Origin: Phycisphaerales bacterium
GTDB taxonomy: Bacteria; Planctomycetota; Phycisphaerae; Phycisphaerales; UBA1924
Length of the DNA: 64,000 bases
Assembly: GCA_044221545.1 (NCBI GenBank)
Contig: JBGAOZ010000019.1
Location: 20,833-84,832 of the forward strand
Reading direction: 5' to 3'
This document shows, piece after piece, positions 1-64,000 of the stretch. A model generated the notes under the pieces. It had not been told where the DNA came from. It saw nothing but the letters and a program-made list of their open reading frames with translations, and did no database searches. Every line of letters starts with the position of its first letter. Position 1 is the first letter of the stretch. A program made the translations under genes and the position numbers.

Positions 1-755
1 GCCAGGGCGGTGTCGGAGCCGAAGTTGCGCAGCAGGGGCTGGTCGAGCTGGAGGGTGACTCCCAGCTGGGTGTTGGGGTCGGGCTCGACGGTCTGGCCGA
101 CGGTGCTGTCGTCGCTGTACGTGAGCTCCTGCTGCACCGTGAGCTGGCCGCCGGAGGTGAGCTTCTGGCGCAGGCCGGTGGTCGAGATCACGTTCTGCTG
201 GGTGTTGCTGGTCAGGCCGGTGTTCGAGGGCGTGAGCGTGGTGCGGGCGCGCGGCTCGTCGATGTTGTTGTACGTGAAGTTCTGGAAGAACGTCCAGTCG
301 AAGGCCGCCTCGGCCTGCACCACCTGCGCCTCGCTCACGGCGGGCGCCATGCGGCCGAACTGGATCTGCAGGTTGTACTCCACCGAGGTCTTGATCGCCT
401 TCTCGAGCGTGATCGCCACGACGCGCTGGGATTGGCCCAGGAGCGTGTCGGCGAGCGGGAGCGTTTCGCCCTTGTACGAGTCGGGCCCGGACCTTTTGGA
501 GATCTCGTCCAGGGCCGCGGGCGAGAGGCCCAGGCGCTCGAGCCCGCCGGTCTCGCGGGCGGTGAGGCGCCGCGCGGGGTACTCCTGGGCCTCGGCGGCC
601 TCGCGGCGGACGGATTCCATCACGGTGTGGCGGAGCTGGTTCTCGCTCTCATCGGAGAGCCCGGAGCTCGAGCACCCGCCTGCGGCGAGCATCAGGCCAA
701 GGCAGACCGAAATCCCGGCCCGGGGGGTCGATGTGAGGCGATCTGGGTGCAACAT
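1..755 (-). CDS. TolC-family outer-membrane channel lipoprotein, N-terminal part (3' end lies beyond window start)
   Basis: Not in the ORF track (no stop in window). My own minus-strand translation from ATG (complement of 753-755) gives MLHPDRLTSTPRAGISVCLGLMLAAGGCSSS, with lipobox LAAGGC. It continues ...VAITLEKAIKTSVEYNLQIQFGRMAPAVSEAQVVQAEAAFDWTFF...GLRQKLTSGGQLTVQQ, which resembles TolC/OprM-type repeats. Third codon positions are G/C-rich. The listed + ORF 10..918 is its shadow. Confidence 0.55.
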   Translation of the reverse strand, partial: MLHPDRLTSTPRAGISVCLGLMLAAGGCSSSGLSDESENQLRHTVMESVRREAAEAQEYPARRLTARETGGLERLGLSPAALDEISKRSGPDSYKGETLPLADTLLGQSQRVVAITLEKAIKTSVEYNLQIQFGRMAPAVSEAQVVQAEAAFDWTFFQNFTYNNIDEPRARTTLTPSNTGLTSNTQQNVISTTGLRQKLTSGGQLTVQQELTYSDDSTVGQTVEPDPNTQLGVTLQLDQPLLRNFGSDTAL

Positions 756-880
756 GCGGGAACAACGTACACCAGCCGGGGGTGAGGGTCAAAAAGAGCC
801 GACCGGGGCACATTCTGCCCCACAGAAGCGCCCGACGGCATCGCCGCGACGGTCCGGATCGCGGTCGGTACCCGTGGAGA

Positions 881-2847
881 TCAACATCCTGCCTCAAACG
901 CCCCGACAAAGGCCGTGAAATCGTCGGTGTCGACGAAACCAGACCCATCGAAGTCCGTCGAGAGATCCCCCGCCTCGTACGCGAGCACGAAGGCATCAAA
1001 GTCATCTTTGTCGGCGAACCCCGACCCGTCGAAATCGGCCGCGCAGGGGAACTCCAGGCTGGCGGGCCAGCTGGCAACCTGCCCGCAGGCGCACGAGACG
1101 ACGCAGTCGTAGTCGCCCAGGTCCGAGGCCGTCACGCCGGCGATCGAAATGAGCGGAGAATCCGCACCCGCGACGACTCCACCGCCCGCGGAGGCCCCGC
1201 CGGCGCCGTCGGCGATCGGCACGCCGTTGCGTCTCCATTGATAGGTGAGGGCGGAGAGTTGGTCGTAGCCGTCGGCGACCTGGATCGGGAAAGCTGCGCC
1301 CCCACCATCGTTGGTTCGGACGGTCTGGGGCTGGGAGGCGATCCAGGGGATGCCGTCGTCGGTCCAGCGGGCGATGAAGTTGTTGCCCTGTGGGGATGTG
1401 CACATCGAGTCGCCTACGACGACCAATTCGCTGCCGAAACTCATGATGGCGCGCCCTACGGCGAGTTTAGGGCCGAGGCCATCGCCCACGGGCTGCCAAG
1501 CAGTGCCATCCCATCGCGCGATGTCGACGACGATGGTGCTTCCCGAATCGTGAAAATCGCCGGTCGCGTACAGGCTTCCGCGATGTTCGGCGAATCGCCG
1601 GACGCTCTTCTGTCCGTACTGGGACTTGAATCCGGCCCCCATGGCTTGCCAAGAAATCCCATCCCATCGAGCGACCAAGCTCGTAGCTGTGCTCCCGGAC
1701 TTGGTGAAATCGCCACCGGCGATTAGATCGTCGCCCCAGACAAAAAGAGTTCGCACCAGTCCATTGAATGACTGTCCCAGCGGCGTCCATGCCGATCCAT
1801 TCCAGCGAGCGACCGACGCGCCGACGGGCCAGAAATTCTGACCGCCGACGATCAGATCTCCGTGGTACATCGCCATGCAGATGCCATCGCCAGCCTGCAG
1901 TTGGGACGGTCCCAGACAGTTCCATTTGGTGCCATCCCACGCCGCGACTACACCGTCGTTGCCGCTGCTGTCGGCCAGCCCGCCGGGGGCGCACACTGTG
2001 ATCTTGCCGTTGTGAATCAACACGTCATCGAGTTGTTGAGCGTAGAGGAGGTTGTCGCCTACCTGCGACCATCCTTCGCCGTTCCATCGCCCAAGGAGCT
2101 GCATCGACTGCCCGTCAATGTGGAGTCCTGCGCCAAGCGCGAGGCGGGCTGGCCGTCGGCAAGTAGGAAATCTCCGCCGGCGATCAGCTGGTCGTTGAAC
2201 GCCGTCACCGCGCGGACGGTGCCATCCATCCCCGCCCCCAGTGCACGCCAACTCGCGCCGTTCCATGCGGCGATGTGCGGGACGGCGATCGTACCTTCCT
2301 CGGTGAACATGCCGCCGGCGATCAACTCGTCGTGATAGACACACAGCGCGTGCACCGGCGCGTTGAGCCCATTGAGGGGCTGTTCCCACGAAGACTCGCC
2401 GAAGCGGGCGACATATGCCGGGTTCCAGTTTCCAATCGCAGTGAAGTCTCCGGCGATGTGGAGCTTGCCCTGGTATACCGCCAGCGCACGCACCGCTGCG
2501 TTCGGGGTTGCGAGCAGGCTCGAGTAGTCCTTCCCATCCCATACCGCGAGATTCTGGAAGGACGTGCACGCGGATTGGTTTCCGAAGCCCATGCGCCCGC
2601 CCAAGACAATCACATCGCCTAGCGGTCCATCTCCGTCCGGATCCCAGTTCATCATCGCATTCACCGGGCTCATGGTGCTGTCAACAAGGTACGACGGACT
2701 TGTCTCCGGCAGCCAACTCGCACACTGCGCGCCTGCCCGCGAGACAATCGATGACGCCAGGGCAACAACTGCAAATAGTCTGCGGAGTCCCACGCCGGGC
2801 GCGTGCCATTTCAACGACCGATGAAGATCATTGGTGACCGGGTTCAT
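881..2847 (-). CDS. Secreted beta-propeller repeat protein with Ig-like domain and C-terminal twin DxDGSGFVD module; reading frame broken near 2100-2160 (pseudogene or assembly error)
   Basis: ORFs 2059..2931(-) and 881..2569(-) are two frames of one gene. The N-terminal frame starts at ATG (complement of 2845-2847, GGAG 9 nt upstream) with a signal peptide, MNPVTNDLHRSLKWHAPGVGLRRLFAVVALASSIVSRAGAQC. It then shows W-x-G-x-x-W / GGDF blades. The blades continue in the other frame (GRWNGEGWSQVG, ARWDGTAWQPVG). An Ig-like block follows (TYQWRRNGVPI...GDYDCVV), then the tail CAADFDGSGF...AFEAGC. Confidence 0.6.
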
Positions 2848-3023
2848 GCTGGGTACTCCGTGGGCAACGTCGCCACCGCTCGATTGAAGGTCGCTAGTCC
2901 TGCCTACCGCGCCCGCCCCTCGGGGGTGCACATTCTGACCGAGCCAACGGCTGGAGACTGTCTCGCGAGAGCCTACCGCCGCCCCGAACGGGAGCCGAGA
3001 GGCGGAGGCAGTACACTCCCCCC

Positions 3024-4073
3024 ATGCGAGCCATCGTCGTAGAAAAGCAGGGCAACCCGGTCACGCCCAACATCCGCCTGCGGGGCGACTGGCCCGACAT
3101 CGCTCCCGCCGACCTCAAGCCCGGATGGGCCCTGGTCCGCACGCTGGCGACCGCGTTCAACCACATGGACCTGTGGGTGGGTCGGGGGGTGCCGGGGCTG
3201 AATCTCGCGTACCCGCGCATCAGCGGGTGCGATGCCTGCGGAACCGTCGAGCACGTCGGGGCGGGCGTCGATACCGCGTGGGTCGGTCGGCGCGTGATTG
3301 TCAACGCCGCGATCCGCGTGCCGGACCGCATCCATCCAGACGACCCGCCGGCCTCGACGCTCTGCCCCAACTACGAGCTGATCGGAGAGCACCACAACGG
3401 CATGCTCGCCGAGAAGTTCCTCATCCCCGCGGCCAACCTCGCGGCGGTGGGGGAGTCGGCCGATCCGGCCGAGGCGGCGGCGTTCGGGCTCTGCGCGCTG
3501 ACGGCCTACTCGATGGTCCGGACGAAGGCCAACCTGCTTCCCGGCCAGTCCGTGCTTATCACGGGGATCGGCGGCGGAGTGGCGACCTCGGCGCTGGCGA
3601 TCGCCGAGCACCTGGGGTGCCCGGTCGCCGTCACCAGCCGGCACCAGTGGAAGCTCGACCGCGCCAAGGCGATGGGGGCTGATGTCACGATCCTCGACCA
3701 GGGTCAGGACTGGTCGAAAGAAGTGCGGGCCTGGACGCGCAAGCGGGGCGTCGACCTCGCGGTGGATTCGTCGGGAAAGGCAACGCACCTCAACTGCATC
3801 AAGTCGCTGGCCCGCGGGGGGTGCTACGCGACCCCGGGGTGCACGAGCGGTCCGGACGCGACCACGGACCTGGCGCGAGTCTTCTGGAATCAACTCCGGA
3901 TCCTCGGGTCAACGATGGGGAGCAACGAGGAGTTCCAGGAGGTCGCGAGCCTGTACCGCGCGGGCGCCCTGAAGCCCGCGGTCGATCAGGTGTTCGCCCC
4001 TGAGGACTGCCAGAAGGCCTACGCCCGGCTGGAGGCGGCCGAGCAGTTCGGCAAGATCGTGATCAGGTGGTAG
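3024..4073 (+). CDS. Zinc-type alcohol dehydrogenase / quinone oxidoreductase-like protein (MDR superfamily)
   Basis: ATG ORF starting MRAIVVEKQG, with a GroES-like N-terminal domain. Rossmann motif ITGIGGGVATSALAIAEHLG. C-terminus ...AEQFGKIVIRW is typical of this family. Confidence 0.8.
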   Translation: MRAIVVEKQGNPVTPNIRLRGDWPDIAPADLKPGWALVRTLATAFNHMDLWVGRGVPGLNLAYPRISGCDACGTVEHVGAGVDTAWVGRRVIVNAAIRVPDRIHPDDPPASTLCPNYELIGEHHNGMLAEKFLIPAANLAAVGESADPAEAAAFGLCALTAYSMVRTKANLLPGQSVLITGIGGGVATSALAIAEHLGCPVAVTSRHQWKLDRAKAMGADVTILDQGQDWSKEVRAWTRKRGVDLAVDSSGKATHLNCIKSLARGGCYATPGCTSGPDATTDLARVFWNQLRILGSTMGSNEEFQEVASLYRAGALKPAVDQVFAPEDCQKAYARLEAAEQFGKIVIRW

Positions 4074-4166
4074 GGATTACGGCCGCGATGTTCCCCGGGC
4101 CACGGAACGGTGAGGGGTCGCTCCCCGCGTCCGCTTGAAGGGGAGTTTGATTACACTTCCGATCGA

Positions 4167-6893
4167 ATGCCCACTTGCGGTTCTACTCTGGGGATCTACA
4201 CCGTCGAGCGCGAGCTCGGCCGTGGCGGCATGGGCGTCGTTTTCCTGGCCAGGGACACGCGCCTGGACCGGCTGGTCGCGCTCAAAGCGCTGCCGGAGGA
4301 TCTCTCGGACGACCAGGAGCGGCTGGGACGCTTCGAGCGCGAGGCCCGGCTGCTGGCGTCGCTGAACCACTCGGGAATCGGGGCGATCTACGGCATGGAG
4401 GTCGCGGAGGGCCGCCGGTACCTCGTGCTCGAGTATGTCGACGGGACCACGCTCGAAGAGCGGCTGGCCTCGGGCCCCATGGGGATCGAGGAAGCGCTCC
4501 CCATCGCGCGGCAGATCGCCGAGGCGCTCGAGGTGGCCCACGAGAAAGGGATCGTGCACCGGGACCTCAAGCCCGGCAACGTCATGCTCCGCGGCGACGG
4601 AGCGGTCAAGGTCCTGGATTTCGGGCTGGCACGGTCGGCGCCTCCCAGGTCGGGGATCTCGGCCGGTTCGGGCTCCTCCAGCTTGCCCACGATGACCTCG
4701 GCGCCGCTGGGTCAGAGCCCGACGATGCCGGGGGCGATCCTGGGCACGCCCGGGTACATGAGCCCCGAGCAGGCCCGCGGCCGGCCCATCGATGCGCGGG
4801 CGGACATCTTCGCGCTGGGCTGCGTGCTCTTCGAGATGCTCACGGGTCGCCGCGCGTTCCCAGGGGACTCGCAGGCCGACTCGATCGCCGCGGTGATCGA
4901 GCGCGAGCCGGGCTGGCAGGGGCTTCCGGCCAGGACTCCGCTCCAGCTGCGGGAGCTGCTGGAAAAGTGCCTGGAGAAGGAGGTCCGACGGCGGATCCGT
5001 GACGCGGGGGATGTCAGGCTTGAGCTCGAGCGGTGCATCGAGCGACGGGCGTGGATGTCGTCGACGCTCGCGCCTCGGGCCGGCGCCCCCGCGGCCCGGC
5101 GGCTCCCGGCGGCGCTGGGGTGGATCGTGGCGGGGGTCGCGGTGGTTGCCGGCGTGCTTGCCTGGAGGCTCGGAGGCGTCCAGGCACCCTCCCCGGCCGA
5201 CAGCGCACCCGCGCCGGCGGGGACGGTGCGGTTCAGCATCAGCAGCGACGGGTACCGTGGAGCGCTGGTGGACACACGGGGGACGCTGGCGATCTCGCGT
5301 GACGGCCGGGCGATCGTGTTCACCGGCGAGGGGCCCGACCACGGCCTTGGAATGCTCGTTCGCACGCTGAACGACCCCATGCCCAGGCCGATCCCCAACG
5401 GAGCCAACTGGGTCTCCGGAGATCCGATGCTCTCGCCCGACGGGCGCAGCGTGGCCTATTTCGGCTCGACGGACCTGTACTCGGTTCCCATCGACGGTGG
5501 GGTCCCGGTGCTGGTGTACCGCGGACCGGGGATGGCCAAGGGCGCTGTGTGGACCGCGTCGGGAATCCTCTGCAGCCCGACTCCCAGCTCGGGGCTGGTG
5601 ATGATCCCCTTGGACGGCGGCACCCCGAAGGTGGTGACCACGCCCGATGCATCCGCGGGCGAGGTCTCGCACCGCTGGCCCGATGCGCTCCCCGGCGGGA
5701 CACACTTCCTGTTCACCATCAAGAAGTCGGACATGCTCACGTTCGACGACGCGGACATCGGGCTGCTGGACGCCACGACGGGGAAGTGGAAGCAGATCAT
5801 CCACGGCGGTTCGTACGCGCGGTACGCGCCGCCGGGCCACATCGTGTACGCGACCAACGGGCGGCTGCTGGCCGTGAGCTTCGATCTCCAAGCGCTCGCG
5901 GTGACATCGTCGGCCGTCGAGGTCGTGCCCGGGATCATCACCGACCCGGGGAGCGGCTCGGCGGGGTTCGCGATCGCCCCGGAGGCCGGCATGCTCGTGT
6001 ACCAGGCCGGCGGCCGCAACGAGCCCGCCCACCAGGCCGTGTGGGTGGACGCCAAGGGGACGATCACCCCTACGAAGCTGCCGAACAGGAATTACGCTTC
6101 ACTGGCGATCTCCCCCGACGGTACGAGGGTCGCGTGCACGGTCTTCGGGGCCTGCGATGCGATCTTTGTCTACGACTTTGCCGCCGGCACGAGCTCCCGG
6201 CTTACGTTCCGCGGGAACTGCTCCTCGGCGGCCTGGACGCCCGACGGCGCGGGGCTGGTGTTCAGCTCCGACGCGGAGGGCCCGCAGAACACGTACCTCG
6301 CCCCGGCGGACGGGTCGGCCGAGCCGCGCAAGCTGTTCGACGGGATCCTGACGGGAGGTTGCAGCATCGCCAGGCTTCCCTCGGGCGAGTTAGTGGTCGT
6401 GTACGAGAGCGGCGGGGACATCTTCATGCGGTCCGGGGACCGGCCGGGCCCGCCCACGCGACTGGTGGGGTCTCAGTTCTTCGAGGGGAGGGCGAGCGTC
6501 TCGCGGGATGGGAAATGGCTGGCGTACGTCTCCGAAGAGAGCGGCCAGGCCGAGGTGTACGTGCGACCATTCCCTTCCGGAGAAGGCAAGGTGCAGGTCT
6601 CGCGCGGGGGCGGCGGCGGCGTGGCGAGCTTCTGGGCCGCCGACGGGAAGAGCCTGATCTACATGCGAGCCCACGTCCCCGTCCGCGTGACGTACCGGGC
6701 CGACACGCAGTTCCGTGTCGACGATCAGGCCGAGTTGGGGGCCGCGCCCGAGGACTTCCGGGCGCCGTCATTTGCTCCCGATGGTTCCCGGAGCCTGTGG
6801 GTCAAGCCGGTGGCGACGCCCTATGCCGGGGATCGCGTCTACGCCGTGGTCGGCTGGAGCCAGGAACTCAAGGCCAAGCTGCCGGGCGGTTGA
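4167..6893 (+). CDS. Ser/Thr protein kinase with one TM helix and C-terminal TolB/WD40-like beta-propeller
   Basis: The listed ORF starts at GTG 4110; the first ATG at 4167 gives MPTCGSTLGIYTVERELGRGGMGVVFLA. Hanks motifs are present: GRGGMGVV, VALK, HRDLKPGNVML, DFGLAR, GTPGYMSPEQ. A TM helix follows (LGWIVAGVAVVAGVLAW). The remaining roughly 520 aa carry repeated SPDG/SRDG blades. Confidence 0.85.
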   Translation: MPTCGSTLGIYTVERELGRGGMGVVFLARDTRLDRLVALKALPEDLSDDQERLGRFEREARLLASLNHSGIGAIYGMEVAEGRRYLVLEYVDGTTLEERLASGPMGIEEALPIARQIAEALEVAHEKGIVHRDLKPGNVMLRGDGAVKVLDFGLARSAPPRSGISAGSGSSSLPTMTSAPLGQSPTMPGAILGTPGYMSPEQARGRPIDARADIFALGCVLFEMLTGRRAFPGDSQADSIAAVIEREPGWQGLPARTPLQLRELLEKCLEKEVRRRIRDAGDVRLELERCIERRAWMSSTLAPRAGAPAARRLPAALGWIVAGVAVVAGVLAWRLGGVQAPSPADSAPAPAGTVRFSISSDGYRGALVDTRGTLAISRDGRAIVFTGEGPDHGLGMLVRTLNDPMPRPIPNGANWVSGDPMLSPDGRSVAYFGSTDLYSVPIDGGVPVLVYRGPGMAKGAVWTASGILCSPTPSSGLVMIPLDGGTPKVVTTPDASAGEVSHRWPDALPGGTHFLFTIKKSDMLTFDDADIGLLDATTGKWKQIIHGGSYARYAPPGHIVYATNGRLLAVSFDLQALAVTSSAVEVVPGIITDPGSGSAGFAIAPEAGMLVYQAGGRNEPAHQAVWVDAKGTITPTKLPNRNYASLAISPDGTRVACTVFGACDAIFVYDFAAGTSSRLTFRGNCSSAAWTPDGAGLVFSSDAEGPQNTYLAPADGSAEPRKLFDGILTGGCSIARLPSGELVVVYESGGDIFMRSGDRPGPPTRLVGSQFFEGRASVSRDGKWLAYVSEESGQAEVYVRPFPSGEGKVQVSRGGGGGVASFWAADGKSLIYMRAHVPVRVTYRADTQFRVDDQAELGAAPEDFRAPSFAPDGSRSLWVKPVATPYAGDRVYAVVGWSQELKAKLPGG

Positions 6894-6908
6894 GCGCACG
6901 GCGCGGGC

Positions 6909-8411
6909 TCACGTGCCGCGCACCTTGCGGATGGTGCCGGTCGTGCTGCGGCCCTCCACCAGGCCGGCGAGCACGATCCGGCCGCCGTAGCTCTCCACAA
7001 GATTCCCGCCCACGACACGTTCCTTGGTGTAGTCCCCGCCCTTGACCAGCACATCGGGCCGGATCGCCTCGAGCAGGCGGACCGGCGTGTCTTCCCCGAA
7101 GAGTACGACCGCGTCCACCGATCCCAGGGCGCCCAGCACCCGGGCGCGGTCCTCCTGGTGGTTCACGGGCCGCTCGGGGCCCTTGAGCCGGCGGACCGAG
7201 GCGTCGTCGTTGAGACCCACCACCAGCAGGTCGCCCTCCTGGGCCGCGCGCTCCAGCAGCGAGATGTGCCCGGCGTGCAGCACGTCGAAGCACCCGTTGG
7301 TGAACACGACCTTCCCGCCGGCGCGGCGGGTCGCCGCGGCCTCGACGAGCACCTGGCCGAGCGTGCGGAGCTTGCCGTGGCGTGCCGTGCTCATCGAGAG
7401 CAGCGAGTGGTGGATCTTCTCCAGCGGGATCGGCTCGACCCCGAAGATCTCGACCTCCAGGCCCGCGGCCGCGTTGGCGAACCGGACGGCGTCCACCCAC
7501 GCGCAGAGATTGGCCCGTGCCGCGGCCAGGGCCGCCAGGAACATGTCCCCCGCGCCCGTGACGTCGTAGACCTGGCGGGCGATCGTCGGGACCGCGACCG
7601 GATCCCCGCCGCGCTCCAGCAGCAGCGCCCCGTGGCGATCGAGCGTCAGGACGACCGCCTCGAGTTCGAGCTCTTCGAGCAGCCTGCTCGCCACGGGCGC
7701 GTTGCGCTCCGGTCCGGTATCGGCGCCGGTCACCAGGCCGGTGGCAAACTCGGCCTCCGTGCGGTTGGGGGTGATGACGGTCGCCCCGCGGTACTTGGAA
7801 TAGTCGCTGAGCTTCGCGGGGTCGACCATGACGGGCTTGCCGGCCCGGCGCGCGGCGGCGATCACGCCCCCGCACAGCTCGGGGGTGCAGACGCCCTTGG
7901 CGTAGTCCTCGATGCACACGACGTCCACCGAGGGCAGCACGGCCTCGAACGCCCCGAGCACGCGCGAGACCATGGCCGCCGAGAGCGGCGCCCGTGACTC
8001 GTAGTCGACGCGGAACATCTTCTGCGGGTGGCGAGCCTGCGCCCGGCCGATCAGGTTCTGCTTCACGGTCGTGGGCCGGGAGCCGTCGGGGACCAGACCG
8101 CCCGCGTCCACCCCGCGGGCCTGGAGCTCACGGACCAGGATCCCGGCCGTCGCGTCGGACCCAACCACGCCCAGGGCGCTGACGGCTCCGCCGATCTCCG
8201 AGAGGTCGAGGCAGACGTTCGCCGCCCCGCCCGGGCGGTGCTGTTGTTCCTGTACGAGCAGGACCGGCACCGGGGCATCGGCGCTGAGGCGCTCGGCGTC
8301 CCCGTACACCAGCTGGTCGAGCATGAAATCCCCGACCACCGCGGCCTTGAAGGGCTTCCAGGCGCTGAGATGTTCGAGCAATCGGTCCATGGTCCATCCT
8401 GCGGTCGACAT
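6909..8411 (-). CDS. hldE: Bifunctional D-beta-D-heptose 7-phosphate kinase / heptose 1-phosphate adenylyltransferase
   Basis: 500 aa. The N-terminal half is ribokinase-like (DVTGAGD). The C-terminal half is a cytidylyltransferase (VVFTNGCFDVLHAGHISLL...VVGLNDDASVRRLKGPERP). An alternative ATG is at 8390. Confidence 0.85.
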   Translation of the reverse strand: MSTAGWTMDRLLEHLSAWKPFKAAVVGDFMLDQLVYGDAERLSADAPVPVLLVQEQQHRPGGAANVCLDLSEIGGAVSALGVVGSDATAGILVRELQARGVDAGGLVPDGSRPTTVKQNLIGRAQARHPQKMFRVDYESRAPLSAAMVSRVLGAFEAVLPSVDVVCIEDYAKGVCTPELCGGVIAAARRAGKPVMVDPAKLSDYSKYRGATVITPNRTEAEFATGLVTGADTGPERNAPVASRLLEELELEAVVLTLDRHGALLLERGGDPVAVPTIARQVYDVTGAGDMFLAALAAARANLCAWVDAVRFANAAAGLEVEIFGVEPIPLEKIHHSLLSMSTARHGKLRTLGQVLVEAAATRRAGGKVVFTNGCFDVLHAGHISLLERAAQEGDLLVVGLNDDASVRRLKGPERPVNHQEDRARVLGALGSVDAVVLFGEDTPVRLLEAIRPDVLVKGGDYTKERVVGGNLVESYGGRIVLAGLVEGRSTTGTIRKVRGT

Positions 8412-8515
8412 CCGTCGCGGAGGATCGTACGGGCCCCGCGGCGGCTCTCAAAAAAGCACGCGGGCCGCCCGGTTCGGGCGGCCCGCGAAGAGTGCGTGGT
8501 GAATCCGGCGAGCGG

Positions 8516-8878
8516 TCAGGCCTTCTTCTCGTCCTTTTTGGCCTCGCCCGCGGCGGCGGCGGCATCGGCGGCGGCCTTCTTGGCCTCGACCTTGGCACGG
8601 TCGGCCTTGCGGTCGGCCTCGTAGCGCTTCATGTCGATGAGGTTGCGCTTGGCGAGCATGTCGCGGACCGTTTCGCTGGGCCTGGCGCCCTTGCTCAGCC
8701 AGTACTTCACGCGCTCCTCGTTGAGCGAGATCTGCTTGGCCGGGTTCTTCTCCACCGGGTTGTACCAGCCGAGTTCCTCGACGGGCGCCCCGTCGCGGCG
8801 CGTGCGCCGGTCGATGGCGCTGATCCGGTAGAACGGGCGATTCCTGCGGCCAAACCTCTGCATGCGGATGCACAGCAC
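8516..8878 (-). CDS. rpsP: 30S ribosomal protein S16
   Basis: (V)LCIRMQRFGRRNRPFYRISAIDRRTRRDGAPVEELGWYNP is a classic S16 N-terminus, followed by a Lys/Ala-rich tail. The GTG start has GGAGG 7 nt upstream. Confidence 0.9.
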   Translation of the reverse strand: MLCIRMQRFGRRNRPFYRISAIDRRTRRDGAPVEELGWYNPVEKNPAKQISLNEERVKYWLSKGARPSETVRDMLAKRNLIDMKRYEADRKADRAKVEAKKAAADAAAAAGEAKKDEKKA

Positions 8879-9053
8879 GTGAAAACCTCCGGCGGTCCGT
8901 TTTGCGACGCCATTCCGGGCCTAGATCCTGCCCGCCACCCTTCCGACCCGCCAACGGAGTCGGGCCAAGACATTAGGCCAGCCGCGCCGGAGCATCCACT
9001 CCGGCCAGCGTTCGCGGCAATCTGTTCTAGTTATACTCGGTATATCCGACGGC

Positions 9054-11081
9054 CTAGCAACCGGCCTCAAACGCCAGGATGAACGAGTCGTAGTCCTCCA
9101 GATCGACGAAGCCGCTGCCGTCTACGTCGGCATCGATGAGGCCCGATTCGAACATCGCGACGAACGCATTGAAGTCCTCGAAATCTACAAAGCCCGAGCC
9201 ATCGAAGTCGGCCGGGCAGGGCTTGGCGTTGGCGCAGCCCATACCGAACGAGGCGCCGAACAGGCCACCCGTGGCTCCCACCACGGTGGCCGCGCCGGTC
9301 GACTTGCTCACCTTGAGGAGCTGCTCGTTGGAGGCGTTGATCGTGTAAAGGCTGTCGTTGGCGGCGCAGTAGGCCAGGCCGTTGCAGTCGGTGATCCCCG
9401 AGCCCAGCGCTGTCCCGATCACGGTCAGCGCGCCGGTCGACTGGTTGACGATCACCAGCTTCGAGCCGCCGACGGTTGCATCGGAGATCCCGTAGAGCGT
9501 GTCGGTCGAGGTGTCGAAGTCCAGCGCGCCGACGTTGCCCCCGCCCGGCGAGCCGACCGTGGTGACCGCGAGCGTGTCGCGGTTGATCTTGAACAACTGC
9601 CCGTTGCTCCCGGCGATCCCGAAGAGCGTGCGGGACTTGGGATCGAACGCGAGCGAGTTGATCGTGCTCGCCGTGCCCGTGACGGCGCCCATCAGCGTGC
9701 GGGACCCGCCGGCGGTCATCGTGTACAGCTTCCTGGTGCTGTCGATGATGTAGAACATGTTGCGGTTCCAGTCCCAGGCCATGCCCTGCGAGACCCCGGG
9801 GACCTCGCCGAGCTTGGCGAACCCGCCGGTGCTACGGCTCGCGGTGCCGAAGTTGTTCGCGGCATCGCCCGAGACGTAGAGATCCCCGCCGGGCGTTCCC
9901 TTGCCGGTCTTGCACACGCCCAGGGGTGCCGTCAGCGCGGCCTGGAGGGTGGCGTTGGTGATGCCGGTGCCCGTGTTGTAGCTGGAGGCCGAGGTGCTGC
10001 AGCCGGCGTTGGTGTGGATGCCGAAGGCGTTCTGGAGCGTCTCGTCAAGCACCGGGGAGCCGCTGTTGCCGCCGGTGGTGTCGACCGCGTATCCGATGGT
10101 GGTGCCGGACTTGAACTTGTACGGGCCGGTGTGGGTCTTCTGGACCTGGTTCCAGGTGTTGGAGACCGGGGCGCTGGTCGTGCCGTACCCGGTCACGCGG
10201 ATGGTCTGGCCGGACACCGCCGGCAGCGACGTGGCGAGGTTGTACCTCAGCCCGTACGCCTGGTAGGGCGTCAGGCCCGTGTTGGCGTTGATGTTGACGC
10301 CGAAGTAGCACCAGTCGTCCCCGATCGTGACGTAGTGCGTCTGCACGCTGGTGCTCTCGACCACGTACTGGTGCTCGGGGCCGGGGTTGACCAGCGAACC
10401 GCTGGAGGTCGAGAGCGGCACCTTAAAGCTCATCACGCTGCCGGCGGTCGCGTCGCAGTGGCCCGCGGTCAGGAACATCGTGTTGCCGTCGTTGATCAGC
10501 CACGAGGAGCAGCCCACGCTGTGCCGCGCCTGGCGGTCGTCGTAGCTGAGCTGGCGGTCGTCGGTGGTCCCGCAGATCGTGCGATCCCCGAAGGGGTTCA
10601 GCCCGGCCGTGACCTTGCTCATGACCAGCCGGTTCTCGCCGGTCCCGGGGCTGGCGATCAGCTCCACCAGCACCGTGTCGCCGTTGAAGTAGGCCGACGT
10701 GCGGCTCCACTGCGCGACGTTCTCGGCGGTCAGCCACTGCACGCCGCCGTCCAGGGTGGAGGTGAGCTTCAGCCGCGAAGCGTTGTCGTTGGCCGGATCT
10801 CCCGCGAGCTGGGCCAGGTCGAACGACAGCCGCATCCAGGGCGCATCGGTCACGTGCACGACCGTGAAGAACACCGTCTGCTGCTCCCCGCCGGCGGGGT
10901 CGGCGCTGACCAGGCCCGAGTCAACGTCGATCCCGACCTCTTCGCTGGGCGGGGTCGGGATCGCGTAGTCGTCCCCGCCGCCCCGCAACCCACCGGGGTC
11001 GCGGGCGGTCTGGGCGAGCACGGAGGAGGCCAGCCCGCAGGCGGCAACGAGAGCAAAGATCGCACGCGATGTGGTGTGCAC
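9054..11081 (-). CDS. Secreted trypsin-like (S1) serine protease fused to a beta-propeller and the C-terminal twin DxDGSGFVD module
   Basis: GTG start (complement of 11079-11081) with GGAG 7 nt upstream gives the signal peptide VHTTSRAIFALVAACGLASSVLAQ. Catalytic triad context: TAGHC, DDWCYF, GGNSGSPV. YVTN/NHL-like blades follow. The tail is CPADFDGSGFVDFEDF...AFEAGC. The listed ORF runs on to 11267. Confidence 0.75.
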   Translation of the reverse strand: MHTTSRAIFALVAACGLASSVLAQTARDPGGLRGGGDDYAIPTPPSEEVGIDVDSGLVSADPAGGEQQTVFFTVVHVTDAPWMRLSFDLAQLAGDPANDNASRLKLTSTLDGGVQWLTAENVAQWSRTSAYFNGDTVLVELIASPGTGENRLVMSKVTAGLNPFGDRTICGTTDDRQLSYDDRQARHSVGCSSWLINDGNTMFLTAGHCDATAGSVMSFKVPLSTSSGSLVNPGPEHQYVVESTSVQTHYVTIGDDWCYFGVNINANTGLTPYQAYGLRYNLATSLPAVSGQTIRVTGYGTTSAPVSNTWNQVQKTHTGPYKFKSGTTIGYAVDTTGGNSGSPVLDETLQNAFGIHTNAGCSTSASSYNTGTGITNATLQAALTAPLGVCKTGKGTPGGDLYVSGDAANNFGTASRSTGGFAKLGEVPGVSQGMAWDWNRNMFYIIDSTRKLYTMTAGGSRTLMGAVTGTASTINSLAFDPKSRTLFGIAGSNGQLFKINRDTLAVTTVGSPGGGNVGALDFDTSTDTLYGISDATVGGSKLVIVNQSTGALTVIGTALGSGITDCNGLAYCAANDSLYTINASNEQLLKVSKSTGAATVVGATGGLFGASFGMGCANAKPCPADFDGSGFVDFEDFNAFVAMFESGLIDADVDGSGFVDLEDYDSFILAFEAGC

Positions 11082-11223
11082 GGTGGGTCTCCAGAATCGG
11101 ATGGTTGGCAGGCGCACGAGGATACCGGAACCCTCCCCGCGGGGGAAGCCGTTCGTTCCCGGAACGGTCCGATAGCCGTGAGACCGGCGGGCCTGCTCAC
11201 CGGGCCGGATCACGCGGCGCGAC

Positions 11224-12123
11224 TCAGGAGGGCAGGTCCGGGGGATCGTCGTTGCCGCCGGTGCCATCGAAATAACGGTTGGTCAGCGTCACGGTCGAGG
11301 CATCCAGGTCGATGAACTTGCCGTCGTTGATCAAGCCGTATCCCATGTCCTCGACGCCCTTGCGGTCGGCGTGCATGTCGAGGAAGACGAAGTTCGCCCG
11401 GCCCGCGTGGCGTGCGTCGGGCCCCGAGCGATCGGGCGCCGAACACCGGTCGCTGGTGGGAGTCAGTCGCGGCGCATCGAGGTTGAATCCCTCGTTGCCC
11501 GGGGCGCGGTCGTCGCTGCCGTCGTTGGTGTAGACGGTCCGCTCGGAGCGCGAGAAGGACGCGGCGGTCCCCAGGCTGTCGGCGGCCATGACCGTCATCG
11601 ACATCTGCTGGATCATGGCGCGCTTCTTGGGGTACCAGTTGTACTTGTCGTTGGTCACGCGGGAATTGCCCAGGAACAGGTAGTTGTACCCGTAGCAGTG
11701 GTTGCGCTCGTCCCTCCACTCCGGGGTCGCCGCGCACTGGAACACCTTGTTGTCGTAGTCCTGGCGGTTGTACAGCGGGTCGGTGTCGGGCGCGGGCTCG
11801 TTGAACGGGTAGATGCCTACGTACGCGCCGATGGTCGCGATCCAGGTCGGGCGGAACTTCATCCCGGTCCCCACGTGGTACCAGTTGAGCGGGTTGGCCT
11901 TACCCCCGGGGAGGTTGGGCATGCGGCCCCCGGGCATGATGTCCTTGTTCTGGTCCGCGTACAGATCCCAACCCTGGGCCAGCGTCCGCATGTTGGAAAG
12001 GCAGATGGTCCCGCGGGCCGTCTCGCGCGACTTTCCGAGCATCGGGAGCATGATGCCCATGAGCAGCGCGATGATCGCCACAACCACCAGCAGTTCGATG
12101 AGCGTAAAGGCGCGGCGCTTCAT
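11224..12123 (-). CDS. Prepilin-type N-terminal cleavage/methylation domain protein, DUF1559-like
   Basis: ATG at complement of 12121-12123 gives MKRRAFTLIELLVVVAIIALLMGIMLP, a type IV pilin-like leader. NFVFLDMHAD near the C-terminus matches H-X9-DG/DUF1559 proteins, a family expanded in Planctomycetes. Confidence 0.85.
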   Translation of the reverse strand: MKRRAFTLIELLVVVAIIALLMGIMLPMLGKSRETARGTICLSNMRTLAQGWDLYADQNKDIMPGGRMPNLPGGKANPLNWYHVGTGMKFRPTWIATIGAYVGIYPFNEPAPDTDPLYNRQDYDNKVFQCAATPEWRDERNHCYGYNYLFLGNSRVTNDKYNWYPKKRAMIQQMSMTVMAADSLGTAASFSRSERTVYTNDGSDDRAPGNEGFNLDAPRLTPTSDRCSAPDRSGPDARHAGRANFVFLDMHADRKGVEDMGYGLINDGKFIDLDASTVTLTNRYFDGTGGNDDPPDLPS

Positions 12124-12191
12124 GACGGGCTCCCAGGGGCCGACGGGTCGGGGTGGCAAAATCCACCATCGACGTCGGCAATGCCCCCTGT

Positions 12192-12515
12192 TTACCCGAA
12201 TGTTCGCCCCGTTTCAAGATCAACCAGCTTCCATTTTCGGTCCCGGCAGAGCTTCGAGAGGACCGGCCAGGCAATCTCTTCGTCGGTCACGCTCGCCATG
12301 ATCTGTGTGACGGCTTCCGATGATGTGGGGATGTCGACCACCATACCCGGCCCGTACAGCACTTCCGTGCCCAGCGAGCGCCCGGGGCTGCCGTCGGGCG
12401 AGGTGTTGTACAGCTCGAGGATCGACTTGACCTGCTTGCCCGTGCCCAACGACGGCAGAGCACCGCCCGCCGCGGAGGTCGATGCCATCAGAACGAATTG
12501 GCGTTTCTTTGACAC
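12192..12515 (-). CDS. Small hypothetical protein
   Basis: 107-aa ORF with a GTG start (alternative ATG at 12488). Third positions are host-like G/C. It lies 69 nt upstream of the DUF1559 gene. No motif recognised. Confidence 0.45.
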   Translation of the reverse strand: MSKKRQFVLMASTSAAGGALPSLGTGKQVKSILELYNTSPDGSPGRSLGTEVLYGPGMVVDIPTSSEAVTQIMASVTDEEIAWPVLSKLCRDRKWKLVDLETGRTFG

Positions 12516-12694
12516 GCGGGGATCCTATTCACCGCCGTCGGCCCCTTCGCCCGCCGCATGGGGCCCGATGGCGGGGCCGGCGTGTTTATTCGGACGGGAA
12601 TCTGGTGTCCGCGGACGGGCCGCCGCCCCATCGATCCCCGCGACGCGCGGCCCAGCCCGAGACCGGGTACGCGTGGAGTGCGCCCGTTGCGCAG

Positions 12695-13132
12695 CTACTC
12701 CTGCTCGTCGTCCTCTTCGGTCTCGGCCTCCCAGATGCGGACCGCCTCGTCCAGCAATCTTTCGAGAGGCACGGGCTTGAGCATGTACTTGTCGACGCCG
12801 AGGCTCTCGGCGTAGGCCTGGTGGCGCTTGCCCTCGTTGGCGGTCACCATGATCACGATGGGGCTGTCCTCCTTGCCCTTGATCTTCTCGAGCACCAGGA
12901 AGCCGGAGCGCTTGGGGAGCATCATGTCGAGGATGACCATGTCCGGCGGGTCTTCCTGGCAGATGCGAACCGCCTCGTTGCCGTCCATGCACGCCTGGGT
13001 CAGTGCGCCCTCGGACTGGAACGCGGCCTCGATCGACTCCAGGATGTCCCGGTCGTCGTCGACGATGAGCACGCGGACATCTTCGAGCCTGCCCCCGCCT
13101 TGGTATTCCAGGTCATTTTCATCGCCCGGCAT
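12695..13132 (-). CDS. Stand-alone response regulator receiver protein (CheY-like)
   Basis: ATG at complement of 13130-13132. Receiver motifs: VLIVDDDRDILE, DMVILDMMLP, VIMVTA, and a K in LKP. No output domain. Acidic tail EAETEEDDEQE. The listed ORF extends to 14086 as shadow. Confidence 0.85.
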   Translation of the reverse strand: MPGDENDLEYQGGGRLEDVRVLIVDDDRDILESIEAAFQSEGALTQACMDGNEAVRICQEDPPDMVILDMMLPKRSGFLVLEKIKGKEDSPIVIMVTANEGKRHQAYAESLGVDKYMLKPVPLERLLDEAVRIWEAETEEDDEQE

Positions 13133-13236
13133 AGTGGTTCCCCTTGAGGGCGGCTGCCGCCGCGTGCCGCCCCATGGTCGTACGAACATAGCACGCCGAT
13201 GGTTGCTCCGCCCTGAAGCGTTCTTCACCGGAGGCT

Positions 13237-14292
13237 TCAGGATCGGGGGGTGTGCTCCCGGGCGTCCCGTTCGCTCCGGTCCACGATGCGATCGAGCTCC
13301 TGGTCGGTCATCCACGGCAGCGAGCGCAGCTTGCCCTTGAGCCCCGGCGGGAAGGGCCGGCCCAGGCGCTCGTGCCGCGGCCGGCTCTTCCAGATCCGGT
13401 GCATCCACAGGTACTGGTCGGGCGCGTTGATGACCGTCCGCTCGATCGCCCGCCGGTACGCGGCGGTGATGAGGTAGAGCGGGTCGGGCGCCGATTCCCA
13501 CTCGGAGGGGTAGAGGACCTCGCTGGCGTCCAACCGATAGCGGAATCCCGGCCGGTTGAGCCGGGTTGCCGTCCCGCACACCAGCGGGGCCTTGAACTGC
13601 ATCGCCAGCAGCCCGATGGACTTGTACGTGGACGCCAAGCGTCCGAAGAAGGGCACGAACAGGCCGCGATCTCCCGCGTTCTGGTCGGCGACGAACCCGA
13701 CCGGCATTCCCTGGGCCATGATCCCCGGCAGCCGGTCGACCGCGCCGAACTTGTCGACCAGCGTCAGCCCGCGTGCCTCGCGGGTGCGCCGGACCCACAC
13801 ATCCAGCGGGCGCAGGTCCAGGGGCCGGTAGAGGGCGTGGATCCGGAACCCCAGCAGGGCCATGGTGTAGCCGAGGACCTCCCAGTTGCCGACGTGGCCC
13901 GTGACCATGATGCACGGCCCGCCCGAGAGCAGGGGCTGGAGGGCCTTCTTGACCCCGCCGATCTCGACGTGCGACGCCCACGCGTCCTCGGTGAGGTACC
14001 GGGTCGTGAAGGCCATCTCCACCCCCAGCGTGAAGAGGTGCTCGTAGGAGCGCACCGCCGCGGCGCGGCGCTGGTCGTCGTTCCACTCCGGGAACGCCTG
14101 CCTGAGGTGATCGACCGCCCGCTCCATGCGCTTGCGGTTGGCGCGGTGGCCGCAGTAGAGCCGCGCGACGGCCTTGGTCGCCTCGGAGGAGGCGTCAAAG
14201 CCGGCGATCAGGGGCAGGGACATCGCCGCGCGGACGGCCGCGGAGACCGGGCGCTGGAGCCAGCCGGGGATCTTGACGTGTTTCTTGGCCAT
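13237..14292 (-). CDS. Lipid A biosynthesis (LpxL/HtrB-type) lysophospholipid acyltransferase
   Basis: 351 aa. The HX4E motif sits in VTGHVGNWEVLG. FVADQNAGDRGLFVPFFG is typical of Kdo2-lipid IVA late acyltransferases. Confidence 0.75.
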   Translation of the reverse strand: MAKKHVKIPGWLQRPVSAAVRAAMSLPLIAGFDASSEATKAVARLYCGHRANRKRMERAVDHLRQAFPEWNDDQRRAAAVRSYEHLFTLGVEMAFTTRYLTEDAWASHVEIGGVKKALQPLLSGGPCIMVTGHVGNWEVLGYTMALLGFRIHALYRPLDLRPLDVWVRRTREARGLTLVDKFGAVDRLPGIMAQGMPVGFVADQNAGDRGLFVPFFGRLASTYKSIGLLAMQFKAPLVCGTATRLNRPGFRYRLDASEVLYPSEWESAPDPLYLITAAYRRAIERTVINAPDQYLWMHRIWKSRPRHERLGRPFPPGLKGKLRSLPWMTDQELDRIVDRSERDAREHTPRS

Positions 14293-14310
14293 GGGGCCGC
14301 GGACGGGGCC

Positions 14311-15702
14311 TCAGCGGCGCATCGGCTTGTCCCGGCCCAGCAGCGTGTACAGCCGGTTTTCGTTAAGGACCGGCAGCGAAGTGCTCCGGGCCTTCTCGTA
14401 CAGATCGTCGTACTTCTTGACGATCTGGTCGAGGCGGATGTAGTTCTGAACCACTTCGAACGGGGCGCCCGAGCCCGGGGGCGGGGGGAGCACGGGGCGC
14501 TCGCCCAGCACCAGGAAGTCGGTGTCGCCGGCGAGGCCCTTCTCCGAATCGAGCACCTTGCCGCCCCAGCCCTCGATCATCGCCCGGATCGACTCGGCCT
14601 CGTCGGGCGTGGCGACCCCGTCGTTGTTCACGTCGAAGTTCCCGTAGACCACCATCTTGTAGACCTTGCGCGGGTCGTACACGGGGTTGGCGAGCACGTC
14701 GCCCTTGACCAGCGGGTTGCCGCGCGCCGACCACACCACGCGGCAGGTCGACGAGTCATCGTCCACGCGGATCACCTCGAGGCCCGCCTTGCCGCGGGGG
14801 TAGGCGCCGGTCGCGTCGTCGGGCTTGATCGCCGCGGCGTCGGAGTACGCCGAGAACGTCATGCCGACGGTGACCTTGTCCTTCCGGCCGCGCGAGGTGA
14901 CGACGGTGCCGTCGGCGGCGTTGAGGCCCACGATCTCCGCGTCGACGAGGGAGAATTCGGGTCGGCCCGAGAAGATCTCCTTGGACCGTTCGCCGCGGAG
15001 CAGCGCGACCTGCGACTGGAGGACGAGGTTCTCTTCCATCAGGCGGGCCCGCTGCTTGTCGTTTTCTTCCTGGCTCTGGGAGATCTGGTTCTGGAGGTTC
15101 TGCACCCGAGCGTCCATCTCCTTGCGCGCCGAGTCGGTTCCTTCGCGGTACCTGGTGATCTCGTCCTTGTACTGGTTGATCTGGTCGTTGAGAGCCGCGA
15201 CGGTGTCGGCGTGGCTCTTCTCCAGCGAGGCGACCCGCTCGACCTCGGCCTTCTTGTCCGCCAGGGCGCGGGCGCGTTCGGCGTCGCTCTTGGCGAGCGA
15301 GTCGGTGAGCTGCGTGATCTTGGCGGCCTGGTCCTTGGCGATGTTCAAGAGCGGCGTGTTGGAGCCGCCGCCGACGCTGCCGACCTTCTGATCGAGCGTG
15401 GTGAGCGTCTCGGCGGGCACCCCGGTGACGCGCTGCATCATGCCCTGCTGCTCTTCGACCAGGAACGCCACGAGCGACTTGTGCGCGGCCTTGGCGGCCG
15501 GCAGCAGCCGGTTGATGTCGTCGCGGTTGCGTTCCGCGGCGGTGATGTACTGCTTCTGCTGCTCGTCGGCGTTGCGCTTGTCGGTGTTGAGCGTGTTCCA
15601 CTTCCCGTAGAAGATCGCGAACAGGATGAACAGGCCCAGGCTCAGAACGCCCAGGATCGCCACCGTGACTCCCATCCCCAGGCCCGTGCTCGTGCGTGAC
15701 AT
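14311..15702 (-). CDS. Membrane-anchored coiled-coil protein with C-terminal BRCT-like domain
   Basis: ATG at complement of 15700-15702 with GGAG upstream. N-terminal TM helix GMGVTVAILGVLSLGLFILFAIF. About 230 aa of heptad-like Q/E/K/A-rich sequence follow. The tail KMVVYGNF...EAESIRAMIEGWGGKVLDSEKGLAGDTDFLVLGERP...LPVLNENRLYTLLG resembles a BRCT fold pattern. Confidence 0.7.
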   Translation of the reverse strand: MSRTSTGLGMGVTVAILGVLSLGLFILFAIFYGKWNTLNTDKRNADEQQKQYITAAERNRDDINRLLPAAKAAHKSLVAFLVEEQQGMMQRVTGVPAETLTTLDQKVGSVGGGSNTPLLNIAKDQAAKITQLTDSLAKSDAERARALADKKAEVERVASLEKSHADTVAALNDQINQYKDEITRYREGTDSARKEMDARVQNLQNQISQSQEENDKQRARLMEENLVLQSQVALLRGERSKEIFSGRPEFSLVDAEIVGLNAADGTVVTSRGRKDKVTVGMTFSAYSDAAAIKPDDATGAYPRGKAGLEVIRVDDDSSTCRVVWSARGNPLVKGDVLANPVYDPRKVYKMVVYGNFDVNNDGVATPDEAESIRAMIEGWGGKVLDSEKGLAGDTDFLVLGERPVLPPPPGSGAPFEVVQNYIRLDQIVKKYDDLYEKARSTSLPVLNENRLYTLLGRDKPMRR

Positions 15703-16052
15703 CGAAACTTGCTCCTGACGGGACCAACGTCCCGTGTGTTTGCCGCTTCCCGCGAGCACCCGCCCGCGCCGGAGAGCACCGTGGAACTCCCCGACCAGAC
15801 GCAATACCAACCCCGGCCGACCGTCGCCGGGCCGGAACAATAAGCGCTCACCCCTTGCCGGGCTGACCACCCCCCCGAACCCACGACCCCAACAAACCCC
15901 CGCGAGCCCCCGGAATCCCAAACCCGCCAGCCAGCGCATCAGGGCTTGGGTGGACCAGTGTCCCGGATAGGCCGGCGATCGTCAAGCGGCCGGGCCTGTT
16001 GACAGGCGTCCCTTTGGGCCAGGGTTCGTTTGGTGTATGAACGGTCCGCGGG

Positions 16053-17573
16053 CTAGCGACGGTATTCGAGGTCGCCCACCGAGATCTTGAGCCGACCCAT
16101 GGCCGAGGCAACCCCGAGCATGTCGGCCGAGCCGTCCGCGTCGGCGAGCGCGGAGACGAAAAGGGCGATGTGGGTCGCATCGAAGCCGGGGTTTTCCGAT
16201 AAGGTCGCGTCCAGGTCCACCCAGCGCGGGGAGCCGTCGACATCGATGAGCGCTTCGACCCACATGTGGTAGCCGAAGATGTCGCTCTGGCCTGCGAACC
16301 GGTCGGCATAGATCAGTCCCCCGGCGACCCGCGAGGGGATGCCGTCGGCCCGCAGCGCTGCGGCGAGCAGGACCGCGTGCTCCGTGCAGTCTCCCCGGCG
16401 GGTCCTGACGATTTCCGACGCGGCGGCGAACCCGACGTCCAGGTTTTTCTCGGTGATGTGGTTGTACACGGCACGGCGCAGCGCCTGCGCCCGGCCGAGC
16501 GTGTCCTCCCTCGGCATGGCCTTCACGGCCGTGCTCGCCAGTTCGCGGACGAGCGCATCGTCCGAGGAGATGGTCCCCGACGCCCTGGTGAATGCGTCGT
16601 TCTGGATGTCGGCGGCCGGCGCCGGCCGCGGGGAGAGGGCGTTGACCGAGATCGTGACACTCGTGCCGTTCTGCGCGGTCACCGTCTGGGTTCCGGTCTG
16701 CGGCACCGCCGGGACTTCGCCGCTCACGTAGTCCAGCGTGTACAGGGCCCTGGTCGTGCGGTACGGATCGTGGATCACGCGGTCGGGCTTGATGAACGAG
16801 GAGACCATGACTTCGGGGGCCCGGCCCTTGTCCTCGGTCACCTCGGGTCCGGCGGCGATCATCACCACGGAAAGGCCGCCCAGCGAGGTCGTCTGCTTGG
16901 CCAGCGTGCCGCCCAGGTCCAGGAAGTCCTCTCCGACGACACCCGGCGAGTTGCTCGCCGATGATCTCATGGAATACCCCTCGATCGTGCGATCCCCGAT
17001 CTGCTGGCTGGCCCGGCTGATCTGGGTGTGGGTGATCGCCACGGGCTCGGTCCCCGAGAGTGGATCGATGGTGCGGTAGGAGATCTCCTTGGCGCTTGCC
17101 TTGAGCCGGGCCAGCACGAAGTTCGCCGCGGCCGCGGGCGTGAGCCACGTCTCCTTCGGGAGCGGCCGCGTGCTGACGGTGCGCGTGCCGGCGGGATCGG
17201 AAACGACCTGGATTCCCTGCTCGCCGAAGGTGTACTCGACCACCACGGGCTGGGCCCCGATCTGCTGCGAGGATCGCATCGAGATCGGCTTGCCGTCCTT
17301 GGTCTCCACGAACTCCGTTGTCATCCGGGCCGAGGTGGTCGCTTCTCCGCGGCGGATCTTGAAGCGCATCTCCTGCGAGTTGCGGATCCGGTCCCCCTCG
17401 GTCTTCTGCACCGAGTGCATCCAACCCGCCGGGCTGCCGTCCATCAGGACCCGGTAGAACAGGTCGTGGTCCGCGCCACCGCCCGGCAGCCCGAGCGCTC
17501 GCGGGCAAATCAGCAGCCCCAGCGCCAGCACGACACACGCGATCAACCGTCCGCCCGGACGAAATGAGTGCAT
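16053..17573 (-). CDS. Secreted transglutaminase-like cysteine protease domain protein
   Basis: Signal peptide MHSFRPGGRLIACVVLALGLLICPRALG (alternative ATG at 17630). C-terminal Cys-His-Asp core: RRGDCTEHAVLLAAALRADGIPSRV, GYHMWVE, WVDLD. Confidence 0.75.
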   Translation of the reverse strand: MHSFRPGGRLIACVVLALGLLICPRALGLPGGGADHDLFYRVLMDGSPAGWMHSVQKTEGDRIRNSQEMRFKIRRGEATTSARMTTEFVETKDGKPISMRSSQQIGAQPVVVEYTFGEQGIQVVSDPAGTRTVSTRPLPKETWLTPAAAANFVLARLKASAKEISYRTIDPLSGTEPVAITHTQISRASQQIGDRTIEGYSMRSSASNSPGVVGEDFLDLGGTLAKQTTSLGGLSVVMIAAGPEVTEDKGRAPEVMVSSFIKPDRVIHDPYRTTRALYTLDYVSGEVPAVPQTGTQTVTAQNGTSVTISVNALSPRPAPAADIQNDAFTRASGTISSDDALVRELASTAVKAMPREDTLGRAQALRRAVYNHITEKNLDVGFAAASEIVRTRRGDCTEHAVLLAAALRADGIPSRVAGGLIYADRFAGQSDIFGYHMWVEALIDVDGSPRWVDLDATLSENPGFDATHIALFVSALADADGSADMLGVASAMGRLKISVGDLEYRR

Positions 17574-17640
17574 GAACAAGGGTAGTGCCGGTCGGTACGA
17601 GCCGGCCGCCGGTCCCGATCGTCGATTCATACCCTTGCGC

Positions 17641-18429
17641 GTGATTGATACACACTGCCACCTTACCTTCCCTGATTTTGATGGTCGCATCCCCGCCGTG
17701 CTCGCGAAGGCCGCGCAGCACGGCATCACCGGCGCCATCACGATCGCCACCACGACGCGGAATTCGCTCGACGTGCTGGCGATCGCGAACTCGTTTCCCA
17801 ACGTCTGGTGCACCGCGGGCGTGCACCCCGGATATTCCGACCAGGGCCCGCACGAGTGGGAGTTGCTCGGGAGGGTCATCCGGGAGCCGCGGTGCGTCGC
17901 GTGGGGCGAGTTGGGCCTGGACAACCACTACCCCGATCCGCCGCGAGCGCTTCAGGACAAGGTGCTCTCCGAGCAACTGGCGTACATCGAATCCACGCGC
18001 CGGCAGGGGATCGAGAAGCCCGTGGTGGTGCACTGCCGCGAGGCGTTCGACGATCTGCTGCCCGTCCTGCGGCGGTCGTCGCTCAACCCCGCGAAGTACA
18101 TCTTCCACTGCTTCACCGGCACGCCCGACGAGGCCCGTCGCGTGCTGGACTTTGGCGCCTGGATCTCCTTCACCGGCGTCGTGACGTACCGCAACGCCCG
18201 CGAGGTGCAGGAGGCCGCGCGGCTCGTCCCGGCCGACCGCATCCTGGTCGAGACCGATGCGCCGTACCTCTCGCCCGATCCGCACCGCGGCATGCGTCCC
18301 TGCGAGCCGTGGATGTCCAGCGTCACCGCCCGGAAGCTCGCCGAGCTTCGGGGCATTTCGTGGGAGGAGTTCCATTCCCAGATCAACCGCAACACCGAGC
18401 GGTTTTTCGGCATTCCGCAGGTTGCCTGA
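17641..18429 (+). CDS. tatD: TatD-family metal-dependent hydrolase/DNase
   Basis: GTG at 17641 gives (M)IDTHCHLTFPDF, the canonical TatD N-terminus. HCF and ETDAPYL motifs are also present. The listed ORF starts at ATG 17572, which adds 23 atypical residues. Confidence 0.8.
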   Translation: MIDTHCHLTFPDFDGRIPAVLAKAAQHGITGAITIATTTRNSLDVLAIANSFPNVWCTAGVHPGYSDQGPHEWELLGRVIREPRCVAWGELGLDNHYPDPPRALQDKVLSEQLAYIESTRRQGIEKPVVVHCREAFDDLLPVLRRSSLNPAKYIFHCFTGTPDEARRVLDFGAWISFTGVVTYRNAREVQEAARLVPADRILVETDAPYLSPDPHRGMRPCEPWMSSVTARKLAELRGISWEEFHSQINRNTERFFGIPQVA

Positions 18430-18635
18430 CCGGCCGCCGACCGGTGAGCGGGCGAGCTGCCAATTCGGCAGACGGGTATCGTGCGGGGCCACCGCGAGGC
18501 AACGCCGGGAGCTCTTGCCTGCACTTCGGAACGACTTTCCGGGGCAGCCTGTCCCTTGCCGGTTGGCATGGGCATTGCCCTAGTCCATAGCCCAGCGGAA
18601 CTCTGTGGTTCGGTGGGGCAAGGAAGGACTGAGAA

Positions 18636-20591
18636 ATGGCCAAGATCATCGGAATCGACCTGGGCACCACGAACTCCTGCATCGCCGTCATGGAAGGCGG
18701 GCAGCCGAAGGTGCTCATTAACAGCTCCGGCAACCGCATTACTCCCTCGGTGGTGGCATTCACGGACAAGGGGGAGCGCCTGGTCGGCCAGCCCGCCAAA
18801 CACCAGCAGATCACCAACCCCAAGAACACGATCTACTCGATCAAGCGGTTCATGGGTCGCCGGCGCGTGGAAGTCTCGGGCACCGGCGAGAGCGGGTACG
18901 GCAAGAGCGGCAACGAGGAGAGCAAGGTGCCGTACACGATCGTCGGCGGACCCGACGAGTTCGTGAAGGTGCGGGTCAACCAGGGGGAGTTCACGCCCCA
19001 GCAGATCTCCGCGTTCATCCTCCAGGATCTGAAGAAGACGGCCGAGGACTACCTGGGCGAGAAGGTCGACCGCGCGGTCATCACGGTGCCGGCGTATTTC
19101 AACGATGCGCAGCGCCAGGCGACCAAGGACGCCGGGGAGATCGCCGGCCTGAAGGTCGAGCGGATCATCAACGAGCCCACCGCCGCCGCGCTCGCGTACG
19201 GCCTGGACAAGAAGAAGAACGAGAAGATCGCCGTCTTTGACCTCGGCGGCGGCACCTTCGACGTCTCCATCCTCGACATCGGCGACGGCGTCTTCGAGGT
19301 GCTCTCGACCAACGGCGACACCCACCTGGGCGGCGACGACTGGGACCAGCGCCTGATCGATCACCTCGCCGAGGAGTTCCGCAAGAAGGAGGGGATCGAC
19401 ATCCGCAAGGACGCGATGGCCCTCCAGCGCCTCAAGGAGGCCGCCGAGAAGGCCAAGATCGAGCTCTCCACGATGCAGGAGACGACGGTGAACCTGCCGT
19501 TCATCACGGCGGATCAGACCGGCCCCAAGCACCTGCAGGTCTCGCTGACACGCTCGAAGTTCGAGTCGCTGTGCAACGACCTGTTCGAGCGGCTCAAGGC
19601 CCCGTGCCAGAACGCGATCAAGGATGCCAAGCTCGACCCCAGCAAGATCGACGAGGTGATCCTGGTGGGCGGCTCGACGCGCATGCCCCGGGCCCAGCAG
19701 ATCTGCAAGGAGATCTTCGGCAAGGAGCCCAACAAGAGCGTGAACCCCGACGAGGTGGTCGCGATCGGCGCGGCGATCCAGGGCGGGGTGCTCATGGGCG
19801 AGGTCAAGGATGTGCTCCTGCTGGACGTCACCCCGCTCTCCCTGGGCGTCGAGACCCTGGGCGGCGTCATGACCAAGCTCATCGACCGCAACACCACCAT
19901 CCCGACAAGCAAGAAGGAAACCTTCTCCACGGCCGCCGACGGCCAGACCAGCGTGCAGATCCACGTGCTCCAGGGCGAACGCGAGTTCGCCCGGGACAAC
20001 CGCACGCTCGGGCAGTTCGAGCTCTCCGGGCTCGCCCCGGCCGCCCGAGGCACTCCGCAGATCGAGGTCGAGTTCGCGCTCGACGCCAACGGCATCCTGA
20101 CCGTGACCGCGGCCGACAAGGGCACGGGGAAGAAGGCCGACATCAAGATCTCCAACTCCGGCGGCCTCTCCAAGGACGAAATCGAGAAGATGAAGCGTGA
20201 CGCCGAGGCGCACGCCGCCGAGGACAAGGCCCGCCGCGAGCTGGTGGACCTCAAGAACCGCGGGGATGCCATGGTCATCCAGACCCGCAAGGCGCTCGAG
20301 GAGCATGGCGGCAAGGTCTCACCGGAATCGCGCGGCAAGATCGAATCGGCGATCTCGAGCCTCGAGGGCAAGATCAAGGGCGACGAGAAGGCCGCGATCG
20401 AGGCGGCGATGAAGGAGCTCGAGAATGCGAGCATGGAACTCGGAAAGGCCGTCTACGAGGCCAGCAAGGCCGCGGGGGGCGCCGGGGGCGCGAGCGCATC
20501 GGGCGGGTCGGCGCCCGGCCCAGATCAGGCGGCGGGCGGCTCCAAGAAGGACGATGTGATCGACGCCGAGTTCAAGGTCAAGGACGAGTAG
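18636..20591 (+). CDS. dnaK: Molecular chaperone DnaK (Hsp70)
   Basis: [34 protein letters not shown] and [11 protein letters not shown] are unmistakable Hsp70 signatures. 651 aa. SD-like AAGGAAGGA upstream. Confidence 0.97.
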
Positions 20592-20656
20592 CCGGCGGGA
20601 CAGGTTGCCGACGCACGCCGGACAGCCCGCGCCCGATTCCAACGAACTCAACCACG

Positions 20657-20692
20657 CGCCCCGATGAAACACGATCATCGGGGCGTTGTTCA
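20657..20692 (+). terminator. Rho-independent terminator after dnaK
   Basis: Perfect 10-bp stem CGCCCCGATG/CATCGGGGCG (20657-20666 / 20676-20685) with a 9-nt loop, followed by TTGTTCATT. Confidence 0.65.
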
Positions 20693-20806
20693 TTCTCCTC
20701 GTGTCAAGGCAAGTCCGGGCGTCGGTCCGGCGCGATGCCGGCCCCGACCACGAGATGGCGCGCCGGACAGAACCGTGATCGCCGGAGTGGCCCGCGTGTG
20801 AAATGC

Positions 20807-20838
20807 AAGGCCCCGGGGTGTTCGAGCCCCGGGGCCTT
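20807..20838 (-). terminator. GC-rich hairpin downstream of the minus-strand PEP-CTERM-like gene
   Basis: Perfect 12-bp stem AAGGCCCCGGGG/CCCCGGGGCCTT with an 8-nt loop, 52 nt past the stop at 20890. Only a weak U-tract (GCATTTC) on the minus strand. Confidence 0.4.
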
Positions 20839-20889
20839 GTCGCGTGGGGAGAATGGGAGTGAGAGGAGAGTTCGGGGTGCGGCGGAGGC

Positions 20890-21732
20890 TCAGGCCCTGC
20901 GGCGCCGCTTGAGGACCAGCAGCGTTCCGCAGCCGGCGAGCATGAGCGAGCCCGGCGAGGGCGCGCTCGCCATGTCCATCGTGAAGGTGCTGATCGCCGA
21001 CCAGCCCTTGAAGTTGTCGTCCTTGCCGTTCTTGAGCGCGGTCGTGATCAGGTCGATCGAGGTCTTGTCGACCGCGATCTCCTTGCCGACCGTCGAGGTC
21101 CCCTTGGGTCTTTCGCCGTCGTCGCCCTCGTAGTGCCACGTCCAGCCGGCGAGGATCAGCATCTGCTTCTTGCCGTCGAGCTCGAACTTCTTGTCGTCCT
21201 GGAGGATCAGGAACGTCGAGAAGTCAAAGCCATTGCCCTTGCCGCGGCCGGGAAAGTCGATGAACTGCGAGTAGGACCGGTCCCCGTGCAGCGTCCGCGA
21301 ACCGAACTTGTTGTCCTTGATCCACTCGTCCTGCGAGTAGTAGTGCGGGTACGCATCGTCGGTCTCGGGATCCATGCTGGGGATCTTGGAGAAGATCGTT
21401 GTGGGGTCTCCGGTGACCTTGGTGCACACGTTGATCCAGTTGAAGTCGTACGTGTCGTCGAGCTTCCTGAACTTGTCCATGAACGTGAAGTAGCCGTTCA
21501 TGAAGCTCGGCTCTCCTTCCCATCCCTTGCCGTCCTTCTTCCCGGCCTCGACGGCGATCGAACCGACCTGCTGTGGCTTGTCGAAGCCCTTGACCGTGCC
21601 GTTGACCGCGATGGTGGTCGCCGCGGCGAGCGCCAGGCTCGGAAGGGCGCCGACGAGGGCGATCAGAGTGGCCGCGCCGGGGGCGGTGCCGCGATCGGCT
21701 CGGGCGGTGCGCGGTGATTCCGTTGCGGGCAT
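20890..21732 (-). CDS. Secreted protein of unknown function with PEP-CTERM-like (P-S-P-G) C-terminal sorting tail
   Basis: ATG with AAGGAGAAGG upstream. Signal peptide ...LIALVGALPSLALAAA. The body is rich in K/D/F/W. The tail is SAPSPGSLMLAGCGTLLVLKRRRRA. Confidence 0.75.
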   Translation of the reverse strand: MPATESPRTARADRGTAPGAATLIALVGALPSLALAAATTIAVNGTVKGFDKPQQVGSIAVEAGKKDGKGWEGEPSFMNGYFTFMDKFRKLDDTYDFNWINVCTKVTGDPTTIFSKIPSMDPETDDAYPHYYSQDEWIKDNKFGSRTLHGDRSYSQFIDFPGRGKGNGFDFSTFLILQDDKKFELDGKKQMLILAGWTWHYEGDDGERPKGTSTVGKEIAVDKTSIDLITTALKNGKDDNFKGWSAISTFTMDMASAPSPGSLMLAGCGTLLVLKRRRRA

Positions 21733-22050
21733 GGTCCTTCTCCTTGGGATTCGCTCGTCGGTGTGCCGCAGGCCCGCGGTGGTGCTCTCACACGCCGGTC
21801 TTGCTGGGATGTGAACGAATCCCGGGCCGGCGGCTCACGCGCCGATCGACGCAATCCCGAAGGATCGGCGGCGAGTTCGGAACGACGCCGTCCAGTCACC
21901 GTCCGCCAAGGCATCGGCGGCGGACGGGGGCGCGGTGGCGATCGGAGCCATCGCCGGCCCGTTGTTGGCGTCGTGGTTGGAGTCCGCGCGGTGATGGGAG
22001 TGAACCACCTGCCTGCGCGAGGTTCCCGCACGGCCGGGCGATCGCCGGTA

Positions 22051-22614
22051 TCAGCCGCGGACTGGGCCCCGGGCGTTCCACACCGCCCGGTACCTCCCCG
22101 CCATCGCCTCCAGCGCCGCCGGGATCACCCGGACCTGGCCGACCGTTGTCATGAAGTTCACATCCCCGCCCCAGCGCGGCACCAGGTGCACGTGCAGGTG
22201 CTGCGGTACTCCCGCGCCCGCGGCGCGGCCCTGGTTGACCCCGATGTTGATGCCCTGCGGCTCGAGTGTCTTCTGCATCAGCTCCGCCGCCAGTTCCGTC
22301 AGCTCCCACATCTGCGCCCGCTGGGCCGGCTCGTAGTCCAGGAGCGTCGGCCGCGCATCTCCCAGCGCCACGAGCAGGTGCCCGTTCGCGTACGGAAACG
22401 CGTTGAGCAGGATCAGCCCGTGATCCGTCCGTACGATGATGTGGTTCTTCTCATCCGACCCCGGATCGCGCCAGTAGTCCAGCAGGAACGAGCCGCTGCC
22501 GGAAGCGGGGGGGCCGGAACCCTTCTCCTTCTGATCCATGGACGAGAGGTACTCAAGCCGCCAAGGCGCCTGGAGGGCCGGAGGTCCCGGATTGTCGGGC
22601 GAAGACTGCGACAT
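22051..22614 (-). CDS. HIT-family nucleotide hydrolase/transferase (Ap4A phosphorylase-like)
   Basis: LNAFPYANGHLLV is present, as is the histidine triad QHLHVHLVPRWGGD. The first ATG is at 22614 (MSQSS...); the listed ORF starts two codons earlier at a GTG. Confidence 0.8.
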   Translation of the reverse strand: MSQSSPDNPGPPALQAPWRLEYLSSMDQKEKGSGPPASGSGSFLLDYWRDPGSDEKNHIIVRTDHGLILLNAFPYANGHLLVALGDARPTLLDYEPAQRAQMWELTELAAELMQKTLEPQGINIGVNQGRAAGAGVPQHLHVHLVPRWGGDVNFMTTVGQVRVIPAALEAMAGRYRAVWNARGPVRG

Positions 22615-22804
22615 CGCCACAGTCTAGTGACCCCGGTCGTGGGAATACGGCTGATGACATTCTCTCATCGTCGTGCCGACGATGGCGAACGTCGTGCGCA
22701 GAAGCGCGCGGCCGGCCCGGATGCGGGAAGTACCCCGCAACCTCCCGAAATACCGGCTTTCCCGGGTCCTATGCTGCGTGCGAGTGGGATCATCGGGAGT
22801 GACC

Positions 22805-24316
22805 ATGTTTTCATCGATTCAAGTCGGCGGCCGTGGCAAGAGCGAAGTCCTCGTGCTCGGTGTCTTTGCTTCCGAAACCGCCTCCGAACGGCCCAAGCTC
22901 GATCGCCAGAGCGCATCCATGGATCCCAGCGGCAACGCCGCCGAGGCGATCCGCAGGCCCGAATTCACCGGTGAACCGGGGTCTGTTCTGGAGGTCTATG
23001 TCGGCAAAGCGCTCAAGTCGGGCCACTCGCGCGTCTGGGTGATCGGGCTGGGCAAGAAGACCCTGTTCAAATCCGACACCCTCCGGCTCGCCGCGGGCAA
23101 CGTCGGGCGCAGGCTCGCCGGCTGCAAGGCCGCTTCGGCCGACATCGAGCTGCTCCCCCCCTGCGCGGCCGCCAGGATCGATGCCGGCAGCTCCGGGGCT
23201 GCCTTCGGAGAGGGCCTGGGCCTGATCGGCTGGGTCTGCGATGAATTCCGCGGTACCGGCGGCAAGGTGCCCGAGCGCCGGGCCCTGTCCGTCCGCGCCT
23301 CGAGCCAGCGGTTCTCCGATGGACTGAACAAGGGCCTGGGACTGGGCAAGAGCACCAACCTGGCCCGCACACTCAGCCAGACCCCGCCCAACATCGCGAC
23401 CACGGGCTACATGGCCGACCAGGCCCGCAGGCTCGCCCGCCAGTGCGGCCTGACGTGCAAGGTCCTCGAGGGCCAGGACCTGGTGCGCGAGAAGCTCGCC
23501 GGTCTCATCAACGTCGGGAAGGCCAGCGAGAACAAGCCCTGCATGGTCCGGCTGGAGTACAACCCACGCAGCGCCCGGAAGGGCTCAAGGCCCCTGGTGC
23601 TCATCGGCAAGACGATGACCTACGACACCGGCGGGCTGTCACTGAAGATCAACAACGGCATGGTCGGCATGAAGCGCGACAAGGACGGCGGGTGCGCGGT
23701 GCTCGGCGCCATGCACGCGATCGCCACCGTCATCAAGCCCAACCGTCGCGTGGTCGCCCTCCTCTCGATCGCCGAGAACTCCATCAGCGACGAAGCCTAC
23801 CGGCCCGACGATGTCATCCGCTACCGCAACGGCGTCACCGTCGAGGTCACCAACACCGACGCCGAGGGCCGCCTCGTGCTCGCCGACGCCCTGTGCTGGG
23901 CCTGCGAGAAGGAGGACCCCGACGGGATCATCGACCTGGCGACCCTTACCGGAGGCGTCGTCGTTGCCCTGGGCTCCACCTACTGCGGGCTGTTCTGCGA
24001 GGACGACCGCCTGCGCGCCAAGATCGAACGCGCCGCCGCGACCGCCGGGGAACGCGTCTGGCGCCTCCCCATGCACGAAGAGTACCGCGAGATGATGAAG
24101 AGCCCGGTCGCCGACATCCTCAACAGCAACGCCAACCGCAAGGCCCACCCCATCCAGGGCGCTGCCTTCCTCTCCTACTTCGTCAAGGACTCCATCCCCT
24201 GGTGCCACCTCGACATCGCCGGCGTGCACGTCTCGGACGGGAACAAAGGCTGCCACATCGACGGCCCCACCGGCTGGGGCGTCCGGACTCTCGCGTACCT
24301 GCTCGAGCAGGACTGA
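22805..24316 (+). CDS. pepA: Leucyl aminopeptidase (M17)
   Basis: ATG 22805 gives MFSSIQVGGRGKSEVLVLGVF. Motifs: GKTMTYDTGGLSLK, MKRDKDGGCAVLG and the M17 signature NTDAEGRLVLAD. The listed ORF starts upstream at 22673. Confidence 0.9.
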   Translation: MFSSIQVGGRGKSEVLVLGVFASETASERPKLDRQSASMDPSGNAAEAIRRPEFTGEPGSVLEVYVGKALKSGHSRVWVIGLGKKTLFKSDTLRLAAGNVGRRLAGCKAASADIELLPPCAAARIDAGSSGAAFGEGLGLIGWVCDEFRGTGGKVPERRALSVRASSQRFSDGLNKGLGLGKSTNLARTLSQTPPNIATTGYMADQARRLARQCGLTCKVLEGQDLVREKLAGLINVGKASENKPCMVRLEYNPRSARKGSRPLVLIGKTMTYDTGGLSLKINNGMVGMKRDKDGGCAVLGAMHAIATVIKPNRRVVALLSIAENSISDEAYRPDDVIRYRNGVTVEVTNTDAEGRLVLADALCWACEKEDPDGIIDLATLTGGVVVALGSTYCGLFCEDDRLRAKIERAAATAGERVWRLPMHEEYREMMKSPVADILNSNANRKAHPIQGAAFLSYFVKDSIPWCHLDIAGVHVSDGNKGCHIDGPTGWGVRTLAYLLEQD

Positions 24317-24448
24317 CCGTCGGTTGACGGGCGCCCGTTGATGACCGACGAGACCGGATGGACGGCGAGTATTCCTGCGCGAGTCAGAATGCCATCGGAG
24401 CGGGTTCGGCGGAGGGCCTCTCCTGATGGGCCGCCCGCGGTCGTTGCA

Positions 24449-24595
24449 GAAGTGCCGACAAGTCAAGTCCAGGCCGTTGACGGCGGACTCGGTTGCGTGG
24501 CCGGAACGTACCTCTCCGTGGCCGCGGGTGGATACTCCGGGATCGGGCTGATTCGGGCTCCGGGCGGCGCGGCTCTGCTTGCCGCGCTGCGATGA
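24449..24595 (+). pseudogene. Possible decayed C-terminal fragment of an RCC1-repeat/PEP-CTERM paralog
   Basis: EVPTSQVQAVDGGLGCVAG...GIGLIRAPGGAALLAALR* parallels the end of the next gene (NVPNLQFSAVDGGGFFGVGIIPGPGGLCAGLGAGL...RRRR). It has no plausible N-terminus and sits in a 435-bp gap. Confidence 0.3.
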
Positions 24596-24750
24596 TGGGC
24601 ATGCGCCGGTGAGTCAATCCCGTGTGGACGGTGGGTGTTCTTCCTTCGGTTTCCGCAACCACCGCCCGTCCAGCCTGTACAATCTCCCAGCGCCATGCAA
24701 TTCCGCCACCGTGGGAAACGGTGAACGCATCGGCTTAGGAGGATGATCCC

Positions 24751-25719
24751 ATGGGACGCTCTCTCGAGAGTCGCATCTGTTTTTGCGCCGCCGCGACCGT
24801 GCTCGCGGCGACCACCGCCCCCGCGCTGGCCGGCAACATCGTCACGTGGGGTGACACGAAATTCGGATTGCAGTCGCCGCCGGATGCGGTCGTCACATCG
24901 ATCTCCGCGGGCGATTTCCACGCGGTCGGTGTTCGGCCCGACGGCACGCTGGTGTCCTGGGGCGATAACGGCTATCACCAGATCGATGAACTGCCCACGG
25001 GCGCGTTCCAATCGGCGATCGCCGGGAGTTTCTACTCGGCGGGCCTGCGACCCAACGGCTCGCTCGAGGTGTGGGGCGGGCGCACCGAGATCGGCGGCAC
25101 CTCCGAGTTGATCACGTCGGCCCCGACCTCCGGGCATTTTCAGTCGATCGCCGGGGGGCTCTACCACGCGGTGGGGCTCGCCACCGACGGCACGCTGGTG
25201 CCGTGGGGCCTGCATTCGATCGACACGACCTACAACACGCTCCAGGCGCCCTCGGGTTCCTACACGCAGGTCACCGCGGGCAGCTACCACAGCGTGGCGA
25301 TGCGGGCGGACGGCTCGCTCGTGGCGTGGGGCTGGAACCAATTCGGCCAGCTCAATGTCCCTGCCGGCAGCTTCACGCGGATTTCCGCCGGCGGGCATTT
25401 CACGCTCGCGCTGCGGCCCGACGGAACGATCGCGGCCTGGGGTCGCGACGATTTCGGCCAGGTCAGCGGCGTGCCTTCGGGGCAGTTCGTGTCCATTTCT
25501 GCGGGGTTCTCGTTCGCGATCGCCCAGCGGGCCGACGGCACGGTCGCGGCCTGGGGGCGCAATAACCACGATCAGCTCAACGTCCCGAACCTGCAATTCT
25601 CGGCGGTCGACGGCGGGGGATTTTTCGGGGTCGGAATCATCCCGGGGCCGGGCGGGCTGTGCGCGGGGCTGGGAGCGGGCCTTTCCGGGGGCCTGCTGGG
25701 GATCCGCCGGCGGAGGTAG
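24751..25719 (+). CDS. Secreted RCC1-like beta-propeller repeat protein with PEP-CTERM-like (P-G-P-G) tail
   Basis: AGGAGGA RBS. Signal peptide ...AATTAPALAG. Six to seven repeats of the type AG..H..ALR.DGT..AWG.N..GQ. Tail IIPGPGGLCAGLGAGLSGGLLGIRRRR. Confidence 0.85.
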   Translation: MGRSLESRICFCAAATVLAATTAPALAGNIVTWGDTKFGLQSPPDAVVTSISAGDFHAVGVRPDGTLVSWGDNGYHQIDELPTGAFQSAIAGSFYSAGLRPNGSLEVWGGRTEIGGTSELITSAPTSGHFQSIAGGLYHAVGLATDGTLVPWGLHSIDTTYNTLQAPSGSYTQVTAGSYHSVAMRADGSLVAWGWNQFGQLNVPAGSFTRISAGGHFTLALRPDGTIAAWGRDDFGQVSGVPSGQFVSISAGFSFAIAQRADGTVAAWGRNNHDQLNVPNLQFSAVDGGGFFGVGIIPGPGGLCAGLGAGLSGGLLGIRRRR

Positions 25720-25822
25720 GCCGGTGCCGACCGGCCCGGCTTGCCTGAGTCGAGTCGCGGTCTATCATCCAGACCCATCCCGCAGGTCCTGCGGCGCGTG
25801 GTTGTTCGGAAAGGGTTCAGTC

Positions 25823-26101
25823 ATGCCCGCAGTCTGCTTTTATACCGGCAAGAAGACCACCTTCGGCAAGAAGCGCGCCTGGCGCGGCCAGGCCATCAAG
25901 AAGGGCGGCTTCGGTCTCAAGCCCACCGGCATCACCCGCCGGACCTTCAAGCCCAACCTCCAGCAGGTCACCGCGGTCGTCGAGGGCCGTCAGGAGCGCA
26001 TCCGCGTCTCCACCCGGGCGATCCGCCAGGGGCTGGTCGTCAAGGCCCTCAAGCGCAAGTACGGGTACACCCGGGCCAAGAAGGCCGCCGCCAACGCCTG
26101 A
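25823..26101 (+). CDS. rpmB: 50S ribosomal protein L28
   Basis: MPAVCFYTGKKTTFGKKRAWRGQ...RRTFKPNLQQV...IRVSTRAIR follows the L28 pattern. The listed ORF 25355..26101 includes non-coding upstream sequence. Confidence 0.85.
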   Translation: MPAVCFYTGKKTTFGKKRAWRGQAIKKGGFGLKPTGITRRTFKPNLQQVTAVVEGRQERIRVSTRAIRQGLVVKALKRKYGYTRAKKAAANA

Positions 26102-26126
26102 TCGGTGGATGCTCACCCATGACATG

Positions 26127-26156
26127 AACGCCGCCCCCCGTCGGGCGGCGTTTTTC
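26127..26156 (+). terminator. Rho-independent terminator after rpmB
   Basis: 10-bp stem AACGCCGCCC/GGGCGGCGTT with a 6-nt loop, running into TTTTTCTT. Confidence 0.75.
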
Positions 26157-26241
26157 TTGCGCCCGGTGCGAACGGCGCCCCGGGACCTGCTCATCCGCTC
26201 GCCGGCGTTCGCGCACCCGCGACGCGGACCCTCCGGCGTGT

Positions 26242-28554
26242 TCAGCACCCGAGCTCGAACGCCAGGACGAATGCATCAAAGTCCTCGTGGTCCACGAACC
26301 CGGTGAGGTCGAAGTCGGCCGCATCTCCGCCCTCGACGAACAGGTCCACGAACGCGCCGAAGTCCTCAAGATCCACGAAGCCGCTGCAATCGATGTCGGC
26401 CGCACACTCCCACAGGTGGGCCTGGGCCGACTCGACCGAATCGCACGCGCTCGAGACCACGCATGTGTAGTCGCCGCCGTCCGAAGCTCCGATGCCCGCC
26501 ACGCTGAGCGTCGCCGTGCCGCTGCCGGCGATCGCCGAGCCCCAGGGCGTTGGTCCGTCGGACAGTTCGACCCCGTCCCGGGCCCACCGCCGGGACAGCG
26601 GTCCCGTTCCGCCCGCATCGGCATGGAAGATCGCCGTCCCGCCGCGACAGATGACCTGATCCTGCGGCTGCAGCGTGATCGCGGGCGGCGCCGGCCACCG
26701 CAGCTCCCACGTGTCCGAGAGCTTCTGGCCTCCCCCGAATACCAGCACGCGATCGCCCGATATTCCCTGCGCCACCGCCGCGCCCGACCGCGGCAGCGGA
26801 CCGGCGGGCGAGACCATCGAACTCCACGCCGATCCCTCCCAGAGCCAGAGGTTCTGGCCCCCCGTGGTCCCCGACCCCGAGAAGTACAGCACGCGCCCCA
26901 GATCGGGCATGAAGACCGCCGCGCCGAACGCCCGCCGCGGGCCTGTCGATGCGTACAACGTCCACGCCGTGCCGTTCCAGGTCCAGGTGTCGGTGTTCTG
27001 GGTCCCGTTGGGTGCGAGGTAGCCGCCGGCGAGCACGGCGACCTGCCGCACCGGGTCGTACGCCATCGACGCCCCGGTCGCCACCGCCGGCGTTCCCGTG
27101 GACCGCAGCGTCCAGGCCGTGCCGTTATACGTCCAGGTCTTGGGCGTGGAGTTGACGACCCCGCCCCCGTGCAGCACCGTCACGCCCCGTGCTGCATCGA
27201 ACGCCATCGCGTGTGTTCCGCCATCGGGGCCCCAGACGCTCCGCTGGGTCCACTTGATCCCGTTCCACTCCCACGTGTCGCCGTACTGCATGGGAGTGTC
27301 GTACCCACCGAACAGCACCGTCCGCTTGCGCTTGGAGTCGTACACCATGCACGCGTGCTCGCGCGGCGTCGGGCCCGTGCTCGCTCCCAGCCTCCACCGC
27401 GAGCCGTCGTGGATCCACGTGTCCCCCAGCGGGATGTTGCTCCCGTCGCCGATCAGGCCCCCGAACATCACGAACTCGTGCCGGTCCGAGTCGTACGACA
27501 TCGCCGATCCCGTCCGGCCCTGCGGGGTGGCCGGATAGTCGTTGTGCCATGTCGATTTCCAGGACCACACGTCCGCGTGCGTCGTCGGGTAGTACGTCCC
27601 GAACGGCCTCCCTCCCACGATCACCAGCGAGCCGGTCCGCGTATCGAACGCGCCGCCCGCCATCGCACGCGCCGAAGGACCCGACGAGGTGACCTTCGAC
27701 CACTGCCCGCCCTGCAGCAGCCACGTATCCCCAAGGTATCCGGTTGTGCTCTCCCCGCCGAACAGGATCACGTTCCCCGTCACCGGGTCGCACCCCATGG
27801 CGTGCAGCCGGCGCGGCCCGGGGCCCGACACCCCGGCCTGGCTCCACTGTGCCCCGTTCCACGTCCACGTCTCGGCGCTGACCCCGCCCGACGCCGAGCC
27901 CCCGAACAGCACGACGCCGCCGTTCAGGCTGTCCGTGGACATCGCCGCCGCGTACCGGCTCGACGGCCCGCTCCCGGTCACCGGCGACCAGCTCAACCCC
28001 GTCCACTCCCACGTGTCCCCGTACACCGTCGTGCCGGAAGTCGTCGTCGTGCGTCCTCCGAACAGCAGCACACGGCCCCGCACGGGATCGAACGCCATCG
28101 CGCACTCTGTTCGCGGCGACGGGCCGGACGTCGTTACGTGCGTCCAGCCCGACCCGTCGTATTCCCACGTGTCCCCATAGCAGGTCGGCACCTGGAACGT
28201 CACCGACATGCCCCCGAACAGCACCATGCGACGCCGCACCGGGTCGTACGCCATCGCCGCGCCCGTTCGCCCGGACGGTCCGGCCGCGATCACCTGCGTC
28301 CAGGAGGTGTCGTCAAACTCCCACGTGTCGGCGTAGTAGCCCAGGTCATAGGTGTAGCTCGGGTACCACGCCCCGCCGAAGACGAGCAGGCGCTGGCGGT
28401 CCGTGTCGTACGCGACCGCCGCGCCCTCGCGCGTCGTCATGATCTTCTGTGTCCACTCCGGCCCGCACTGGCCCCGTGCGCCGGCGACGGGCCAAGCCGC
28501 CACCAGCATCCCGGCGGCCAGCAGCGCCGCCCGGCACGCGCGCACAATCCCCAT
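26242..28554 (-). CDS. Secreted Kelch-repeat (multi-propeller) protein with Ig-like domain and C-terminal twin DxDGSGFVD module
   Basis: ATG at complement of 28552-28554 gives MGIVRACRAALLAAGMLVAAWPVAGARGQC. More than ten repeats of the type R.g.AMAYD..R.r.vLFGG......DTWEW.G..W. An Ig-like block follows (SRRWARDGVEL...GDYTCVV). Tail CAADIDCSGFVDLEDF...AFELGC. Confidence 0.85.
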   Translation of the reverse strand: MGIVRACRAALLAAGMLVAAWPVAGARGQCGPEWTQKIMTTREGAAVAYDTDRQRLLVFGGAWYPSYTYDLGYYADTWEFDDTSWTQVIAAGPSGRTGAAMAYDPVRRRMVLFGGMSVTFQVPTCYGDTWEYDGSGWTHVTTSGPSPRTECAMAFDPVRGRVLLFGGRTTTTSGTTVYGDTWEWTGLSWSPVTGSGPSSRYAAAMSTDSLNGGVVLFGGSASGGVSAETWTWNGAQWSQAGVSGPGPRRLHAMGCDPVTGNVILFGGESTTGYLGDTWLLQGGQWSKVTSSGPSARAMAGGAFDTRTGSLVIVGGRPFGTYYPTTHADVWSWKSTWHNDYPATPQGRTGSAMSYDSDRHEFVMFGGLIGDGSNIPLGDTWIHDGSRWRLGASTGPTPREHACMVYDSKRKRTVLFGGYDTPMQYGDTWEWNGIKWTQRSVWGPDGGTHAMAFDAARGVTVLHGGGVVNSTPKTWTYNGTAWTLRSTGTPAVATGASMAYDPVRQVAVLAGGYLAPNGTQNTDTWTWNGTAWTLYASTGPRRAFGAAVFMPDLGRVLYFSGSGTTGGQNLWLWEGSAWSSMVSPAGPLPRSGAAVAQGISGDRVLVFGGGQKLSDTWELRWPAPPAITLQPQDQVICRGGTAIFHADAGGTGPLSRRWARDGVELSDGPTPWGSAIAGSGTATLSVAGIGASDGGDYTCVVSSACDSVESAQAHLWECAADIDCSGFVDLEDFGAFVDLFVEGGDAADFDLTGFVDHEDFDAFVLAFELGC

Positions 28555-28630
28555 GGCATCCTCCCTCCCTGCCCGTCGCGGGCCCGGGGACAGCATACAG
28601 GGCGGCCCGCGTCGGGTTCAAGACGTGTCG

Positions 28631-29851
28631 TCAGCCCGACCCCGCCGGGCTCGCCGGCGCAGGGCCGAGTTCGGCGAGCAGATCCCTGGCGATCGCCAGC
28701 TGGTCGGCCTCGTGCAGCCCCGGCATCGCCTCTCCAAGCAGCGACCGTGCCCGGGGCGCCTGGTGCAGGTACCGCCCCGCGATCACCGCGAGCAGGAGGC
28801 GAATGTGCGCTGCCTCCCCGTCGCGCGGGAACGCCTCGAGGAACCTCTCGTACGCGGCGATCGCCGAGCTGTAGTCTGAGGTCTGGAAGAAATGGTTGGC
28901 CAGGTCGAGCTGCTGCCTGCGGCTCATGGTCGCCGCGCCGGGAACCAGCCCGTACTTCTCCAGCAGAGACCGGTACCTATCCGCGGCGGCGGCCGTGTCG
29001 GAGGCCGCGAGCAGCCGCGCGATCTCGGCGCGGGCCTCGGCGACCGGCCGCTGCATCTCCGAGATCGCCGGCTCGACCCCCTTGGGCAGGCCCTTGGGCG
29101 CGAAGGCGGTCTCGGCTCGGCCGACGTGTTCCCGGTACGCCTCGCGGATCTCCGCCCTTCGCCGCGCCTGCTTGACCATGTGGAACAGATCGAACGGCTC
29201 GCCCTTGAGCAGCCCGGTGCCCAGCAGGCCGAACGCCACCACCATCCCGTAGCCGTACCCGAACAGGTGCGCCCCGTACGCGATCTGGTCGGGCCGGTGC
29301 ATCACCGCGCCCAGGATGTTCAGGATCACCGACAGGGAGATGAACCACAGCGCCGACATGTGGATCACGCCCACCGTGAAGAACAGGAAGAACACCCGCA
29401 CCTGCGTCCGCGGGAACAGCACCATGTACGCCCCGGTTACCCCCGCGATCGCTCCTGAGGCGCCGATCGCCGGACCGTCGGAGACCAGGATGTGCCCGAA
29501 CCCCGACGCGATCGCCGCGATCAGGTAGAAGGCCAGGTACCCCAGCCGGCCCATGCGGTCCTCGACGTTGGGCCCGAAGACCCACAGGAACAGCATGTTC
29601 CCCAGCAGGTGCCACATGGACGTCATGTCGTGCAGGAACGCGTAGGTCACCAGCCGCCAGGGCTGCGAGAGGTCACGCGTGAGCATCCAGCGGTCGACGA
29701 TCCCGTCGGTCGCGGCCACACCCTGCTCGGTCCGCAGCGCGGCCACGGTGATCGCGCCGAACACGATGATGTTCGCGAGGATGAGCAGGTGATTGACGAC
29801 CGTCGGGCGAGCCAGCCCCCGGTCGGTGCCCAGAGGAATCACAGACAACAT
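28631..29851 (-). CDS. Rhomboid-family intramembrane serine protease with C-terminal TPR-like extension
   Basis: ATG at complement of 29849-29851 (MLSVIPLG...). WRLVTYAFLH is present, the catalytic Ser sits in GASGAIAG, and the His in AHLFGYGYG. The C-terminal roughly 170 aa are helical and TPR-like. Confidence 0.85.
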   Translation of the reverse strand: MLSVIPLGTDRGLARPTVVNHLLILANIIVFGAITVAALRTEQGVAATDGIVDRWMLTRDLSQPWRLVTYAFLHDMTSMWHLLGNMLFLWVFGPNVEDRMGRLGYLAFYLIAAIASGFGHILVSDGPAIGASGAIAGVTGAYMVLFPRTQVRVFFLFFTVGVIHMSALWFISLSVILNILGAVMHRPDQIAYGAHLFGYGYGMVVAFGLLGTGLLKGEPFDLFHMVKQARRRAEIREAYREHVGRAETAFAPKGLPKGVEPAISEMQRPVAEARAEIARLLAASDTAAAADRYRSLLEKYGLVPGAATMSRRQQLDLANHFFQTSDYSSAIAAYERFLEAFPRDGEAAHIRLLLAVIAGRYLHQAPRARSLLGEAMPGLHEADQLAIARDLLAELGPAPASPAGSG

Positions 29852-30269
29852 AATACGGGAGCGGCTCCCCGCGCGCGGATTCCGGGCCCGGCGATCACCA
29901 CGCGGAGACAGCGCCTCGGTTCCTCCAGTCTCCGGACCCGCGGAACCTCGGCCGCGAGGAGGTCCTGCCCGTCGCCCTTGGCGCACCCCTCCGGCCGGGC
30001 CTTCCGCCTGTTCTCCGAGACCGACCCATCGCACAGTGTTGTCGGCGGATGTGTGCAGCCACCCGCGGTCGCGTCCCCCGGTTCATTCTGCGTTGCCGCA
30101 GTGTTTCGCGCCGCGAGGGGGGTGCAATCCTGCACCGTTGGGTTCCCCCCGAGCATCCGGCTACACTCCCTTTCCCTATCTGGAAAAGGAGGTTGCGGGC
30201 GGGTGGCCCACGACGCTGCTTCTCCATCTCAATCCGGTGCCGGGGCCGATCGCTCAGGACGTTCCGACT

Positions 30270-31400
30270 ATGCCAAATTACTCCAAGGGTCTCGAAGGCG
30301 TGATCGCCGCCGAAACGAAGCTCTCCTTTATCGACGGCGAAAAGGGCGTGCTCGAATACCTGGGAATCCCCATCGGCGAACTGGCGAGCAACTCGAATTT
30401 TGAGGAGACCGTCTACCTCCTCTGGAACGGCCGGCTCCCCCGCAAAGATGAGCTTGAATCCTTCAACTCCGAGATCCGCCGCCGCTACGCCCTGGGCCCC
30501 GAGATCGCCAAGCTCCTCCAGCAGTTCCCCAAGACCGGCGAGCCGATGCACGTCATCCGCACCCTCGTCTCGGCCCTGGGCCTGTTCGACCCCAAGCCCA
30601 ACTTGATCGACCTGCCCTCCATCCGCGACAAGGCGATCACCATCCTCGCCCAGACCCCCACGCTCCTGGCCAACTTCCAGCACCTGCGCAAGGGCACCCC
30701 GATGGTCGCCCCCGATCCCACGCTCCCGCTCGCCGAGAACTTCCTCTACATGCTCAACGGCAAGCGCCCCACGCCCACCATGGCAAAGGCGCTCGACGTC
30801 TGCCTGGTCCTCCACACCGACCACGGCCTCAACAACTCGACCTTCTCCGCACGCTCGGTCATCTCCACCGAGAGCGATATCTACTCGGCGCTCACGGCGG
30901 CGATCGGCTCGCTCCGGGGCCCGCTCCACGGCGGCGCCAACGAGGGCGTGATGCGCATGCTCGGCCAGATCCCCACCGTGGACGCCGCCGAGGAGTTCAT
31001 CAAGCACAAGCTCGAGCACAAGGACAAGATCCCCGGCTTCGGCCACCGCGTCTACAAGAGCTACGACCCCCGCGCCAAGTATCTCAAGGTGCTCGCCAAG
31101 CAGCTCGCCGAGGACACCGGCAACAAGGACCTGTACGAGAAGAGCGCCCACATCGAGGCCGTCATGGAGCGCGAGAAGGCCGCCAAGGGCATCTACCCCA
31201 ACGTCGATTTCTACAGCGCCACCACCTACCACTGCATCGGCCTGCCCCTAGACCTCTTCACACCCATGTTCGTGGTCGGCCGCGTCGGCGGCTGGTCCGC
31301 CCACATCATCGAGCAGCTGGCCGACAACCGCCTCTACCGCCCCAGCGTCGACTACACCGGCCCGCACGATGTCCGCTACACGCCGATCGCCCAGCGCTGA
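30270..31400 (+). CDS. gltA: Citrate synthase (short, about 376-aa form)
   Basis: ATG 30270 gives MPNYSKGLEGVIAAETKLSFIDG. Motifs: HTDHGLNNSTF, GPLHGGANEGV, GFGHRVYKSYDPRA. The listed ORF starts upstream at 29793. Confidence 0.9.
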   Translation: MPNYSKGLEGVIAAETKLSFIDGEKGVLEYLGIPIGELASNSNFEETVYLLWNGRLPRKDELESFNSEIRRRYALGPEIAKLLQQFPKTGEPMHVIRTLVSALGLFDPKPNLIDLPSIRDKAITILAQTPTLLANFQHLRKGTPMVAPDPTLPLAENFLYMLNGKRPTPTMAKALDVCLVLHTDHGLNNSTFSARSVISTESDIYSALTAAIGSLRGPLHGGANEGVMRMLGQIPTVDAAEEFIKHKLEHKDKIPGFGHRVYKSYDPRAKYLKVLAKQLAEDTGNKDLYEKSAHIEAVMEREKAAKGIYPNVDFYSATTYHCIGLPLDLFTPMFVVGRVGGWSAHIIEQLADNRLYRPSVDYTGPHDVRYTPIAQR

Positions 31401-31427
31401 GAGCGTGTCCAGCTACCAATCTTGTGG

Positions 31428-31446
31428 AACAGGCGTCCCGCCTGTT
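31428..31446 (+). terminator. Candidate terminator hairpin after gltA
   Basis: 8-bp stem AACAGGCG/CGCCTGTT with a 3-nt loop, 28 nt past the stop. Short T-run (TTTG). Confidence 0.4.
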
Positions 31447-31540
31447 TGCCACACCCTCTGCTTCAGGCTCTGCGGCCTTCTCGGCTGATGATCTCAGCAG
31501 CGAGCTGGCATCGGATCCCGTGGCTCGCCCGCCTCCGCGA

Positions 31541-31945
31541 TCACGCCCCCGGATCCGGCGACCAGAACTCCACCAGGTTCCCATCCGGGTCGTAGCAGTA
31601 CCACGCCTCGGCGAGCATCCACTCGAGCCGCTGCGGTCCGTACAGCCTGACCCCCTTGGCCCCTAGCCCCGCGATGTACCCCGCCAGCTCCTCGCGCCCG
31701 ACCTCGAACGCGAAGTGCACCCGCCCGAACCGCTCCCCCGGCGGGTGCGGTGAGTGCTCCTCGAACAGGAGCGTCCCCTTGTGCACCGCCAGCCGCTGCC
31801 GACCCTCGGGCGCCCCCACCCAGAACCACGCCCACGCCTCCGTCTGCGGCCGCGCGGGCGCCAGCCCGATGACATCCCGGTAGAACGCCGCAGCGAGCGC
31901 AACATCGGAGACGACCAGGACGATCTCGGAGAGGCTGCGGATCAT
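31541..31945 (-). CDS. VOC-family (glyoxalase/bleomycin-resistance/dioxygenase) protein
   Basis: ATG 31945 gives MIRSLSEIVLVVSDVALAAAFYRDVIGL, then ...HFAFEV...YCYDPDGNLVEF, a typical VOC fold pattern. The listed ORF begins at GTG 31975. Confidence 0.75.
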   Translation of the reverse strand: MIRSLSEIVLVVSDVALAAAFYRDVIGLAPARPQTEAWAWFWVGAPEGRQRLAVHKGTLLFEEHSPHPPGERFGRVHFAFEVGREELAGYIAGLGAKGVRLYGPQRLEWMLAEAWYCYDPDGNLVEFWSPDPGA

Positions 31946-32041
31946 GTGCCGATTGTTGCGGTATGACCGAACCACGCGTCAGGATTCCGGACCCCGGGAA
32001 CGCCGGTCGAACTGAGACCGGATTCGCGCTGACGCGATCCG

Positions 32042-33781
32042 TTGCCACCTCCGACTCGTACCATTGAACACGTGTCCCAGAACCGCGACGATCCCGACCT
32101 CCCCAGGCCCGACGCCGAGGGCCTCCTCCCGGCCGATACCCCGCCCGCGTGGGGGACCGAATCCGACACCGCCCGGCTCGCCCGCCTCCTCAAGAAATCC
32201 CGCAACCTCCCCGACCTGCCCGGCGTCTACCTCATGAAAGATGCCAAGGGCATCGTCATCTACGTCGGCAAGGCCGCCCGCCTCCCCGACCGCGTCTCGA
32301 GCTACTTCGTCCCCTCCGCCGACCTGGGCTTCAAGAAGCAGCCCATGCTCGAGGTCGTCCACGACTTCGAGATCCTCACCTGCGAGGGCGAATGGGAAGC
32401 CCTGCTCACCGAAAACCGCCTCATCAAGGACATCAAGCCCCGCTTCAACGTCCGCCTCACCGATGACAAGACCTTCCCCTACCTCGTCATCACCCAGCGC
32501 GAGGATTTCCCCCGCGTCTTCGTCACCCGCAACCCCACCGGCCTCCAGGAGAACCGTTCGATCGCCCCCGAAATGAAGGGCGCCCGCATCTTCGGCCCCT
32601 TCGCCAGCGCCGGCGCCCTCCGCGAGGCAGTCGGGCTCCTCCAGCGCGTCTTCAAGTTCCGCACCTGCCGGCTCGACATCGTCGACGGTGATGACAAGAA
32701 CCGCTTTTTCCGTCCCTGCCTGCTCTACGCGATCAACCAGTGCACCGCCCCCTGCGCGGCCAAGATCTCCAAGGAGGCCTACGCCGCCGATGTCGACCAC
32801 TTCGTGCGCTTCCTGGGCACCAAGCGCACCACCGTCCTGAGCGAGATGCAGCGTGAGATGGAGCAGGCCTCCTCCGAGCTGAAGTTCGAGCGGGCCGCCG
32901 TCCTCCGCGACCAGATCCGAGCGATTGAGAAGCTCGACGAACGTGCCAGCCGCTCGGACGGCTGGCAGCCCGAGTCCGAGATCGCCTACGTCGACCCCCA
33001 AAAAGCGATCAAGTCCCTCCAGAAGACCCTCGGCCTCGATGAACCCATCCGCTGCATCGAGGGCATCGACATCGCCCACCTCCAGGGCGGCGAGACCGTC
33101 GGCAGCAAGGTCTGCTTCATCGATGGTCGCCCCTTCAAGAGCGAATATCGCCGCTACCGCATCCGCGCCGGCGCTGCGGGCCCGGTCCGCCACGATCCAT
33201 CCACGATCGCCACCGACCTTTCAAAGCCCACCACCGATTCGGGCGATCGCGGTGACCCCGGCGAGCCGATCGAATCGCCCGCCCCCGACGATGTAGGCCT
33301 GCAAGATCCAGCCCCAGACGATCCCGACACCTACGAGATCACCCCCATCCCCACCCCGATCGCCGAGGCCCTCAACGCCCCCTTCCTCCCCACGCTCGCC
33401 GGCCGCCCCCTCACCCCCCTCACCCCCCCGACCTCCATCAACGACGACTACAGCAGCATCCGCGAGGTGGTCAGCCGCCGCTACCGCGAGGCCGGCACCG
33501 GCCACGAGCTCTACCCCGATGTCATCCTCATCGATGGCGGCCTCGGCCAGCTCCACGCCGCCCTCGAAGCCTTCGAGCAGCTCGACATCAAGCCCCCCAT
33601 GGTCATCTCGCTCGCCAAGAAAGAAGAACTCATCTACATCCAGCGCAAGAGCGAACCCATCCGCCTCGGTCGCGACAACCTCGGCCTCAAACTCCTCCAG
33701 GCGATCCGCGACGAGGCCCACCGCTTCGCCCAGCACTACCACCACATCCTGCGGAGGAAGAAGACGCTGGAGGAGGAGTAA
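32042..33781 (+). CDS. uvrC: Excinuclease ABC subunit C with a Pro/Asp-rich insertion and no C-terminal (HhH)2 domain
   Basis: GIY-YIG motif (LPDLPGVYLMKDAKGIVIYVGKA). UVR motif (FERAAVLRDQIRAIEKL). RNase H-like endonuclease part (IEGIDIAHLQG...YRRYRI...NDDYSSIREVVSRRY...LIDGGLGQL...AIRDEAHRFA). Start uncertain: TTG 32042 or GTG 32072. Confidence 0.85.
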   Translation: MPPPTRTIEHVSQNRDDPDLPRPDAEGLLPADTPPAWGTESDTARLARLLKKSRNLPDLPGVYLMKDAKGIVIYVGKAARLPDRVSSYFVPSADLGFKKQPMLEVVHDFEILTCEGEWEALLTENRLIKDIKPRFNVRLTDDKTFPYLVITQREDFPRVFVTRNPTGLQENRSIAPEMKGARIFGPFASAGALREAVGLLQRVFKFRTCRLDIVDGDDKNRFFRPCLLYAINQCTAPCAAKISKEAYAADVDHFVRFLGTKRTTVLSEMQREMEQASSELKFERAAVLRDQIRAIEKLDERASRSDGWQPESEIAYVDPQKAIKSLQKTLGLDEPIRCIEGIDIAHLQGGETVGSKVCFIDGRPFKSEYRRYRIRAGAAGPVRHDPSTIATDLSKPTTDSGDRGDPGEPIESPAPDDVGLQDPAPDDPDTYEITPIPTPIAEALNAPFLPTLAGRPLTPLTPPTSINDDYSSIREVVSRRYREAGTGHELYPDVILIDGGLGQLHAALEAFEQLDIKPPMVISLAKKEELIYIQRKSEPIRLGRDNLGLKLLQAIRDEAHRFAQHYHHILRRKKTLEEE

Positions 33782-33784
33782 ACA

Positions 33785-34876
33785 ATGCCACAAGGCCCGG
33801 CGGAGGTCGCCGACGACCGGCCCAACGGCAAGGCCTCAAACGCCGGGTTTGCTCAGTCGTCATGGACGCTCAAGCGGACTCGGTGGCATTCATCCGCTTG
33901 GGGCCTGCTAGCTTGCACCGGCTTCGGCGTGATGTGTGGAATCCTCAGTCAGCATGATGAGCGCCCGCCGACCGTGTGGTTGTTCCCTTTGACGACGATG
34001 GTATTCGGGATCATCGGGGTCACCACGGAGTTGGCCGTGCCCGTGCACCGGGTGAGTGTGAACGGCCACGAACTGGTCTACCAGCGCGGTCTGGGAAAGC
34101 CATTTCGCATTTCACGTACCGACATCCGTGGCGTGGTCACTCGCCCCGATCGCATGCACACCAAGAGCATTCGACTGGGACTTCGCTCACGCATCTGCCC
34201 GCTTGGCCTGCCGATCTACCTGCTGGGTCCGTCACCCGATGCGATCCGCTCTGGGCTCGCCGCGATCCTCGGCGAATGCGAAGCGGTCTCCCAACTCGAG
34301 CCCGGATCGGCGCCGATGCTCCGCGCCCAACAGCACTTCGAAATCCAGGGCGGATTCGCCTGGAGCCGTCGTTGGACGCGGGTGATGCCAATCGTGGGCA
34401 CACTCTGCCTCCTGCTCAGGATCTCGATAGTGGCATCCTGGAGCTGGTGGCTCCCGATGTTCATCGGCATGTCCCGCCAGACCGATCGCTGGATCGGCGT
34501 GTACGCCCTTTGCGCGATGTACCCGGCCGGCGCGGCGGTCGCGCTGGCCGTACTCACGGTCCTCGACGCTTTCCGAGGTGGCGCTGTCGTCGGTCTCTCG
34601 GCCGATCGCGCAGGCTTCACCCTGCGCCGCAGGTGGCGTACCAGACGCCTTCCGGCCGAGTCGATCCGTATCGAGCCGTTCGTATCAAACAGGAAAGGAG
34701 CGCTCGGCGCCCAGGTATGGCGCGGACGGCGTCGATTCATGCGGCTCTACGAATCGCAGTGGACGCCCGGCAAAGACCAGATAGTCCCCGCCCTCCTCCT
34801 GCTCTTTGATCCCAAGCACTACCAAGATCCGCAGGCAAACGCCGCGCAACCCGCCGGCGCGCCCACCTCATCCTGA
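33785..34876 (+). CDS. Membrane protein with tandem (2 TM + PH-like) architecture, unknown function
   Basis: The ATG lies 3 nt after the uvrC stop, with GGAGGAGGAG upstream. Two pairs of TM helices are each followed by a short beta-rich segment (VSVNGHELVYQRGLGKPFRISRTDIRGVV and GLSADRAGFTLRRRWRTRRLPAESIRIEPF), reminiscent of bacterial PH (YdbS/YdbT-like) domains. Confidence 0.65.
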   Translation: MPQGPAEVADDRPNGKASNAGFAQSSWTLKRTRWHSSAWGLLACTGFGVMCGILSQHDERPPTVWLFPLTTMVFGIIGVTTELAVPVHRVSVNGHELVYQRGLGKPFRISRTDIRGVVTRPDRMHTKSIRLGLRSRICPLGLPIYLLGPSPDAIRSGLAAILGECEAVSQLEPGSAPMLRAQQHFEIQGGFAWSRRWTRVMPIVGTLCLLLRISIVASWSWWLPMFIGMSRQTDRWIGVYALCAMYPAGAAVALAVLTVLDAFRGGAVVGLSADRAGFTLRRRWRTRRLPAESIRIEPFVSNRKGALGAQVWRGRRRFMRLYESQWTPGKDQIVPALLLLFDPKHYQDPQANAAQPAGAPTSS

Positions 34877-34882
34877 TCACTC

Positions 34883-35629
34883 CTACCTGCGCCGCCGCAA
34901 CGCGCCAAGCATGCCCATCCCCGCGATCCCCACAACCCCCGGCGCCGGGATCGGCATGATGTCCAGCCCGTCGATGATGTCATCCGGCCAGAGCACGAAC
35001 CCGCCCAGCGGCGCGCCATCGGCCCCCAGGTGCGAGACCCGGCCGTCCGCGTGCCCGACGTACAGCGTGCCGTCCGCTCGATCGAACGCGATCCCGCACG
35101 GCCCCCCCCGCGGATCATCGAACGACCACAGCACTTGGCCCGACGCCGTCCTCTGCTGGATGCCCCAACCCGCGGGTCCATCTGTCGTCCAGATGTTCTG
35201 ACCATCCCACGCCACCCCGATGTGCGTGCCCGCCGTTGCGAACAGCGGTATCTCCAGTCCCGCCGCGGGGTCGATCTTCCAGACCGTCCCGTCCAGCGTT
35301 CCGGCGAGCAGCGAGTCGCCCGTGTACCCGCTCATGTCCCCGATCCATCCCCCGCCGACGCTCGCGGTGTAGCCGCCCAGCGGCGCGTTCGCCTCGTCGA
35401 CGTGCTCGAACACGTTGCTCCCGTCCGCCGGGTTGCAGATCCAGAGGTCCCCTCCCGTCATCACCGCCGCGCCGCTCGCGTGCCCGAGGTGCCCCCAGTC
35501 GTACACGTACTGCCCGTCCTGCGTCCACTCCTGCGCTGGGTGATTCCCCCCGAAGCCGATGATGAGATTCGAACCGGCCAGCGCCGGCGCACACGCTCCG
35601 AACACCACAAGTAATGCAGCGAGTTTCAT
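34883..35629 (-). CDS. Secreted beta-propeller-like protein with PEP-CTERM-like (P-A-P-G) tail
   Basis: ATG at complement of 35627-35629 with AGGAGA upstream. Signal peptide MKLAALLVVFGACAPALAG. Repeats include DGTVWKID, GIAFDRADGTLYVGH. Tail MPIPAPGVVGIAGMGMLGALRRRR. Confidence 0.8.
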   Translation of the reverse strand: MKLAALLVVFGACAPALAGSNLIIGFGGNHPAQEWTQDGQYVYDWGHLGHASGAAVMTGGDLWICNPADGSNVFEHVDEANAPLGGYTASVGGGWIGDMSGYTGDSLLAGTLDGTVWKIDPAAGLEIPLFATAGTHIGVAWDGQNIWTTDGPAGWGIQQRTASGQVLWSFDDPRGGPCGIAFDRADGTLYVGHADGRVSHLGADGAPLGGFVLWPDDIIDGLDIMPIPAPGVVGIAGMGMLGALRRRR

Positions 35630-35866
35630 GGAGATCTCCTTCGCGCTCGAGGTGGCTTCCGACGAGGCCCACGGCGACGGATCGCCGTGGAGACGTGCTG
35701 AGTCTTCACACGCCAAGCCCGACGGCACAGCAACCGCACCGCGCGAACGCGCCGATCAGGGAAACTTCCGCGCGCATCGTTGCGAACGAGTTGTGAACAA
35801 GACCCCGGGCAAGCCGCCCGCCGACCGAGCGATCGGGCTCTCCCGCGTGCCCGCCCCCGGCAGCCG

Positions 35867-36817
35867 CTAGGCGCGCTCCTTGGCCCCCAGCGGCGCCCTC
35901 TTGGGCTCCCCATCCCGCCGCGGATAGTCCTTCGGCGTCCCCGCGCGCTTCGTCAGGACCACGATCCGCCCAGTCGGCGTGTCGATCGTCCCCTCGTGCA
36001 CCGCCTTGAGCAGGTGCAGCGCCGTCGCCGCCTCCCCGAGTTCCTCAAGCGCCTTCTCTCCCTTCACCAGGAGCGCCCGCCCACCGATCTTCACGAACGG
36101 CAGCGCCAACTCCGCCAGTGTGTTCAGTCTCCCCACCGCGCGGGCCACCACCGCCTCGTACCGCTCACGATGCCCGCCCTGTCGCCCACCCGTCGGCTGC
36201 TTGACGCCGCGGTCATGCCCCGCCGTCTCCGCGCGCGCCTCGACCACCGTCACATTCTCAAGCCCCAGCGCCGCCACCACCGCCTTCAGGAACACCACCT
36301 TCTTCCCCGTCGCCTCCAGCAGCGTGAAAGAGAGCCGCGGGCAGCAGATCGCCAGCGGGATCCCCGGCAGCCCGCCCCCCGACCCCACATCCATCACCCG
36401 CGCCCCATCCGCCAGCTCCGCCAGCGCTGCGATCAGCGTCAGCGAATCCAGAATGTGACGTCGCCATCCCTCCTGGGGGTCCGTGATCGCCGTCAAATTC
36501 AGCACATCGTTCGCCGCCAGCAGCATCCCAAGGTATCGCCCGAGTTTTTCCACCTCACCCGGCTCAAACTCGATGCCGATGCTCCCCGCCTCCGCCAGCC
36601 ACGCCTCCGTCGGCGCCAGCGGACCGATCACCGCCAGGTCCGGCAGCGCCAGCGGCTCCCGCGGCGGCGGCGCCGGGCGATCCCGGTTCCTGGCCACCCG
36701 CGGCGGCGGCTTTGCCGCGGCCGGTCGCGTGATGATCGGCGGGCGCGGATCGCGCTGCCCGGGCTTGTTGCGCGTGGGGGCCTTGGCTCGTGGTCGCGGT
36801 CGTGGCATCGCACGCAT
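35867..36817 (-). CDS. rsmG: 16S rRNA (guanine527-N7)-methyltransferase RsmG with possible Pro/Arg-rich N-terminal extension
   Basis: NLTAITDPQEGWRRHILDSL, SAM motif VMDVGSGGGLPGIPLA, and LLEATGKKVVFL are present. ATG 36817 or 36808 would add about 65 residues rich in P/R/K; the true start may be further downstream. Confidence 0.8.
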   Translation of the reverse strand: MRAMPRPRPRAKAPTRNKPGQRDPRPPIITRPAAAKPPPRVARNRDRPAPPPREPLALPDLAVIGPLAPTEAWLAEAGSIGIEFEPGEVEKLGRYLGMLLAANDVLNLTAITDPQEGWRRHILDSLTLIAALAELADGARVMDVGSGGGLPGIPLAICCPRLSFTLLEATGKKVVFLKAVVAALGLENVTVVEARAETAGHDRGVKQPTGGRQGGHRERYEAVVARAVGRLNTLAELALPFVKIGGRALLVKGEKALEELGEAATALHLLKAVHEGTIDTPTGRIVVLTKRAGTPKDYPRRDGEPKRAPLGAKERA

Positions 36818-36904
36818 CGTTGACCCGCTCGGAGCGCATAGCAACGCCCGCGCCGGTATACTCCGCGCTGGCGCTGGGCGCCGACGTTCCCCGGGGGTCC
36901 GCAC

Positions 36905-37183
36905 ATGAACATCTTTCTCTGGGCGATTCTCTGGCTGGTCGCGATCCCGCTCGCGCTGGCGCTGGGTGTCGTGCTGCTGGTCCTGTCCTCGCGCATCCCC
37001 GCGGTGATCGGCAGGCTGCTGGGCGCCGCCCTGCTCCTCGCGCTGGCCGCGTCGGCCGGCTGGTACGGCTGGACCTGGGCCGACCACCTCCAGGGGCCCT
37101 TCGGGGGCCTCGTCCTTCTGCTCTCGGCGATCACCGCACTCGGCCTGCTCGTCGCCGCCATCTCGGCGCTCAGGTCCCGCTGA
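36905..37183 (+). CDS. Small membrane protein (3 predicted TM helices)
   Basis: 92-aa ATG ORF: MNIFLWAILWLVAIPLALALGVVLLVLSS...GGLVLLLSAITALGLLVAAISAL. Strong G/C third-position bias. It fills the gap between rsmG and rodA. Confidence 0.5.
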   Translation: MNIFLWAILWLVAIPLALALGVVLLVLSSRIPAVIGRLLGAALLLALAASAGWYGWTWADHLQGPFGGLVLLLSAITALGLLVAAISALRSR

Positions 37184-37227
37184 TCCCGCGATGCGCCCGC
37201 CTCCGGTCGGCCGTTCACCGGTCCTCC

Positions 37228-38439
37228 CTACTCCTCGAAGAACTCGAACGACCTCCGCGGCCCGCTCTTGGGCCGCCGCATCATGATGTTCGCGATCAGC
37301 CCCACCATCATCCACACCGTCAGCAGGCTCGACCCCCCGTAGGAGATGTACGGCAGCGTGATCCCGATGATCGGCACCAGCCCGATGTTCATCCCCGCGT
37401 TGATGAACACCTGCGCCGCCACGAACGCCGCCAGCGCCACGATCACCAGGCGGCCGAACGGGTCCTTCGTGCTCGCCGCGCACCACAGCGCGCCCGCGAA
37501 CCACACCGCGTACAACCCCAGCACCCCCAGCCCGCCCAGCAACCCCCACCGCGCCAGCACCACCGCGAACACCATGTCGTTGTGACGCTCCGGCAGCCGG
37601 TTGAAGTACAGCAGCGACCGCGCGTGCTCGTCGCTCAGCCCGCGAACCTGCCCCGCCGCCGCCAGCGTCTGCGCCGTCGACGACTGGAAGTTCTGGTCCT
37701 GGTCCTCGCTCTTGTCCCCCTGCAACTGCTTGAGCAGGCCCGCGATCCGCTGCTGCTGGTGCGGCTTGAGGATCGGGTACACCGCCGGCGCCGCCATCGC
37801 CGCCAGCATCACGATGATCGCCAGGTGCCGCAGGCGCGCCCCGGCGGCGATCAGCACCGCGAACAGCGCCGGCACGAACAGCGTCGCCGTCCCCAGGTCC
37901 GGCTGCAGCGTGATCAGCGCGATCGGGATCCCCGTGATGATCGCCGGCGGGATCAGACCCCCGAACCGCCGGTGCTCCGTCCGGTACCGCATGTACCACG
38001 CCAGCGTCAGCGAGTACGCGATCTTCATCGGCTCCGAGGGCTGGAAATCCGTGAACCCCAGGTTGATCCAGCTCCGCGCCCCGTTCCGCGGCGCCACGAT
38101 GCTCCACGGCACGATCGGGAGCAGCAGGAAGACCAGCAGCCCGATCGACGCTGCGTAGAAGAACCACGACGCGTACGCCAGCCACCGGTAGTTGGGCAGC
38201 ACGATCACCACCGCGGCCCCCAGCGAGATCGCCAGGAACATCGCCTGCTTGACCCCCGCCGGGCTCAGCCATGTCCCGGGATGAGGCTTGGCCGCCTCCG
38301 CCACGTCGATCGCCAGCAGCCCCACCAGCGTGAGCGCCGCCGCCGCCGCGATCACGATCCACGCCGGGCCGATCCGCCCCAGCGGGGCCACGATCCCCGC
38401 GACCGACCACCCGCGACTTGGCCCGGAGGACGATGGCAC
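37228..38439 (-). CDS. rodA: SEDS-family peptidoglycan glycosyltransferase RodA
   Basis: Ten-TM profile. FQPSEPMKIAY and LQPDLGTA motifs. The GTG start lies 1 nt after the mrdA stop. Confidence 0.85.
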   Translation of the reverse strand: MPSSSGPSRGWSVAGIVAPLGRIGPAWIVIAAAAALTLVGLLAIDVAEAAKPHPGTWLSPAGVKQAMFLAISLGAAVVIVLPNYRWLAYASWFFYAASIGLLVFLLLPIVPWSIVAPRNGARSWINLGFTDFQPSEPMKIAYSLTLAWYMRYRTEHRRFGGLIPPAIITGIPIALITLQPDLGTATLFVPALFAVLIAAGARLRHLAIIVMLAAMAAPAVYPILKPHQQQRIAGLLKQLQGDKSEDQDQNFQSSTAQTLAAAGQVRGLSDEHARSLLYFNRLPERHNDMVFAVVLARWGLLGGLGVLGLYAVWFAGALWCAASTKDPFGRLVIVALAAFVAAQVFINAGMNIGLVPIIGITLPYISYGGSSLLTVWMMVGLIANIMMRRPKSGPRRSFEFFEE

Positions 38440-38440
38440 G

Positions 38441-40984
38441 CTACCGGCGTCCTTCCTGGCCCTCGGCCCCGTCCCCCGCCCCGTCGACCTTCGCCGGCGC
38501 CGCCGCGACCGGCGCGGGCTCCAGGTACCCCTCCTCCACCAGCGCCTTGACGATCTGGTTGGCGATCGGGCCCGAAACTCGCGCCCCGCTCCCCGCGTAC
38601 TCCATCACCACCGCGATCGCGTACCGCGGTGCATCTCCCTCCCGCCCCGCGAGCACCACGAACCACGAATGATCTCCCGATCGCACGATCTCCGTCCCGC
38701 CCGGGTCCTTCGCGTGCGCCTCCGAGGGCGACATCCCGTCGCTCTCATCCTCCCGGCCTATCTCGTCGACCGCGTCGCTCCCCGGGTCCCTCCGCAGCTT
38801 CAGGTCCGGCGCCGCCGCCGTGCCCGTCTTGCCGATCACCCGGATACCCGGCGTGTTGAAGATCGGTTCGGTCACCCGCACGCCGTTGCGCATGTACGTC
38901 AGCAGGTGCCCCGCCCCCATCTCGTCGTTCACCGACCGCCGCAGGCCCTCCAGCGCCATCGCCGTCGCCCCCGGATCCAGCCCCAACTCCGCGCGGTCCC
39001 CCGCCGCTCGCCCCGCGCCCCGCGGATCGTTCTGCACGATCGAGGGCGACAGTGCCACGCCCCCGCGCGCCAGCGTCGCGTACGCGCACGCCGCGTGCAG
39101 CGGCGTCCACGACACCGGCCCCTGGCCGATCCCCATCTGGATCGCATCCCCGACCTGCAGCGGGTCCCCGCCGGCCCGCCTGCCGATCAGCCCCGGGTTC
39201 TCCGGCCCCACCCCCAGGTCCCACGTGCGCCCCGCGCCGAAGTCGTTGAATGTCCCCGACACCCCCGCGACCCCCAGCCGCTTGCCCATCGTGAAGAAGA
39301 AGATGTTGCACGACTCCATGATCGCATCCGCACCGTCAAGGTCGTGCCCGAGGATCGCGTTGTGCGTCGTCTTGAACTGCTTCCACACCCAGCACTGCAG
39401 CATGTTGGGCTTGTTGGGGATCAGGTACCCCGTGCACTCGATCTTCTGGTCCAGCTGGTACACCCCGTGCTTGACCGACTCCACCAGCATCAGCGGCTTG
39501 ACGATCGACCCCGGCGGGTACGGGCGGTTGATCGCCCGGTTCAGGTACGGCGTGTTCAACGCGTCGTCGAACACCGCCTCCGGGTCGTCCCTCCGCAGAC
39601 GCGCCGGCACCGGCGGCGTCGACACCATCGCCAGGATTTCCCCCGTGTCCACGTCCAGCACCACCGCGGCCCCGTTGATCGGCGTGCCCGCGGGCATCGT
39701 TGGGTTCGGCTGCGCGATCGCCGCGCGGTGCCATTCCTCCACCCTCGCCAGCCCCAGCGACGGCGTCATCGCGCCCTGCACCCGTGCCTGGAGCATCACA
39801 TCGATCGAGAGCTTCACATCCCGGCCCGGCTCGGCGGCGATCTCCTCCACCCGGTCGGAATCCAGCGACTTGGTCCTCATGCCGCGCAGACCGCGGAGCG
39901 TCGTCTCGAACGCCCCCTCCACGCCCGTCTGCCCCACGCGATCCCCCTCGGCGTACTCCCCGCGGTCCTTGCTCTCACCGTCCGGCAGCTCGAGCACCAC
40001 GCGGTCGGCGATCCCCCGGTTACGCGCCAACAGCTCGCGCCGCGCCAACTCGTCCTCGACCCACACCTGCCGCATCCACCCGATCACCTGCGACCCGATC
40101 CCCTCCACCAGCACCTGCTCGGCGTGCTCCACCCGCAGCGGCAGCGGCAGCGTCCGGCCGTCGACCTCCACCATCATCGTGTCCATCGGGTAGTCGCGGT
40201 CCCCCGCGTCGAACACGTGCAGCCCCGGCACCCGCTCGACCGGGTCCTCCGCGCGGCTCCCCGGCTCGTCCCCCAGAGGCCGAAGGTCGACCTCATCCAC
40301 CACAAGCGACTGGAACGCGAACGCCAGCTTGTCGGAGATCCGCGGCAGGATCACCCGCGAACCCGCCAGCGAGGCGTTGGCCCGCCGCTCGATCGTCTTG
40401 AGCTCATCCCCCTCGGGCTCACGCTGGTTCCTCGCCCGGAACTCCTGAAGCTCCGTCTGCCGCCGACGCGTCGAGACCGAGTCGTGCATCCGCTTGACTG
40501 TCGCGATCGCCTCGTCCCGGGCCTTGCGAACCTCCTCCACCGGCATCCCCGCCGTCCTGGCGATCAGCTCCCACCCCTGCTCCACGTGCTCCGCGTACGC
40601 CCGGCTCGCCCGCCCGATCAGCTCCGCCCGCTGCCCCGCCGTCAGCTCCGGCCACTGCTCCCGGAACGCCCGGCGCGCGAACTTCTGGGCCCGCTCCGCG
40701 GCCCACCGGCCGTCGAGCACCTGGAACGACACCGCCACGTCGTAGCTCGGCCGGTCCTGCGCCAGCACCCGCCCCCTGCGGTCCAGGATCCGACCCCGCA
40801 CCGTCGGCGTCATCTGCCGTCGCACCAGCTTCGACTCGGCGACCGACAGCGACTCGGCCCCCCGCCCGATCGCCAGCCGGGCCATCTGCACCCCAAGCAA
40901 CGACACAGCCACGCCCATCCCCGCCAGAAGCAGGAGGAGCCGGCGATGGAACATGCTCGGAAAGAGGCTCTTGATCAGCGACAT
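38441..40984 (-). CDS. mrdA: Penicillin-binding protein 2 (class B transpeptidase), expanded 847-aa form
   Basis: N-terminal TM anchor. Motifs SxxK in PPGSIVKP, SxN in MESCNIFF, and KTG in IGKTGTA. Long insertions in the N-terminal pedestal region and after KTGTA. Confidence 0.85.
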   Translation of the reverse strand: MSLIKSLFPSMFHRRLLLLLAGMGVAVSLLGVQMARLAIGRGAESLSVAESKLVRRQMTPTVRGRILDRRGRVLAQDRPSYDVAVSFQVLDGRWAAERAQKFARRAFREQWPELTAGQRAELIGRASRAYAEHVEQGWELIARTAGMPVEEVRKARDEAIATVKRMHDSVSTRRRQTELQEFRARNQREPEGDELKTIERRANASLAGSRVILPRISDKLAFAFQSLVVDEVDLRPLGDEPGSRAEDPVERVPGLHVFDAGDRDYPMDTMMVEVDGRTLPLPLRVEHAEQVLVEGIGSQVIGWMRQVWVEDELARRELLARNRGIADRVVLELPDGESKDRGEYAEGDRVGQTGVEGAFETTLRGLRGMRTKSLDSDRVEEIAAEPGRDVKLSIDVMLQARVQGAMTPSLGLARVEEWHRAAIAQPNPTMPAGTPINGAAVVLDVDTGEILAMVSTPPVPARLRRDDPEAVFDDALNTPYLNRAINRPYPPGSIVKPLMLVESVKHGVYQLDQKIECTGYLIPNKPNMLQCWVWKQFKTTHNAILGHDLDGADAIMESCNIFFFTMGKRLGVAGVSGTFNDFGAGRTWDLGVGPENPGLIGRRAGGDPLQVGDAIQMGIGQGPVSWTPLHAACAYATLARGGVALSPSIVQNDPRGAGRAAGDRAELGLDPGATAMALEGLRRSVNDEMGAGHLLTYMRNGVRVTEPIFNTPGIRVIGKTGTAAAPDLKLRRDPGSDAVDEIGREDESDGMSPSEAHAKDPGGTEIVRSGDHSWFVVLAGREGDAPRYAIAVVMEYAGSGARVSGPIANQIVKALVEEGYLEPAPVAAAPAKVDGAGDGAEGQEGRR

Positions 40985-41116
40985 GCCGTAACCGGGTGCC
41001 TTGCCGGCCGGCTCGCCCCTCCACGGGCGCCCGTCCGCAACGCATCATACGGATCGGCCATCACGCATCGCCAAGAGAAATATCCACCCCGACGCCTTCA
41101 CCCCAGTGACCAGTGC

Positions 41117-42046
41117 CTAATGCCCGGAGCCCTTGTCTCTGGTGATCTGCGCGTACGCGTTGTGATTGTGGATCGACTCGAAATTCTCCGAGTTGATCGA
41201 GTACCACGTGATCCGCTCATCCCCGTTGAGCGCCAGCGCCAGGTCCCGTACGATGTCCTCGACGAACTTGGGGTTCTCGAAGGCCTTCTCGGTCACGTAC
41301 TTCTCGTCCGGCCGCTTGAGCACCGCGTACACCGGGCTCGACGCCGCCTTCTCCAGGAGCTCCACCAGGTCCTCGATCCACAAGGTCCCCTTGAACCGCA
41401 CCTTGGCCTCGATACGGCACCGCTGGTTGTGCGCCCCGTACTGGCTGATCTCCTTCGAGCACGGGCACAGGCTGGTCGCCGGCGCCGAAACCGTCATCAC
41501 GAAGTCCTCGTGATGGTTCGCCACGCTCTCGAACGTCACCCGATAATCCATCAGCCCCACCATCCCCGTCACCGGGGCCGGCTTGCGGATGAAATACGTG
41601 AACGACGCTTCCAGGTGCGCTTCCTGAGCGTTGAGCTTCTCCCTGATCTCCCTCGCCACGTGCACGAACCGCTCCGGACACAAGGGTCCCTTGGTCTGGT
41701 CGTTCAAGACCTCAAGGAACCGGCTCATGTGCGTCCCCTTCTGGTGGTGGGGGAGCGACACGTACATGTTGATCGTCGCGACCGTCGACTGCTCCCCCCC
41801 ATCCCGCTCGTGCAGACGCAAGGGGTACGTCACGTCTTTCACACCCACCCGGTCGATCGCCACCCGACGCTGGTCCGATAACGCCTGCACATCCGGCATC
41901 GGCCCGGCGGCCGGCGCTTGCGCCGCATCCCTAGCGTGAACCGAACCACTCTCGCCGGAAAGTCGAGGATTACCCCGGCGATCGGACCCGCCGCGCCCGG
42001 CGGCGACCGTCACCGGCCTTTTGCTGTGCCCGTTGCTCTTTGGCAT
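41117..42046 (-). CDS. folE2: GTP cyclohydrolase FolE2/MptA (type IB)
   Basis: INMYVSLPHHQKGTHMSRF, SLCPCSKEIS..GAHNQR and NHNAYA motifs. The ATG at complement of 42044-42046 (MPKSNGH) avoids overlap with the upstream gene. The listed ORF extends to 42223. Confidence 0.85.
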   Translation of the reverse strand: MPKSNGHSKRPVTVAAGRGGSDRRGNPRLSGESGSVHARDAAQAPAAGPMPDVQALSDQRRVAIDRVGVKDVTYPLRLHERDGGEQSTVATINMYVSLPHHQKGTHMSRFLEVLNDQTKGPLCPERFVHVAREIREKLNAQEAHLEASFTYFIRKPAPVTGMVGLMDYRVTFESVANHHEDFVMTVSAPATSLCPCSKEISQYGAHNQRCRIEAKVRFKGTLWIEDLVELLEKAASSPVYAVLKRPDEKYVTEKAFENPKFVEDIVRDLALALNGDERITWYSINSENFESIHNHNAYAQITRDKGSGH

Positions 42047-42185
42047 GGTCGTTTCCAACCCCATGATAGGTGGTCTCCCACCCACTTCGATGCCATCGAC
42101 ACCCCGGCGGTGCACGAACCACCCCCGCCGCCGGCATGACCGGCAAGCACGCACGAGAAGCCGCACGCACGCCGGGAAGCGGCGG

Positions 42186-43508
42186 TCAGTACGAGATGTT
42201 CGACCACGGGCTGCTGGTGCCAACCCCGGTCCCGCCCGTGGTCCCCGAGATCGCCGGGGAGTCCACCGCCGCGACGATCTGGCCGACCTTGTTGTTCGCG
42301 ACGATCGTGAAGTACGTCGTGCACCTGGTGATGCAGTTGCCCACGATCAGGTTGTTTGTCCCGTCCACGTCGATGCCGCGGGCGCCGTCGATGCCATTGT
42401 TGTGCTCCACCCGATTGTCATCACCGGTGATGTGGATGTGCGCCCCGCTCCCCCCGTTGCCCGCGAACCGACCGCTGCAGTTGGTGATGACGTTCTGGTC
42501 CTGGGCGCGGATGCCGTCCTTGTCGTTGTTCTCGGCCAGGCAGCCCTCGACCGCGCACCCGTCCTGCACCACGATCCCGTTGTTCCCATTGGCGACCGCC
42601 GTGCACCGCGCCACCAGGCAGTCGCTGGTCACGGAAACCCCCGCGCCCAGGTTGTACGCCGTCGAACACTCCACGACGGTGCCGGCCACGTCCAGACCGA
42701 TCCCGTCGCCCCCGTTCCCCCCGGACGCGCACCCCCGGATCGTCACCCCGCTGTATCCCCCGAACCCCTGCGAGCCGTTGTCGTAGGCGCTGCACCGTTC
42801 GATGGAGCACGAGCGGTAGGCGTACAGGCCCGTGAACCCGTTCGAAGTGAACGAGCAATCCGAGATCGAGCACGCGGTCGAAGCGTACATCCCGCTGTCC
42901 CCGTTGTACTCCATCGTGCAGCCCGAGATGACCCCGGAGCTCCCGCACTCAACCCCCTTCACCCCGTTGGATCGGAGATCGCACGACAGGACACGGCAGC
43001 CGTTCCCGACCAACACCCCGTCGCCCCCGCAGTTCTCCACGATCATGCCCTCGACCGTGCATCCGGTCGCCGACTGCAGGTTGATCCCGCTCAGGCTCGC
43101 GCCGTGGATCGTCCCGTTCTTGACCGCGATCCCCGAACCCGTCGTCGTCGCCGAGACCGCGTCCAGTGAGTTGTTCGCACTTCCCGATCCGAAGATCCGG
43201 AACCCGCGCATGTCGATCGTCACGTTCCCCGCCGCGATCTCGATCCCCGATTTGCCCGCGACCAGGTTGATGCTGGACGTCAGGTAATACGAGCCCCGCG
43301 CCGAGATCCGGAAGATCGAATCCGCATCCCCCGGAGTGTTCGTGTCGTTGATCGCCACCCGCGGCTCCACCTCCGCCAGTGTCTTGTACGTCCCCGCCAC
43401 CGGCCCCGCCGGCGGGTCCAGCGGGCCGGCGCGCGAAACTAACGCCGCACCGATCACCATCGAACCAAGCAGGGTCGCCGCACAAACAACTCCAACCGAT
43501 CGGTCCAT
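42186..43508 (-). CDS. Secreted right-handed parallel beta-helix repeat protein with periodic Cys pairs
   Basis: Signal peptide MDRSVGVVCAATLLGSMVIGAALVS. About 14 coils of 22-23 aa of the PbH1 type (C.v..C....NG..Gi). 440 aa. Confidence 0.75.
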   Translation of the reverse strand: MDRSVGVVCAATLLGSMVIGAALVSRAGPLDPPAGPVAGTYKTLAEVEPRVAINDTNTPGDADSIFRISARGSYYLTSSINLVAGKSGIEIAAGNVTIDMRGFRIFGSGSANNSLDAVSATTTGSGIAVKNGTIHGASLSGINLQSATGCTVEGMIVENCGGDGVLVGNGCRVLSCDLRSNGVKGVECGSSGVISGCTMEYNGDSGMYASTACSISDCSFTSNGFTGLYAYRSCSIERCSAYDNGSQGFGGYSGVTIRGCASGGNGGDGIGLDVAGTVVECSTAYNLGAGVSVTSDCLVARCTAVANGNNGIVVQDGCAVEGCLAENNDKDGIRAQDQNVITNCSGRFAGNGGSGAHIHITGDDNRVEHNNGIDGARGIDVDGTNNLIVGNCITRCTTYFTIVANNKVGQIVAAVDSPAISGTTGGTGVGTSSPWSNISY

Positions 43509-43598
43509 GTGGTGTCTCTCCCGGAAGCGCGCAAGGCCGCGCGATCCCAGACTACACCACCTCGTCCAAACGCAAAAGCCAATATCGAGCCGGCCGCC

Positions 43599-44732
43599 CT
43601 ACCCCCCCATCAACCTCTCTGCCGCTCCGAAATACAGCTCCTGCAGCACATCCACCCCCAGTCCGAACCCCCGCAGCCGTGGGCTCGACCACTCATCAAA
43701 CTTCCCCGGCTCCACCATCATCAGGTCCCCATCCGCGATCGGCGAAGGGCCGTCGTACCCCGTCTCCATCATCGTCCGCAGCGCCCAGTACCGGCTCGCG
43801 TACAGATCAAACGCCGCCCGCGGGCTGCTGGCCTGGTCCGACTTCGGGTGCGCGGGGTTCACCTTCTGCGCCCGCACGTGATCGTCCGCGGTCACGATGT
43901 CCGTCCCGAAGAGGATCCGCCCCTTCCACTTGCCCATGAACGCCGCAAACTTCTCGCGCGGGTGTTTGGAGATCTCCCGCACCACCCACTTGGTCGCCGA
44001 GCAGTCCAGGTGCAGATTGGGGTGCCTCGTCAGCATCCCATCGAGAAACCCAAGATCTTCCGGCCACCCGCCCATGTGCGCGGCGATCCACTTCATCGTG
44101 AACCGGTCCAGCATCTTCTCCAGCCCCACGTAGTGCGCGCGCTTGGTGTCGTACTTGGTCGCATCCGCGTACTTGGTTGCGAACCACGTGTCCGGGTCCG
44201 CCACATGCACCATCACCATCATCCCGAGGTCCCGCGCCGCCTCCAGCTGCGTCACCCGCCACGGCGCATCGATCGTCACCAGATCGACGCCCGACTCGCC
44301 CGGGAAAAAGTCCCTCAGCCGAGGCGCGTTCCAGATCTTCATCACCCGCGCACCGTACCTGTCGCGGAAGATCGCCAGGTCGTCGACATACCCCTGCCGG
44401 AACGCCCGCGAGCGGTCCGACGCCCCCCAGGTCGGGCACGCAACGAACCGGATCCGGTCCCCCAGCACCTCCCGCACCGGCTCGATCTCCGGCAGCGGCG
44501 TCTGCGAGTACGTCAGCCCAACCCCGTAGGTTCCGGCGACATCGGCGTATACCCGGCTCGCCTCGCGCCCAAGGATGTGCGTGTGGAAGTCCACGATCGG
44601 CCGGCCGAACCGGCGGAATCGGGCCACCTCCGCGCGGTAGTCCAGCCCGAGAAGATTGCTGGGATCGCGCCGGGCCCCCGGGCCCCCGCCCGCCACGCTC
44701 CCGGCCGATGCCTGTGTGCTTTCCTGCGACAT
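43599..44732 (-). CDS. Amidohydrolase-2 family metal-dependent hydrolase (TIM barrel)
   Basis: VDFHTHIL (HxH), MVHVADP, AHMGGW and LFGTD motifs. ATG 44732 (MSQEST). The listed ORF starts at 44801. Confidence 0.7.
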   Translation of the reverse strand: MSQESTQASAGSVAGGGPGARRDPSNLLGLDYRAEVARFRRFGRPIVDFHTHILGREASRVYADVAGTYGVGLTYSQTPLPEIEPVREVLGDRIRFVACPTWGASDRSRAFRQGYVDDLAIFRDRYGARVMKIWNAPRLRDFFPGESGVDLVTIDAPWRVTQLEAARDLGMMVMVHVADPDTWFATKYADATKYDTKRAHYVGLEKMLDRFTMKWIAAHMGGWPEDLGFLDGMLTRHPNLHLDCSATKWVVREISKHPREKFAAFMGKWKGRILFGTDIVTADDHVRAQKVNPAHPKSDQASSPRAAFDLYASRYWALRTMMETGYDGPSPIADGDLMMVEPGKFDEWSSPRLRGFGLGVDVLQELYFGAAERLMGG

Positions 44733-44737
44733 TCCCC

Positions 44738-46006
44738 ATGGTAGACGCGCTCTCCGCATCACCGGTATCTGTTGAACCAACCATTCCGGTCGGGAATCCA
44801 CGCGCCCTGCCCGGCGGACAATCCCGGCCCGACCACGCCCTGAAGCACACGCGGATCGCGCTCGTCCACGACTGGCTCTGCGGCTACCGCGGCGGCGAGG
44901 CCGTCCTCGAACGCCTCGCCAGGCTCGTCCTCGATCACGCCGTGCCCGCCGGCCTCTGGGTCATGCTCGACGACCGCCGGCCCGTGGCCCCAGCGATCGA
45001 TGCGCTCCCCAGGCACACGTCAATCCTCCAGGACATCCCGTTTGCCTCCGGCCCGCTCCGCCGGCACCTCCTCCCACTCTACCCCCGCGCCATCTCCGAT
45101 ATCTCCGACCAGCTCGAGCGAGTGCACCGCGCCGCACCCATCGACCTGGTCATCTCCACCAGTTCCGCCGCCGCCAAGGGCGTGCGCCCGCCGGCCGGCG
45201 TGCCCCACCTGTGCTACTGCCACACCCCGCCACGGTACCTCTGGTCCCAGCCCGAGCAGTACGCCCGCGCTGGATTCACCACCAGGCTCGGCCTGCGGCT
45301 CTGCGGCCCCGTGCTCCGCCGCTGGGATTCCGCCACCGCCGTGCACGTCACACGCTTCCTCGCCAACTCCCACCACACCGCCCGCGAGATCTCCCGCCGC
45401 TACAACCGCGACTCCCGCGTCCTCTTCCCGCCCGTCCGCACCGACTACTTCACACCCGATCCCGCCGCCTTCCGCGAGGACTTCTGGCTGCTCGCCGGCG
45501 CCCTCGAACCCTACAAACGAACCGACCTGGGCATCGACGCCGCCCTGCTCGCCGGGCGACCCGTCGTGATCGCCGGCACCGGAACCCAGCTCGCCCACCT
45601 CCGCGCCCGCTACCGCAACCTCCCCGTGCGCTTCCTCGGACGCGTCCCCGACGATGGGCTCCGCGATCTCTACCGCCGCGCTGCCCTTCTCGTCTTCCCT
45701 CAGGTCGAAGACTTCGGGATCGTCGCCGTCGAGGCCCAGGCCTGCGGACTCCCCGTGCTCGCGCGCGGCGCCGGCGGCGCTCTCGACACTGTCATCGAAG
45801 GCCAGACCGGCGCCCTGTTCGATTTTCCCACTCCCCATGCCATGGTCGATGCCACCGCCCGCCTCCCCGACAGCGCCGCCCTCCTCTGCCGCCACAACTC
45901 CCTCCGCTTCTCCGAGGACCGGTTCGATCGCGAGATCCTCGACGAGATCCGAGGGCTGGTTTCCGAACATAATGCAAACGAAACGCATCCACCCCTGCGG
46001 GGCTAG
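44738..46006 (+). CDS. Glycosyltransferase family 4 (GT-B)
   Basis: ALVHDWL at the N-terminal domain. E-x7-E region EDFGIVAVEAQACGLPVLA...GALDTVIEGQTG. The first ATG in frame is 44738; the listed ORF 44177.. is upstream shadow. Confidence 0.75.
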   Translation: MVDALSASPVSVEPTIPVGNPRALPGGQSRPDHALKHTRIALVHDWLCGYRGGEAVLERLARLVLDHAVPAGLWVMLDDRRPVAPAIDALPRHTSILQDIPFASGPLRRHLLPLYPRAISDISDQLERVHRAAPIDLVISTSSAAAKGVRPPAGVPHLCYCHTPPRYLWSQPEQYARAGFTTRLGLRLCGPVLRRWDSATAVHVTRFLANSHHTAREISRRYNRDSRVLFPPVRTDYFTPDPAAFREDFWLLAGALEPYKRTDLGIDAALLAGRPVVIAGTGTQLAHLRARYRNLPVRFLGRVPDDGLRDLYRRAALLVFPQVEDFGIVAVEAQACGLPVLARGAGGALDTVIEGQTGALFDFPTPHAMVDATARLPDSAALLCRHNSLRFSEDRFDREILDEIRGLVSEHNANETHPPLRG

Positions 46007-46160
46007 GAATCAATAACTTCCCACCCCTCACGATCGAAACCGACGCCCCGCTTCCACGTACCATCAATCACCGGAGCCCTCCGGAAACGGGTGCGACCCG
46101 TCCGATGAACCCAGGGCTCGGGCCGGCGATCGCAGCCGGAGCATCTCGAAGGAGGCAGCC

Positions 46161-46442
46161 ATGCTTGCGTCACGTCTGCGTGGGATTCCGGGCATATCCG
46201 GGTGGAAGCGCTCGGCGGCCTTGGTGGCGTTCGGCCTCGCGGGCCTCGCGTCCTCGGGTTGCAACAACGCCGGCGAGGGCGCGCTCACCGGCGGTGCGCT
46301 GGGAGCGCTGGGCGGCATGGCGATCGGCAGCCTCACCGGCGACATGGGCAAGGGCGCGGTGGTCGGCGCGGTGATCGGCGGCATCGGCGGCCTGATCATC
46401 GGCGACCAGAACCAGCGCAACGACTCGCGCTCCGGCCGCTGA
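46161..46442 (+). CDS. Glycine-zipper lipoprotein (17-kDa surface antigen-like)
   Basis: AAGGAGG RBS. Lipobox GLASSGC. GALGALGGMAIGSLTG...GAVVGAVIGGIGGLIIG is a glycine-zipper 2TM pattern. Confidence 0.8.
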   Translation: MLASRLRGIPGISGWKRSAALVAFGLAGLASSGCNNAGEGALTGGALGALGGMAIGSLTGDMGKGAVVGAVIGGIGGLIIGDQNQRNDSRSGR

Positions 46443-46469
46443 TCCCACGCGTCCGCACGATCGATGAAC

Positions 46470-46517
46470 GCCGCGCCCCGCGAGGGAGGATTGATCTCCC
46501 CGAAGGGCGCGGTTTTT
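46470..46517. terminator. Terminator-like compound hairpin between convergent genes
   Basis: Outer stem CCGCGCCC/GGGCGCGG (46471-78 / 46505-12) and inner stem GGGAG/CTCCC, followed by TTTTT on the + strand. Confidence 0.5.
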
Positions 46518-46522
46518 CATGG

Positions 46523-47722
46523 CTACTCGTCGTCGTCCTCGAAGGCCACGTCCCCGGCCGCCGTCGGGATCTCCGCCAGCGTCCCCGGGACCATCGTCGG
46601 CATCCACAGGTCCGCCTCGTCCTGCCCGTCGTTGTGCCGCCGCAGCAGCAGGTAGATCAGCGTCGACGACACGAAGTACGCGCTGACCGCAAACCCGCCC
46701 ACCAGCAGCGCCGGCACATCCTCCCACAGCCCCATGATCGCCTCGGTGGCGCGCCGGCTCCACCCCGGATCGTCCGTTCCCGGCGCGGGCGCTGTCACCC
46801 AGACCATGGACGCCCGCGAGCACAGTCCCAAGGCCCATGACGCGATCAACCACAGGATCCCCGCGGCGATCCCCGTCTGAACCAGCGCCGTGAGCAGGTA
46901 CGCGATCAGCCGCACCGGGCTGGCGACCACGTACGCGAACGCACGCTGCACCGCGTCCAGCGCATCGGTCCCCTCGCACGAGACGGCCGGAATCAAGAGG
47001 TGCTTGCCCAGCGCCGTCCCCAGCACCATCAGCACCGCGATCAGCCCCGCCAGCATGAACAGCGGGTACGCCAGCGCCCCCAGCACCTGAACGTACGCCA
47101 GGTTCAGCAGCACCCACCCGCCGATCGCCAAGCCCAGCAGGATCATCCCCGCACTGATCGGCGCCAGCAGCATCGCCGCCGCCGAGCTCTTCCACTTCGA
47201 GATCGCAAACCCCACCGCCCCCGGCCAGGCCATCCGCACGCCCTGTCCGAACTCCAGCGCCGACATCCGGCAGATCGCCGCGCCGCCCAGCGTCCACACC
47301 GCGATCGTGGGAATCGCCAGCGCCAGCGTCACCCACGGGGAACTCAGCGGCAGGTCAACCACCAGCGCCCACGTCGCCCGCCCGATCCCCCGCGCCACGC
47401 CCGAGAGGTCCCCGCGCCCCGCCCCGAGCGCCAGCTGCTCCCGGGCCCGTTCGAGCGTCCGGCCCGCGAACGCAAACCACAGCCGCCCCGCCTCGGTCCC
47501 CTGCAACGCCCGCACCACCAGCAGGATCACCGTCAGCACCACCGTCCCCAGCACCCACCGCTCCGGGCGCATCGCCAGCCCGGTCGCACGGCGCAGCTTC
47601 GGCCACAGCAATTCCTCCGTGAGGTCCGAGAGAAGCACCGGCCGGATGGGCTGGCCCCGCCGGGTCCGACCGACCGCCGCAGGGATGTTCGCGGTTTGTG
47701 CCGCAGGGCGAGCGCTCTCCAT
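46523..47722 (-). CDS. Multi-pass membrane protein, unknown function
   Basis: 399-aa ATG ORF with about 8 hydrophobic helices and an acidic tail (VAFEDDDE). Host-like codon bias. No motif recognised. Confidence 0.65.
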   Translation of the reverse strand: MESARPAAQTANIPAAVGRTRRGQPIRPVLLSDLTEELLWPKLRRATGLAMRPERWVLGTVVLTVILLVVRALQGTEAGRLWFAFAGRTLERAREQLALGAGRGDLSGVARGIGRATWALVVDLPLSSPWVTLALAIPTIAVWTLGGAAICRMSALEFGQGVRMAWPGAVGFAISKWKSSAAAMLLAPISAGMILLGLAIGGWVLLNLAYVQVLGALAYPLFMLAGLIAVLMVLGTALGKHLLIPAVSCEGTDALDAVQRAFAYVVASPVRLIAYLLTALVQTGIAAGILWLIASWALGLCSRASMVWVTAPAPGTDDPGWSRRATEAIMGLWEDVPALLVGGFAVSAYFVSSTLIYLLLRRHNDGQDEADLWMPTMVPGTLAEIPTAAGDVAFEDDDE

Positions 47723-47845
47723 GCCGCGATGCTAAAGCCTCCGGCGTGCCTCTGCCACCCTGGGGCCTTCCCGGGGCGTGTATTTCTTCCCCCCGCACCT
47801 CCCGCCGCTTGCTCTGGCCTCTCGGAGGGCCGATGATCCTCCCCG

Positions 47846-48901
47846 ATGAGCCGAGAGTTCTTCCGCAACGTCGCCCTCTTCGTCGAACTGCTGGCGATCG
47901 GCCCGCTGGTCAGCATGCTGGTGACCTTCCTGCACGGCGCTGACGGCGGGCCGGTGATCTCGCCCCTGGTCAACGCTTCTCCGCTGCTCGGCGCCGGGAT
48001 CATGTGCCTCATCCTGCTCGCCGCCCTGCTCGTCGGCATCGCCGACGCCCGCTTCTTCGGCCCCAGGTCCGGGCTCGCCGCCGCGGGCTTCATCCTCGGC
48101 TGGTCCGGCTGGCGCACCGGCGAGATCGGCTCGCTCCTGCGCACGGGCGGACACCCCGAAGTCCCCCTGGCGATCGAAGGCCTGGTCATCGGCGCCGCGG
48201 CCCTCTACATCGTTCGAGAGATCGCCCTCGTGGGCAGCATCTTCATGCCCAGCCCCGCGCACCATTCCCAGGGCTCGGCCAACGCGTCCCAGGTCGACCA
48301 CCGAATCAAGTACTTCGCCGTCGGCGGTATCTGGGGTTCCCTGGTCGTCGGCAGCATGGTCCGCCCGGCGCTGGCCCATCGCCCCGGGTCCGCCGGAGAT
48401 CTCGGCCTCCGCGAATCGCTCGCCAACATCTCCCCGGCCCTCCATTTCCGCACGTTCCTTCGCCCCACATCCATGCTGGCGATCGGCGCGGCCACGATTG
48501 CCGCCGGACTTGTCGCCTGGCTCATGGCTTTCCATGGCGCCAAGGGGCAGACCCTCTTTGCCGCCTTCCTCGGTGGGATCGCCGCCGGCGCTGCCGCCGC
48601 GATCGTCTCCGCCGGCTCATCCGATTCACAGGACGATGTGCCCGCCGATCCCGTCCTCTCGGCGTCCCTTGGGATGGTCCTTCTGGCTGTTATCGCCCCC
48701 CTCGCGGCCGTGATCATCCACGGCGTTCCGGGATCCAAAGCTCTGGATTCGGCGATCATGACCGGCAACCTCTTCCACCTCAGCCATATCGGGGCCCTGG
48801 ATTGGGCCTTCGGGGCCCTCATGGGGGTCCCTGTGGGGCTCGGATGGGCCGGCGCCCACGCCCAGATCACCACAGAAGATTCCTCCCCGGCCGCCGCCTG
48901 A
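47846..48901 (+). CDS. Multi-pass membrane protein, unknown function
   Basis: 351-aa ATG ORF with about 9 hydrophobic helices rich in G/A/L. Confidence 0.65.
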   Translation: MSREFFRNVALFVELLAIGPLVSMLVTFLHGADGGPVISPLVNASPLLGAGIMCLILLAALLVGIADARFFGPRSGLAAAGFILGWSGWRTGEIGSLLRTGGHPEVPLAIEGLVIGAAALYIVREIALVGSIFMPSPAHHSQGSANASQVDHRIKYFAVGGIWGSLVVGSMVRPALAHRPGSAGDLGLRESLANISPALHFRTFLRPTSMLAIGAATIAAGLVAWLMAFHGAKGQTLFAAFLGGIAAGAAAAIVSAGSSDSQDDVPADPVLSASLGMVLLAVIAPLAAVIIHGVPGSKALDSAIMTGNLFHLSHIGALDWAFGALMGVPVGLGWAGAHAQITTEDSSPAAA

Positions 48902-49104
48902 GGCCTTCCTGACCCCTCGCGGACCCAAAAACAGCCCACGGCGGCCCGGTCAGGAGCCGATCAACAGTTCCAGAGGGAACCGCTGGAAACCCCGAGCGTC
49001 CAACCCGGTACGATTGGTGTACCAACCCGCCGGACGGCCCTCCAAGGCCGACCCCGGCAGCCCCAGCCTGCGGAACCGCTCCGCGGCGTCCAGAGGAGCC
49101 CGCC

Positions 49105-50073
49105 ATGACGACTCGCCGCCGGTTTGCCGTTGCAGGTCTGTTGGTCGCATCCGGGCTCGCCGCTCCGGTCCTCGCGCAGCAGTCGCCCGCCGTGCAGGTC
49201 CCCACCCAGCAGACCACCCGCGTGCAGACGAGTGTCTCGGCCCCCGCGGGCACGGAGACCATCGTGATGTCCTCGCGGCCCGAGCGCGACACGCTCGCCA
49301 AGTTCGCCCGGCCCCTGACCGTCGAGTTCAAGGAGTCACGCCTCGAGGATGTCATCAAGTTTATGACCGAGGTGACCGGCGCCGACCTCGAGCCCATGTG
49401 GCAGGACGACCGCAACTCCACCGGCCTCAACAAGGACATGCTGATCACGCTCAACGCCAAGGGCACCAACGCCCTCAAGGTGCTCGAGAAGATCCTCCAG
49501 AAGGCCAGCGAGAAGGGCGACCTGCTCGAGAACACATGGCAGATGTCCGACACCGGCGCGATGCAGATCGGCCCCAAGGAACGCCTCAACGCCTTCAAGC
49601 GCCTCGAGATCTACGACATCAACGACCTGCTCGTCGAACTCCCGCGCTACGACCAGGCCCCCGAGTTCGATCTCCAGTCCGTCCTCCAGAGCTCAGGCCA
49701 GGGCGGCGGCGGCAGCAGCCAGAGCCCCTTCCGCGATACCCAGAGCGGACGCAATCAGAACCCCGGCCTCTCCCGCGAGGACAAGGGCAAGAACGTCATC
49801 GACATCATCACCGGCCTGATCGAGACCGAGCAGTGGTCCGACAACGGCGGCACCGGCGGCACCATCCGCTACTACCAGGGCACCCTCATGGTCAACGCCC
49901 CCGACTACATGCACCGGCAGATCAACGGCTACGACTACTGGCCCGCCGGCTCCCAGTCCGCCACCGTCGTCAACGGTCGCCGATGGGTCTCGCTCAACCT
50001 CGACACCGCCGTCTCCACCCTCGACGGGCTCGCCAACCAGCCCGTGACCGCGGTCGTCCCCGGCGGTCGCTGA
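49105..50073 (+). CDS. Secreted protein of unknown function with twin-arginine-like signal peptide
   Basis: GAGGAG RBS. MTTRRRFAVAGLLVASGLAAPVLAQ fits T-R-R-x-F plus an h-region plus A-x-A. Globular body with a G/S/Q-rich linker. Confidence 0.7.
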   Translation: MTTRRRFAVAGLLVASGLAAPVLAQQSPAVQVPTQQTTRVQTSVSAPAGTETIVMSSRPERDTLAKFARPLTVEFKESRLEDVIKFMTEVTGADLEPMWQDDRNSTGLNKDMLITLNAKGTNALKVLEKILQKASEKGDLLENTWQMSDTGAMQIGPKERLNAFKRLEIYDINDLLVELPRYDQAPEFDLQSVLQSSGQGGGGSSQSPFRDTQSGRNQNPGLSREDKGKNVIDIITGLIETEQWSDNGGTGGTIRYYQGTLMVNAPDYMHRQINGYDYWPAGSQSATVVNGRRWVSLNLDTAVSTLDGLANQPVTAVVPGGR

Positions 50074-50138
50074 GCCCACGCCACGCTCGGCGGGCCCCTC
50101 CACCTCGATCCGCCCCCCTGCTCGCGAACACCGCGCGA

Positions 50139-51191
50139 TCATTCTTCCTCCGCTTCCTCATCCCCCTCGTCCGCTTCGCTCACCGGCGCGGGGAATCCGA
50201 TCCCCATCAATTGCTCCATCTGCCCCGCGATCCGGCGTGATCGCCAGACCCCCAGCGGCCCGCCCGGCAGCGAGAGCAGCTTCAGCGTGACCGGCCGCGC
50301 TGCGCCCGCCCCGCCGCGCTCCAGCTCGACCATCACCGAAGTAACCTCCCCGGCAACCTCCGCGTGGAACCGCGCGATGTCCCGGGCCTCCAGGTCGACC
50401 ACGCGCCGGATCACGATCCAGCGCACGATCTCGATGCTCAGCCGCGGACCCCGCCCCGTCTGCTCGACCATCCACTGCACCACCTGCGGGCCGACCAGCT
50501 TCGACAGCCCCCCCGCGATCGCGCCGATGTGCAGGAAGAACTGCCAGCCGTGCACCGATCCCCCACGGCCCCGCGAGCCCAGGATCGCCGCGCCCAGGCC
50601 CAGCGTCACGCCCGCCACGATCAGGATCGCGTAGCACAGCCGGCGGAAGATCCACAGCCGCGTCGGCGTGCCCAGCGCCAGGTGAAGACCGTGCTCCGAG
50701 CTTTCCACCACACGGAACGGTTTGAACCACTCCCCCAGCACCGGCGGCACATCCACCGCAAGCCGCTCGGCCGGCGCCCCCTTCACCGCCCGGCTCGCCC
50801 GCTTGCGCAGCGAATCCCTCACGCAGATGAACACCACCGCGGAGATCACGCTCACCACGCTCAGGCCCAGCCCGACCGCCATCTCGATCATGTGCACCGG
50901 GGCGGCGCGCGCACCCGACGACCACGTCAGCGCGATCGCGCCCATCGCCACCGCAAACCACGCCCCCGACATCCACCAGCTCAGCCTCGCGCGGCCGGCC
51001 ATCCGCTCGGCGCGATCCTCCAGCCCCATCACCCGCTCCAGCAGGTCGATCGGGTCGGGCGGCGGGACCGGTGGCGGGTCCGTCGGCCAGGCCGGTCCCG
51101 CGGCCGCGCCGGATGATGAAAGGGGCTCGGGCACTCCCAAAGATACCCCACGGACGCCCGAACGGTCTCGCCGCCCGCCACGCAGGTGCAT
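50139..51191 (-). CDS. Membrane protein (2 TM + 2 TM + PH-like segment), unknown function
   Basis: 350-aa ORF. Two TM hairpins are followed by LSIEIVRWIVIRRVVDLEARDIARFHAEV...VTLKLLS. Acidic tail EADEGDEEAEEE. Start uncertain. Confidence 0.55.
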   Translation of the reverse strand: MHLRGGRRDRSGVRGVSLGVPEPLSSSGAAAGPAWPTDPPPVPPPDPIDLLERVMGLEDRAERMAGRARLSWWMSGAWFAVAMGAIALTWSSGARAAPVHMIEMAVGLGLSVVSVISAVVFICVRDSLRKRASRAVKGAPAERLAVDVPPVLGEWFKPFRVVESSEHGLHLALGTPTRLWIFRRLCYAILIVAGVTLGLGAAILGSRGRGGSVHGWQFFLHIGAIAGGLSKLVGPQVVQWMVEQTGRGPRLSIEIVRWIVIRRVVDLEARDIARFHAEVAGEVTSVMVELERGGAGAARPVTLKLLSLPGGPLGVWRSRRIAGQMEQLMGIGFPAPVSEADEGDEEAEEE

Positions 51192-51222
51192 CCTCGGCCC
51201 CGGTTTGCGGTAGAGTCTGCAT

Positions 51223-52707
51223 ATGTCCGAACCAGCAAGAACCCGCTCGTTCTTCCGACGCTACCCCGGGCTGACCATCTCCTCGGCGATCTTCCTCGCA
51301 CTGGTCGGCTACTTCCTCTACGAACTCACCCGGGCGATCACCGCCAAGCCCGGCGCCGCGGGCCTGTACGCCAAGGACATCGAAGCCGCCGTCCGCACCA
51401 GCCAGAAGAACCTCCCCGGCCAGGATGCCTGGGGGCAGTTCCTGCTCGCGATGAACGCCCTGGACGCCGGCCAACGCTCCTACGCGAGCAGGATCGGCAG
51501 GCCCTCCACCGGCGGTGCGTACCCCGACCCCCCCGTCGACTGGCCCGATGGCGTCGACTGGCCCGTCGACCCCTCGGCCGTCGGAACCGAGAAGTCCTCC
51601 CCGCGCACCGAGGCCTACGTCCGCGACCTGCTCACCCAGCTCCGCGCCGATGGCTCGCTCGCCGAGCTCGCCAAGCTCGTTCCGCCGGCCCCCGCCGTCC
51701 GGCCTATCCCGCCCACCAAGATGCTCGAGCTGCTCTTGCCCGAGCTGGGCAAGTCACGCCAGGTCGCCCGCCTCAACCGCGCCCGCATGGTGCTCGCCCT
51801 CGACGCCGGCGACACCGCCGAGTTCCTCGCCGCCTTCGAGCAGTCCCTGGCCCTGGCTCGTGTCGTCGGAAACCAGGGCACGCTCATCGACCACCTCGTC
51901 GGCCTGGCGATCACCGCCATGACGCTGGACCACCTCCGCTACCAGATCGCCGACAACCGCCTCGACGCCCCGACCCTGCGCAGCGCCCTCGCGGCGATCG
52001 ATCGCCAGCTCCCCTTCACCGGCATGTCGGTCGCCCTCGACACCGAACGCTACATGGCCCTCGACACGATCGAGTGGACCCACTCGACCGAGGGCCGCGC
52101 CATGGTCGGCAGCTCCATGTCGATCGCCAACGGCTCCGGGGACGCCAGGCCCGTCTCGCTCGGCGGCGTTGAGAACATCGTCTCGATCGTTCTCCCCTCC
52201 AAGAAGCAGTCGCAGGACGCCGTCGAGCAGTTCCACACGCTCGTCCGCAAGCAGGCCGAACTCCCCTTCTACGCCCGCGCCCGCCCCTCGCCCGCCGAGA
52301 CCTTCGCCGAAGGTCTCTCACGCCGCTACGTCGTCGTCAAGCTCCTCATCCCCGCCGTCGACAGGGCCCTCACCACCGAGTCCGCCGTCCATGATGCGAT
52401 CGCCGGCACACGCATCATGATCGCCCTTCAGCTCCACCGCCTGGACAAGGGCGCCTACCCCGCCGCCCTCCAGGACCTCGTCCCCGCGTACCTTCCCGCG
52501 CTCCCCCCCGACGAGTTCAACGCCGCCGGCATCACGTACAAGCTCCGCGACGCCGCCAGCGCCGACCCGGTCGCCGCCTACGTGCTCTACTCCTTCGGCG
52601 CGGACCTGGCCGACAACGGCGGCGCGGTCCCCCCCGACGGCATCCTCAACGCCAACACCTCGGGAAGCGATCTGCTCTACAACACGCACCGCCCGCGCGC
52701 CAAGTAG
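51223..52707 (+). CDS. N-terminally anchored protein of unknown function
   Basis: 494-aa ATG ORF. One TM helix (LTISSAIFLALVGYFLY), then an all-helical body. Confidence 0.65.
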   Translation: MSEPARTRSFFRRYPGLTISSAIFLALVGYFLYELTRAITAKPGAAGLYAKDIEAAVRTSQKNLPGQDAWGQFLLAMNALDAGQRSYASRIGRPSTGGAYPDPPVDWPDGVDWPVDPSAVGTEKSSPRTEAYVRDLLTQLRADGSLAELAKLVPPAPAVRPIPPTKMLELLLPELGKSRQVARLNRARMVLALDAGDTAEFLAAFEQSLALARVVGNQGTLIDHLVGLAITAMTLDHLRYQIADNRLDAPTLRSALAAIDRQLPFTGMSVALDTERYMALDTIEWTHSTEGRAMVGSSMSIANGSGDARPVSLGGVENIVSIVLPSKKQSQDAVEQFHTLVRKQAELPFYARARPSPAETFAEGLSRRYVVVKLLIPAVDRALTTESAVHDAIAGTRIMIALQLHRLDKGAYPAALQDLVPAYLPALPPDEFNAAGITYKLRDAASADPVAAYVLYSFGADLADNGGAVPPDGILNANTSGSDLLYNTHRPRAK

Positions 52708-52713
52708 CCCGGC

Positions 52714-55700
52714 TCACCGACCCGGCGCATCCTTGGCGTCCGTGCTCGACGGTGGAGGCGGCGGTGGGGCGGGTGCCGGCGCAGCGCCCGACGCATCCCT
52801 GGCGCCCGCCGGCGCGTTGGCCTTGTCCACTATCCGGTTGAACACCCTCCGGATCAGGTCCGAGTATCGCGGCGGAATGCTCTGCTGCTCCAGCGCACGC
52901 TCCACTCCCTTGGCCGCCTCGCGCGCCGACTCGCGCGATACTCCCACGGGCGCCCGGGTCGCCGGCGCATCCCCGAGGATCTTCGGTACATCCGCGATCG
53001 GCCGCTCTCCGGTCGCGTCCGATGCGCTGCGGCGAGCATCCAGGCCCTCCCGACGCGTCGGGTCGCCCTCGAACGGCCGCGCCGGCTCCCGGCGCTTGTT
53101 CCCGTTCCTCCCATCCCCGCGAGGATTCCCCGGCCCATCCCGCCCGCGCGCCCCGGGATCCTCGTCCGCGCCCGTCCCCTCCTGGCCCGGCGGACGTTCT
53201 CCGCTGCCCTTGGGCTGCGTGCTCTTTGGATCCTGCTCACCCGGCCGCGGCTCCTGGCCCGCGCGATCCTTGGCCATCTGCTGCGCGAGCTTCTCGAGCT
53301 CCCGGCGCTGCTCGGGCGTGGCGCGGCGGAGCAGCTCCTCGGCCTTCTTTCGCAGCTCCTGGCTGTACTGCTGGTTGCGCTGGGCGTCGCGCCCCTGGTC
53401 GGCGAGCTTCTGCATCTCCTTGGCGATCTTCTCCAGCCCGCTCATGTCCGACGGCAGCTTGTCGGGCAGCCCGGGATCACCGGGTGATTCGCCCGGCTTG
53501 GCGCCCCGCGGCGACGGCTCCGCATCCTTCCCCTCGGCGCTCGAATCCGGCTTGCGATCCGGTTCCCGCTCCGCGCCGGTCGGGTCCTTCTCACCCGGCC
53601 GAGGCTCCTGCCCTTGGCGCTCATGATCGTCCGCGCCCGGCGCCTCCTTCGGCTGCTCCCCGGGCTTCTGGCCCTGCGATCGGTCACCCCGCTCGCCCGC
53701 CTGTTTGCCGGGCTGCGGTTCAGGCTTCTGATCTGCCTTCTGATCCGGCTTCCGATCCGCCCCTTGATCCTGTGTCTCGCGCGGTTTGGATCCGCTCTCC
53801 GGTTCGCGCTGCGGATCTCCCGGTCGATCCGACCGACCGGGCCGTTGGTCCCCAGGCTTGGGCGTTTCGCCGGGCCGCTCCCCGGGTTTCTTCTGATCCG
53901 GCTGCGACGACCGCGTGTCCTGACCCTCGCGCTGCTCGCCGGGCTCGGCACGCGGCCGGTCTTCCTTCTTGGGCGACCCCTCGCGCAGCTCGCGGGCCGC
54001 CTGCTTCATCGCATCCCGCACTCCCTGCGTCGGGCTCTCCCGCGGCTTCTCGTCCCCGGGCTTCTGTTCGGCGCTGTTCTTTTCACCGGACTGCTTCTGA
54101 TCCGCCGCGCCCGCCGGCTGGGATTTCTGATCCCCGCCCTGCTGCGCGCCATCGCGTTGCTCGCCCGGCGCTGATGAGTCCTTCTTCTCCCCGGCCTGCC
54201 CGCTCGCCTGCTCCTCGGAAGACTTCCGGCCTTCATCCTTGTCCGCATCGCTCTTCTTGTCCTGCGCTTTGGAATCCTCGCCGCTCGCGGGTCGATCCTT
54301 CGCGGGACCTTGGTCCTTGTGCTCGGCCTGCTCATTCCCCGACGGCTCGGAGGGCGAACGCTCCTTCGTTCCCGTGCCGTCCTTGCGATCCCCGTCGCGC
54401 TTGGCCGCATCATCCTTGCGATCCGGTGCCCGGTCCTTCGGCGCGGATGGATCCGCGGAGTTGTCTGTCTGCTTCTGGTCCTTGTCGCTCTCGCCGCGAT
54501 CCGGCGATGATGTTCCAGACTTGGGAACCGGCCGTCCGGGCTCCTTGTCGCCCGCGGGCTCCGCCTGGCGTGCCTTCTCGCCGGCCTTGTCTTTGGTCTT
54601 CTCTTCGGCCTTCTCCCGCGGAGACTCTGCCCCTGGCTCTGCTTCCGTCTCCTTCGGCCCCTGAGCCTTCTGCTCGGTCGGCGGTGGGATCCGAGGCTTC
54701 TGGGAGACCGGCCGTTCCGTTGTCCCGAGCGGCTCGCCCTTCTCCGCCGGCGATCCGTCGCGCATTCTCGTCGATTCCGCTTGCCCGGCCCCGGAGTCGG
54801 CGGGCGATGTGCTCGCGTTCCCGTTCTCCTCGGGCTTCTGCTTCTCGAGTTCATCCGCGAGCCGCTGGAGTTCATCCGCCAGCGCTTCCCGCTGCGCCGG
54901 CTCGAGACCCTCGGCGGCCTTGGCGATCCTCTGGGCCGCCGAGTGCGCGGCGTCGAGGTCCCCCTCGCGCACGGCCCTGGAGAACTCCTCGGCCGCCGCG
55001 CTGCGCTGGGCCTGGCTCGTCCCGCGCCGCGCGGCCTGCGCCAGCTGCCGCCGCGCTTCGCTCACGCGAGCGTCCTCTTCCTTCGATCGCGAGGCCAGCG
55101 AGTCGGCGATCTCATCCACCTTCCGCGCCGACTCGGCCAGCGATTCGCTCGCCGGCTTGCCCTTGCCCGGCTGCGCGAGTTCCTTGGTGATCTCATCCAA
55201 CTGCGCGAGCCGCCGCTGCGCTTCGGCCGCCCGCGGGCCATCCAGCGCCGATTCCCTCACCACTTCCTTCACCGACTGCGCCACCGAATCGACCGTCTGG
55301 GCTGCCGCCGTGCGTGCAACCTCCTGCTCGTGCGCTGCGATCGCCCGAGGATCGACCCGCTGCGGCAGGTACCACGCGCCGATGCCCAGAACGGCGGCGA
55401 ACCCCGCCGCGATCCACGTCCGACCCAGCCGGATCGGCACCGCCGGCCCGATCCGGATTCGCTCGGCAAGCCGCTCGGCATCCCCGATCGCCAGCGGCGC
55501 AAACACACCGCCAGAAGCACCCGCGGCGCCGCCCGCCAGCGCCAGCGCCGACGACAGCCGGTCTTTGAGCCCCAGCCGCTCATCGAGCGTCGCGGCGGCC
55601 TTGAGTTCTCCCCACCGCCGCCACCACGCGACTCCCGCGGCGACCGCGATCGCAGCGCACGGCGATGCGCCCAGCAGCATCATCCACGTCTGGCCCGCCA

Positions 55701-55899
55701 GGTGCACGATCCCCACGCGCGCGGCCGCGATGAGCAGGGCATCGGCGACCCCCGCGCACGCCAGCGCAGTTCCGGCCAGGCGCACGAAGTCGGCAACGAT
55801 CCCCCGCCGCCCCGCGGCCCGGGCGATCCGCCGTGTTTTCAGGGGGGTGGCGGGCATGGGGAATGGTATTCGCGATGCACGATCCGCACGCTGGAGCAT
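52714..55899 (-). CDS. Large membrane-anchored protein with coiled-coil segments and a disordered central region of about 500 aa
   Basis: 1061-aa ORF (alternative ATG at 55857). N-terminal TM pair, Ala/Glu/Arg helices, then a long P/E/K/D/G/Q-rich tract. Structured C-terminus ...ALEQQSIPPRYSDLIRRVFNRI. The + strand ORF 53022..55190 is P/R/A shadow. Confidence 0.7.
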   Translation of the reverse strand: MLQRADRASRIPFPMPATPLKTRRIARAAGRRGIVADFVRLAGTALACAGVADALLIAAARVGIVHLAGQTWMMLLGASPCAAIAVAAGVAWWRRWGELKAAATLDERLGLKDRLSSALALAGGAAGASGGVFAPLAIGDAERLAERIRIGPAVPIRLGRTWIAAGFAAVLGIGAWYLPQRVDPRAIAAHEQEVARTAAAQTVDSVAQSVKEVVRESALDGPRAAEAQRRLAQLDEITKELAQPGKGKPASESLAESARKVDEIADSLASRSKEEDARVSEARRQLAQAARRGTSQAQRSAAAEEFSRAVREGDLDAAHSAAQRIAKAAEGLEPAQREALADELQRLADELEKQKPEENGNASTSPADSGAGQAESTRMRDGSPAEKGEPLGTTERPVSQKPRIPPPTEQKAQGPKETEAEPGAESPREKAEEKTKDKAGEKARQAEPAGDKEPGRPVPKSGTSSPDRGESDKDQKQTDNSADPSAPKDRAPDRKDDAAKRDGDRKDGTGTKERSPSEPSGNEQAEHKDQGPAKDRPASGEDSKAQDKKSDADKDEGRKSSEEQASGQAGEKKDSSAPGEQRDGAQQGGDQKSQPAGAADQKQSGEKNSAEQKPGDEKPRESPTQGVRDAMKQAARELREGSPKKEDRPRAEPGEQREGQDTRSSQPDQKKPGERPGETPKPGDQRPGRSDRPGDPQREPESGSKPRETQDQGADRKPDQKADQKPEPQPGKQAGERGDRSQGQKPGEQPKEAPGADDHERQGQEPRPGEKDPTGAEREPDRKPDSSAEGKDAEPSPRGAKPGESPGDPGLPDKLPSDMSGLEKIAKEMQKLADQGRDAQRNQQYSQELRKKAEELLRRATPEQRRELEKLAQQMAKDRAGQEPRPGEQDPKSTQPKGSGERPPGQEGTGADEDPGARGRDGPGNPRGDGRNGNKRREPARPFEGDPTRREGLDARRSASDATGERPIADVPKILGDAPATRAPVGVSRESAREAAKGVERALEQQSIPPRYSDLIRRVFNRIVDKANAPAGARDASGAAPAPAPPPPPPSSTDAKDAPGR

Positions 55900-55906
55900 C
55901 GATTCG

Positions 55907-55979
55907 GTCTACCCGTCTCGTGGCACAGTCCGTCCCGGCTGTGCCTGCCCCATCTACCACACCGAACCGGCGTCGAGCC
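55907..55979 (+). repeat. Conserved intergenic element, copy A (upstream of trpD)
   Basis: The 37-nt core GTCTACCCGTCTCGTGGCACAGTCCGTCCCGGCTGTG is identical to the reverse complement of 61693-61729. The next 36 nt are about 70% identical to rc 61657-61692. Confidence 0.7.
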
Positions 55980-56089
55980 CGCGCTGCGAACATCCACCCG
56001 GCGTGCCCTGTCTTGCCTTCCAAGTCTTGCTCCGGTCTTACCTACCGTAGTTGCCATCGGTCCGCACGTTCCTGTTGCCGCGCCTCCCC

Positions 56090-57190
56090 ATGCACCCCCG
56101 CCACCCCTTCGATCGCCTCCTCCCCGGCCATTCCCTCACCTCCGACGAGGCCGAGGCCGTCTTCTCCGACCTGCTCGCCGGCGCCTACGACGACGCCCAG
56201 ATCGCCTCCATCCTCTCGCTCATCCAGGCCCGCGGCCCCACCGTCGATGAACTCATCGGCGGTGCCCGCGCCATGCGCCGCTGCGTCCGCGCTGTCCCCG
56301 CATCCACCTCCGGCGGGCCCATCATCGACACCTGCGGCACCGGCGGCGCGCCCAAGACCTTCAACATCTCCACCGCCGCCGCGATCGTCGCCGCCGCCGC
56401 CGCCGGCCCCGCGCGCATCCGGGTCGCCAAGCACGGCAACCGTTCGCGCTCCGGACGCGGCTCGGCCGAGGTGCTCGCCGCTCTGGGCATCAACATCGAT
56501 GCGCCCCCAGAGGTCCAGGCCCGCTGCCTTGATGAGATCGGGGTCTGCTTCTGCTTCGCGATCCACTCGCACCCGGCGATGAAGCACGCCGCCCACGTGC
56601 GCAGGTCCCTGGCCTTCCCGACCATCTTCAACCTGCTCGGCCCCCTCACCAACCCCGCGCACGCCGGCCGTCAGCTCATCGGCGTCTACGGCCGCGAGGA
56701 AGCGCAGAAAGTCGCCCACGCGCTCGCGGGCCTGGGCGCGGAGCGGGCCTGCGTCGTCCACGGCTTCGATGGCATGGATGAGATCACCACCCGCGACAGG
56801 ACGCACCTGTTCCAGGTCTACGGCGCGGGCGTCCATTCCACGACCGGCTGGGCGGCCCGGGCCGGCGCAGCGCCGACGATCGCGTACGGCGACCCGGTGA
56901 TTCCCGAGACGTTTGACGCCCAGGACCTGGGCATCCCTCGCGCCCCGGCGGGCACGCTCGAAGCCCGAGACCTCGCGCACGGGGTCGAGATCGTCCGAGC
57001 CGTCCTCGCGCCCGGCCCACCGGTTGAATTCTCCCACGCCCGGAACATTGTCACCCTCAACGCCGCCGCCGCCCTCGTGATCGCCGGCGCTGCCGACTCA
57101 CTCCCCACCGCACTGCTCGCCGCGAACCTCGCCATCGACTCGGGCGCGGCCCGATCCACGCTCGCCGCACTCGCCCAACTCAGCGCCTGA
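56090..57190 (+). CDS. trpD: Anthranilate phosphoribosyltransferase
   Basis: ATG 56090 gives MHPRHPFDRLL. Motifs: DTCGTGGAPKTFNISTAAA, KHGNRS, NLLGPLTNP. The listed ORF begins at TTG 56051. Confidence 0.9.
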   Translation: MHPRHPFDRLLPGHSLTSDEAEAVFSDLLAGAYDDAQIASILSLIQARGPTVDELIGGARAMRRCVRAVPASTSGGPIIDTCGTGGAPKTFNISTAAAIVAAAAAGPARIRVAKHGNRSRSGRGSAEVLAALGINIDAPPEVQARCLDEIGVCFCFAIHSHPAMKHAAHVRRSLAFPTIFNLLGPLTNPAHAGRQLIGVYGREEAQKVAHALAGLGAERACVVHGFDGMDEITTRDRTHLFQVYGAGVHSTTGWAARAGAAPTIAYGDPVIPETFDAQDLGIPRAPAGTLEARDLAHGVEIVRAVLAPGPPVEFSHARNIVTLNAAAALVIAGAADSLPTALLAANLAIDSGAARSTLAALAQLSA

Positions 57191-57494
57191 ACAAACGAGC
57201 CCTCAGCGCAAGCTCAGGGTGCCTCTGCCTGCGCCACGACACCTCGGTGTGGCACGTGGAACATGTGCATGCGTGTGCGCACAGAATGTGACATGCCCGG
57301 AAATCCCCTATTACGCCCGTCTGCGGGGCGGCAACGCGGGAGGCCCCGCGGGCCCAACCGTGCCGCCCGAACCGTTCCTGGGGCGTCGTCGTGCAGATCG
57401 CTTGTTGTGCGCCAATCTGCTCAAAAACGCTCGAAATGCAGCGATTGGCGGTGGCCCGGCGCTTGACCCACACCGGCCCGGAGCGGGGAGCTCA

Positions 57495-57935
57495 CTACTT
57501 GCTCAGCAGCCGCAGCACCCCCGGCCCGCGCTCGTACCGGGGCACGCCCGCATCGGCCGCGAGCGACCAGAGCTCCATGCCGCCGGCGATCGACATCGCG
57601 TTGGGGTGGCCCAGGGCCCGCAGCGCCAGCGCGGCCTTGAGTGATCGCACGCCGTGGTGGCACATGATCGCCAGCTCCTGCCCGGGCGCTGCTTCGATCT
57701 CGTCGTGGCGTTTCTCGATCTCATCGAGCGGGATGTGCACAGCGCCCTCCAGGTGCACCAGGTCCCACTCGGGCTTGGTGCGCACATCCACCATGACCAT
57801 CCGGCCCGGCTGCTCGAAGATCGTCCTGGCATCGCGGGGGGTGATCTCCAGCGCGGGCTTGAAGGGGTAGCCGGCGGGAAGTCCGCGAGCATCGAGGCCC
57901 GGTGAGGATGGCGGGTTGCCTGCGGGGTTGCTCAT
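57495..57935 (-). CDS. Rhodanese-like sulfurtransferase domain protein
   Basis: VDVRTKPEWDLVHLEGAVHIPL, plus the active-site loop CHHGVRS. Confidence 0.8.
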   Translation of the reverse strand: MSNPAGNPPSSPGLDARGLPAGYPFKPALEITPRDARTIFEQPGRMVMVDVRTKPEWDLVHLEGAVHIPLDEIEKRHDEIEAAPGQELAIMCHHGVRSLKAALALRALGHPNAMSIAGGMELWSLAADAGVPRYERGPGVLRLLSK

Positions 57936-57995
57936 CGCGGGTACTCCTGGCGGCGGGCGGCGTGGGTAGGCGTGTGCGGTCGGACCGGGCCGGAA

Positions 57996-58679
57996 CTACT
58001 TTGATCCGGGCGCTGCGGAATTGGTTTGGGGACCGGTCCCGGGCTGGGATTGGGCGGGCAGGCCCGGCCCGGCTTCGTGCGAAGCGCTCGCCGGCTCCTG
58101 GCCGGCGGGCCAGCGGTCGTAGCTCCACGAGGGGCTCCAGTAGGTGCGGGACTGGGGCTCGAGCAGGAGCCTGAAGGGAACGGCGATCGCCTCGCCGGTC
58201 ATGACCAGGGGCATGTCGATGCTCTCGACGAGCTGGGCGTCGGTGAAGCCGCCATCAAGTTCCAGAGCGGTGAGGGCGGTGGGGAACTGGCCGCGCTGTC
58301 GGGCGGTGGCGTGCTTGAGCTGGAGTGTGTCGAAGTAGGTGGGCCGGTGGCCGGTGCCATCAACGGGCACGAGGAAGGGGGTGGTTTCCCAGTTGGCGCG
58401 GTCGATGGCGAGCAGGGAGCGTTTTCCCTCGGGGAAGGCGGGCACTGGGCTGGGGAGTTCTTCTGCGCCGCTGGAGCCATCCTGCGGCCCCTGGAGCGCG
58501 CCGGGGCGATCGGGGGTGAGGGCTTCGAGCTCGACCTCGTGGCCGATGGTGAGCCGTTCGTTGTCCGAGACGCAGCCGGTCGGGCCGGCGAGCCCCAGCA
58601 GGCAGGCCGCGCCCGCGAGCGCTGCGATCGGCAGCGCCCGCTGGGGTGAGGAGGGCATCGGGTTGCGGGGAAGGACCAT
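57996..58679 (-). CDS. Lipoprotein of unknown function
   Basis: MVLPRNPMPSSPQRALPIAALAGAACLLGLAGPTGC (lipobox). 227 aa. Confidence 0.6.
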   Translation of the reverse strand: MVLPRNPMPSSPQRALPIAALAGAACLLGLAGPTGCVSDNERLTIGHEVELEALTPDRPGALQGPQDGSSGAEELPSPVPAFPEGKRSLLAIDRANWETTPFLVPVDGTGHRPTYFDTLQLKHATARQRGQFPTALTALELDGGFTDAQLVESIDMPLVMTGEAIAVPFRLLLEPQSRTYWSPSWSYDRWPAGQEPASASHEAGPGLPAQSQPGTGPQTNSAAPGSK

Positions 58680-59250
58680 GCCGCAACGGTATCAGATCCA
58701 CAGCGCCGGATCGAGTGCGGGCCGGGCGAGCCAACCGCGCCATCGCGCGGCGGGCGGCTTGTACAATGGAAGCATCGAGAGCACCGGGGGCTGCCTCAAA
58801 GCCAGGGCCGCCCACATCGCCGCGTGCTCGGGGAGTCCTCATGCGGGAGACCGAATCCCGGGAGGGGGCGCGTGCTGGTCCAGCGACGACATCGAGGCCG
58901 CGCGGCTGGCTTCTCGTGGGGCCGCCAATGCCTTCAACCGGCCCTGGGGTGTTCAAGGACCCACACCCGACCAGCGGTGGGATGCCCGCCCGCCGATCTC
59001 CCGCGAGCGACGGACTCTGTTCGTGCAGAGCGTCGATCGCTTCCGCGCCGCGATCGCGGCCTCCTGGCTGGAGCGTCAGAACTCACTCAACACCGGGGCG
59101 ATGCACGCCCCGGACCAGATCCCGGCGGGCCCGCGGTCGAGCGTCGACCGCGCCGCCATCCGCTCGGCTCTCGTCGAGCTGGGCGAACTCACCGTCAGGA
59201 GACCCGCCAATACGTCCACCCATTCTCCTCCGAAAACGCGCAGAAATTAG
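58678..59250 (+). pseudogene. Orphan gene stub (host-like GC); only the last ~125 codons look protein-like
   Basis: Frame 1 is open from 58339. From about 58870 it reads ...DDIEAARLASRGAANAFNRPWGVQGPTPDQRWDARPPISRERRTLFVQSVDRFRAAIAASWLERQNS...ELGELTVRRP, with G/C third positions. The N-terminal half is low-complexity and overlaps the divergent lipoprotein start. Confidence 0.3.
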
Positions 59251-59271
59251 CCGAGCAGCACAGGCGCATGG

Positions 59272-59766
59272 GTGGATGGTGACTGGAGTGGGGATTTGGC
59301 TGTAGGCGGTAGCATGGGTGGCAGCGGAGGTGTTGGTGCCGGTGGCGAGCTTGTGGGAGGACAAGGTGGATATGCTTGGGGTGAAGAAATCACGGGAAAT
59401 AGGAAGGGACGCGATGTGCGGTTCATCTACTTCGGAGGTAATCTATTGATCGGCACTGGAGGCCTTGCGTATGATACCGTGGATTCCAAATGGCTTTATT
59501 ACTTTGGAGTCGGTGGGAAGGTTACGGCGCTCGGAGCAGGGGTGCATGGCGAGGCTGTTGTTTATGGAAAGCTTGAAGACTTGATAGAACTTATTGCGTA
59601 TTTTAATTCGGGCTCGACCCCTCCACCACCACCAACACCGCCCTCATCATATCATCCGACAATCAACCCAGGTGTCTTCAATATTATCCAGGGCTTGTGG
59701 TCTCGGTGGACTGGGAATCCACATTGTTATTATTATTCTGCAGACTCCAATAGTTGCATGATATGA
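59272..59766 (+). CDS. Low-GC islet ORF1: glycine-rich/glycine-zipper protein with poly-Pro linker and Cys/Tyr-rich tail
   Basis: GTG 59272 (ATG 59314). Sequence features: GGSMGGSGGVGAGGELVGGQGG, FGGNLLIGTGGLAY, FGVGGKVTALGAGVHGEAVV, PPPPPTPP, NPHCYYYSADSNSC. A/T-ending codons contrast with the host genes. Confidence 0.55.
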   Translation: MDGDWSGDLAVGGSMGGSGGVGAGGELVGGQGGYAWGEEITGNRKGRDVRFIYFGGNLLIGTGGLAYDTVDSKWLYYFGVGGKVTALGAGVHGEAVVYGKLEDLIELIAYFNSGSTPPPPPTPPSSYHPTINPGVFNIIQGLWSRWTGNPHCYYYSADSNSCMI

Positions 59767-60284
59767 TAGACAAAGACCATAATCCAAAACTTTGCCGCGT
59801 TGTATCCGTCGGCACCTGCATCATCGGACTTTGGCTTATCTTAGAAGTCCTTGGGCAAATTGGTTCGCATTATTACTATAAACATTCAATCGGCTCGGTT
59901 GTCAACTGTACCGCATCTCCAGGCGGCATGCATGCATCCGACAAAGTGTTCATATCCGTCAAGTATAGGTACGTGGTCGATGGACAAGCTTTCTTCGGAG
60001 ACGGCTATTCGCATGTTTCTGGGTCACGATTCGCATGCGATAGGTTCGAAATGCCGAAATATGCTGGAATTTATGCGATAAACTCTCCGGTCGATGTGTA
60101 CTACTGCCCGCTCATCCATTCCATTGCGGTATTGAATACTGATGTTACAAATGCAGATTATGTGCAATTCGCGGGTGGAGCGTTTATTATATTTGCTGGA
60201 GTGTTTGTTTGGCTTTTCTATGGACGCCACCAGCGAACAATGATCGTGAAGGGCGACCACCAACCCAGTTTACGCACCATGTAG
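59763..60284 (+). CDS. Low-GC islet ORF2: DUF3592-like protein with N- and C-terminal TM helices
   Basis: ATG 59763 overlaps the ORF1 stop as ATGA (the listed ORF starts at TTG 59754). First TM helix VVSVGTCIIGLWLILEVLG. The core ISVKYRYVVDGQAFFG...SPVDVYYCPLIHSIAVL follows. Second TM helix FAGGAFIIFAGVFVWLFY. Confidence 0.6.
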   Translation: MIDKDHNPKLCRVVSVGTCIIGLWLILEVLGQIGSHYYYKHSIGSVVNCTASPGGMHASDKVFISVKYRYVVDGQAFFGDGYSHVSGSRFACDRFEMPKYAGIYAINSPVDVYYCPLIHSIAVLNTDVTNADYVQFAGGAFIIFAGVFVWLFYGRHQRTMIVKGDHQPSLRTM

Positions 60285-60452
60285 CCTCCAAGCCTGTCAA
60301 TTATTGGATCGCACCGCTTCAACTCGATCGAGAGGTAGCGCCTCTGCAGTACGCTCAAATTTGGATCCTATCCGTGCTGAGCTAACGTCTTGGAGGTTCT
60401 GCTCCGTCCCCCATGCGCGTTGGGCGCTCAACAATGGGGGCGGGAGGCTCTC

Positions 60453-60694
60453 ATGGCGGCGAAGAACGGCGTGAACGGCACGGGTGAGATCGTCGGCGAG
60501 GAGATCCAGCGGTGGACCAGCGGTCGCAAGGCCGCCGTGGTCCTGGACGTCATCAAGGGCAGGGCCACACCGGCGGACCTGGCGCGGCAGCATGATCTCA
60601 CCGTCGGCGAGATCGAGGGGTGGGTCGAGAAGTTCCTCGAGGGCGGGCGGGAGGGCCTCCGCGCCGTGCCGCGTGACCTGGAGGCCCGCTTCGA
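60453..60694 (+). pseudogene. Truncated HTH transposase gene (IS3 OrfA / DUF1153-like)
   Basis: GGGAGG RBS and ATG 60453. MAAKNG...IQRWTSGRKAAVVLDVIKGRATPADLARQHDLTVGEIEGWVEKFLEGGREGL. The ORF then runs into repeat sequence at 60695. Confidence 0.55.
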
Positions 60695-60832
60695 CGGCAG
60701 GTGGCACCGGGGTCCGCGATCAAACGAAGGGCCTCCAAACCGTGCCACCGGGGTCGGCTCTGCGACCCCGGTGTCTTGGTTCTCTCTCGATCCCCATCAC
60801 ATGAACCCCTTCCAGTTCACCCACGATTGAGG
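60695..60832 (+). repeat. 138-bp REP-like repeat unit, copy 1
   Basis: About 90% identical by eye to 61009-61148. Contains the 11-bp hairpin CACCGGGGTCG-GCTCTG-CGACCCCGGTG (60746-60773) and an extra CACCGGGGTC at 60705. Confidence 0.8.
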
Positions 60833-61008
60833 CCTTCCCGGCGGCGGATCGCACTCGATTTCCCCCTCGCGCAGGCCCATCCACCACCGCACACTCGACC
60901 AGCGCCACTCCTCGGGTGCGAGCACCAGCCCGCGCTCGACCGGGTTGCGGTGGATGTACCGGACCTCGCGGCAGAATTCGTTCTCATCTCGCACGTTGCG
61001 GTCGAACC
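60833..61008 (-). pseudogene. Remnant of a REP-associated tyrosine transposase (RAYT, IS200-like), C-terminal part only
   Basis: The minus-strand ORF 60797..61021 reads ...NEFCREVRYIHRNPVERGLVLAPEEWRWSSVRWW..., matching the YIH-x-NPV-x-x-GLV...W-x-WSS block of RAYTs. No catalytic N-terminal half is present. Confidence 0.6.
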
Positions 61009-61148
61009 CGGCAGGTGGCACCGGGGTCCGTGATCAAAACCATGGGCCTCCGCGCCGTGCCACCGGGGTCGGCTTTGCGACCCCGGTGTCTTGGTTCTCT
61101 CTCGATTCCCATCACATGAACCCCTTCCAGTTCACCCACGACTGGGCC
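61009..61148 (+). repeat. 138-bp REP-like repeat unit, copy 2
   Basis: Direct repeat of 60695-60832. The hairpin lies at 61061-61088, with loop GCTTTG. Confidence 0.8.
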
Positions 61149-61308
61149 GGGTGCCCGGGAAAACGCTGTGACGGGGGTGGCATACTCAACCTGCTCTGAG
61201 GTTGAGCACGTGAATTCGAAGCACATGCCCAAGCTCAGAGCAGCTTGAGCATTCCACCGGGGCAGCTCGTTTCCCCTCCGTGTTCCCCGTGGCCCCCGTG
61301 TTGATCCC

Positions 61309-61617
61309 TCAATTCAGCTCGAGCAAAAACGCCTGAAGCTCCGAGACCGCATGGCCATCGCCGGCCTTGCGGGCGCGGGCGATCCCATCCTGGAGCGTCT
61401 GCTTGGTCTCGGCCATCCGTTCGATCGCCTGCTGGCTGCGGGCTTTGTGGTAATACGCGTAGCAGTAGTCCGGATCGCTCACCAGGCAGCGGTCGTAGTA
61501 GGTGATGGCGGTCTCGTGCTGGCCGAGTTTGGCGTATTCGTGGGCGAGCCCGTAGAGGATGAAGGCATCGCCGGGGTCGGCCTTGAGCAGTTTTTCCAGG
61601 GCCTCGATCGACGGCAT
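61309..61617 (-). CDS. Small TPR-repeat protein
   Basis: ATG at complement of 61615-61617 gives MPSIEALEKLLKADPGDAFILYGLAHEYAKLGQHETAITYYDRCLVSDPDYCYAYYHKA, two to three TPR motifs. The listed ORF extends to 61788. Confidence 0.75.
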   Translation of the reverse strand: MPSIEALEKLLKADPGDAFILYGLAHEYAKLGQHETAITYYDRCLVSDPDYCYAYYHKARSQQAIERMAETKQTLQDGIARARKAGDGHAVSELQAFLLELN

Positions 61618-61656
61618 CGGTGACGGTAGACGGGGCCGGGGGTGCGGTCGACTGCT

Positions 61657-61729
61657 GGCCCGGCACTGGTTCAGTGGGGTAGGTGGAGTGGACACAGCCG
61701 GGACGGACTGTGCCACGAGACGGGTAGAC
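61657..61729 (-). repeat. Conserved intergenic element, copy B (upstream of the TPR gene)
   Basis: Reverse complement of the copy A core at 61693-61729 (37/37 identical), with the extension at 61657-61692. Confidence 0.7.
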
Positions 61730-61836
61730 TGAGCCAGGGCCCTCCTCTCCCTTCCCTCCCGCCCGCGCGGTATCCTTCGGTCTCTCAACCCACCCTTCCC
61801 ACCAGAATCTCCCGTGGCGGTTCAGGAGCCCTCGCG

Positions 61837-62712
61837 ATGAATGTCAAGACCCTCGGAATCATCGGCGCCGGCCAGATGGGCGGCGGGATCGCCCTGGTGG
61901 CAGCGCTCAACAAGTTCAGCGTGGTGGTCTACGACAAGTCGGTGGACCAGCAGCACAAGTGCGAGGCCGACCACAAGAAGCGCCTGGCCCGCGAGGTCGA
62001 GAAGCAGCGGATCCCGCAGGCCGATGCCGATGCGGCGGCGGCGCGGATCAAGTACTCGCACGTGCTGGACTTCGTCAAGGATGTCGACTTTGCCATCGAG
62101 GCCGCGGTCGAGAACCTCCAGGTCAAGAAGGAGATCTTCACGAGCCTGTCCCGCATGCTCCGGGAGGATGTCATCCTGGCAACGAACACCAGCTCGATCA
62201 GCATCACCGAGATCGCCGCGGCGGCCGAATCGGCCCGCAAGGGCGCCGGGGCTCGCGTCATCGGCATGCACTTTTTCAACCCCGTGCCGGTGATGAAGCT
62301 CGTCGAGGTCATCAAGGGCGTGCAGACCGCCGAGGCGACCACGGCGAGCACGCTCGAACTGTCCAAGCTGCTGGGCAAGACGCCGATCCCGGCCAACGAC
62401 CGCGCGGGGTTTGTGTCAAACCGCGTGCTGATGCCGATGATCAACGAGGCGTTCTACGCGTGGATGGAGGGTGTCGCCGAGCCCGCGCACATCGATGAGA
62501 TCATGAAGCTGGGGTGCAACTTCCCGATGGGGCCTTTGCGGCTCGCGGATTTCATCGGCCTGGACACGTGCGAGCACATCATGAACGTGCTGGCCGATGG
62601 GCTCAACAACGACCGGTACCGGGCGTGCCCGCTGCTCAAACAGCTGGTCGCCGCGGGGCGGATGGGGGACAAGAGCGGGCGCGGGGTGTTTGATTACTCG
62701 CAGCAGAAGTAG
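61837..62712 (+). CDS. hbd: 3-hydroxybutyryl-CoA / 3-hydroxyacyl-CoA dehydrogenase
   Basis: AGGAG lies 8 nt before ATG 61837. Motifs: LGIIGAGQMGGGIA, ATNTSSISIT, GMHFFNPVPVMKLVE, FVSNRVLMP. Confidence 0.9.
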   Translation: MNVKTLGIIGAGQMGGGIALVAALNKFSVVVYDKSVDQQHKCEADHKKRLAREVEKQRIPQADADAAAARIKYSHVLDFVKDVDFAIEAAVENLQVKKEIFTSLSRMLREDVILATNTSSISITEIAAAAESARKGAGARVIGMHFFNPVPVMKLVEVIKGVQTAEATTASTLELSKLLGKTPIPANDRAGFVSNRVLMPMINEAFYAWMEGVAEPAHIDEIMKLGCNFPMGPLRLADFIGLDTCEHIMNVLADGLNNDRYRACPLLKQLVAAGRMGDKSGRGVFDYSQQK

Positions 62713-63117
62713 AAGGCACTGGGTATCAGGCACTGGGCACTTGTGCGAGGCGGGAAGGCTCCCGGGGCCGGACGGGTCTCCGGTGCGATCTCCTGCCCGC
62801 TCGGCGGTGGCCCGTGGGGCTTGGTCTTGAATGCTCGCGAATCGGAGCCGGCATAGACTTTGATGGATGCTCGCCATTGCCTGACCATCTCCGCCGGCCC
62901 CTGATTCCGCTTCCTCTTGACGCGTGAATCCCGGTGCTCGCTGCGCCCGACATTCGGGCCGCGGGACTGCCGGCGGTGCTGCATCTCTCACTCCAACACC
63001 ACCAGGTCCGATACACACGCAACACCATCGCGGTTGCTCGCATCCCGCGCCCCCGAGCCTTCCACGGGGAGAGCACGCGTCCGATGCCTTCGCCCGCGCG
63101 AGAGAATCACTCCACCA

Positions 63118-63477
63118 ATGCCTCACGACACTGCTTCACGCGGCTTTACCTGCTGCCGATGCCGCTCGCCCGTGCCCGACCAGTCCTGGGGAACCAACCA
63201 CCGCAACCACTGCCCACGATGCCTGTGGTCCCGCCACCTCGATAACCAGCCCGGCGACCGGGCGAGCCCGTGCCGGTCGGCGATGGAGCCGATCGGGATC
63301 GAAGTAAGAGAGGGCGGCGAGTGGGCGATCATCCATCGATGCTCGGCCTGCCACACGCTGCGGACCAACCGGATCGCCGGCGACGATGATGAGCGGGCCC
63401 TGCTCGCGCTGGCCCTGCGTCCGATCGCCAACCCCGCGTTCCCGCTGGATTCCATCCGGCCGATGCCGGGGCCGTGA
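63118..63477 (+). CDS. RNHCP-domain zinc-ribbon protein
   Basis: ATG 63118. FTCCRC...GTNHRNHCPRCLWSRHLD...IHRCSACH carries the eponymous RNHCP motif and Cys clusters. Confidence 0.75.
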   Translation: MPHDTASRGFTCCRCRSPVPDQSWGTNHRNHCPRCLWSRHLDNQPGDRASPCRSAMEPIGIEVREGGEWAIIHRCSACHTLRTNRIAGDDDERALLALALRPIANPAFPLDSIRPMPGP

Positions 63478-63600
63478 GCGGCCCGCGACCGCCACGCCCG
63501 CCGTATCGAGCGCACCGGGCACCGTGGATAGGCGAACAACTGGACTACCGGGGATCCCCCCGGCGCGGTAGACTGGGGCGACCCCTCAGAGGGAGACAAC

Positions 63601-64000
63601 ATGAGCGTCCAAGCCGCCTTCGAGCCGTGGCAGGTCTCCGCGACCAGGTATCCGGGGAACGATGCCGGTCACGAGGAGCAGCTGCGTTTCATGCTGTCGT
63701 ACGCGATCCTGGCGCCCTCGAGCAACAACACGCAGCCGTGGCTGTTCCGCTTCCACGGTGCGCGGGTGGGGGTGTATCTGGATCGCTCGCGGGCGCTGCC
63801 GGTCGCGGACCACCCGGACCGTGAGCTGACCATCTCGTGCGGCGCGGCGATCTTCAACCTGTGCTGCACGATCAAGCATTTCGGGTTCAAGGCGGTGGGG
63901 GAGCTGCTCCCGGACCCGGCGCGGCCGGACCTGCTGGCGCTCATGGGCCTGGGGGAGCGCACGAACCCGGACCACGAGTGCAACTCTCTGTTCACGCAGA
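63601..64000 (+). CDS. Nitroreductase-family protein (Acg-like), N-terminal part; continues beyond window end
   Basis: Not in the ORF track (no stop in window). GGGAG RBS and ATG 63601. My own translation: MSVQAAFEPWQVSATRYPGNDAGHEEQLRFMLSYAILAPSSNNTQPWLFRF..., with the S-x-x-N-x-Q-P-W motif. Confidence 0.65.
   Translation, partial: MSVQAAFEPWQVSATRYPGNDAGHEEQLRFMLSYAILAPSSNNTQPWLFRFHGARVGVYLDRSRALPVADHPDRELTISCGAAIFNLCCTIKHFGFKAVGELLPDPARPDLLALMGLGERTNPDHECNSLFTQ

Follow-up and report, generated by a model that had tools for sequence, protein, structure and literature searches.

Results

A low-GC islet between two conserved genes

Two overlapping genes, ORF1 and ORF2, occupy a short islet of low-GC DNA in the genome of an uncultured Phycisphaerales bacterium (GenBank assembly GCA_044221545.1). 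The islet was analysed as part of a 64,000-nt stretch of contig JBGAOZ010000019.1 (positions 20,833 to 84,832 of the forward strand), referred to below as the window. The features found in and around the islet are collected in Table 1.

Table 1. Features at the islet and on either side of it (window coordinates)
Feature	Position	Strand	Remarks
Lipoprotein gene	57996-58679	-	left neighbour of the insertion zone
Lineage-specific insertion zone	58680..61308	.	2.6 kb (2629 nt); holds the transposase stub, islet, HTH gene and RAYT/REP debris
5′-truncated rve-type (IS3/IS481-like) insertion sequence (IS)	58762..59262	+	last ~163 transposase residues; right terminus ...GAGCAGCACA
Low-GC islet proper	59263..60394	.	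left edge exact (IS terminus); right edge approximate
ORF1	59272..59766	+	164 aa from GTG; alternative ATG at 59314; ORFan
ORF2	59763..60284	+	173 aa; DUF3592 family (PF12158)
High-GC HTH gene fragment (DUF1153/HTH_28, IS orfA-like)	60453..60698	+	cut at ~60695 by a 135-nt repeat
RAYT/REP debris	60695..61144	-	two 135-nt repeats bracketing a RAYT fragment
REP-associated tyrosine transposase (RAYT), C-terminal fragment	60797-61021	-	NF047646, E 1.7e-8, last 37 profile positions
TPR gene	61309-61788	-	right neighbour of the insertion zone

Between positions 59251 and 60390 the GC content is 0.494 against a window mean of 0.681, or about 5.9 standard deviations low (the standard deviation among 1140-nt segments being 0.032). 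The GC minimum of the whole 64 kb, taken over segments of this length, starts at 59241, and the islet is the only such segment with a value below 0.60. GC3 is 0.44 in ORF1 and 0.49 in ORF2, compared to 0.79 and 0.84 in the flanking IS and HTH genes and to about 0.80-0.98 in host genes. A preliminary description of this DNA had reported a sharp break in base composition and a flip of third codon positions to A/T, and had proposed that GC and GC3 be computed; both observations are borne out by the computation, which makes this the lowest 1140-nt stretch of the 64 kb. The right edge of the islet is set solely by the rise in GC between 60380 and 60410.

The islet sits inside 2.6 kb of lineage-specific mobile-element wreckage between two conserved genes. 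The gene order TrpD - rhodanese - lipoprotein - TPR - Hbd is kept in three relatives (L002, L003 and L004), in which the gap between the lipoprotein and TPR genes measures 107, 57 and 52 nt, respectively, versus 2629 nt here; none of the three contains a match to the transposase stub, ORF1, ORF2, the HTH gene or the RAYT fragment. The genes present between 46.5 and 64 kb include those for TrpD, rhodanese, the lipoprotein, TPR, 3HCDH and RNHCP, as well as conserved proteins with no Pfam match. All neighbours are housekeeping genes or conserved unknowns, and no Rhs, CdiA, LXG, T6SS or other delivery gene occurs within ~13 kb.

Among 87 other loci compared, the islet DNA found no match except for one identical contig (L001). 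This contig, from the Logan assembly of SRR28480385, a run that possibly shares the source of the window, is 100% identical to positions 59233-60642, indicating that the islet and its right junction are not peculiar to the assembly from which the window was taken. With a length of 1.13 kb, the islet is what remains of low-GC DNA acquired by horizontal transfer, an ordinary relic of its kind within an IS junkyard. As such it represents a routine case of a foreign scrap that has survived in the high-GC genome of a planctomycete, flanked by the remains of insertion sequences.

The left border is the terminus of an insertion sequence

The reading frame immediately upstream from the islet, which the preliminary description had taken for an orphan gene stub, is actually the 3′ end of an rve transposase gene, and the terminus of the element forms the left border of the islet. 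The stub shares 73% identity with a PF00665 (rve) protein (P0002) over 99% of the query (E 1e-65). It ends at a native stop codon (TAG, 59248-59250), reaching the homologues' own C-terminus, and its DNA is 81-83% identical to two other loci (L082 and L083) from position 58762 on. Six copies of the IS diverge directly after ...GAGCAGCACA, which places the right terminus at 59262. The same point is marked by a 30-nt overlap between two Logan contigs, L084 (56322-59262) and L001 (59233-60642). The left junction crosses a repeated IS end, where a short-read assembly could have been misjoined. In NCBIfam, the matches of the stub to IS481 and IS3 models are weak and fall below the cut-offs. The IS family to which the stub belongs is specific to Phycisphaerales MAGs.

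In all five copies for which downstream sequence is available, the DNA beyond the IS terminus is unrelated and of lower GC content, from which we infer that the IS inserted into a larger foreign island. ORF1 lies in the same frame as the stub, separated from it by the one TAG, and was considered as a possible C-terminal continuation of the upstream gene. This was rejected since the native stop of the transposase is shared by all homologues; sharing of the frame is a coincidence.

Mobile-element debris on the right

On its right side the islet adjoins an HTH gene that scores above the cut-offs for DUF1153 (33.4 bits, cut-off 23.5) and HTH_28 (31.4 bits, cut-off 25) and matches SciP and IS66-TnpA weakly. 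The RAYT fragment beyond this gene lies between two repeats (60695-60829 and 61009-61144) that are 93% identical to each other; the debris of mobile elements mentioned in the preliminary description is indeed there.

The arrangement is reminiscent of IS-bounded islets and composite transposons, in that the islet has an exact IS terminus on the left and an orfA-like HTH gene on the right, in the same orientation. It differs from these in that the flanking fragments are not shown to belong to one IS and in that both flanking elements are truncated, which makes any target-site duplication unreadable. A composite transposon was rejected, as the HTH gene has no counterpart adjoining the rve genes of L082 or L083 and the window contains no second IS tip. 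The best match resembling a left inverted repeat (9/14 at 60395) is at chance level (P about 0.4-0.45). Likewise, a 20-nt inverted repeat (59253-59272 / 60410-60429) was dismissed as marking the ends of the islet, its left arm being the IS tip and the match being at chance level. Read by eye only, the 60285-60420 segment shows no clear pair of attC-type motifs (RYYYAAC...GTTRRRY). The RNA fold of the 60270-60460 segment has a z value of -2.4.

Two genes overlapping by four nucleotides

The islet carries two real overlapping genes. Its two stop-free runs, on one strand, span 176 and 166 codons, and a run of the second length was reached in 3 out of 5000 shuffles of the islet sequence; stop-free runs this rare in shuffled DNA are not due to chance. 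The remaining five frames contain 3 to 9 stops each. The ATG of ORF2 (59763-65) and the TGA of ORF1 (59764-66) overlap as ATGA (59763-59766). This overlap had been correctly described earlier, as a coupling typical of toxin-antitoxin or immunity bicistrons, but ATGA is the commonest overlap of co-directional bacterial genes and has no diagnostic value for toxin-antitoxin pairs. The coupling of the two genes is tight and co-directional, an arrangement so common among operon genes that it carries little weight. A scan of the islet for promoters and terminators gave no signal above chance; any region formerly upstream from ORF1 has been replaced by the IS.

ORF1 is glycine-rich and has no detectable relatives

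The ORF1 product comprises a Gly-rich segment (residues 1-46), a beta-rich region (38-100), a short helix, a proline linker (STPPPPPTPPSS) and a 40-residue Trp/Tyr tail with two cysteines (Cys152 and Cys162). Much of this had been noticed before, namely the glycine-rich N-terminus, the PPPPPTPP linker, the Trp/Tyr/Cys tail and the absence of a signal peptide; the translation shows each of the first three, and the N-terminus has no signal-like hydrophobicity. On the other hand, the two hydrophobic stretches of glycine-zipper type that had also been proposed did not hold up, and ORF1 is not a protein of glycine-zipper or membrane type. The best 19-residue Kyte-Doolittle score in ORF1 is 0.98, as against a TM threshold of ~1.6 and values of 2.15 and 2.06 for the helices of ORF2, and hydropathy identifies neither a TM segment nor a signal peptide. 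All nine GxxxG motifs fall within the Gly-rich residues 3-46, with none in the stretches originally cited (FGGNLLIGTGGLAY and FGVGGKVTALGAGVHGEAVV, residues 52-66 and 78-97). What ORF1 has in common with glycine-zipper toxins such as TelE and Tse4, which carry a (G/A/S)xxxGxxxG motif in a hydrophobic helix, is high glycine only (20.7%). It differs from them in having no hydrophobic helix, in the confinement of GxxxG to the N-terminal low-complexity region, and in the absence of sequence similarity. Modelling with AF2 (no alignment) yielded secondary structure only, at low confidence (pLDDT 36). Overall, ORF1 encodes a soluble protein rich in glycine and in predicted beta structure, in which a proline linker precedes the tail with its two cysteines. 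Apparent internal duplication (IYFGG... versus YYFGVGG...) was discarded as not significant (P = 0.32).

The GTG of ORF1 lies 9 nt past the IS tip and the frame remains open back through the IS junction. A cysteine pair and a proline linker are usual in extracytoplasmic proteins. Combined with the absence of an export signal, these features suggest that ORF1 may be the 3′ remnant of a gene cut by the IS, probably one encoding a longer secreted protein. ORF1 could also be full-length: the ATG at 59314 is 17 codons away from the IS tip, a distance over which we estimate that a frame would lack stops by chance in ~44% of cases.

Searches for relatives of ORF1 were negative throughout. Among 1.84 billion representative proteins there was no credible homologue, either as a protein on its own or as the C-terminal domain of a larger one; ORF1-like domains at the C-termini of larger toxins, which the preliminary description had suggested looking for, are therefore absent from this set. 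The sole match, to a TPR/CHAT protein (P0001, E 1.1e-4), was rejected: what is matched is a single TPR repeat (40 residues, 35% identity), counted across its many copies. Pfam, NCBIfam, PADLOC and PHROGs contain no match to ORF1, and separate segments of the protein found nothing in Pfam at E values up to 10. A word-indexed search returned no relative either. The searches made with both proteins gave the same picture. The best E-values against PDB sequences, 1.3 and 0.17, were judged to reflect chance. Tblastn found nothing in plasmids and phages, scans of metagenome and viral contigs turned up no relative, and 1.26 Mb of comparison loci contained nothing similar. Exact-sequence cluster look-up found neither protein in the collection, the ORF1 miss being probably due to translation of its GTG as V.

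ORF2 is a DUF3592 membrane protein

ORF2 is a true DUF3592 protein, with two TM helices placed around a small beta-rich domain, much as the preliminary description had surmised. The PF12158 profile matches residues 54-127 over positions 15-82 of 84, with a score of 30.8 bits (E 4.9e-7; cut-off 25.3) that rises to 32.7 bits when the core alone is used. This core lies between TM1 (~9-34) and TM2 (~131-155), the latter being followed by a basic C-terminal tail. Kyte-Doolittle scores of 1.6 or more over 19 residues occur in windows 9-16 and 131-136. The AF2 model (no alignment, pLDDT 51) contains helices at 8-40 and 129-162 and a hairpin made of strands 62-72 and 75-85. The protein has three cysteines (Cys49, Cys92 and Cys115). 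Given the positive-inside rule, the composition of the tail (three K/R against one D/E) suggests that the cysteine-bearing beta domain is on the periplasmic face. No relative was detected in a word-indexed search of 5.8 billion clusters.

We know of no established function for DUF3592, a widespread family of membrane proteins. A recent preprint describes its members as two TM helices linked via a small beta-barrel and proposes, from genetic correlations and AlphaFold3 modelling, that the DUF3592 protein ML2271 is a cofactor of the mannosyltransferase MptB, flanking the active site of this GT-C enzyme (10.64898/2026.07.15.738315). This is the only role for DUF3592 proposed from functional evidence, and it is not immunity. 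ORF2 resembles the mycobacterial proteins (ML2271/Rv0556) in scoring above the curated cut-off and in its layout of two TM helices and a beta-rich domain. It differs from them in being very divergent, foreign and IS-associated, and in being coupled to an ORFan outside any context of cell-wall biosynthesis. DUF3592 genes have been found in other settings as well: the LXG-3 toxin loci of S. suis encode a DUF3592 TM protein (PMC12482557), and a class 1 integron region with a DUF3592 gene also holds VapBC (PMC13148013). These two contexts and the ATGA coupling were counted as hints of a partner or immunity function. Counted in the same way was the lack of close relatives of either protein, as expected for fast-evolving pairs.

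As anticipated in the preliminary description, the two proteins fall into no characterised family of toxins or immunity proteins. ORF1 has no match to a toxin, immunity or defence family in Pfam, NCBIfam, PADLOC, PHROGs or PDB, and ORF2 matches DUF3592 only.

Discussion

The explanation that we favour, and that we give an even chance of being right as a whole, is that the islet is a horizontally transferred remnant, cut by an IS and carrying a pair of partner proteins that act at the envelope. After landing in a foreign island of larger size, the IS would have lost its 5′ half, plus everything to its left, to a subsequent deletion. Anchored in the membrane, ORF2 would bind a domain of the ORF1 type on the periplasmic side, at the cell envelope. 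Speaking against this explanation are the absence of promoter and terminator signals above chance level and the low pLDDT values of the ORF1 and ORF2 models (36 and 51), which leave the proposed topology and fold weakly supported.

The likeliest single version of this explanation, itself on the doubtful side, is an orphaned pair of effector tail and immunity protein whose delivery part was lost through the IS cut. ORF1 would now probably be inert and ORF2 could still protect. Orphan polymorphic-toxin modules are typically small low-GC pairs, with a first gene that has no export part and with transposase remnants nearby. The ORF1/ORF2 pair shares with orphan cdiA-CT/cdiI, rhs-CT/rhsI and LXG modules its small size, its low GC and the transposase remnants alongside; in addition, ORF1 has no export or trafficking part and ORF2 is small and tightly coupled to it. 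The pair differs from such modules in that the window contains no parent toxin gene, no homology to pre-toxin or trafficking regions, no recognised domain of a toxin or immunity protein and no system for delivery. On circumstantial grounds, a toxin/immunity role for the pair is at most possible. The more specific proposal that ORF1 derives from a new effector family, as its toxic C-terminal domain, with ORF2 as the cognate immunity protein, appears quite improbable. If it were true, DUF3592 would have its first demonstrated role, that of an immunity protein anchored in the membrane and carrying a domain on the periplasmic side. Should ORF1 prove toxic and ORF2 protective, the DUF3592 genes of LXG loci and integron regions would become interpretable.

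Of the alternatives, the most probable, if clearly a minority view, is that the islet is a fragment in decay, with ORF1 and perhaps also ORF2 no longer expressed or selected. ORF1 would then have no relatives because it is a truncated or frame-drifted relic, not because it is a new protein. The surroundings fit this picture, being made of truncated elements (the 5′-cut IS, the cut HTH gene, the RAYT fragments), as do the promoter and terminator signals at chance level, the absence of an ORF1 homologue among 1.84 billion representatives and the poor ORF1 model (pLDDT 36). Yet neither frame is interrupted along its 164 or 173 codons in DNA of 49% GC (3/5000 shuffles), the other five frames contain 3-9 stops each, ORF2 still scores above the Pfam cut-off, and the identical sequence occurs in the SRR28480385 assembly, from a run possibly sharing the source of the window.

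Rather unlikely, in our opinion, is a non-toxic accessory module of the envelope, in which ORF2 would be the adaptor of a membrane enzyme or complex, comparable to ML2271 with MptB, and ORF1 an unrelated or structural partner. This would agree with the only functionally based proposal for DUF3592, a cofactor of a GT-C mannosyltransferase (10.64898/2026.07.15.738315), with the same layout of two TM helices and a small beta domain in ORF2, and with the lack of a toxin signature in either protein. However, neither a glycosyltransferase nor any other membrane enzyme is present in the islet or adjoining it, and a foreign, isolated pair lying in IS debris would be unusual for a housekeeping cofactor.

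Still in working order, the pair could instead form a self-contained toxin/immunity or bacteriocin cassette, with ORF1 as a full-length glycine-zipper toxin and ORF2 as its membrane immunity protein. A small foreign bicistron with an ATGA overlap and adjoining mobile elements, whose downstream gene encodes a small membrane protein, would look much like this; DUF3592 occurs in LXG toxin loci (PMC12482557), and the glycine-rich N-terminus and two-cysteine tail of ORF1 resemble the composition of some bacteriocins. What makes this possibility improbable is that ORF1 reaches a hydropathy maximum of just 0.98 and has no GxxxG in the stretches cited; that a leader peptide, an export gene and a toxin domain are all absent; that ORF1 has no homologue, even as the C-terminal domain of larger proteins; and that its start codon follows the IS tip by 9 nt, in a region whose promoter signals do not exceed chance.

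Very improbable, lastly, is an assembly chimera that joined a low-GC piece from another organism or site through the repeated IS end. The left junction does fall exactly at a branch of the de Bruijn graph (the 30-nt L084/L001 overlap at the IS tip), and all knowledge of the host comes from metagenome-type data. However, L001 starts at the IS tip, crosses the islet unbroken and reaches 250 nt into the high-GC HTH gene, and the rve-type IS family is specific to Phycisphaerales MAGs. Physically, then, the islet is joined at either end to DNA of Phycisphaerales type, whether or not the right IS copy was assigned to it.

There are also hints that members of this IS family insert preferentially into AT-rich DNA. 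Such a target preference would concentrate rve-type elements in the foreign islands of high-GC genomes.

The islet is a foreign, IS-bounded pair of coupled genes

Base composition breaks sharply at the islet, as the preliminary description had proposed. Positions 59251-60390 have a GC of 0.494, while the full 64 kb has 0.681. GC3 reaches 0.44 for ORF1 and 0.49 for ORF2, compared with 0.79 and 0.84 in the flanking genes and 0.80-0.98 in host genes. Among all 1140-nt segments (standard deviation 0.032), the minimum GC (0.492) is found in the one starting at 59241, and none of those clear of the islet falls below 0.60. The break bears out a foreign origin. Two intact genes make up this foreign, IS-bounded locus, the downstream one encoding a DUF3592 membrane protein; they overlap as ATGA, which confirms the coupling noticed earlier. 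The abutting stop-free runs measure 176 and 166 codons in DNA of 49% GC. The length of the second was matched in just 3 of 5000 shuffles and the other five frames contain 3-9 stops each; two such abutting runs are not expected by chance.

The host, an uncultured Phycisphaerales bacterium, has a TrpD at most 65% identical to that of MAG genomes. It shares the gene order TrpD - rhodanese - lipoprotein - TPR - Hbd with three relatives, but the lipoprotein-TPR gap is 2629 nt in the window (58680-61308) and 107, 57 and 52 nt in the relatives, where none of its contents are present. The islet does occur in a public-run assembly, Logan SRR28480385, whose contig L001 matches window 59233-60642 at 100% identity. 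The right end of L001, at 60642, lies within the HTH gene, about 50 nt short of the 135-nt repeat. No 30-nt repeat accounting for this break (60612-60642) was found in the window; differences between strains or reduced coverage in the sample may be responsible.

Features of the islet and its surroundings
Feature	Position	Strand	Remarks
ORF1	59272-59766	+	GTG start, 164 aa; Gly-rich N-terminal region, beta-rich middle, short helix, STPPPPPTPPSS linker, tail
ORF1 tail			40 residues, Trp/Tyr, Cys152 and Cys162
ORF2	59763-60284	+	173 aa
rve-type IS copy, window (stub)	58762-59262	+	
rve-type IS copies, other loci	L082:4298-4799; L083:4147-4652		also L086, L087, L088
First ORF past IS terminus	L082:4834-5331		165 aa
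Degenerate second IS tip	L083:4870-4885		TAGCCGAGCAAAACAG
135-nt element, two copies	60695-60829; 61009-61144		93% identical
Relatives of 135-nt element	L082:5285-5833; L082:6734-6814		
Long inverted repeat	61176-61258		37-nt arms, 84% complementary, 9-nt loop
TPR gene	61309-61788	-	
1064-aa protein	52714-55908	-	
Five consecutive large ORFs	46523-52707		354-497 aa, GC3 0.86-0.93

Borders of the islet

The mobile-element context reported earlier holds: an IS stub lies on the left and RAYT/REP debris on the right. The left element is no orphan gene, as it had been labelled: it encodes the C-terminal part (163 residues) of an rve (InsO-type, IS3/IS481-like) transposase, 73% identical to the rve homologue P0002 and extending to the family's native stop. 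Six independent IS copies have the end TAG-C(C/T)GAGCAGCACA in common and part directly after it, which places the IS terminus at 59262 and, consequently, the ORF1 GTG 9 nt past the tip. Logan contigs L084 (56322-59262) and L001 share a 30-nt overlap at this terminus, as is characteristic of repeat boundaries in de Bruijn graphs. The ORF1 frame is open backward across the junction as far as the transposase stop; this shared frame is coincidental.

The five copies having downstream sequence all continue, beyond the terminus, into DNA of unrelated sequence, with a GC of 0.43-0.61 in the first 200 nt versus 0.68-0.73 within the IS (the window's own is 0.65 in the first 100 nt, then 0.50). This suggests that the rve-type IS of Phycisphaerales has either an AT-rich target preference, the simplest reading, or variable cargo. 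The L082 copy is followed first by an ORF containing two hydrophobic stretches, for which Pfam gave no match, and then by RAYT/REP sequences. The degenerate tip in L083, about 230 nt past the true terminus, may be a solo end from an earlier insertion.

On the right, GC rises between 60380 and 60410, ahead of a high-GC, orfA-like HTH gene (DUF1153/HTH_28). This gene is truncated near 60695 by the first copy of the 135-nt repeat, which contains a RAYT gene 3' end and a GC-rich hairpin (GTGCCACCGGGGTCG...CGACCCCGGTG). Sequences related to this element adjoin the same IS family in L082. A composite transposon is not supported, because no counterpart of the HTH gene adjoins the rve genes in L082 or L083 and the IRL-like match at 60395 does not exceed chance. 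The long inverted repeat about 50 nt past the TPR gene 3' end may represent a terminator or a further REP-type hairpin.

The two proteins

The DUF3592 identity proposed earlier for ORF2 is upheld by PF12158 (30.8 bits, E 4.9e-7, cut-off 25.3, residues 54-127; 32.7 bits with the isolated core). By hydropathy, the two TM segments span roughly residues 9-34 and 131-155; an AF2 model of low confidence (pLDDT 51) has helices at 8-40 and 129-162 and a beta-hairpin at 62-85. The central domain contains three cysteines. Since the C-terminal tail is basic, the positive-inside rule makes a periplasmic location of the beta domain probable.

ORF1, whole or in segments, has no family match in Pfam, NCBIfam, PADLOC or PHROGs. 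No relative emerged from a word-indexed search of 5.8 billion clusters, nor any match among PDB sequences, plasmids and phages or in metagenome and viral contig scans. When 1.84 billion representatives were scanned exhaustively with HMMER, the single match (E 1.1e-4) was a 1118-aa TPR/CHAT protein, which we treat as chance (35% identity over 40 residues, the score being summed over many TPR copies). The glycine zipper formerly attributed to ORF1 is not sustained: peak 19-residue hydropathy is 0.98 and every GxxxG falls within Gly-rich residues 3-46. ORF1 is best described as a soluble protein.

Possible origin and function

In a 70% GC genome, an AT-rich target preference would make foreign islands targets for the IS. 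Most likely, the IS landed within a larger low-GC island, and loss of its 5' half and of everything leftward would have left the present 1.13-kb remnant. With no export signal, a Cys pair, a Pro linker and a start at the IS junction, ORF1 probably represents the 3' portion of a protein that was longer and exported; ORF2, anchored in the membrane and with a domain in the periplasm, would be its partner.

Of the specific functions, an orphaned effector-tail/immunity pair takes the largest share, although on circumstantial grounds it is a tentative proposal. Foreign origin, tight coupling and the extreme divergence of both proteins speak for it, as does the presence of a DUF3592 TM protein of "unclear function" within S. 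suis LXG-3 toxin loci (PMC12482557). A DUF3592 gene also lies beside VapBC in a class 1 integron region (PMC13148013). Against it, Pfam, NCBIfam and PADLOC searches gave no toxin or immunity family match, no delivery system lies nearby, and nothing points to expression, promoter and terminator signals being at chance level. That the DNA is largely dead, a reading that overlaps the others, is an equally doubtful prospect. Also against the effector-tail/immunity reading, the sole DUF3592 role put forward on functional grounds is non-antagonistic: ML2271, in which a small beta-barrel joins two TM helices, is proposed to assist the mannosyltransferase MptB as a cofactor (10.64898/2026.07.15.738315). 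That the pair is a non-toxic envelope accessory module is somewhat unlikely, and an assembly chimera at the IS repeat is very improbable. These readings are not mutually exclusive, and their likelihoods need not add up to certainty.

The locus is a very divergent case of what is already known, both as a genomic islet amid IS debris and as a DUF3592 member; the ORFan ORF1 and the open function of DUF3592 leave a slim chance of something more interesting.

Leftward genes

The 1064-aa protein has hydrophobic N-terminal segments, no Pfam match and 37-46% identity to counterparts in related MAGs. Its Lys/Glu/Asp/Pro/Gln-rich middle, about 600 residues long and probably disordered, corresponds to an AT skew of -0.5 to -0.7 over 53.0-54.9 kb. 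None of the five large ORFs, all with strong coding signal, matches Pfam at E 1e-3; conserved counterparts of at least one of them (51214-52707) occur in related Phycisphaerales MAGs.
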